Shown here piece after piece: positions 1-30,482 of a DNA stretch of 30,482 nt. How positions within the stretch are numbered: position 1 is the first letter of the stretch; each line of letters opens with the position of its first letter. The notes below the pieces were generated by a model that saw nothing but the letters and a program-made list of their open reading frames with translations, was not told the DNA's origin and made no database searches. This stretch comes from Abditibacteriaceae bacterium. Its GTDB lineage: Bacteria; Armatimonadota; Abditibacteriia; Abditibacteriales; Abditibacteriaceae. Position numbers and translations under genes: made by a program. The stretch lies in the NCBI GenBank assembly GCA_031372065.1, contig JANMKN010000375.1, positions 1-30,482 of the forward strand, read 5' to 3'.

Positions 1-21
1 GCGTGAAAGACAAATTGACCG

Positions 22-80
22 CAGAAAACACAAAGGGCACAGAGATTTTTGAATTTTCTCTGTGCCCTTTGTGTTTTCTG
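22..80. repeat. Perfect 24-bp inverted repeat built from ~9-bp units; probable terminator of the 94..855 gene
   Basis: CAGAAAACACAAAGGGCACAGAGA (22-45) and its exact reverse complement (57-80), just past the stop of the minus-strand gene. Confidence 0.85.
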
Positions 81-93
81 TAGTTCAATTGAA

Positions 94-855
94 TCAATGC
101 ACTAAGGCTTTGATGCGGTCGCGTAGATTAGCGGCGTGTTCGTAGTCTTCGCGTTCAACGGCGCTACGCAGTTCTTGGCGCAATTGTTCTTCCTCAGTTA
201 AAGGGCGCTTGCTGATAATGCGCTCCTTCCACTCTTCGAGAAATTGAATTTCGCGGCATGAATCAAGCAATTCTTCGCGCCCGATGGAACGCAAAAAGTC
301 GCTGATTTGTTCCACGCCCATATCAATTAATTCCAAAGCGCGATCAAAATCTTGCCTGTCCAGCGCGATGCAGGCGCGGGCGCGCGCGTTCATCATCAAA
401 ACGTAGGGCCGAAATTGCTCCAGCGAAGTGCGATCACTTTCTTCTTCGGCCCAACTGCGCACAAAATCGAAAAGCTGCGAATTGTGATTTGTATCGCGAA
501 TGACTTCGTAATAATCGCCGAGATGGAACATCGAAAGATAACGATAGTAAAACTGCATCGCTTCGCGGCGCAGTTCCTCGCATTCATCTTCGCTCAAGAC
601 GAAATCAGCGTCATCGCCACCGGTGCGGCCCTGATGGCGGCGCAATTGTTCCTGATGATAATCGAGCAGAGTCTCATAGCCGTGAGGTTGCTTGCCGTCG
701 GGGCGGCCTTTTAATTCCATTTGCAGCACGCCCAAATCCAGACGCATCTGCACCAATTCGCGCCCATCGTCTTCGGCGCGCACTTTCCGAACCGTCACCT
801 CATTGGGCTGAGAATCCCAGTCGCGTAGAATCTCAGAATTTAAATCCTTGCTCAT
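94..855 (-). CDS. Hypothetical protein with a C-terminal UvrB/UvrC (UVR) motif
   Basis: ORF 94..873; ATG at 855 follows a GAGG SD-like sequence; C-terminus LRQELRSAVEREDYEHAANLRDRIK matches the UVR coiled-coil motif. Confidence 0.8.
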   Translation of the reverse strand: MSKDLNSEILRDWDSQPNEVTVRKVRAEDDGRELVQMRLDLGVLQMELKGRPDGKQPHGYETLLDYHQEQLRRHQGRTGGDDADFVLSEDECEELRREAMQFYYRYLSMFHLGDYYEVIRDTNHNSQLFDFVRSWAEEESDRTSLEQFRPYVLMMNARARACIALDRQDFDRALELIDMGVEQISDFLRSIGREELLDSCREIQFLEEWKERIISKRPLTEEEQLRQELRSAVEREDYEHAANLRDRIKALVH

Positions 856-1200
856 GGTCTCAACCTCTTTCACAAAAGTTGCGGCTCTTTATACAACAAA
901 ATCACCGCTTCGCTTGTAGAAATAAAATGCATCAACAGGCTTGCGCTTACTACGGCAGTTCCGGTTGCTGACTTGTTGGGGTTGACCACTCGTTTTTAAC
1001 GCTTTACACGCAAAAATAACACCAAAATCGCGGTTTAAAGCATTACGGTTTGTCTTAGGTCAACATCACAACAAGATCAGACAACGCCGTTGGAAACAGC
1101 CTGTCGAGCCAATCTGATGACGTGTGGTTGCAAAGACGGTGCCCCACTGTTTTTGTTCCCATCCAGTGAAGGCGTTTTTTACAGTAAGAGTGAGGAAAAG

Positions 1201-2292
1201 TCAGCGACGGTTCGCTTCGGCAATCGTAGCGCCGGATTCGCCGGGTCGTATGCCATTATCGGGACGGTTTAAAAGCGGCTGCGAGATAGAAGGCGTTTCG
1301 TAAAGCGGCGCCGCCAAAGCAGCAACCTCAGGCGCATTCATTTTACCGGCAACAAACCATTCGTAGCGTAAAAGCGGCGCTTCTTGCGAGTCCTGCGGCA
1401 CGCGCGGCCAATGCAACGCCAGACAATTGGTGCCGCGCTGCAAAACACGACCTAAATCTACCAACATCGAACCGTGGCGATTCGATAAAAGCGGCGCGCC
1501 ATTAACAAAAAGTGTGACATTGCACGGCGTTTCGATGAGCAATTGCGCGCCCGCAGGCACTTCGCGCAAATTGAGCGGCCAGCGCATCCAAACCGGCGAT
1601 TCTTTGTCATTTTTCGGCCCCGCGACAGCAATGCCGGGGCGCCGCGCCGTATCCAGTTTCAAAGCCGCGTTTTGCCAATCAGCATTTTTCAGATTATCGC
1701 TGCGCGGCGCATTCCAGCCAATCGAAAGCGGTGAGCCGTTAATTAACGATTCTGCCGTGACGTGTTTGCTCAAGGGACTACCCGATACCGCGAGGGCATT
1801 TGTCCAACCGGCAGGCGGAGCGCCTTTGCCTTTCCATAAACTCCACGAAACCGGCAAATTGGGATTATTCTCTACCGAACCAGCGGCGCGATTGCTGAAA
1901 ACGAACAAATTCATACCATCGCGGCGCATAGCGAAGCCCATATCTTGGAAAAGCGGCTCAATTGTCGCTAAAAGCGGCGCGTCTTGCGCGTTGACGGAAA
2001 TCAAAGCATCCGGCAAAGTGCCGCAGCGAAAACGCACGGAGGTTGCGGTTTCCAAAAGCGCCATAACATCGGAAAGCGGCTCTTGGCGCAGCGACAAAGT
2101 AAAACGCGATTGCTCTTCCAACTGCCCGGCGATTTTCTCCTCTAATTGCGCATTGCGTCCGCTTTCGCGCTCTCCCGCCACTTTTTGTGCGCTGGCGCCG
2201 GTCACATCATCGGCGCCCGCGACTTTCATTGGCCCCACTAAAGCGCCAAGAACAGCGACTAAACACAAATTCTGCCGGAAATTTTTCGTCAT
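1201..2292 (-). CDS. Secreted hypothetical protein; possible STN/secretin-N-like domain plus a C-terminal jelly-roll sugar-binding-like domain
   Basis: ORF 1201..2361; ATG at 2292 with AGGA upstream; hydrophobic N-terminus; motifs TLSLRQEPLSDVMALL and LFVNG..L..VL..G.N.LAL. Confidence 0.55.
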   Translation of the reverse strand: MTKNFRQNLCLVAVLGALVGPMKVAGADDVTGASAQKVAGERESGRNAQLEEKIAGQLEEQSRFTLSLRQEPLSDVMALLETATSVRFRCGTLPDALISVNAQDAPLLATIEPLFQDMGFAMRRDGMNLFVFSNRAAGSVENNPNLPVSWSLWKGKGAPPAGWTNALAVSGSPLSKHVTAESLINGSPLSIGWNAPRSDNLKNADWQNAALKLDTARRPGIAVAGPKNDKESPVWMRWPLNLREVPAGAQLLIETPCNVTLFVNGAPLLSNRHGSMLVDLGRVLQRGTNCLALHWPRVPQDSQEAPLLRYEWFVAGKMNAPEVAALAAPLYETPSISQPLLNRPDNGIRPGESGATIAEANRR

Positions 2293-2381
2293 TGAGATTC
2301 CTAAAGAGTTCTGCTCAAACGTAAGACAAGGCCGTATCATAAACGGTGCTTGCCTTCCCATTATAACTGATGCCCCAGGCC

Positions 2382-2770
2382 CAGGGCAATCGCATGAGAA
2401 ATAAGGCAGGAAAAAGGTTCATGAAACTGGGTTCGTGCTAATTTTCGAGATATTCGAGCGTGTTCCCGACCCATGCCGCGCCAATCATGCCTTTAATCAT
2501 CGCTTCAGGTTTTGTGGACTTCGAGGACTACGGTTTGGCCAAGGAAAAATGGCTGCGTGAGCGTTTAGGATTAGAATTGCCAGGTTCGTCGCGATCATGC
2601 ACCGCAAAATCTTGCTACTGCGCAAATTGACGCTCAATCTGCTGCGTCAAGACACCTAAACCAAATGTGGAATCAAAGGCCGCCGAAAAATGTCGGGCTG
2701 GAACGAGGATTATATGAGGATTATATGCTTCGCATCTTGGCTGGCCCCTAATGCTCATGCGATTGCCCTG
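2382..2770 (+). mobile_element. Internally deleted, non-autonomous ISAs1-family element (transposase pseudogene remnant)
   Basis: Perfect 17-bp TIRs CAGGGCAATCGCATGAG (2382-2398) and CTCATGCGATTGCCCTG (2754-2770). Frameshifted fragments FERVPDP, GFVDFEDYGLAKEKWLRERLGLELP, HAPQNLA and LRKLTLNLLRQDT*TKCGIKGRRKMSGWNEDYM resemble ISAs1 transposase N- and C-termini; the DDE core is missing. Confidence 0.88.
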
Positions 2771-2858
2771 CGTTGTGGGGCAGGAAACCCCACCTCCCCA
2801 AAGGGTGCCCGCCCTTCTTAAGGGGTCGGGGATTTTACGCCACAGGCCAAACAAACAA

Positions 2859-2891
2859 AAAGCGCGGCGAGATTTAATCTCGCCGCGCTTT
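2859..2891 (-). terminator. Intrinsic terminator of the DUF1080 gene
   Basis: AAAGCGCGGCGAGATT-T-AATCTCGCCGCGCTTT perfect inverted repeat with a U-rich tail on the minus strand, about 20 bp after the stop. Confidence 0.8.
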
Positions 2892-2911
2892 GTCGCGCAA
2901 ACTCTCAGGGC

Positions 2912-4237
2912 TTACGGCAGCTTTTTGATTTCCACATCGCGAAAGGCTACGGGGTCGTTGTGGCCCGCGAAGCCGAAAAAGCCGTTAGTGCGCCCTCGTC
3001 CGGGATGATCTTTGCCGCCTAAAAACGTCGTGGGGTCAAGTTTCGCTAAATCGGTGTCGAGAATGACTGTTCCGTTCAGTTCCACTTTGATGCTTGAGCC
3101 TTTGACGGTCACTTCTTCAAAGTTCCACTCGTCATTCGGGTGCTGATAGCCGCGAAAAGCGCCGACCATGCCATAGGCCGAGCCGTGAACTTGTTTCGGA
3201 TCAATGGCACCGCGCACTTTGTCGTAATTGTCATCGAGAACCTGCAACTCCGTCATGCCATTATAGGCGGTATCGCCGGTTCCGGGATAACGAATGGCAA
3301 GGCCATTGTTGCCGCCAGCGGGCACGTTGAATTCAAAGCGCGCGGAAAAGTCCGTTAAGTCCTGATTCCAGTAAATCGTGCCGCCCTTTTCGGGTTTGCA
3401 GACAATGGCGCCGTCTTTGATTTCGTAATTATCAATCGGCCCGGCCCAGCCGTCGAAATTGGTGCCGTTGAAAATCGGCGCGAAGCCTTCGCTGGTGTGC
3501 GATTTTAAAATGGTATTGGCTTCATCGGAGCCAATTTCGCGGATGAAGATGTTGCGCCAGCGAATCGGCGCGCCGTGCGTTTGCAATCCCACCGGGCCAC
3601 GCGCCGGAATCGGCGTTTTGCGGTCGTAATAATTTTCCAGAATGGCGTTGTCAACCGTGAGTTTGTCGTTAAGCCAGACCGAAACGCGCGAACCGGTCAT
3701 CAGAATGCGCAAATGATTCCATTGTCCGGGCGTTTTGTCGGCCAAAACCAGCGGGTCTTTGCCGGGCGCGCCGGGCGAGTTGTTCCACAAGGCGCCGCTG
3801 CCTTTGGCGATGCCGCGCGCGTCTTTAGGGTCGGCGGCTAAGGCATCCCATATCTGCACTTGCGGCACGCTGCGCAGATAAATACCCGAATCGCCGCCTG
3901 GCGCGGTGTTAAAGTCCACCTGCATCTCAAAGTCGCCGTATTCTTTTTCAGTTGTGGCATAGGCGCCTTGCCCATCGTTGAGCAGTTCGCCGTTTTCCGC
4001 CTTCCAGTGCGCTTTGAGGCTGTCGTTCCACGTTTTGAGTTGCGCCGTGCGCTCGGCTTCGGGCAAATTCATCAGCCAGCGATGATCTTTGGTTTCGCCG
4101 CCGCGCCAGCCCATTAAATCGGTGCCATTAAAAAGCGCCGTAAAGCCCGCAGGCGGCAGGTTGTTTTGTCCGGTTTGGGCGAAGGCGGGCAGGCTGAAAC
4201 ACAAGGCCAGCCCAGTGAAAAGTGAGGTCAATTTCAT
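2912..4237 (-). CDS. Secreted tandem DUF1080 (3-keto-disaccharide hydrolase-like) protein
   Basis: Signal peptide ending PAFA; two repeats of LFNG..L.GW ... SG/NNG.Y/A.R ... WN ... V.LN ... Q.H/GH..RWRNI/FRDV. Confidence 0.9.
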   Translation of the reverse strand: MKLTSLFTGLALCFSLPAFAQTGQNNLPPAGFTALFNGTDLMGWRGGETKDHRWLMNLPEAERTAQLKTWNDSLKAHWKAENGELLNDGQGAYATTEKEYGDFEMQVDFNTAPGGDSGIYLRSVPQVQIWDALAADPKDARGIAKGSGALWNNSPGAPGKDPLVLADKTPGQWNHLRILMTGSRVSVWLNDKLTVDNAILENYYDRKTPIPARGPVGLQTHGAPIRWRNIFIREIGSDEANTILKSHTSEGFAPIFNGTNFDGWAGPIDNYEIKDGAIVCKPEKGGTIYWNQDLTDFSARFEFNVPAGGNNGLAIRYPGTGDTAYNGMTELQVLDDNYDKVRGAIDPKQVHGSAYGMVGAFRGYQHPNDEWNFEEVTVKGSSIKVELNGTVILDTDLAKLDPTTFLGGKDHPGRGRTNGFFGFAGHNDPVAFRDVEIKKLP

Positions 4238-4336
4238 GGTGGTTGTTAGAACAAATGAAGCCCGTCAAGTCGCGCAAAAGCGCAAATTAGATTATATTCT
4301 TTGGGACATTCCTTTTGCGAGGTTGCTTAAAAAACT

Positions 4337-5308
4337 ATGAAAATCGCCATTTTGGGCGCGGGCGGGCTGGGCAAAGCCGCCGCGCAAATTATCGAACAGA
4401 AATCTGACATGACTTTGGTCGCCGTGGCCGATGCAGGCGGCTTTGTTTTCAACGCGCAGGGCATTTCGGCCAGCGAAATCACCCGCGTCAAAGCGGGCGG
4501 CAGCGTTGCCAACATTGAAGGCGGCGTGGCAACACACGATTCCATCGGCGAAATCATCAAGCGCGGCCACGAATTCGACGGCGTGTTTCTGGCGCTGCCC
4601 AATTTGCCGAACGATTTCATTACCGGCGTGACGCAGCGCTTTCTCGAAGGCGGCTTTCGCGGCTGCTTTGTGGACGCCTTAAAGCGCACGCGCGCCATGG
4701 AAATGATGTTTGAACTGGACAGCGCCGTCAAAGACGCGGGTTGCGTATATTTAACCGGCTGCGGCGCCACGCCCGGCCTTTTAACCGCTGCCGCCAACTT
4801 AGCCGCGCAATCTTTTATCGAAGTCGAAGGCGTGGACATTTGGTGGGGCGTCGGCATTCCGTGTTGGGAAGAATATAAGGCGACGATTCGCGAAGACATC
4901 GCGCATTTGCCCGGTTGGGACGTGGAAAAAGCCAAAGCGCTTTCCGATGCAGAAGTCGAAGCGCTGCTCAATTTGTCGCACGGCAAACTCACGCTGCGCG
5001 AAATGGAACACGCCGATGACATTATGCTGGAGCGCGCCGGTGTTTGTTCGCGCAAGCAAGTGACCGTCGGCGGTGTGATGGATACGCGCTCGGCCACTAA
5101 ACCCAACCCGACAGTGATGACGCTGACCGGCATTACTTTCGAAGGCAAGCGCAGTTCGCATCGCTTTATTTTGGGCGATGAAACTTCGATGGCGGCCAAT
5201 GTTTGCGGCCCGGCCTTAGGTTATTTAAAGCGCGCTTTCTGGCTTAAAGAGCGCGGCGTCTGCGGCGTTTTCGGCTCGGCGGAAATGATGCCGATGGTGG
5301 TAAATTAG
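4337..5308 (+). CDS. bioU: BioU, biotin-pathway enzyme that replaces BioA
   Basis: Rossmann GAGGLG; motifs LALPNLPN, VDALKRT, TGCGATPGLLTAAA, Y.ATIREDIAH.PG, MEHADD.MLE.AG and GDETSMAANVCGPA.GYLK match cyanobacterial BioU as recalled. Confidence 0.85.
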   Translation: MKIAILGAGGLGKAAAQIIEQKSDMTLVAVADAGGFVFNAQGISASEITRVKAGGSVANIEGGVATHDSIGEIIKRGHEFDGVFLALPNLPNDFITGVTQRFLEGGFRGCFVDALKRTRAMEMMFELDSAVKDAGCVYLTGCGATPGLLTAAANLAAQSFIEVEGVDIWWGVGIPCWEEYKATIREDIAHLPGWDVEKAKALSDAEVEALLNLSHGKLTLREMEHADDIMLERAGVCSRKQVTVGGVMDTRSATKPNPTVMTLTGITFEGKRSSHRFILGDETSMAANVCGPALGYLKRAFWLKERGVCGVFGSAEMMPMVVN

Positions 5309-5428
5309 ACGGCAGGAAGCAAGCGGCGGGAGGCAGTATTTATAGACTGTAACAGTAGAAAGCAAAATGGATAGCCAGCAAAGAGAAGACCGTCCGTCTC
5401 CTGCCTCCTGCCTCCTGCCTACTCTCTC
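5307..5428. repeat. Inverted heptamer-unit element (GGCAGGA-like left arm, CTGCCTC right arm)
   Basis: AGACGGCAGGAAGCAAGCGGCGGGAGGCAG ... CCGTCTCCTGCCTCCTGCCTCCTGCCTA at the bioU/kinase junction. Confidence 0.7.
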
Positions 5429-6185
5429 CCGAAAAGACCTTCCGCTTCTAAACCTCACGCCGCTGCACGTTGCGCGCAATTGGAGCAAAGCGGATGTGCA
5501 TTTGGGCGAATATAACGGGAAACAGGTTGTTGTCAAAGACTTGAAGCCGTGCGCTTTGTGGTTTCGCTGGGTCTTTGGGCGCCACGCCATGAAGCGCGAG
5601 TGGCGCGCACTGGAAACGCTGCGCGGTTTAAACGGCGTCCCGGCGCCCGTTGCTTTGGTAGATGCCGATTGCTGTGTGATGGAGTTTTGCGGTGGCACGC
5701 CGATTAAAAATCTGGCGCGCGGCAGCATCCAAGAAAGCACGTTGGGGCAGTTGGAATCGCTGTTATCCGAAATCCATCAGCGCGGTGTAACGCACGGCGA
5801 CTTGCACGGCGGTAATATTTTAGTGGACAATGCGGGCGAGGTTTCGCTGATTGATTGGGCCACGGCTTCGGTTTTTGGCCCGCATCCGCAAGGCCCGAAA
5901 GCCGTTTCATTTGCTAACTGGTGTGCTTTAGATAAGCGCGCCTTTTTGAAAGTGAAACTCTCGCACACGCCGCAAAGCATCACGCCGCGCGAACGCGAGA
6001 TTTTATTAAACGGCCCCTCGGCGCTTTATCGCTTTGTCAAAAACCTGCGCTATGGCCTGCAAAAACTGCGCGGCAAAAACCCATCGCGAGAGTGGATGTA
6101 TGTCAGCGCCGAAATACGCGGAATGCTGGAACAATCGGTGGGCAGCGAGAAAAGCCACACCCCAAACGAAACCACTGACCACTGA
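5367..6185 (+). CDS. Protein-kinase-like phosphotransferase (RIO1/Kdo-WaaP-like family)
   Basis: VVVK lysine, REW..L, catalytic loop HGDLHGGNILV, LIDW; true start uncertain. Confidence 0.8.
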   Translation: MDSQQREDRPSPASCLLPTLSRKDLPLLNLTPLHVARNWSKADVHLGEYNGKQVVVKDLKPCALWFRWVFGRHAMKREWRALETLRGLNGVPAPVALVDADCCVMEFCGGTPIKNLARGSIQESTLGQLESLLSEIHQRGVTHGDLHGGNILVDNAGEVSLIDWATASVFGPHPQGPKAVSFANWCALDKRAFLKVKLSHTPQSITPREREILLNGPSALYRFVKNLRYGLQKLRGKNPSREWMYVSAEIRGMLEQSVGSEKSHTPNETTDH

Positions 6186-6303
6186 CCACTGACCACTGAC
6201 CACTGACCACTGACCACTGACCACTGACCACTGACCACTGACCACTGACCACTGACCACTGACCACTGACCACTGACCACTGACCACTGACCACTGACCA
6301 CTG
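6171..6303 (+). repeat. Perfect heptanucleotide tandem repeat (ACCACTG)19
   Basis: 133 bp of uninterrupted ACCACTG; supplies the kinase stop codon (TGA 6183-6185). Confidence 0.98.
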
Positions 6304-6318
6304 AATCAAGGAGAACCT

Positions 6319-6990
6319 TTGTCACAAACTGATGCAACGCCGGACAAAACGCCCGAAACGCCCGTTGTTGTCGGCGCGATTAACAAACCGTTTCAGGAAA
6401 AGCTGAAATTGTTTTTCGTCTTCGCCCTTTTGGGCCTCGCGATCTATTTTTCACGGCCTACCGTGCCGTCGCTGATTGTAGGCTTTGTGCTGGTGATGCT
6501 GGGCAACTTTTGGCGCATTTGGGCCGGTGGACACCTAACGCGCAACAAGCGCCTCGCCGTTTCGGGGCCGTATGAATACACGCGCAACCCGTTTTATCTG
6601 GGGCGTTTTTTATATATCATCGGTTTTGCGTGCATGGCGGGCTTGGGTTTTAACCTCGGCAACACCAATAATCTCATTTTGAGCGGCATTTTTCTTGTCG
6701 CAATTGTCGGTTTCTTCGGCGTTTATATGCCGCGCAAAGAACAGCGCGAGGGCGACCGATTGCTGGAAATCTTCGGCGACGAATATGCGACGTATCGCCA
6801 AAATGTGCCGCCGCTTTTTCCGCGTCTTTCGCCATTTCGCACCAATCCGCGCCCGTGGAGCAAAGATTTGTTCCTCGGCAAAGATGAAACCTTCGGCGGC
6901 AACAAAGAACACTGGACAATTCTCATTGTGATCTTAATCGCCGCGTTGTTCTTGATTCGCTATTTAACCCTCCACGGAAACGCATCCTAA
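6319..6990 (+). CDS. Isoprenylcysteine carboxyl methyltransferase/PEMT-family membrane methyltransferase
   Basis: TTG start after AAGGAGA; L.VSGPY.YTRNP.YLG and E...L...FG.EY..Y...VP motifs; several TM helices. Confidence 0.85.
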   Translation: MSQTDATPDKTPETPVVVGAINKPFQEKLKLFFVFALLGLAIYFSRPTVPSLIVGFVLVMLGNFWRIWAGGHLTRNKRLAVSGPYEYTRNPFYLGRFLYIIGFACMAGLGFNLGNTNNLILSGIFLVAIVGFFGVYMPRKEQREGDRLLEIFGDEYATYRQNVPPLFPRLSPFRTNPRPWSKDLFLGKDETFGGNKEHWTILIVILIAALFLIRYLTLHGNAS

Positions 6991-7727
6991 TGAGCCAAAC
7001 AGAAAATAGTTCGGCGTTTGAACGCCCTGTTATCAACGATTACGGCGAACCCGTTTCGGAACTCGTCAAAATCGCCATCGAAGATAACGGCGAACCGCTG
7101 GTTGATATTTTTGAAGTTTGTCCCGCCTTGCGCTGGGCCGTGCAAAGCCCGCGTTGGGAATTCCCGCGTTCGGGCCTCGCGCGCCTGAGCGTGGCGCATA
7201 TGCTCAAACAAGCGCAAGAATCGCTGCCGCACGGCCTGCATTTGGAAATTGTCGGCGCCTTTCGGCCTTTTGAAATTCAAAAGCAAATGTATGAGCGCGC
7301 GCGGGCCGAACTCAAAGAAAAGCATCCCGAATGGGACGAAGACCTGTTGACCGAATATATCAACGTCTTTTCGGCGCCGCCGATTTGGGACACGCCGCCG
7401 CCTCACACCACGGGCGGCGCGGTGGATTTGTTCCTCAGCGATGCCAGTGGTGAGCGCCTTGATATGTTTTCGCCGCTGGAAATGGGCTGGGACAGCGCGC
7501 CGATGTTTGTCGAAGGCATCGGCGAAACCGCCATGAGAAACCGCACGCTCTTGCGCGAAGTTTTGGAAAGCGCCGGACTGACCAATTTTCCCGGCGAATG
7601 GTGGCATTGGACATGGGGCGAACCCGGCTGGGCCTTGCGCTCCGGCCACAAAATCGCCACCTACGGCGCCGTGCCCGAAGACCAAATCCCCGATTGGCAG
7701 CCGCCACAATCGAAAACTTCGGAATAG
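6990..7727 (+). CDS. M15-family D-alanyl-D-alanine dipeptidase (VanX/DdpX-like)
   Basis: AFRP...Q, PPPHTTGGAVDL and EWWHW zinc motifs; TAATG overlap with the upstream gene. Confidence 0.88.
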   Translation: MSQTENSSAFERPVINDYGEPVSELVKIAIEDNGEPLVDIFEVCPALRWAVQSPRWEFPRSGLARLSVAHMLKQAQESLPHGLHLEIVGAFRPFEIQKQMYERARAELKEKHPEWDEDLLTEYINVFSAPPIWDTPPPHTTGGAVDLFLSDASGERLDMFSPLEMGWDSAPMFVEGIGETAMRNRTLLREVLESAGLTNFPGEWWHWTWGEPGWALRSGHKIATYGAVPEDQIPDWQPPQSKTSE

Positions 7728-7822
7728 AAACGCGGAGCGATGCTCTCCACTCAAAGGGCACCCGCAACAACTTTGATTTTCGCGGATTTCTGAAGGCGTT
7801 TTTGTTTTTGCGTTATGCGCTA

Positions 7823-7909
7823 TATTCAGTTTTCAGAGTCCGAGCCAGCAGGCGAAGACAAAAGAAGCCCCGCAATCAAAATTTGATTGCGGGGCTTCTT
7901 GTTTTTAGA
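7823..7909. repeat. Structured direct repeat, copy 1 (24-bp core, small hairpin, long hairpin)
   Basis: TATTCAGTTTTCAGAGTCCGAGCC (7823-7846), then the 19-bp perfect inverted repeat AAGAAGCCCCGCAATCAAA/TTTGATTGCGGGGCTTCTT (7862-7900), then GTTTTTAGA. Confidence 0.9.
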
Positions 7910-7937
7910 ACGCTATACTTTGCTGCGAGGTGTGAAA

Positions 7938-8192
7938 ATGACACAAGTTTATGAAGCGATTTATGAAAACGGCGTGTTTCGCCCGATAGATAAAATTATC
8001 TTGGAAGAAGGGCGGCTCGTTCGCTTAGTAGTCGAAAGCGAAGACGACGAGTTTGCGCGTGAAATGGAAGAAGCTGCGCGCGATGCGCTATTCATGCAAG
8101 ACTTGGAAGAGTGTATGAGCGATTTTGCCGCTGTTGATGCCGAAACCGCGCGGCTGATGGCTCAGGATAAGGAATTCGATGCCGAATCTTGA
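7938..8192 (+). CDS. DUF104 (AF2212-like) putative antitoxin
   Basis: EAIYENGVFRP...I.L.EG..V signature; GAGGTG SD; acidic C-terminal tail; overlaps the downstream toxin gene. Confidence 0.85.
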   Translation: MTQVYEAIYENGVFRPIDKIILEEGRLVRLVVESEDDEFAREMEEAARDALFMQDLEECMSDFAAVDAETARLMAQDKEFDAES

Positions 8193-8622
8193 CCCTGAAC
8201 CCACTGAGGACAACGTATCGGCGGATGAATCTACTCAAACAGCAAAACCGAGTGCCAGAATTGTGACGGCTCCTTGGCAATGGCAACTGGTGCGGGCCGA
8301 ACTTGAACCGGTGCGCGGTAGCGAACAAGCAGGAGTGCGTCCGGTTTTGATTGTTTCAGCAGAAGCAACCAATCGCGTTTTGCCGGTTGTGGCGGTGCTG
8401 CCAGTAACTTCACTCAAACCGGGCCGACGCATCTATTCCACCGAAGCGTTTTTGCCGGCCCAGAGCGCTGGACAGCCACAAGACTCAATTGTCATGGCCC
8501 AACAAATTCGCATTCTCGATAAGTCGCGCTTGATTGGCTCTTATGGCTACCTTTCGGATGAAGATATTCGTAACAAGGTGCGCTCTGCTTTGCGCCGCTA
8601 TTTGGATTTGAAAACTTCATGA
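8179..8622 (+). CDS. mazF: PemK/MazF-family endoribonuclease toxin
   Basis: L.PV.GSEQAG.RPVLIVS...N, V.V.P.TS and DS.....QIR..DK.RL signatures. Confidence 0.9.
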   Translation: MPNLDPEPTEDNVSADESTQTAKPSARIVTAPWQWQLVRAELEPVRGSEQAGVRPVLIVSAEATNRVLPVVAVLPVTSLKPGRRIYSTEAFLPAQSAGQPQDSIVMAQQIRILDKSRLIGSYGYLSDEDIRNKVRSALRRYLDLKTS

Positions 8623-8649
8623 ACATTCTTCGGAATTCTCCACAATCAC

Positions 8650-8750
8650 TATTCAGTTTTCAGAGTCCGAGCCGATAAAGGCGTAAGCCACAGGCAACGA
8701 CAAATAAGCCCCGAAATCAATTTTTGATTTCGGGGCTTGTTGTTTTTAGA
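8650..8750. repeat. Structured direct repeat, copy 2
   Basis: Identical 24-bp core (8650-8673), then the inverted repeat AAGCCCCGAAATCAA/TTGATTTCGGGGCTT (8706-8738), then GTTGTTTTTAGA. Confidence 0.9.
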
Positions 8751-8763
8751 TACAATAATTTGA

Positions 8764-10131
8764 ATGATCCTCAAACATTGCTCACTATTCATTTTCTGTT
8801 TGATTCAAATACTTTTTGCTACAACAAATGTGCTGGCACAGCCAAGTGCAAAGCGCGTCTTTGACAAAGGCGAAGTAGCAACCTTAATCCAAAATATAGA
8901 GAATGGTGATAATGCCTCAATTCTAAAAAATCAGTATTTTCGTGCGCCTGACTTTAAACCACAATTTCCCTCAAATGAAGGGTTGGGTTTATTGAATCAA
9001 GAGCTAACAAAGGAAAAAGCAGGAACATCGCGCTGGTTTGCGCTGCAATCTGTAAAGGCGTGGGCACTTTCGCAGATTAAAGGAGCCTCATGGACCGATA
9101 TGCTGAAGACTTACGATGAATTATTTTCTGTTGCAGAAATATCGTTAAGCCTTAAGCAAGACGAAAAGATTGTGTCCACAATACAAAAAGCAATCTATGA
9201 TTACACTCTTTTGATTTCTGATACGAGCGGTCTGGCCGTTAATAGGCCTGTGAAGAAATTTGCTTACAGAGCATGGTCGCCTTCGTCGGCATTTGGTCAG
9301 GAAGACCAACCAGTTGTGACCAAGCCGACGCAAGCTCTAACTCCAACTAATGTAACGCTAAAAGCCTTTCAAATATATTTACAGTTGGCGGCGCAAAATA
9401 AAAGTCTTCCTCCCAAGATGACTTGGGGATATATTTTTAGTTCTTCCGGTGGACAACGCGTTATTGAAATGACCAATAAAGCACTCGGACCAGATATGCC
9501 CAAAACCTTCGCGGTCTATGAGGTTGCCGTGGATATTTTTAGTAGTTTCAATCGGCAAAAAGCCATTTCAATTCTAAAAGAACGTGAAAATAGCATTGAT
9601 AAAAGTAAAACGCAACAGGTCAAATGGCTTTATTGGAATTTGGCGCTTCTTGCAGAAAATGATAGTGAACAGCTAAAGTATTTGAAACAGCTTGTGAATT
9701 TGACTGGACAAAAAAGAGCCGAATTAGCTTTTTGGTATCGTTCAGCTAAGGATACAAAGTCCTTTCAGGAAATAATTAATACTCTCTGTAATGCTAACGC
9801 TAATGAAGAAGATATTATAGAATTGGCCGAAGGTTTGTTTCGATGGTTTGAAGATGATCCACATAAAAATCGCGCGGATGCGAACTCCGCTATTGTCCTG
9901 TTACAAAAATATCTGGCTAACAAAAGGAAAAGAGATGTTGATAGTGAGTTAAAAGCTCGTTTGCTGTTAAGCAAATTTCACGTTGCAAACAACAAGCGCG
10001 ACCAAGCAATTGATGTATTAAATGTTGACCATTTAAAAACCTCGCTTGCAAGCGAAGCGAGTAAGATTAGGTTCCAGTTGGCACAAGAGCAACGCCGAAT
10101 CCTGATTGCATTACAAAAGAAAAAGCAATAA
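8764..10131 (+). CDS. Secreted hypothetical protein with a helical/TPR-like C-terminal half; AT-rich, probably acquired
   Basis: 455-aa ORF with a signal peptide ending VLA-Q; visibly more AT-rich than neighbours, with few alternative-frame ORFs; TACAAT 7 nt before the ATG. Confidence 0.7.
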   Translation: MILKHCSLFIFCLIQILFATTNVLAQPSAKRVFDKGEVATLIQNIENGDNASILKNQYFRAPDFKPQFPSNEGLGLLNQELTKEKAGTSRWFALQSVKAWALSQIKGASWTDMLKTYDELFSVAEISLSLKQDEKIVSTIQKAIYDYTLLISDTSGLAVNRPVKKFAYRAWSPSSAFGQEDQPVVTKPTQALTPTNVTLKAFQIYLQLAAQNKSLPPKMTWGYIFSSSGGQRVIEMTNKALGPDMPKTFAVYEVAVDIFSSFNRQKAISILKERENSIDKSKTQQVKWLYWNLALLAENDSEQLKYLKQLVNLTGQKRAELAFWYRSAKDTKSFQEIINTLCNANANEEDIIELAEGLFRWFEDDPHKNRADANSAIVLLQKYLANKRKRDVDSELKARLLLSKFHVANNKRDQAIDVLNVDHLKTSLASEASKIRFQLAQEQRRILIALQKKKQ

Positions 10132-10177
10132 AACGCGAACAAGAATTTCACTCCTTTTACGGACGAATGTAAGCTAC

Positions 10178-10420
10178 AAGCATTATTCCTCCCAAACCAA
10201 GCAAAACTTCTTCATTCCACAGCAAATTCCCTTAAATTTAAGCGTGATTGCTTGAAAACCAAGCAACCTTCCTACTTCGCAACGAAAATTTCCGTAAATT
10301 TAAGCGTCGTCCCTCGAAAAAACGGAATCTTCCTTACAATCGAAGGAAGATTCCGTTTTTTTGAAGAGAAATTCCGTTTTTGGCAAGCAAATTTCCGAAA
10401 ATTAACGGAAATTTGCGTTA
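10178..10420. repeat. Degenerate ~19-22-bp periodic array containing a perfect 19-bp inverted repeat
   Basis: AAGC/AACG-type starts at 10178, 10199, 10220, 10240, 10261, 10281, 10302, 10321, 10343, 10364, 10385 and 10404; inverted repeat AAAAAACGGAATCTTCCTT (10317-10335) / (10343-10361). Confidence 0.65.
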
Positions 10421-10422
10421 GT

Positions 10423-10875
10423 TTAGGGGTTTGGGGCTTCGGGTTTCTTTTTGCGTTTGAATTGTTCGCTGAGGTCGCGTTTTTCGTCGTCGAGGCCGAC
10501 GGCATCTTGCACGCCGTCGTAAACCGCTAAAGAGGCGCCATAAGCCTCAATCAGCGCTAACGAAAAGGTGTCTTCGATTTCGTCGAGCAATCGGCGCACG
10601 GCAATGAGGACCGGCAAAAGCTCCTGAGCCAGCGCAGCGTCCGTTTGCATAGCGGTCAAATCGAAGCTGCCGCGCAAAATTTCAGGATGTTGGCGGGCGA
10701 TTTCAAGACACTTGAGAATAAAAGGCAAGGCCGAGGCGCCAATTTTCGGCAATCTTTGGCGCTCTTGGGGCGACAAATCAACGAGAAACGGCAAAATTTG
10801 ACGGAGGGCTGACACGCCGTCGAGTGCGGCCTGTTTTTGGGCGGCAGTCAATGAAGCGTTAATGCGATTGGGCAT
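10423..10875 (-). CDS. Conserved ~150-aa all-helical hypothetical protein
   Basis: N.I.A.L ... LPFLVDL.P.ER..LPK.G....F....LE.A...P..L...FD ... DT......EAY...L.VY pattern of a widespread uncharacterised family (from memory); has its own promoter. Confidence 0.75.
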   Translation of the reverse strand: MPNRINASLTAAQKQAALDGVSALRQILPFLVDLSPQERQRLPKIGASALPFILKCLEIARQHPEILRGSFDLTAMQTDAALAQELLPVLIAVRRLLDEIEDTFSLALIEAYGASLAVYDGVQDAVGLDDEKRDLSEQFKRKKKPEAPNP

Positions 10876-10910
10876 GCTGTTTCATTCCTAACAATTTAGA
10901 GCTAAGAATA

Positions 10911-10940
10911 ATAATACAGCGTTGGAAATTCACCTGTCAA
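10911..10940 (-). promoter_or_regulatory. Sigma70-type promoter of the 150-aa gene
   Basis: Minus strand TTGACA (10940-10935), 18-nt spacer, TATTAT (10916-10911). Confidence 0.7.
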
Positions 10941-10953
10941 GTCGGCGGCTGTT

Positions 10954-11706
10954 TTAAATCAAATTATGCCGCGCGCAACGGGCACGGAATTCTTCCATTC
11001 CGGCGCGGTGCGCTTGGTTGAGGTGAAATGTGACGGCGTGGCGTAGGTAATCTTCGATTTGAGGAAGCGCGAGGCGGGTGGGAATCGGGTTTTCGGCGAC
11101 GATTTGGGGCAGTTTTGCTTCGCCTGCGTCGCGGGTTTGGCTGAGTAATTCGTCTAAGTTTTCGGTTTTTTGACGGGCAATCCATGCGGCGAAAACGAAA
11201 GGCAAGCCTGTCATTTTCTTCCACTCTGCGCCTAAATCTATGATTTCCACGCCGTTTGGCGGGTTTTGCGCGGCTTCCAAGGCATTATCGCCGATAATTA
11301 AGGCCGCGTCGTGCTTTTTTAGCATTTCGTCGAGATTGGGCGCGTGATCTATAAAAGGCGGGCGCGCGTTGAAGCAATCGGCTAAAAGCACGCGCAAAAG
11401 GGCAACGGAAGTGTGCGAACTGGTGTCGGCGGCCACGCTTTTGATTTCGCGCGGCGCTTTTTTCGTGAACAGCAAAACCGACCACACCGCGCCGTCGCTG
11501 CCAATGCAGGCATCCGAAACGAGAAACGATTGCGGGTCGCGGAAATGGTCAACAATCGGCAAAAGGGCGGCGGCGCACTCGCCATTTTGCAAATGCGCAC
11601 CCAAACGAGCGGGCACCACGCGAATAATGCGCGCTGCCCCACTCGTTTCTAAGGGCCGATATAAAGGTAAGGCGTTAAGATAGGGAACTGAGCCAAGCGT
11701 GAGCAT
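10954..11706 (-). CDS. mqnA: Chorismate dehydratase MqnA (futalosine menaquinone pathway)
   Basis: LGSVPYLNALPL, G.V.SVLLF, S.TSV.L, LIIGD.AL and DLG.EW...TGLPFVFA.W motifs; start set at ATG 11706. Confidence 0.9.
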   Translation of the reverse strand: MLTLGSVPYLNALPLYRPLETSGAARIIRVVPARLGAHLQNGECAAALLPIVDHFRDPQSFLVSDACIGSDGAVWSVLLFTKKAPREIKSVAADTSSHTSVALLRVLLADCFNARPPFIDHAPNLDEMLKKHDAALIIGDNALEAAQNPPNGVEIIDLGAEWKKMTGLPFVFAAWIARQKTENLDELLSQTRDAGEAKLPQIVAENPIPTRLALPQIEDYLRHAVTFHLNQAHRAGMEEFRARCARHNLI

Positions 11707-11708
11707 AG

Positions 11709-12428
11709 TCACGCTTGACGATTGTTGATTGACGATTGACGCCGCCGTTTTTTTAATGTGTGTGCCAATAAAATAACGCCGCCCGCCAAGCCAATTTGAA
11801 CGCAAATCTCCATCCAATGCGGCGGATGCAGCATCGTTTTGGTGAAATGATCGGTCATGATAAGTTCGCCCGCCACTTTGCCTAAAATCGCGGCGCCTAT
11901 CGTCACGATAATCGGAAAGCGATTCATCCAACCCGCCAACAGGTTGCTGGCGAAGACCACGAGCGGAATGCTGAGGCCCAAACCGAAAATCAGCAGCGCA
12001 TTACTGCCTTTGGAGGCGCCCGCGACGGCCAAAACATTATCCACCGACATGGTAACATCGGCGATCATAATCATCCATACCGCTTGCCACAGCGTTGAGG
12101 CGCCCTGACCGTTTTCAGTATGTGAATTTTCTTGCAAAAGCAATTTGATAGCGATCCACAAAATGAGAAGGCCACCGACCAGTTTGATGTAATTTAATTC
12201 CATCAACTGTGCGGCGACAGCCGTGAGCGCCACGCGCAGCAAAACGGCCACGCCCGCGCCCAAAATGATGCCCCATTTGCGCTGTTTATCGGGCAGCGTG
12301 CGCACCGCCAACGCGATAACGACGGCGTTATCGCCAGCCAACACGATGTCAACGAGAATAATGGTGAGAATCGCCAGCGCAATCGGGCCGGGGCCATGAA
12401 GATTGGCGGGAAGATCGGGATGAGGCAT
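11709..12428 (-). CDS. TerC-family (YjbE-like) integral membrane protein
   Basis: DIVLAGDNAVVIALA and IADVTMSVDNVLAVAGA signatures. Confidence 0.92.
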   Translation of the reverse strand: MPHPDLPANLHGPGPIALAILTIILVDIVLAGDNAVVIALAVRTLPDKQRKWGIILGAGVAVLLRVALTAVAAQLMELNYIKLVGGLLILWIAIKLLLQENSHTENGQGASTLWQAVWMIMIADVTMSVDNVLAVAGASKGSNALLIFGLGLSIPLVVFASNLLAGWMNRFPIIVTIGAAILGKVAGELIMTDHFTKTMLHPPHWMEICVQIGLAGGVILLAHTLKKRRRQSSINNRQA

Positions 12429-12449
12429 GAATCAAAAAGAAAACCAAAA

Positions 12450-12506
12450 CGGGGCTGGCGCGCCGTCTCCAAAGTTAAATCTATTTGGAAAGGCGTGCCA
12501 GCCCCG
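12450..12506 (-). terminator. Intrinsic terminator of topA
   Basis: CGGGGCTGGCGCGCC / GGCGTGCCAGCCCCG stem followed by a U-tract on the minus strand. Confidence 0.75.
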
Positions 12507-12520
12507 CTTTACAAATCACT

Positions 12521-14878
12521 CTATGCCGCTTTCGTTTTGGCGGCAGCTTTTTTAGCAGCAGGCTTAACAGTCTTCTTCGCGGCGGGCGCCGGTGTTTCGC
12601 CGGGTTCGGGCCATTTTGGGGAGCCGTCTTTGTTGACTTTGATGATGGTTTTGCACTTGGGATAGCCGGTGCAACCCAAAAACGGCCCGAAACGGCCTTT
12701 GCGCATCGCCAACGGTTCGCCGCAGTTGGGACACTTGTGATCGGTAATTATCGGCTCGACTTTGTAACGCGGCACGCCATCGGGATTGTTCGCCATAATA
12801 TCTCCGTTTTCGTTGGTTTCGCCTTCGGCACTCGCGCTTTTCGGCACGTCAATGGCGATGGTGTTTTTGCATTTAGGGTAGCCAGTGCAGCCCCAAAACG
12901 GCCCGCGACTGCTGGCGCGCACCACCATGTCTTTGCCGCATTTTTCGCATTCGCGCGTCGCGCCCGGCTCGATGCCTTCGACAACAATCGGCACTTTTTC
13001 GGCTTTGGCGACGGGTTCGCCTTCGGCGCCCACGTTCATTGTCGTTTTGCATTCGGCGTCGGAACAAGAGAAAAACGGGCCGAAGCGTCCGCGACGGAGC
13101 AGCAATTTCTTGCCGCACGTCGGGCAATCGAAATCCGTCTCGACGGGGCCAAGTTTTTCCATTTCGTCGGTGGCTTTTTGCAATTCTTCCGAGAATGGCA
13201 CATAAAATTCGCGCAGCAGTTTGACCCAATCCTGCTTGCCTTCTTCGACTTCGTCCAGCTTTTCTTCCATGTTCGCCGTGAACTGCACGTCCACTTCGCG
13301 CGGAAAATGCAGCACCAACTTGTCGTTGACGGTGAAGCCTAAATCCGTCGGCGAAAAACGCTTTTGTTCCAGCAGCGCATAATTGCGATCTTGGATTGTC
13401 GAAAGCGTTTGCGCATAGGTCGAAGGCCGTCCGATGCCGTTTTCTTCGAGTGTTTTCACCAGCGTGGCTTCGGTGTAGCGCGGCGGCGGTTGCGTGAAAT
13501 GCTGGCGCGGCAAAATGTCTTTTAAGTCCAATGCCTGATCTTGTTCGAGAGGCGGCAATTTGCGCTCGGCGTTTTCGTCGTCCGGCTCGATTTCATCCGA
13601 TTTGTCTTCGTCTTTGGCTTCTTCGTAAACCACCAGAAAACCAGCAAACTTCACAATCGAACCGCTGGCGCGCAGGCCATATTCGCCCGCTGCTATGTCC
13701 ACGGTTGTGGTATCGAGAATTGCCGGTTTCATCTGCGAAGCCACAAACCGGCGCCAAATTAAACGGTAAAGTTTGAATTGATCGGACGAAAGATACTGTT
13801 CAATGTCTTCGGGAATGCAAGTCACATCCGAAGGCCGGATCGCTTCATGCGCTTCTTGGGCGCTTTTGCGATTTTTATAAGTCGGCGGCGCATCGGGCAC
13901 GAATTCGCTGCCATAGCGCGTCGAAATCAGGCCGCGCGCCGCTTCTTGGGCTTCTTTGGCAATCGTCGTCGAATCGGTGCGCATATAGGTGATTAAACCA
14001 ACCGGCGCGCTGCCGCCCAGCGGAATTCCTTCGTAAAGCTGTTGCGCCGTCATCATGGTGCGCTTGGCCGAAAAACCATGCTGGCGGCTGCCATCCTGTT
14101 GCAACGTCGAAGTGATAAAAGGCGCCAATGGATTGCGGCGCTTTTCGCGGCGCGTCACTTTGGAAACAACGTAATTGCGCGTTCGCAGAGCATCCACCAG
14201 TTCGGTGGCTTCGGTTTCATTGCCGATGGTCAGTTTTTCGTTGTTTTTGGTGATTAATTTGGCCGGAAACTGAAACTCTTGCACTTGCGGCGACAAAAGC
14301 GCGGTGATGCTCCAATATTCTTCGGTTTTGAAGGCTTGAATTTCTCGTTCGCGCTCGCAAATGAGACGAAGCGCCACCGATTGCACGCGGCCTGCCGACA
14401 AGCCTTTTTGAATTTTGCGCGCCAAAAGCGGCGAAATTTTATAGCCGATAATGCGATCTAAAACGCGCCGCGCTTGTTGAGCGTTGACGCGATCCATGTT
14501 GATTTCGCGCGGCTGCGTTAGGGCGCGTTGCACGGCGGTTTTGGTGATTTCGTTAAATTCGATGCGATGTGAATTTTTGAGTTTGAGCGCCTCACGGATG
14601 TGCCACGCGATAGCTTCGCCTTCACGATCCGGGTCGCTGGCTAAATAAACGACATCGGCTTCTTTGGCGGCTTTTTTCAGTTCATCAATAATGCGCTTGC
14701 GATCTTCGAGCAGTTCATACTTCGGCGCAAAATCGTTTTCAATATCTACGGCGAGGCCACTTTTGGGCAAGTCACGAACGTGCCCTTGTGAGCCTTTGAT
14801 GATGAAATCCGGCCCCAGAAAACCCTTGAGGGTCTTGACCTTAGTGGGCGATTCAACAATGAGTAGTGATTTCGGCAT
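12521..14878 (-). CDS. topA: DNA topoisomerase I
   Basis: LLIVESP.K, toprim DPDREGE, SAGRVQS, catalytic LITYMRTDS, three C-terminal zinc ribbons and a Lys/Ala-rich tail. Confidence 0.98.
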   Translation of the reverse strand: MPKSLLIVESPTKVKTLKGFLGPDFIIKGSQGHVRDLPKSGLAVDIENDFAPKYELLEDRKRIIDELKKAAKEADVVYLASDPDREGEAIAWHIREALKLKNSHRIEFNEITKTAVQRALTQPREINMDRVNAQQARRVLDRIIGYKISPLLARKIQKGLSAGRVQSVALRLICEREREIQAFKTEEYWSITALLSPQVQEFQFPAKLITKNNEKLTIGNETEATELVDALRTRNYVVSKVTRREKRRNPLAPFITSTLQQDGSRQHGFSAKRTMMTAQQLYEGIPLGGSAPVGLITYMRTDSTTIAKEAQEAARGLISTRYGSEFVPDAPPTYKNRKSAQEAHEAIRPSDVTCIPEDIEQYLSSDQFKLYRLIWRRFVASQMKPAILDTTTVDIAAGEYGLRASGSIVKFAGFLVVYEEAKDEDKSDEIEPDDENAERKLPPLEQDQALDLKDILPRQHFTQPPPRYTEATLVKTLEENGIGRPSTYAQTLSTIQDRNYALLEQKRFSPTDLGFTVNDKLVLHFPREVDVQFTANMEEKLDEVEEGKQDWVKLLREFYVPFSEELQKATDEMEKLGPVETDFDCPTCGKKLLLRRGRFGPFFSCSDAECKTTMNVGAEGEPVAKAEKVPIVVEGIEPGATRECEKCGKDMVVRASSRGPFWGCTGYPKCKNTIAIDVPKSASAEGETNENGDIMANNPDGVPRYKVEPIITDHKCPNCGEPLAMRKGRFGPFLGCTGYPKCKTIIKVNKDGSPKWPEPGETPAPAAKKTVKPAAKKAAAKTKAA

Positions 14879-14886
14879 AATTCTCC

Positions 14887-14967
14887 GAGCTTTTAGCGAT
14901 TAGCTTTTAGCTACGGCGCTTTGGTAAAAGCTAACCGCTAACTGCTAACCGCTAAAAGCTAATCGCT
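14887..14967. repeat. Inverted heptamer-unit element (TTTTAGC/GCTAACC type)
   Basis: AGCGATTAGCTTTTAGC (14895-14911) pairs exactly with GCTAAAAGCTAATCGCT (14951-14967); contains the dprA stop codon. Confidence 0.8.
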
Positions 14968-16140
14968 TCTAATAAACATTCCGCCGGGCAAACGGCGCGC
15001 GGCGCCTTTGAGTTCGAGCATGACTAACGTCGCATTAACCTCTCCGGCTCCCATGTTGGCGGCAGCGGCGATGTCGTCCACATGACGCGGCTCCACATCC
15101 AAAACCAAATAAACGCGGTTTTCCGCCGCCGATAAATCATGGCGCAGGCCCGATTTTGGCGGCGCAGCAGCCACATCGTCCTGCCGCGCTTTTTGCGCCA
15201 CGCGCAAATCTTCAAACGGCAAAGCACGCGAATTGAGCGAGGTGATGATGTCGTCCACGCTGTCCACCAAAGTGGCGCCCGCCTTAATTAAAGCGTGTGC
15301 GCCCTTGCTTTGGGCTTTGTGAATGTTGCCCGGCACGGCGAACACTTCGCGGCCTTGCTCTAAAGCGAAATCGGCTGTTATCAAAGCGCCGCTGCGTTCG
15401 GCGGCTTCGACAACGACCACGCCGACGCTCAGGCCACTAATAATGCGATTGCGCGCCGGAAAATGCCACGATTCGGGATGCACCGTCGGCGCAAATTCGC
15501 TGATGCACGCACCGGCATTTTCGATTTGCTCCATCAAAGCGCGGTTTTCCGACGGATACGCCACATCCAAACCGCAGCCGCAAACGGCGAAAGTGCGCCC
15601 GCCGGCATCAACCGCGCCTTTGTGCGCTTGCGTATCCACGCCGCGCGCCAAACCGCTGACAACTGTCACGCCACGCTGCGCCAAATCGCTGCCCAGTTTC
15701 GTGGCGATGCCTTTGCCATATTCCGTCGCGTGGCGCGTGCCCACGATGGCGACAGCGGCGCGATCACGCTCTTCAATCGTGCCGCGCACGAATAAATAAG
15801 GTGGCGGATCAGGCAAACCGGCCAACGCCGCCGGATAATCGGGACTTTCACGAAGTAAAAGTCGAATTCCAAAGTCGCGCATGGCCTTCTGTGCCTTAAT
15901 GATGTCGCGTTTGGCGGCTTCCTGCAAGCGTTCGATAGTTTTGGGTGTGATGCCCGATGTGGCGAGCAACTCATTTTCCTGCCCATTTTGCGCCGCTTTG
16001 AGCAGATTTTCCGGCCCGCCCCACTTTTCCAGCGCCGACAGCGAACGCGCCGCCGGAAGACCGACAAACGCAAAGCGCAACCACGATTCCTCATCGAAAT
16101 CCGGCACCTCGGCAGCGGAGAAATTCATTTCATCATTCAT
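14959..16140 (-). CDS. dprA: DNA-processing protein DprA (Smf)
   Basis: VAIVGTR, VVSGLARGVD..AH, FPARNRIISGLS, VVEAA.RSGALITA and C-terminal winged-helix LELKG; adjacent to topA; start set at ATG 16140. Confidence 0.96.
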   Translation of the reverse strand: MNDEMNFSAAEVPDFDEESWLRFAFVGLPAARSLSALEKWGGPENLLKAAQNGQENELLATSGITPKTIERLQEAAKRDIIKAQKAMRDFGIRLLLRESPDYPAALAGLPDPPPYLFVRGTIEERDRAAVAIVGTRHATEYGKGIATKLGSDLAQRGVTVVSGLARGVDTQAHKGAVDAGGRTFAVCGCGLDVAYPSENRALMEQIENAGACISEFAPTVHPESWHFPARNRIISGLSVGVVVVEAAERSGALITADFALEQGREVFAVPGNIHKAQSKGAHALIKAGATLVDSVDDIITSLNSRALPFEDLRVAQKARQDDVAAAPPKSGLRHDLSAAENRVYLVLDVEPRHVDDIAAAANMGAGEVNATLVMLELKGAARRLPGGMFIRSD

Positions 16141-16303
16141 GGCAGGCGATTTACAAGGCAACGGCAAGGAAATATAAACAAAAGCCGCCCGCCGCGCAAG
16201 TTCGATAATTTTTCTCATAAGCGCGGCGAGCGGCCTAAAAGACCAAATTTTCGCCTGCAAAACCACATTTCCTTGCCTGAAACAAGAAGTTTCAACTGCC
16301 AGT

Positions 16304-16534
16304 TTGGTAGTTTTGCCTGAAAACTTGGTTGTTTCGGCTGCCGACTTGGTTGTCTTGCTTGCGGAGTTGGTTGTTTCGCTTCCCGACTTGGTTGTCTCGC
16401 TTGCGGAGTTGGTTGTCTTGCCTGCCGACTCGGTTGTTTTGCTTCAACCAATGGTTGTCTTGCTTCCCGATTTGGTTGTCTTGCCTCAACCGATGGTTGT
16501 CTCGGTTCCCGCCTTGGTTGTTTCGCTAAAACTC
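16304..16534. repeat. 21-bp tandem array of 11 units: conserved TTGGTTGT core plus variable tail
   Basis: Units start exactly every 21 bp at 16304, 16325 ... 16514. Confidence 0.95.
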
Positions 16535-16689
16535 GTGTTGGGCTAAATCTCTTTTCACGAATGGATTATCTAAGTGGCTACAGAAGCTGGCTGCGGGGTT
16601 GTCGCCCTCTTCCAAACGGGCAGCCGCAGATTAGGAGTGACCACCTGATTTGGAAGAAAGCGTTAGCTCCGCTAAAAACGCGCCGGACA

Positions 16690-16732
16690 AAAAAGCCGAC
16701 GCGCTTGGAAATTCCAAACACGTCGGCTTTTT
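16690..16732 (-). terminator. Intrinsic terminator, probably bidirectional
   Basis: AAAAAGCCGACG ... CGTCGGCTTTTT, just after the stop of the PQQ-propeller gene. Confidence 0.8.
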
Positions 16733-16743
16733 GAAACGGAGAA

Positions 16744-18729
16744 CTACTGAATACCGGACGAACCGCCACTGCCACCACCGGGTGGGCGGCGTCCACCGGG
16801 GGGCCTGCCACCACCTGGACGGCCCATGCCGGGGCTGCCGGAGCCGGGGCTGCCCGAACCAAAACCGGGGCCACCAAAGCCCGGTTCACCGCCGCCAATC
16901 ACGGTGACAGGCGGGATTTTCGTCGGCGCGGGCGCGGTGCGGTCAACAGTAAACGTGCCGGTGTAGTTCATTTCGTTGCCGCGATAATCTTGCGCGGTTA
17001 TGGCGATGGTATAAACGCCGTCGGCCAAAACCGGGCGCTGACCGGGTTGCGGCGCGATGAGGTTTACGCTTAATACGCCATTTGTGGGACTATAGGCCAT
17101 GCGTTTTGGATCGAACGGCACAGCCGCTGCATTCACCAGCACTTTGATACTTTCCGGCACGATGCCCGAACCCGGATCACTCAGCGTCACAGCAAAAGCC
17201 AACGGCGCGGTGCCGGGCACGACCAGTGGTTCATCGGGATCAAGCAAAAAAGCATCGTAGGTTTTTTCGGCAGTTGTCATAGCCAGCGAGGGATTTGAGG
17301 CATACGGCGCCACAGCATCAAAAGGCGTGCTTTCAAAAGCATAAAGCGCGGCGTTATCGCCCAACACGAAAAGCTGACCATCCACGGCAATCGGAGCCGC
17401 CGAAACGCCGTAAGTCAAGATTTTGGGGCCTGTGGGCGCCGCGCCGGGTGGCGCTGGCGCCGCGCCGCCACCTTCTGGGCCACCTTCCGGCGTTGGCGCC
17501 CCACCTTCGCCGCCAAAACCGCCACCTTGATCGTTAATCACTTGACTGGTTGCAGCCGCATCAACAACGCGCTGTGTTTCCATGCGATATTGCCATTTTA
17601 TGGCGCCATCGTTGGGATTCAGAGCATACAGCGTATCATTTTTGCAGCCCACTAAAACCAAGTCGGGCAGCAGTGTGACGTTGCCTATTTTTTTGCCCCG
17701 ATCAAGTTCTTTTTCTTCGGGCCAAATCATTTTGCCGCTGTTTAAATCCACGGCATACAAATAACCACGCTCGGTTCCCGCATAAACGCGGCCTTGGCCG
17801 CCGTTGGTCAGGCGTCCCGCAGGTGAAGTCGTTATGCGGCCTTTGGTGTTGACCGACCAAAGCGGGTTTCCCGTGCGTTGGTTATAAGCGCGCAATGTGG
17901 AACTAACGCCAAGAATCACTTTGTCGCCCAACAAAAGTGGCGATTCAAAAGCGGTTGAACCCAGTTTGACGCTGTAAATTTCTTTGCAATCAGCAGTGTT
18001 GAGCTTATAGAGCTTCTGATCTTGCATCGTGATAAACATCGTGGCACCATCGGGTGAGAGCGAAGGCGTGGAGGTGATGGCAGTGCGCCCTGTGCCGATA
18101 TTGAAGTCGTATTTCGGATCCAGTTCGCCACCACGCATGAAACCAATCACGCGGCCCACGGAAGTGCAAACGATGATGCGCTCGCCGTTGGGTGTGTTAA
18201 TCAAAACGGGTGCGCCGCCTTGAATGGTGCCGGGGGCTTTGCCTTCCCAAGCGCGGCCTCCGTCGGAGGTGCGAAAAGCGAGCAAGTCGCCTCTGGAAGT
18301 CAAAACCAAAATCACGTCACCATTTTGGCTCGGCAAGAGCGTCAAAGGCGCGCCTTGATTGCCCGGAATGTCCTTTTCCTGACTTTTCCAGAGCAGGTTG
18401 CCATTTTGCGCGTTGACGCAATAAAGCGTGCGGCCCGCCACGAAATACACGCGCCTATCGCCCGCTGGCCCTACCACGAGTGGCGGATAAAACCCGCGCG
18501 AGGAACCCGTGTCGTCCGTAGAATAGCGCCACATTAAATTCAAGGGCAATTCATAAGTGGCCTCACTGGAACCAGTGCGCTGCGGATCACCTTTCCACAT
18601 TGTCCATGCTTCGGTATTCGCAGCAACCGCAGGCGCGATAGTTCCTAAGCCCGGCACGCCGCTCAAAGGGAGGCCCGGCGGGAGGCCCAGAGCCAGAACC
18701 ATCGTCAAAATCAACGCACTGTGACGCAT
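16744..18729 (-). CDS. Secreted PQQ-like beta-propeller protein (BamB-like repeats) with a C-terminal Ig-like domain and Gly/Pro tail
   Basis: Repeated LYA.D..G...W motifs, W.M..GDP.RTG N-terminus, signal peptide, AGGAGA SD before ATG 18729. Confidence 0.85.
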   Translation of the reverse strand: MRHSALILTMVLALGLPPGLPLSGVPGLGTIAPAVAANTEAWTMWKGDPQRTGSSEATYELPLNLMWRYSTDDTGSSRGFYPPLVVGPAGDRRVYFVAGRTLYCVNAQNGNLLWKSQEKDIPGNQGAPLTLLPSQNGDVILVLTSRGDLLAFRTSDGGRAWEGKAPGTIQGGAPVLINTPNGERIIVCTSVGRVIGFMRGGELDPKYDFNIGTGRTAITSTPSLSPDGATMFITMQDQKLYKLNTADCKEIYSVKLGSTAFESPLLLGDKVILGVSSTLRAYNQRTGNPLWSVNTKGRITTSPAGRLTNGGQGRVYAGTERGYLYAVDLNSGKMIWPEEKELDRGKKIGNVTLLPDLVLVGCKNDTLYALNPNDGAIKWQYRMETQRVVDAAATSQVINDQGGGFGGEGGAPTPEGGPEGGGAAPAPPGAAPTGPKILTYGVSAAPIAVDGQLFVLGDNAALYAFESTPFDAVAPYASNPSLAMTTAEKTYDAFLLDPDEPLVVPGTAPLAFAVTLSDPGSGIVPESIKVLVNAAAVPFDPKRMAYSPTNGVLSVNLIAPQPGQRPVLADGVYTIAITAQDYRGNEMNYTGTFTVDRTAPAPTKIPPVTVIGGGEPGFGGPGFGSGSPGSGSPGMGRPGGGRPPGGRRPPGGGSGGSSGIQ

Positions 18730-18741
18730 AAATCTCCTAAA

Positions 18742-18820
18742 TGGGTGCTGGGTCTTGGGTTCTGGGTTCGGGAAAAACACCAACCGTTTTCCCCAAACCC
18801 AGCCTCCAGCACCGAAAACC
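18742..18820. repeat. Inverted heptamer-unit element (TGGGTNC type)
   Basis: TGGGTGC TGGGTCT TGGGTTC TGGGTTC GGGAAAA ... TTTTCCCCAAACCCAGCCTCCAGCACC. Confidence 0.75.
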
Positions 18821-19518
18821 TACTCTTCCGCCTCACGAATACGATAACCGGCGGGCGGTTGAAACTGCGAAGACGGCAAGGCTTTGATTTTTTGATAATC
18901 CTGCCAGGTCGCAGTCGCAGTTAATTGCTTCGATTTGATTTCCATTCGCACCGGCAAAGCATCGCTCAAACGTAGTATTGCCTTCACTTGACCGCTTTGT
19001 CCCATGAATTTTGAGGAAGTCCAGATTTCCACCGCTTGCCCCTGCAATTTTGCGGTTCCGGTGCGTTTGGCGCCTTGTTTTTTAAGATTCTCACGGATTG
19101 ACGCGGGATCGCGCAGCCACGGCTGCGGGTCAAGGCTGGAAAGTCCCGGCTCCTTCGATGATTTTGACAAATGATAGCGGGTGCCTGTTTTCGAGCGCGG
19201 CAATAATTTATAAAGATAAGGCGGCGAAACCAGCACCACAAGCGGCCTTTCGGCCACCGATGTTTCGAGACGCGCTTGTTGCCCTTGCGCGACAATTTTG
19301 GCGTTTAAAGCGTCGCCGGGCATAGCATCCTCCGTGTCAACATGATATTGAAAGGCCGCTTTCAAGCGGAACGACAACGCCGACAACGGAGGCGCCGTTT
19401 TAGGCGCGGCCAGCGAGCCGGTTTGTCCACTGACTAAGCAGAAAAAGAGCAACCCGATTTGATTGCTACTCCAACGAAACAAGGACACAGAAACGACTCC
19501 TGCAAAAAGAATTTCCAT
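18820..19518 (-). CDS. Exported hypothetical protein, LolA-like/DUF4412-like fold suspected
   Basis: 236-aa ORF ending F.PPAGY.I, with a K.TGT..L.G..VE.W motif; start uncertain (19518 or 19530). Confidence 0.55.
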   Translation of the reverse strand: MEILFAGVVSVSLFRWSSNQIGLLFFCLVSGQTGSLAAPKTAPPLSALSFRLKAAFQYHVDTEDAMPGDALNAKIVAQGQQARLETSVAERPLVVLVSPPYLYKLLPRSKTGTRYHLSKSSKEPGLSSLDPQPWLRDPASIRENLKKQGAKRTGTAKLQGQAVEIWTSSKFMGQSGQVKAILRLSDALPVRMEIKSKQLTATATWQDYQKIKALPSSQFQPPAGYRIREAEE

Positions 19519-19920
19519 TACGAAAAACAAAGCGAGAAACCAAGCAAAAGGACAGCAGAAAGCGGCGGGAACTCAACCACGGGATAATCAAAAGGCAACA
19601 ACACAACGGTAGATTAAAGTTAGCTTATTCGCCCGTCTGACGCAAATTAAAATGCCGCTCAAAGCCCACTACCCGCCTATTTTCCGAGTGGATGACGCTG
19701 CCAGACGCGCTAAATCGCATTAACGTTCTCTGCAAAACGCAAAATCTCAACTCCAGCAAAGATTTTCTCGGCACAGGATATGCGAATTTCGATTTTATGT
19801 TGGATTTAATCTGTTTGATTGATTCGCAAATAAAGGAACCGATTGTCCTTGAAAAGCCATGATAAAATGAATTACGGCGTTGCGTGAAACCACACCGGCG
19901 CTGCGGAAAGGGTGGAAACT

Positions 19921-20442
19921 ATGACGATGATAGAAATGACCGTTGAAGGAATCGGAATTGACCCGCATAACAATCCTTTAGTGCTTCTGCGCGACACCGA
20001 GCGCAAAATGTTCGTGCCGATTTGGATTGGCCCAGCGGAAGCGATTTCTATTCAATGGGAGTTGGATCACCGCCAGCCCCCGCGTCCCATGACACACGAC
20101 TTGATGACCAATGTTTTTCGCGAAATGGGCATTCGTTTGTTGCGTGTGACAGTTAATGAATTTACTGATCAGGTTTATTTCGCGCGCCTGCATTTGCAAA
20201 TTGGCAATGAAGAAGGGGAAGTGCAGGAAGTGGATGCGCGTCCGTCCGATGCCATTGCTTTGGCATTGCGCGCCAATTGCCAGATTTTAGTCAGCGACGA
20301 TGTGGCGCAAAAAACTGGCATTCAAGTCGAAGATAACGAAGACGTAACCGACGACGACATCGAAAATGCCTCGCCCGCCGAAGTTGACAAGTTTCAGCGT
20401 TTGCTCGAAGGCGTAGATTTGGGTGACGGCACATCGAATTAA
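19921..20442 (+). CDS. Bifunctional nuclease family protein (DUF151)
   Basis: PIWIG..EA, RP.THDL and DARPSDAIALALR motifs. Confidence 0.93.
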   Translation: MTMIEMTVEGIGIDPHNNPLVLLRDTERKMFVPIWIGPAEAISIQWELDHRQPPRPMTHDLMTNVFREMGIRLLRVTVNEFTDQVYFARLHLQIGNEEGEVQEVDARPSDAIALALRANCQILVSDDVAQKTGIQVEDNEDVTDDDIENASPAEVDKFQRLLEGVDLGDGTSN

Positions 20443-20501
20443 GAACCCAGAGCGTCAGCGTCAGGCCGTATTTTAGCCCATCGCTGACGCTCCCGGTTCT
20501 T
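20441..20501. repeat. REP-like imperfect inverted repeat, probable terminator
   Basis: AAGAACCCAGAGCGTCAGCG ... CGCTGACGCTCCCGGTTCTT. Confidence 0.65.
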
Positions 20502-20640
20502 TTGCACATTGTGTTCTTTTGCACATTGTTTTGAACAGAAAGGTTTTCATCACGTCGAAGGCCATCGTTCCGGCGGAAAACAGGACGCACACAACGCGAC
20601 GCACACAACGCAAAGGGCCGCCCGGCAGGAGAAAATTTTC

Positions 20641-21324
20641 ATGCAAAACAACCGTTACACTCGCGGATTCGCAATTTTCACAGGCAGCGTTTTGGCTGCT
20701 TCGGCCTTTATAGCGCCTGCTCCAGTTAAAGCCGACAAAGCCGACACCATCAAAATGGGAGCCACTGTTTTAGCGGGCGCTGCCGCCGTTTTGGCTGCGA
20801 AAGGCAAAACCGTGCCCGCCATCATCGCTGGCGCCGCCGGTTATTACGCCTACAAAAAAGGCCGCTCGGAAGATCGTAAGAAAAACGACCCCTATTACGG
20901 GCAAGCTGGCCAGTATCCGCAATATCCCGGCACCTCGTATCCGACCACTTACCCGTCGAACAATTATCCCAGCGAAACGACGTATCCGACAGAAACAACG
21001 TATCCGACCTATGGAAACGATTACCCAACCTATGGGAACAATCCGACCTATGGATCGAATTACCCGACTTACAACAATCCGTCGAACAGCTACCCGACTT
21101 ACAATGAACCGACGTATTCCAATTATCCGTCGGGTGGCTACGGCGTTAACAATAGTGGTAACAATAATTGCCACGACAGCAACCGCAACACCGGTTATAA
21201 CGGCGGCTATAGTAATGGCTCTGATCGTTATCCCAGCAGTTATAGCGCTGTGGCGCCTAAGTCCGCTGCATCCGCGCCGCGCTCCAATCAACATAGTGCA
21301 AACAAACACGTTGTGTTGCGCTAA
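20641..21324 (+). CDS. Exported hypothetical protein with Tyr-Pro-Thr/Asn/Gly low-complexity repeats
   Basis: AGGAG SD before ATG 20641; signal peptide; repeated YPT(Y) units. Confidence 0.7.
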   Translation: MQNNRYTRGFAIFTGSVLAASAFIAPAPVKADKADTIKMGATVLAGAAAVLAAKGKTVPAIIAGAAGYYAYKKGRSEDRKKNDPYYGQAGQYPQYPGTSYPTTYPSNNYPSETTYPTETTYPTYGNDYPTYGNNPTYGSNYPTYNNPSNSYPTYNEPTYSNYPSGGYGVNNSGNNNCHDSNRNTGYNGGYSNGSDRYPSSYSAVAPKSAASAPRSNQHSANKHVVLR

Positions 21325-21352
21325 GTTTTCCAGTTCAAAAGCGGTTCTCCCT

Positions 21353-21398
21353 ATCAAAAACCGGTCTCGCAGAAGTTCTTGCGAGGCCGGTTTTTGAT
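21353..21398 (+). terminator. Intrinsic terminator
   Basis: ATCAAAAACCGGTCTCGCA / TGCGAGGCCGGTTTTTGAT. Confidence 0.8.
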
Positions 21399-21452
21399 TG
21401 TATAGCTTCCGTAGATTTGGGGGACTTTTCCGATTGCGAAACGTTGGACTGC

Positions 21453-21481
21453 TTGACAAATGCGGCGCCCGCGCCTAAAAT
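21453..21481 (+). promoter_or_regulatory. Sigma70-type promoter of the yceD-rpmF-plsX-fab operon
   Basis: TTGACA (21453-21458), 17-nt spacer, TAAAAT (21476-21481). Confidence 0.8.
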
Positions 21482-21624
21482 CCCTTCTTGCGAATTTGAC
21501 GGACAGCGAATTTCAAAACCTTGACGTTTCAGTTTTTCGTTTCGTGTGGCCTTGTTTATGTCTGTCCGGGCCGTGCCAAAGCGAGATGCGGGGCGCCGTT
21601 GAGTGAGAGGCAAGGTGAAATCCT

Positions 21625-22173
21625 ATGTATCTTGACTTAACTGACATCCTAAGATCGCCCGGTAGCAGCGTGGAAAAACCGATTGCGCTGGCGCCGGTGA
21701 TGCTTGACGATATTGAACTGAAAGCGCCGCTCAAAGGCTGGATTAAAGCGACCAACGCACGCCACAATGTAGTGATTAGCGGTCAGGTTTCGACGACGAT
21801 CATGCAAGATTGCGGGCGTTGTCTGGAACCGTTCGAGCAACCCATAGAAGTGGAACTCGAAGCCGTCGCGCCGGTTCGTTACTTTCTTTCGCGCCTGAAT
21901 GGAACAATTGAAAGCGACGAAGACGAAACGCAAAACGAATTAACTGCTGACGAACTGGCCGCGCTGTTTGATGCTCACACATTGGACGTGCTGGAACTGA
22001 TTCGCCAGGCAATTGTGCTACAAACGCCGATTGCGCCGCTGTGCAATGAAGATTGCGCGGGCTTGCCCGAAGCGGCTGATTTTCAGGAAGAACACGATGC
22101 GCGCTGGAATGCGTTGTCCGAGTGGCAGCGAAATCATCCCACGTTGCCGGATGCTTCCGCGCATAATAATTAA
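21625..22173 (+). CDS. yceD: DUF177 (YceD) protein
   Basis: C.RCL and P..PLC.EDC.GL..D.RW..L motifs; directly upstream of rpmF. Confidence 0.9.
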   Translation: MYLDLTDILRSPGSSVEKPIALAPVMLDDIELKAPLKGWIKATNARHNVVISGQVSTTIMQDCGRCLEPFEQPIEVELEAVAPVRYFLSRLNGTIESDEDETQNELTADELAALFDAHTLDVLELIRQAIVLQTPIAPLCNEDCAGLPEAADFQEEHDARWNALSEWQRNHPTLPDASAHNN

Positions 22174-22192
22174 GAAGGATTGAAGAACGACT

Positions 22193-22399
22193 ATGGCTCT
22201 GCCCAAGCGACGGAAATCGCACGCACGCGTGCGCACGCGCCAACAACAATGGCGCGCCAAAAAAGTGACGACGACAACTTGTGCCCATTGCAGCACCACG
22301 ATTTTGCCACATCGCGCCTGCACCACCTGTGGCTACTACAATGGTCGCCAAGTGCTTGCCACCCGCGACCGTAGCGCGCAAGCGCCGGAGGCAGATTAA
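22193..22399 (+). CDS. rpmF: 50S ribosomal protein L32, zinc-binding form
   Basis: MALPKRRKS, CAHC...PHRAC..CG.Y.GR. Confidence 0.97.
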   Translation: MALPKRRKSHARVRTRQQQWRAKKVTTTTCAHCSTTILPHRACTTCGYYNGRQVLATRDRSAQAPEAD

Positions 22400-22479
22400 G
22401 TTAGGAGTTTTGGGTGAGGAGTTTAGAGTTGATAAGAATTTTTACTTAACTCCAAACTCAGAACTTAAAACTCGAAACT
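22399..22479. repeat. Inverted heptamer-unit element (AGTTNNG/CNNAACT type)
   Basis: AGTTAGG AGTTTTG GGTGAGG AGTTTAG AGTT ... AACT CCAAACT CAGAACT TAAAACT CGAAACT. Confidence 0.8.
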
Positions 22480-22485
22480 GCCTTT

Positions 22486-23577
22486 ATGCGTATCGCCCTT
22501 GATGCGATGGGCGGCGATCATGGCCCGCAAGTCATCGTTGACGGTGCTGTGCAAGCAGCGCGCGACTTTGGCGTTGAAATCATTTTAGTCGGCCTCGAAG
22601 ACGAAATTCGCCGCTGTTTTCCTACAAAAAACAGCGGCGATTTGTCGTCTGCCATTTTGCCGCCCGGCATTTCGATTCAACACGCGTCGCAAGTCGTGGA
22701 AATGCACGAAGAACCGATTGTCGCGCGCCGTAAAAAGCCCGATTCGTCGTGCGCTGTCGCCACGCAATTGCACGCCGATGGCAAAGCTGACGCCGTGATT
22801 TCCGCTGGCAATACCGGCGTGGCGGCCACCGAAGCCTTTTTTCGCTTGCGGCGTATCCCCGGCATTGATCGGCCCGGCATCGCCACGGTTTTTCCGACGC
22901 GCTCACATCCCCTTGTCGCCATTGATACTGGCGCCAATGTCGAATGCAGGCCAAAACATTTGGCCGATTTTGCCGTTTTGGGCGCGGCTTATGTTCACAC
23001 TGTTACCGGTATTATTCCCGGCATCGAAGCCAAAAAAGGCCATTTGCCAACTGTGGGTTTGCTTTCCGTTGGCGAAGAAGAAAACAAAGGCAACGACCTT
23101 ACCAAAGCCGCTCATAAAATCCTCAAGGAAAACGCCGTCAAGGGCAAATACGAGTTTTATGGCAATGTCGAAGGCCGCGATGTGGCTTATGGCACCGTTG
23201 ACGTTATCGTTTGCGATGGTTTTGTCGGCAACGTCGTTTTAAAAGTCGCCGAAGGCTTCTCCAAAACTTTCGGCGGCGAACTGCGCAACGCCTTGATGCG
23301 CGACTGGCGCTCAAAACTGGGCGCGTTTTTATTAAAACCGTCGCTGGAACAGTTCAAACAAAAGTTCGATTACACTGGATTCGGCGGAGCCGCGCTTTTG
23401 GGCGTTAATGGCGTGTGTATTATCTGCCACGGCAGCAGCGAAGCGCCTTCGATTTACTCGGCTTGCCGCATTGCCAAGCAAATCGCCGAAGCCGGAATTG
23501 TCGAACATATTAAAACCGCCGTCGCGCAGGCGCCCACAGAAAATGTAGAATTGAAGGTTGAAAGCGAAGAAAAATAA
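22486..23577 (+). CDS. plsX: Phosphate acyltransferase PlsX
   Basis: IALDAMGGD.GP, SAGNTG, GIDRP, VCDGF.GNV.LK and GA.LLG..G....HG motifs. Confidence 0.97.
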   Translation: MRIALDAMGGDHGPQVIVDGAVQAARDFGVEIILVGLEDEIRRCFPTKNSGDLSSAILPPGISIQHASQVVEMHEEPIVARRKKPDSSCAVATQLHADGKADAVISAGNTGVAATEAFFRLRRIPGIDRPGIATVFPTRSHPLVAIDTGANVECRPKHLADFAVLGAAYVHTVTGIIPGIEAKKGHLPTVGLLSVGEEENKGNDLTKAAHKILKENAVKGKYEFYGNVEGRDVAYGTVDVIVCDGFVGNVVLKVAEGFSKTFGGELRNALMRDWRSKLGAFLLKPSLEQFKQKFDYTGFGGAALLGVNGVCIICHGSSEAPSIYSACRIAKQIAEAGIVEHIKTAVAQAPTENVELKVESEEK

Positions 23578-23599
23578 TCTTCCTTTTCGATTCTCTTCC

Positions 23600-24649
23600 A
23601 TGACCCACGAAGTCACAGCCACGCCACCTGTTGCGTTACATCGCCCGTTGCCGTCTTTGCGCTCGGCTGCGATTACGGGCCTCGGCGTTTATCTGCCGAA
23701 AAAGGTGCTGACCAACGCCGAACTCGAAAAAATGGTGGACACCAACGATGAGTGGATTCGCTCGCGGACAGGCATCGCCGAGCGGCGCATCGCAGCCGAT
23801 AACGAATCTACCGCCGATTTAGCCGAAAAAGCTGCCCGCGCCGCCCTCAAAGACGCAGGCGTGGCTCCGGGCGAAGTTCAACTGGTCATTGTCGCCACTT
23901 GCACGCCGGATTACCAATTTCCAGCCACCGCCGCCCTGCTTCAACATCGCTTGGGCTGCACTGCTGCCGCGTTTGACCTCGAAGCCGCGTGTTCAGGTTT
24001 CGTTTACGGTTTGGTTGTGGCGCAGCAATTCATCGCAACGGGCGCCGTTGACACAGTTTTGGTGGTAGGCGCCGAAGTGATGTCGCGCATTTTGGATTGG
24101 ACTGACCGCAATACTTGCGTTTTGTTCGGCGATGGCGCGGGCGCGGCTGTGGTGCAAGCCGCGCCGCCGGGTTACGGCGTGATTGGCATTGATTTGGGTG
24201 CCAACGGCGCGGGCGGCGAACTGTTGAAAGTCGAAATTGACCCGAAAAGTGCCGAAGGCGCCTCCTGCGCCGCGCCGCGCAAGATTTATCAGAACGGCAA
24301 AGAGGTTTATCGCTTCGCGGTCAATGTTATCGGCGAAAGTGCCGTGCGTGCCGCGCAAAATGCCAGTTTGGAGCCGTCGAAAGTGGATTTATTGGTGCCG
24401 CATCAAGCCAATATCCGCATCATCGAAAGCGCCGCCAAGCGCATGGGCTTGCCGATGGAAAAAGTCTTCGTCAACGTCCACAAATACGGCAACACTTCGG
24501 CGGCCAGCATCCCGATTGCGCTTTGCGAAGCGCGTGACGAAGGCCGTTTGAAGCACGACGACAACATTGTCATCGTCGGTTTTGGCGCCGGTTTGACATG
24601 GGCCGGAGCCGCCATAAGGTGGCACGAAAAAGGTGGCGGCGGTGCATAG
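23600..24649 (+). CDS. fabH: Beta-ketoacyl-ACP synthase III
   Basis: AACSGF, DR.TC.LFGDGAGA, PHQAN.RI and YGNTSAASIP; start set at ATG 23600. Confidence 0.97.
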   Translation: MTHEVTATPPVALHRPLPSLRSAAITGLGVYLPKKVLTNAELEKMVDTNDEWIRSRTGIAERRIAADNESTADLAEKAARAALKDAGVAPGEVQLVIVATCTPDYQFPATAALLQHRLGCTAAAFDLEAACSGFVYGLVVAQQFIATGAVDTVLVVGAEVMSRILDWTDRNTCVLFGDGAGAAVVQAAPPGYGVIGIDLGANGAGGELLKVEIDPKSAEGASCAAPRKIYQNGKEVYRFAVNVIGESAVRAAQNASLEPSKVDLLVPHQANIRIIESAAKRMGLPMEKVFVNVHKYGNTSAASIPIALCEARDEGRLKHDDNIVIVGFGAGLTWAGAAIRWHEKGGGGA

Positions 24650-24711
24650 TTTTCCTACTCGCTGACTGTGGAACTGCTACCGGCAAGACCGAATTATTGC
24701 AATCTATCGTC

Positions 24712-24921
24712 AAAGCGATACGGATTATTGCTAAAGCGATACAAATTATCGTCAAAGCGATACGAATTATGACCGAAGCGATAGAAATTATGCCCAAAGC
24801 GATACTCCGGGAAGCCGAAGCGATATGGCGGCAGGTTGCAGCGATAGGACGGGAAGCCAAAGCCATAGAGCGGGGAGTCAAAGCGATACCCGGAATGCCA
24901 ATAGCGACAGCATTTTGCTTT
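24712..24921. repeat. 21-bp tandem array of about 10 units: conserved AAAGCGATA core plus 12-nt variable tail
   Basis: Cores every 21 bp at 24712, 24733, 24754, 24775, 24796, 24817, 24838, 24859, 24880 and 24901. Confidence 0.93.
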
Positions 24922-24934
24922 CTCAACAGGTCTT

Positions 24935-25507
24935 ATGACTAAAAAATTCGACGTTTCGCAAGCGCAGAAATTGGATACAACCGAGCGATTGAAATGGAAT
25001 AACCCACGCGAAATTGTCGCGGCGGCCCATATTCCGGTTGGTTCGCGCGTGGCCGAAATCGGCTGCGGCACGGGCTGGTTTACTTTTGAAATCGAAAAAG
25101 TGGTGCGCCCGCGCGGCATGGTTTACGCCTTAGATATGCAGCCCGCGATGCTGCAAATTTTGCGGGCGCGCCGCGAATGGGAGCGCATTCTCACTTTGCC
25201 GTGCCGCGAGAACGAATTTGAACTCGATAACGGCGAAGTGGACGTGATTTTTCACGCCAACACGCTGCACGAATGCGAAAATCCCGCCGCGCACCTGCAA
25301 GAAGTCGCACGCGTTTCCAAAGATGGCGGGCGTTTGGTTCTCATCGAATGGCACTTGTCCAGCGACGAATCGCAGCCCGGCCCGCCCAATACGCAGCGCA
25401 TCGAACAAAGCGAGGCCGAAAAACTCATCGAATCCGCCGGTTTTAAAGTGCAAAGCCGCAACGATGTTGGGCCGTATCATTATTTGATTCAAGCGACGAA
25501 ACAGTGA
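24935..25507 (+). CDS. Class I SAM-dependent methyltransferase
   Basis: Motif I VAEIGCGTGWF, VYALD, and the V.K.GGRL..IEW post-motif. Confidence 0.9.
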   Translation: MTKKFDVSQAQKLDTTERLKWNNPREIVAAAHIPVGSRVAEIGCGTGWFTFEIEKVVRPRGMVYALDMQPAMLQILRARREWERILTLPCRENEFELDNGEVDVIFHANTLHECENPAAHLQEVARVSKDGGRLVLIEWHLSSDESQPGPPNTQRIEQSEAEKLIESAGFKVQSRNDVGPYHYLIQATKQ

Positions 25508-25582
25508 TCGGTGGGCAGTGTTCAGTGAGCAGAAATATCTCGCTGACCACTGACCGCTGACCACTGACCACTGACCACTGAC
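25502..25582. repeat. Inverted heptamer-unit element (CAGTGNN/CTGACCA type), same family as 6134-6303
   Basis: CAGTGAT CGGTGGG CAGTGTT CAGTGAG ... about five CTGACCA units; ATCGGTGGGCAG is shared with 6134-6145. Confidence 0.85.
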
Positions 25583-25584
25583 AC

Positions 25585-26460
25585 ATGAACGCTTTTCTTT
25601 TTCCCGGACAGGGCAGCCAAAAAGTCGGCATGGGCCACGCGCTTTTTGAAAAATCGGACGCGGCGCGCCAACTTTTCGCCCAAGCCAACGAAATTCTCGG
25701 CTACGATTTGCAAGCGCTATGCTTTGACGGGCCGCAGGAGGATTTAACCGACACACGTCACGCGCAACCGGCGCTGCTCACAGTGGGCGTTTTGCACTGG
25801 CAAGAAGCGCAAAGCGCGGGCATTACCGCGCAGATGGTCGCCGGACATTCTTTGGGCGAATATACGGCGCTGGTAGCCGCTGGCGCGCTGAATTTTGAAG
25901 ATGCTTTGCGTCTTGTGCAAAAACGCGCCGAATTGATGGCAAAGGCGCCGCACGGCGCGATGGCGGCGATTATTGGCCTCGCGGACGACAAAGTTTTGGA
26001 AGTGCTACAAAACGCCGCCGGAACCGTTGTCGCGGCCAATTTCAATTCGCCGGGGCAAGTTGTCATTTCGGGTGAAACAAGTGCCGTCGAAAATGCCATG
26101 CACGCTGCCAAAAGCGCGGGCGCCAAAATGACGGTAAAACTGCAAGTGAGCGGCGCCTTTCATTCGCCCTTGATGCATGAAGCGGGCGCGCAAATGAGCC
26201 GACTCATTGACGCTGCGCCATTTCAGGATGCGCAAATTCCGGTTTATCAAAACACCACCGCGCGCCCGGCAACTGCCGCAGGGGATTTAAAAGCCGCCTT
26301 GCGCGATCAAATGACCAACCCCGTGCGCTGGACGCAAACCATTCAAAACATGATTGCGGACGGCGCGGGGCAATTTTACGAACTCGGCCCCGGCAACGTT
26401 TTAGCGGGCCTCGTGCGGCGCATTGATAAATCGGTGAGCGTGGAAACGACGGATAAATAA
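25585..26460 (+). CDS. fabD: Malonyl-CoA:ACP transacylase
   Basis: FPGQGSQ, AQPAL, AGHSLGEY and VSGAFHS.LM motifs. Confidence 0.98.
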   Translation: MNAFLFPGQGSQKVGMGHALFEKSDAARQLFAQANEILGYDLQALCFDGPQEDLTDTRHAQPALLTVGVLHWQEAQSAGITAQMVAGHSLGEYTALVAAGALNFEDALRLVQKRAELMAKAPHGAMAAIIGLADDKVLEVLQNAAGTVVAANFNSPGQVVISGETSAVENAMHAAKSAGAKMTVKLQVSGAFHSPLMHEAGAQMSRLIDAAPFQDAQIPVYQNTTARPATAAGDLKAALRDQMTNPVRWTQTIQNMIADGAGQFYELGPGNVLAGLVRRIDKSVSVETTDK

Positions 26461-26536
26461 ACACAAAATCCACAAAAGGCGCACAGAGAAACACTAAGAA
26501 TATAGAAAATTCGTGTTCCTTTGTGAATTTTGTGTT
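26460..26536. repeat. Inverted nonamer-unit element, same family as 22-80
   Basis: AACACAAAA TCCACAAAA GGCGCACAG ... TTCGTGTTC CTTTGTGAA TTTTGTGTT. Confidence 0.7.
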
Positions 26537-26548
26537 GAGAATAGAATC

Positions 26549-27283
26549 ATGCAACTCGAAAATAAAGTCGCATTTATCACGGGCGCGCGGCGCGGCATTG
26601 GGCGCGCGATTGCGCTGAAAATGGCGCAAAATGGCGCGGATTGCGTGCTTTTGGCGCGCAGTGCGCCTGAAGAACTCGCAGAAGAAATTCGCGGCATTGG
26701 ACGGCGTGCCTTGGCTATCGCTTGCGATGTCAGCGATAACGAGCAAGTCGAAGCGGCGGTCAAGCAAAGCATCGCAGAATTTGGCAAAATTGACGTGCTG
26801 GTCAACAACGCAGGCATCGCGCAGGATGGACTTCTCATCCGTATGAAACTCGAACAATGGCAAAACGTGATTGATGTGAATTTATCCGGCGCGTTTTATT
26901 GCACCAAGGCAGTGGCGCGATATATGCTCAAAGCCAACGCCGGACGGATTATCAATATCACCTCGGTTATTGGACAAATGGGCAACGCAGGGCAAGCCAA
27001 TTATGCCGCGTCCAAGGCCGGTCTGATAGGATTTACCAAGTCCGTTGCCAAAGAGTTGGGCAGTCGAAGCATTACTTGCAATGCCATCGCGCCCGGATTC
27101 ATTACAACGGACATGACAAGCGACTTAACAGACGAGGCAAAAGAGCAACTTTTGCAAAACGTGCCGCTGGGAACATTGGGGCAACCGGACGATGTAGCCG
27201 AACTGGCGCTGTTTTTGGCGGGGCCGGGCGCACGCTATATTACGGGGCAGGTCTTGAATGTTGACGGCGGTTTAGTTATGTAA
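26549..27283 (+). CDS. fabG: 3-oxoacyl-ACP reductase
   Basis: [18 protein letters not shown] and GQ.L.VDGG; start set at ATG 26549. Confidence 0.98.
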
Positions 27284-27329
27284 GATAGGGAAACTGTCGT
27301 TCCCATTTTTTCACACGGAGAACAGAAAC

Positions 27330-27569
27330 ATGGCAACAATTGATAAAGTCCGCGAAATCGTGGCCGACCAACTGAGCGTCGAAGCCAACATTGTGACGCC
27401 GCAGGCGCGTTTCGTCGAAGACCTCGGCGCTGACTCATTGGACGTGGTCGAACTGGTTATGCGTTTTGAAGAGGAATTTGACGTTGAAATTCCCGACGAA
27501 GACGCCGAAAAACTCACCACCGTCGGTGCTGCCGTCAAATACATTGACGACAAGTCCGAAGGAGCGTAA
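27330..27569 (+). CDS. acpP: Acyl carrier protein
   Basis: [17 protein letters not shown]. Confidence 0.98.
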
Positions 27570-27572
27570 ACG

Positions 27573-27650
27573 AGTGCGGAATGTGAAATGCGGAATGTGG
27601 AATTAGAAATTTTTCTTCATTCCGCACTTCGCACTCCCCATTCCGCAATT
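27573..27650. repeat. Inverted heptamer-unit element (AATGCGG/ATTCCGC type)
   Basis: AGTGCGG AATGTGA AATGCGG AATGTGG AATT ... ATTCCGC ACTTCGC ACTCCCC ATTCCGC AATT. Confidence 0.8.
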
Positions 27651-27655
27651 TTCTG

Positions 27656-28909
27656 ATGGCAGAAGCAAAAGAACGAGTCGTTATAACCGGTTTGGGCGCC
27701 ATTACGCCCCTTGGCATTGGCGTGTCTGCGTTTTGGGAAGGCGTCAAATCCTCGGCCAACGGCATCGCGCCGCTGACTTTGGTGGACACCACACGGCACA
27801 GCACCCGGTTTGGCGGCGAAGTGAAAAACTTTAACCCCGAAGATTTCATCGAGCGCAAAGATACGCGCAAGATGGATCGTTTTGTGCAATTGTCAGTCGT
27901 CGCGTCCGACGAGGCGATCAAGCATTCGGAACTGAAAATCGATAAATGCAACGCCGAACGTGTTGGCGTAGTCATCGGCTGTGGCGTGGGTGGCCTCACG
28001 ACATGGGAGCGCGAATTTCGCAAACTCATCGAAAAAGGCCCAGATCGCGTCAGCCCTTTTCTGATTCCGATGATGATTTCCAACATGGCGAGCGGCCATG
28101 TTTCGATTCGCACCGGTGCGCAAGGTCCAAATACTTCCACTGTTTCGGCTTGTTCCTCGTCGGCGCACGCGATTGGCCTCGCCTTCGATTTGCTGCAACA
28201 CGGCGAAGCGGATGCGATGATCGCGGGCGGCACCGAAGCGCCGATTTGCGACAGCGCTTTGGCAGGTTTCGGCAATATGCGCGCTTTGTCGCGGCGCAAC
28301 GACGACCCGTTTCACGCATCGCGGCCTTTTGATAAAGAACGCGATGGTTTCGTGATGGGCGAGGGCGCCGGCACGATTATCGTCGAAACGTTGTCCAACG
28401 CAAGGCGGCGCGGGGCAAAAATTTATGCCGAAATGTTGGGCTATGGCATGAGTGGCGACGCCTATCACATGACCGATATGCCCGATGACGCTGCTGGCAT
28501 GACCAATGCGCTGCGCCAAACGCTGCGCCGCGCCAATTTGCAACCCGAAGATGTGCGCTACATCAACGCGCACGGCACTTCGACAGTGACCAACGATAAA
28601 ACCGAAACGTTAGCTGTCAAAACCGTTTTCGGCGACCACGCGCGCAAATTGGCGATGTCTTCGACTAAATCGCAAATCGGTCACTTACTGGGCGCGGGTT
28701 CGGCTGTTGAATTAATCGCCACCACACTGGGCTTGAAATACGGCATTATGCCGCCGACGATAAACTATCAGGTGCCCGACCCGCTTTGCGACTTGGATTA
28801 CATCACCGAAGGCGCGCGCCACGCTTCGTTTGATGTGGCACTGAGCAATTCGTCCGGATTTGGCGGTCATAACGTTGTGCTGGCGCTGCGTCGTTGGGAC
28901 GAAGCCTAA
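27656..28909 (+). CDS. fabF: Beta-ketoacyl-ACP synthase II, copy 1
   Basis: Catalytic SACSS, YINAHGTST and GHLLGA; SRPFD..RDGFV.GEG. Confidence 0.96.
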   Translation: MAEAKERVVITGLGAITPLGIGVSAFWEGVKSSANGIAPLTLVDTTRHSTRFGGEVKNFNPEDFIERKDTRKMDRFVQLSVVASDEAIKHSELKIDKCNAERVGVVIGCGVGGLTTWEREFRKLIEKGPDRVSPFLIPMMISNMASGHVSIRTGAQGPNTSTVSACSSSAHAIGLAFDLLQHGEADAMIAGGTEAPICDSALAGFGNMRALSRRNDDPFHASRPFDKERDGFVMGEGAGTIIVETLSNARRRGAKIYAEMLGYGMSGDAYHMTDMPDDAAGMTNALRQTLRRANLQPEDVRYINAHGTSTVTNDKTETLAVKTVFGDHARKLAMSSTKSQIGHLLGAGSAVELIATTLGLKYGIMPPTINYQVPDPLCDLDYITEGARHASFDVALSNSSGFGGHNVVLALRRWDEA

Positions 28910-28980
28910 ATCAGCGCATGAATTCGCAGGCTGGTCGAAGATTGAATAATTTATCCGCAAAGTGGTCAAAGGTAAACTGC

Positions 28981-29017
28981 AAAGGGCCAACGGCATTTGA
29001 GCGCGTTGGCCCTTTTT
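28981..29017 (+). terminator. Terminator-like hairpin between the two fabF genes
   Basis: AAAGGGCCAACG / CGTTGGCCCTTT followed by a T-run. Confidence 0.55.
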
Positions 29018-29029
29018 GTAAATTTTCTT

Positions 29030-30301
29030 GTGTCTGATTTCAACGCTGCCAATAAAGCTGCTTTTCCCCGCCGTGTGGTTGTCACTGGCATGGGCGCTAT
29101 CACGCCGGTTGGTCACGATGTCGAAACTTCGTGGCGCGCTGTCGTGGCAGGTTGCTCTGGCATCGGCCCCATCACGATTGTCGAATCGGCTCATCTCGAT
29201 GTAAAAATTGCCGGCGAGGTCAAAAACTTCGACCCGAAAAATTATATGCCGGTCAAAGATTCGCGCCGCGCGGATCGTTTTGCGCAGTTTGCCGTGGCTG
29301 CCGCGCGCGAAGCCGTCGCGCACGCCAATTTGCCGATAAACGAAGAAACCGCCGACGATATTGGCGTAATTATCGGGTCAGGCGCGGGTGGAATTCAAAC
29401 TTACACCGACAATCAGCACGTCATGGATGATCGTGGGCCGGGCCGTTTGAATCCGCTGATGATTCCCATGATTACAACCGATTCGGCCTCGGTTCAAGTC
29501 GCCATTCAAACCGGCGCGCATGGCGTCACTTTTGGCGTCGCAGCGGCCTGTTCCACGGGAAATGATGCCATTTCGCAAGCGTTTTATGCTATTCAGCGCG
29601 GCGATTCCAAAGCGATGCTCACGGGCGGCGCCGAAGCCGCAATTACACATTTGGGATTGGTTGGTTTTAGCCAACTGCGCGCTTTGTCCAAGCGCAACGA
29701 CGACCCGACACACGCCTCGCGCCCGTTCGATAAAGATCGCGATGGTTTTGTTCTCAGCGAAGGCGCGGGCGTTTTAGTTCTCGAAGATTTGGAATATGCA
29801 CAGGCGCGCGGCGCGACAATTTACGCCGAAATTCTTGGCTGCGCGGCCACTTCCGATTCCGTGCATCTCACCGACCCTGACCGCAATGCCATTCAAGCCT
29901 CGCGCGCCATTTCTTTGGTGCTGAAAAAATCCAACATCACGCCGGACGACATTGATTACATCAACGCACACGCCACCGCGACTTCGATAGGCGATCTTTG
30001 CGAAGTGCGGGCCGTTAAGCGCGCTTTGGGCGACGCGGCGTATAAAGTGCCGATTTCGTCTACCAAGTCCACTACAGGCCATTTATTGGGCGCGGCAGGC
30101 GCCGTCGAAGCCATCTGGTGCATCCGCGCCATGCACGACAGCATTCTGCCGCCCACGATCAACCTCGACAATCCCGACGAAGAATTCGATCTCGATTTTG
30201 TGCCGAATATAGCGCGGCCCGGCAAAATAGATATTGCCCTTTCCGCCGCTTTTGCCTTCGGTGGGCACAATTCGATGTTGGTTTTACGGCGCTGGGAATA
30301 A
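29030..30301 (+). CDS. fabF: Beta-ketoacyl-ACP synthase II, copy 2
   Basis: Catalytic AACSTG, YINAHAT and GHLLGAAG; start uncertain (GTG 29030 chosen). Confidence 0.93.
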   Translation: MSDFNAANKAAFPRRVVVTGMGAITPVGHDVETSWRAVVAGCSGIGPITIVESAHLDVKIAGEVKNFDPKNYMPVKDSRRADRFAQFAVAAAREAVAHANLPINEETADDIGVIIGSGAGGIQTYTDNQHVMDDRGPGRLNPLMIPMITTDSASVQVAIQTGAHGVTFGVAAACSTGNDAISQAFYAIQRGDSKAMLTGGAEAAITHLGLVGFSQLRALSKRNDDPTHASRPFDKDRDGFVLSEGAGVLVLEDLEYAQARGATIYAEILGCAATSDSVHLTDPDRNAIQASRAISLVLKKSNITPDDIDYINAHATATSIGDLCEVRAVKRALGDAAYKVPISSTKSTTGHLLGAAGAVEAIWCIRAMHDSILPPTINLDNPDEEFDLDFVPNIARPGKIDIALSAAFAFGGHNSMLVLRRWE

Positions 30302-30363
30302 AAATTTAGGCCCAAGCGGACCGAAAACAAGCGAAAAACGCGAAAAACGACCAAATTTTGTCC

Positions 30364-30482
30364 GGTGGGGTGCCACCAAGCACCAAGTTTGGGCGCTCGG
30401 AGCACCGTGGGGTCCCCAGGGGTATCGAGCGCCGAAACTTGATACCCCTGGGGATCCCCAGGGGTATTGAGCGCCGAAACTT
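30364..30482. repeat. 42-bp-period palindromic repeat array, cut by the window end
   Basis: CCCCAGGGGTAT(C/T)GAGCGCCGAAACTT at 30414 and 30456; perfect 26-bp palindrome ATACCCCTGGGGATCCCCAGGGGTAT (30442-30467). Confidence 0.85.

Follow-up and report, generated by a model that had tools for sequence, protein, structure and literature searches.

Our analysis identifies a family of small orphan proteins, here termed F3, whose genes are paired with arrays of short palindromic DNA units. In the window, the whole stretch of 30,482 nucleotides from an Abditibacteriaceae bacterium that was analysed, a 150-residue F3 gene runs directly into such an array. Arrays of this kind are real, non-coding, gene-linked and widespread, and as a protein-array system they are undescribed in the literature searched. 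The sequence patterns give about even chances to the idea that the array, as double-stranded DNA, is the binding site of the F3 protein encoded beside it and that gene and array travel together as a cassette. The features concerned are the following:

10911..10940, minus strand: promoter-like site of the sigma-70 type (TTGACA-18-TATTAT), consensus match 11/12
10875-10423, minus strand: F3 orphan gene, 150 aa, based on the ORF list, a profile and a structure model
10178..10422, no strand: array 1, non-coding, 12 palindromic cores with 20-21 bp spacing
10387..10416, no strand: terminator-like hairpin with an 11-bp stem, array 1 units 1 and 2
10317..10361, no strand: perfect 19-bp inverted repeat with a 7-nt loop, formed by the oppositely oriented units 4 and 5 of array 1
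16279..16527, no strand: array 2, gene-less, 21-bp, autocorrelation at lag 21 of 0.65
24704..24915, no strand: array 3, gene-less, 21-bp, autocorrelation at lag 21 of 0.59

The near-consensus promoter that a preliminary description of this DNA had placed ahead of a small minus-strand gene is indeed present, with 14 bp between the stop codon of the upstream menaquinone-biosynthesis gene (PF02621) and the site at 10940-10911. On its own, the match is weak, since the region contains two promoter-like sites where 1.1 are expected; among the paralogues, four of the six scored have a site reaching at least 9/12. The site 3' of the menaquinone gene has a different content in every relative. An AT-rich gene for a 455-aa TPR-like protein (8764-10131, plus strand), which is convergent with array 1, is absent from the syntenic stretches of the relatives examined, and a gene pair at 7887-8622 (plus strand), which we take to resemble a PemK/MazF-type toxin-antitoxin module, was not found there either.

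The preliminary description had raised the question of whether the F3 protein might resolve to a characterised metabolic family. Pfam, NCBIfam, PADLOC and PHROGs contain no match to the window protein, its Atlas matches are unnamed clusters only, and the best hit in a PDB sequence search has an E value of 0.05, while a profile search recovers 3,907 clusters of relatives (50% level). The proposed structure check yielded an all-helical model without strands (pLDDT 96.5), with predicted helices at residues 11-27, 36-41, 47-62, 73-124 and 129-139, the longest of which comprises 52 residues, and a basic, Pro-rich tail after them, whereas fold searches with this model gave no match, returning generic helical rows only (best Z 5.5), a result that does not imply a novel fold. 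Conservation is seen in a basic motif at positions 38-46 and, among other residues, at D79, D102, T103, Y119 and R138. F3 is scarce in the host phylum (5/301 genomes), and its gene was not found in three genomes of the same genus (completeness 79-97%). Viral and phage records contain no F3 protein and plasmid records one, and a metagenome scan returned a single locus. The present genome harbours seven F3 paralogues, whose monophyly is rejected (p-AU 1e-8; four long branches), and the gene-array modules have been acquired repeatedly and independently. Frameshifted copies of the gene occur at L135, L138, L141 and G310:C90, with the arrays retained at three of these loci.

Array 1 begins directly at the F3 stop codon, with cores running from 10418 to 10191. 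Its autocorrelation amounts to 0.49 at lag 21, where shuffled sequences reach 0.265 +/- 0.029, and to 0.57 at lag 62. Each unit comprises a 5-bp arm, a 6-7-bp spacer, the inverted arm and a 4-bp linker, and the cores are spaced by 21 bp in 7/11 cases and by 20 bp in 4/11. Of the roughly 12 degenerate, partly self-complementary units of 19-22 bp described previously, the number thus stands, with 12 palindromic cores, whereas the size narrows to 20-21 bp. Similarly, the 19-bp inverted repeat is as perfect as had been claimed, but it links units 4 and 5 of the 12 rather than lying mid-array, and it forms the inner part of a wider inverted repeat (10314-10335 / 10343-10364; 22 nt at 95%). The hairpin at 10387..10416 exists because unit 1 is inverted relative to unit 2. 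A rule deriving the arrays from terminators was dropped, as long stems are not restricted to array starts (23 vs 25 of 48). We found no copies of array 1 elsewhere in this genome and no variants of it in three DNA runs from one study.

The linkage between gene and array, proposed earlier as a module, is borne out both within this genome and beyond it. All seven F3 paralogues possess a 21-bp array, six of them downstream at the stop codon and one upstream of its promoter-like site. A search of GTDB yielded 53 loci with 57 reading-frame hits, 56 of which had enough downstream DNA; 40 of these 56 gene ends are periodic (score >=0.1), as opposed to 0/55 upstream regions and 8/336 other gene ends, with the qualification that these counts are not independent, since one subfamily dominates and three frameshifted loci were counted more than once, and that the use of a single protein query biases the sample towards one F3 subfamily. 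The 16 gene ends below the threshold include some fragments of frameshifted genes. With loci spanning Acidobacteriota, Cyanobacteriota, Chloroflexota, Verrucomicrobiota, Pseudomonadota, Bacteroidota and others, the pairing is seen in at least six bacterial phyla, and the earlier statement that homologues in cyanobacteria and Bacteroidota are often trailed by 21-bp arrays proved correct. Cultured carriers include Phormidesmis and Solitalea strains. Among six further F3 homologues of the host phylum, four passed the periodicity test. The downstream regions of the largest subfamily (L089-L141) additionally show a weaker 7-nt sub-period, and the 21-mer of this subfamily may therefore derive from three heptamers. 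Separate 7-bp tandem arrays lie in the window at 6171-6304, 14888-14967, 25502-25582 and 27575-27603; long arrays of this type number 20 genome-wide, with none in 312 kb of the relative G002.

The array sequence tracks the lineage of the protein rather than the host. Across the 36 loci with a clean array, a set that excluded the window's own array, protein identity correlates with array similarity (rho 0.67). Between genomes, array similarity amounts to 0.74 at 47% protein identity, in a pair from different genera, and to 0.66 at 54%, compared to 0.17-0.45 for paralogue pairs within a genome (null mean 0.29). This correlation represents co-inheritance, which is itself expected from simple linkage too.

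While the module thus holds, the view of a single gene and its array overlooked that this genome has at least nine partner families including F3; in the eight other orphan families, the arrays lie upstream. The genome contains about 260-310 arrays of 21 bp: we obtained 314 calls at period 21, of which a stricter score leaves 258 and some of which are 41/42 arrays or coding repeats, whereas none of the other periods between 10 and 40 exceeds 47 calls. Another 27 calls fall at period 41 and 37 at period 42, with none at 36-40 or 43-47. The 259 arrays that were sorted fall into 154 sequence families; 45 of them touch a known partner gene, another 44 are close to the end of a contig, and gene-linked members occur in 21 of the 55 multi-copy families. 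Among 20 representatives of the partner proteins, one exceeds the Pfam cut-off (fn3), and profiles of the nine families reveal no homology to F3. A model of F8, which gave no match in fold searches, has helix lengths (16, 54, short) that match residues 47-139 of F3. In the Fn3-bearing family F4, proteins of 207-220 aa are associated with period 21 (6/6) and proteins of 306-313 aa with period 41/42 (5/5), although one 198-aa member has an array mainly of period 42 and an internal duplication in the long forms was looked for and not demonstrated. This relationship between length and period is not general, as F2 (~320 aa) as well as F5 and F7 (~235 aa) have period 21.

As further observations on these loci, some 60 genes (e.g. 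L067-L086) from at least eight orphan helical families have 21- or 41/42-bp arrays upstream; some of the families carry a C-terminal Fn3-like domain, and many have a terminal Pro-rich tail. The locus L067:13-414 and its C247 paralogue share a 290-bp leader, unlike other F1 loci; it contains a promoter-like site as well as an ATG-initiated frame that leads through the array towards the F1 gene. Matches to the four-helix-bundle family PF05635 number five in this genome.

The arrays of the F3 paralogues follow the same grammar as array 1, with a 5-bp arm, a 7-bp spacer, the inverted arm and a 4-bp linker, the arm differing from paralogue to paralogue. In the 189 clean arrays of this genome, conservation peaks at a period of 10.5 (2.07) and not at 3 (0.94), and strongly palindromic unit consensuses are found in 20/189 cases, where about 2 are expected. 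Entire units are flipped in 23/172 arrays versus 6/565 controls. Among genes of the upstream type, 14/37 have a promoter-like site between array and start codon, compared to 5% in shuffles. The dyads, the two-turn pitch, the unit flips, the occurrence of arrays both before and after genes and their frequent location outside the predicted transcript fit a two-fold protein that binds in phase to double-stranded DNA.

On the reading that F3 binds its own array, a rod-like helical protein would occupy the array, probably at one dimer for every two turns of the helix, its two-fold symmetry allowing it to read the inverted 5-bp half-sites. The 52-residue helix, which at textbook rises measures about 78 angstrom compared to 71 for 21 bp of DNA, could set the 21-bp period, such that a phased filament would form along a single face of the double helix. 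Every paralogue would recognise its own half-site specifically, and arrays without a gene would stem from loss of the gene or from ectopic copying. Candidate roles of such a filament are self-repression, the bridging of distant arrays or merely its own persistence. Several points count against binding: F3 shows no match to a known DNA-binding motif or fold, the net charge of the family averages -2, the relative G004 has 3 arrays in 40 kb although an F3 gene was not found there, and a minority of the arrays in this genome, the 45 of 259 mentioned above, touch a known partner gene.

The two gene-less arrays announced by the preliminary description are indeed present, and arrays 1, 2 and 3 are mutually unrelated in sequence. 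Array 2, which lies between genes that we take to be dprA-like and PQQ-repeat-like, belongs to a family with three members in this genome, none of them gene-linked, and the same gene adjacency in the relative G003 lacks an array. Array 3 shares its family with an array beside an F9 gene and lies between a fabH-like and a methyltransferase-like gene, which are 285 bp apart here and 8 bp apart in G001 and G002, two genomes of the same genus; the suggested check for empty sites thus identifies it as an insertion. The notion that gene-less arrays are solo derivatives of this gene's array finds no support for arrays 2 and 3, which represent other families; gene-less arrays of the cognate motif are nevertheless present in genomes that carry the gene. 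Gene-less copies of the adjacent array were detected for the paralogues on C69 and C239 and in cyanobacterial genomes, not for array 1. The gene-less array C232:5042-5374 keeps a short junction that by eye resembles the stop end of the C69 paralogue (C69:7650-7909), and it looks as if it were a remnant left after gene loss.

Insertions of this kind also bear on a different proposal, namely that the F3 protein makes or spreads the arrays by stabilising 21-nt slipped or looped intermediates or by promoting their copying to new sites, which we regard as unlikely. On this view, which keeps the logic of RAYT/REP but not the RAYT fold, the arrays would be what the protein makes more than where it acts. 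In its favour, this genome has about 5 arrays per 100 kb, whereas 312 kb of G002 and 40 kb of G005 contain none and 181 kb of G003 yield 3 weak calls, one of them beside its F1 gene; several of the stretches sampled in the relatives, G004 included among those compared, were chosen near partner genes. Among 40 relatives, F4 and F5 genes are present in 0/40 each and F1 genes in 5/40. The empty site of array 3 is equally consistent with spreading, as is the excess of cognate-motif matches away from the gene over controls in the cyanobacterial carriers G309 (115 vs 11) and G307 (33 vs 8), counts that include overlapping matches within arrays. Moreover, in duplicated modules whose genes are 84-88% alike, the arrays have changed in concert and faster than the genes, and the conservation of Y119, D79, D102 and R138 could be read in the same way. 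However, F3 lacks a nuclease or recombinase motif or fold, arrays share neither termini nor target duplications, and common flanks were seen in just 13/207 same-family pairs. In addition, motif matches are few in the carriers G308 (2 vs 3) and G310 (5 vs 0), and array 1 itself has no second copy.

The position of array 1 immediately after a stop codon raises the prospect that it acts as RNA, in which case read-through would generate a chain of hairpins with 5-bp stems and 7-nt loops bound by the protein, in the manner of type III toxin-antitoxin or guide-array systems. Transcribed, the array folds well (z -5.5). In the arrays, Watson-Crick pairs are slightly in surplus (948 vs 906), and G-T pairs somewhat outnumber A-C pairs on the sense strand (133 vs 106). 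Nevertheless, there is no clear excess of compensatory pairing (74 vs 67.7 and 168 vs 155.7), entire units flip, many arrays precede a promoter-like site, including the upstream array of one F3 paralogue, and the Rfam hits are unspecific hairpins that score far under the gathering thresholds. The units vary at few positions, with changes common to neighbours, unlike spacers, and an RNA function appears quite improbable.

It is also conceivable that a host factor makes or keeps the arrays and that the gene merely resides on the same horizontally moved islet, without any interaction between the two. Most arrays here lack a partner gene, F3 gene neighbours are not conserved (largest neighbour cluster, 6 loci), and labels are common to kin, all of which agrees with passive linkage. 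Yet the array directly follows the stop codon in phylum after phylum, nine unrelated-looking orphan families display the association, the period follows protein length in F4, and array sequence goes with the protein; we consider this explanation very unlikely. Finally, the possibility that the arrays encode seven-residue repeat peptides partnering the protein, which revives the earlier equation of 21 bp with seven codons, can be given hardly any credence, because ATG-started frames in some arrays, a slight surplus of open frames (2.2 vs 1.7 in controls) and a best-frame synonymous fraction of 0.473 vs 0.442 (p 0.008; coding repeats, 0.62) are set against the 20-bp spacings in array 1, single-base indels outnumbering three-base ones by 252 to 27 (ragged ends included), conservation without period 3 and the existence of 41-bp arrays.

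The arrays as such fall into a class that has already been described. Constant-size repeats of 20-21 nt form species-specific, mostly non-coding families of differing sequence in bacteria, and Subirana and Messeguer (2021; PMC8161180), as far as the accessible part of their paper extends, note the correspondence to two helix turns and propose a protein that forms polymers along the DNA, with no partner protein identified there. The arrays analysed here share the constant period of 20-21 nt and, with 154 sequence families among 259 arrays, the diversity of that class, and they are likewise non-coding, with 9/189 located inside long ORFs. Unlike in the accessible part of PMC8161180, they come with a linked protein family that their sequence tracks, their units are built as dyads, and a class of period 41/42 exists beside that of period 21.

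Among characterised systems, the closest parallels include plasmid centromeres, as described in the portion of PMC5016525 available to us, such as omega/parS of pSM19035, ParG/parH, ParR/parC, TubR/tubC and the motor-less type IV systems. In both cases, a small protein gene lies beside a row of direct and inverted sites, with a phased nucleoprotein filament, predicted here, and possible self-repression. In contrast to partition systems, there is no conserved NTPase neighbour, and none beside the window gene; the loci are chromosomal, with many paralogues recognising, on this reading, different sites in one genome. For F3, the fold searches gave generic helical rows and no match to a ribbon-helix-helix or helix-turn-helix fold.

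REP/REPIN-RAYT systems likewise combine a gene with adjacent palindromic repeats and with gene-less copies scattered through intergenic DNA. The gene-less copies of the adjacent repeat noted above for C69, C239 and the cyanobacterial genomes, not for array 1, resemble this arrangement, whereas the repeats here are tandem, helix-phased and divided into dozens of sequence families per genome. A RAYT-like enzyme, to which the analogy drawn in the preliminary description points, is not supported. A Y1 HUH transposase was rejected on the grounds of the strand-free helical model, the lack of a conserved His and the absence of a Y1_Tnp match, both for the window protein and among the 25 listed of 63 weakly matching Pfam families (126 members); nor is Y1_Tnp expanded in this genome (7 vs 3-7).

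In type III toxin-antitoxin systems, the antitoxin array lies upstream of a ToxN/CptN/TenpN endoribonuclease gene. Such an identity was rejected, given the downstream array, the lack of a match in Pfam, NCBIfam and PADLOC and the absence of an Rfam hit at gathering score. CRISPR, TIGR and VIPR arrays, as far as they are covered by the accessible text of a survey of periodic intergenic sequences from 2026, have periods of 60-79, 18 and 5 nt with variable guides, and no pairing with period 21 appears in that text (10.64898/2026.10.21.760802). A repeat array beside a protein gene is common to all of these systems and the present one, which differs from the guide arrays in its period of 21 and its lack of RNA covariation; a guide array was also rejected because units vary little, changes are shared between neighbours and no effector was matched. 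A published protein-array pairing of this kind was not found in the openly accessible literature searched.

Collectively, the repeats alone are known and their pairing with a protein is the part that appears new. The published 20-21-nt repeats are without explanation, and the locus supplies candidates for the postulated polymerising protein, with pairs of cognate and non-cognate arrays available within one genome. It is tempting, if doubtful, to extend the binding hypothesis to an entire class of cassettes, in which many rod-shaped helical families, each with its own palindrome and a two-turn pitch set by a helix of 50 residues, would spread by horizontal transfer, seed hundreds of gene-less arrays and thereby give rise to the 21-bp satellites as well as to a library of orthogonal filaments. 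If binding is the whole story, the F3 module would work like a motor-less centromere. If true, the proposed interaction would represent a DNA-binding architecture without a solved relative, offer a mechanism by which bacterial satellites are constrained in length, and provide sets of orthogonal protein-DNA pairs.
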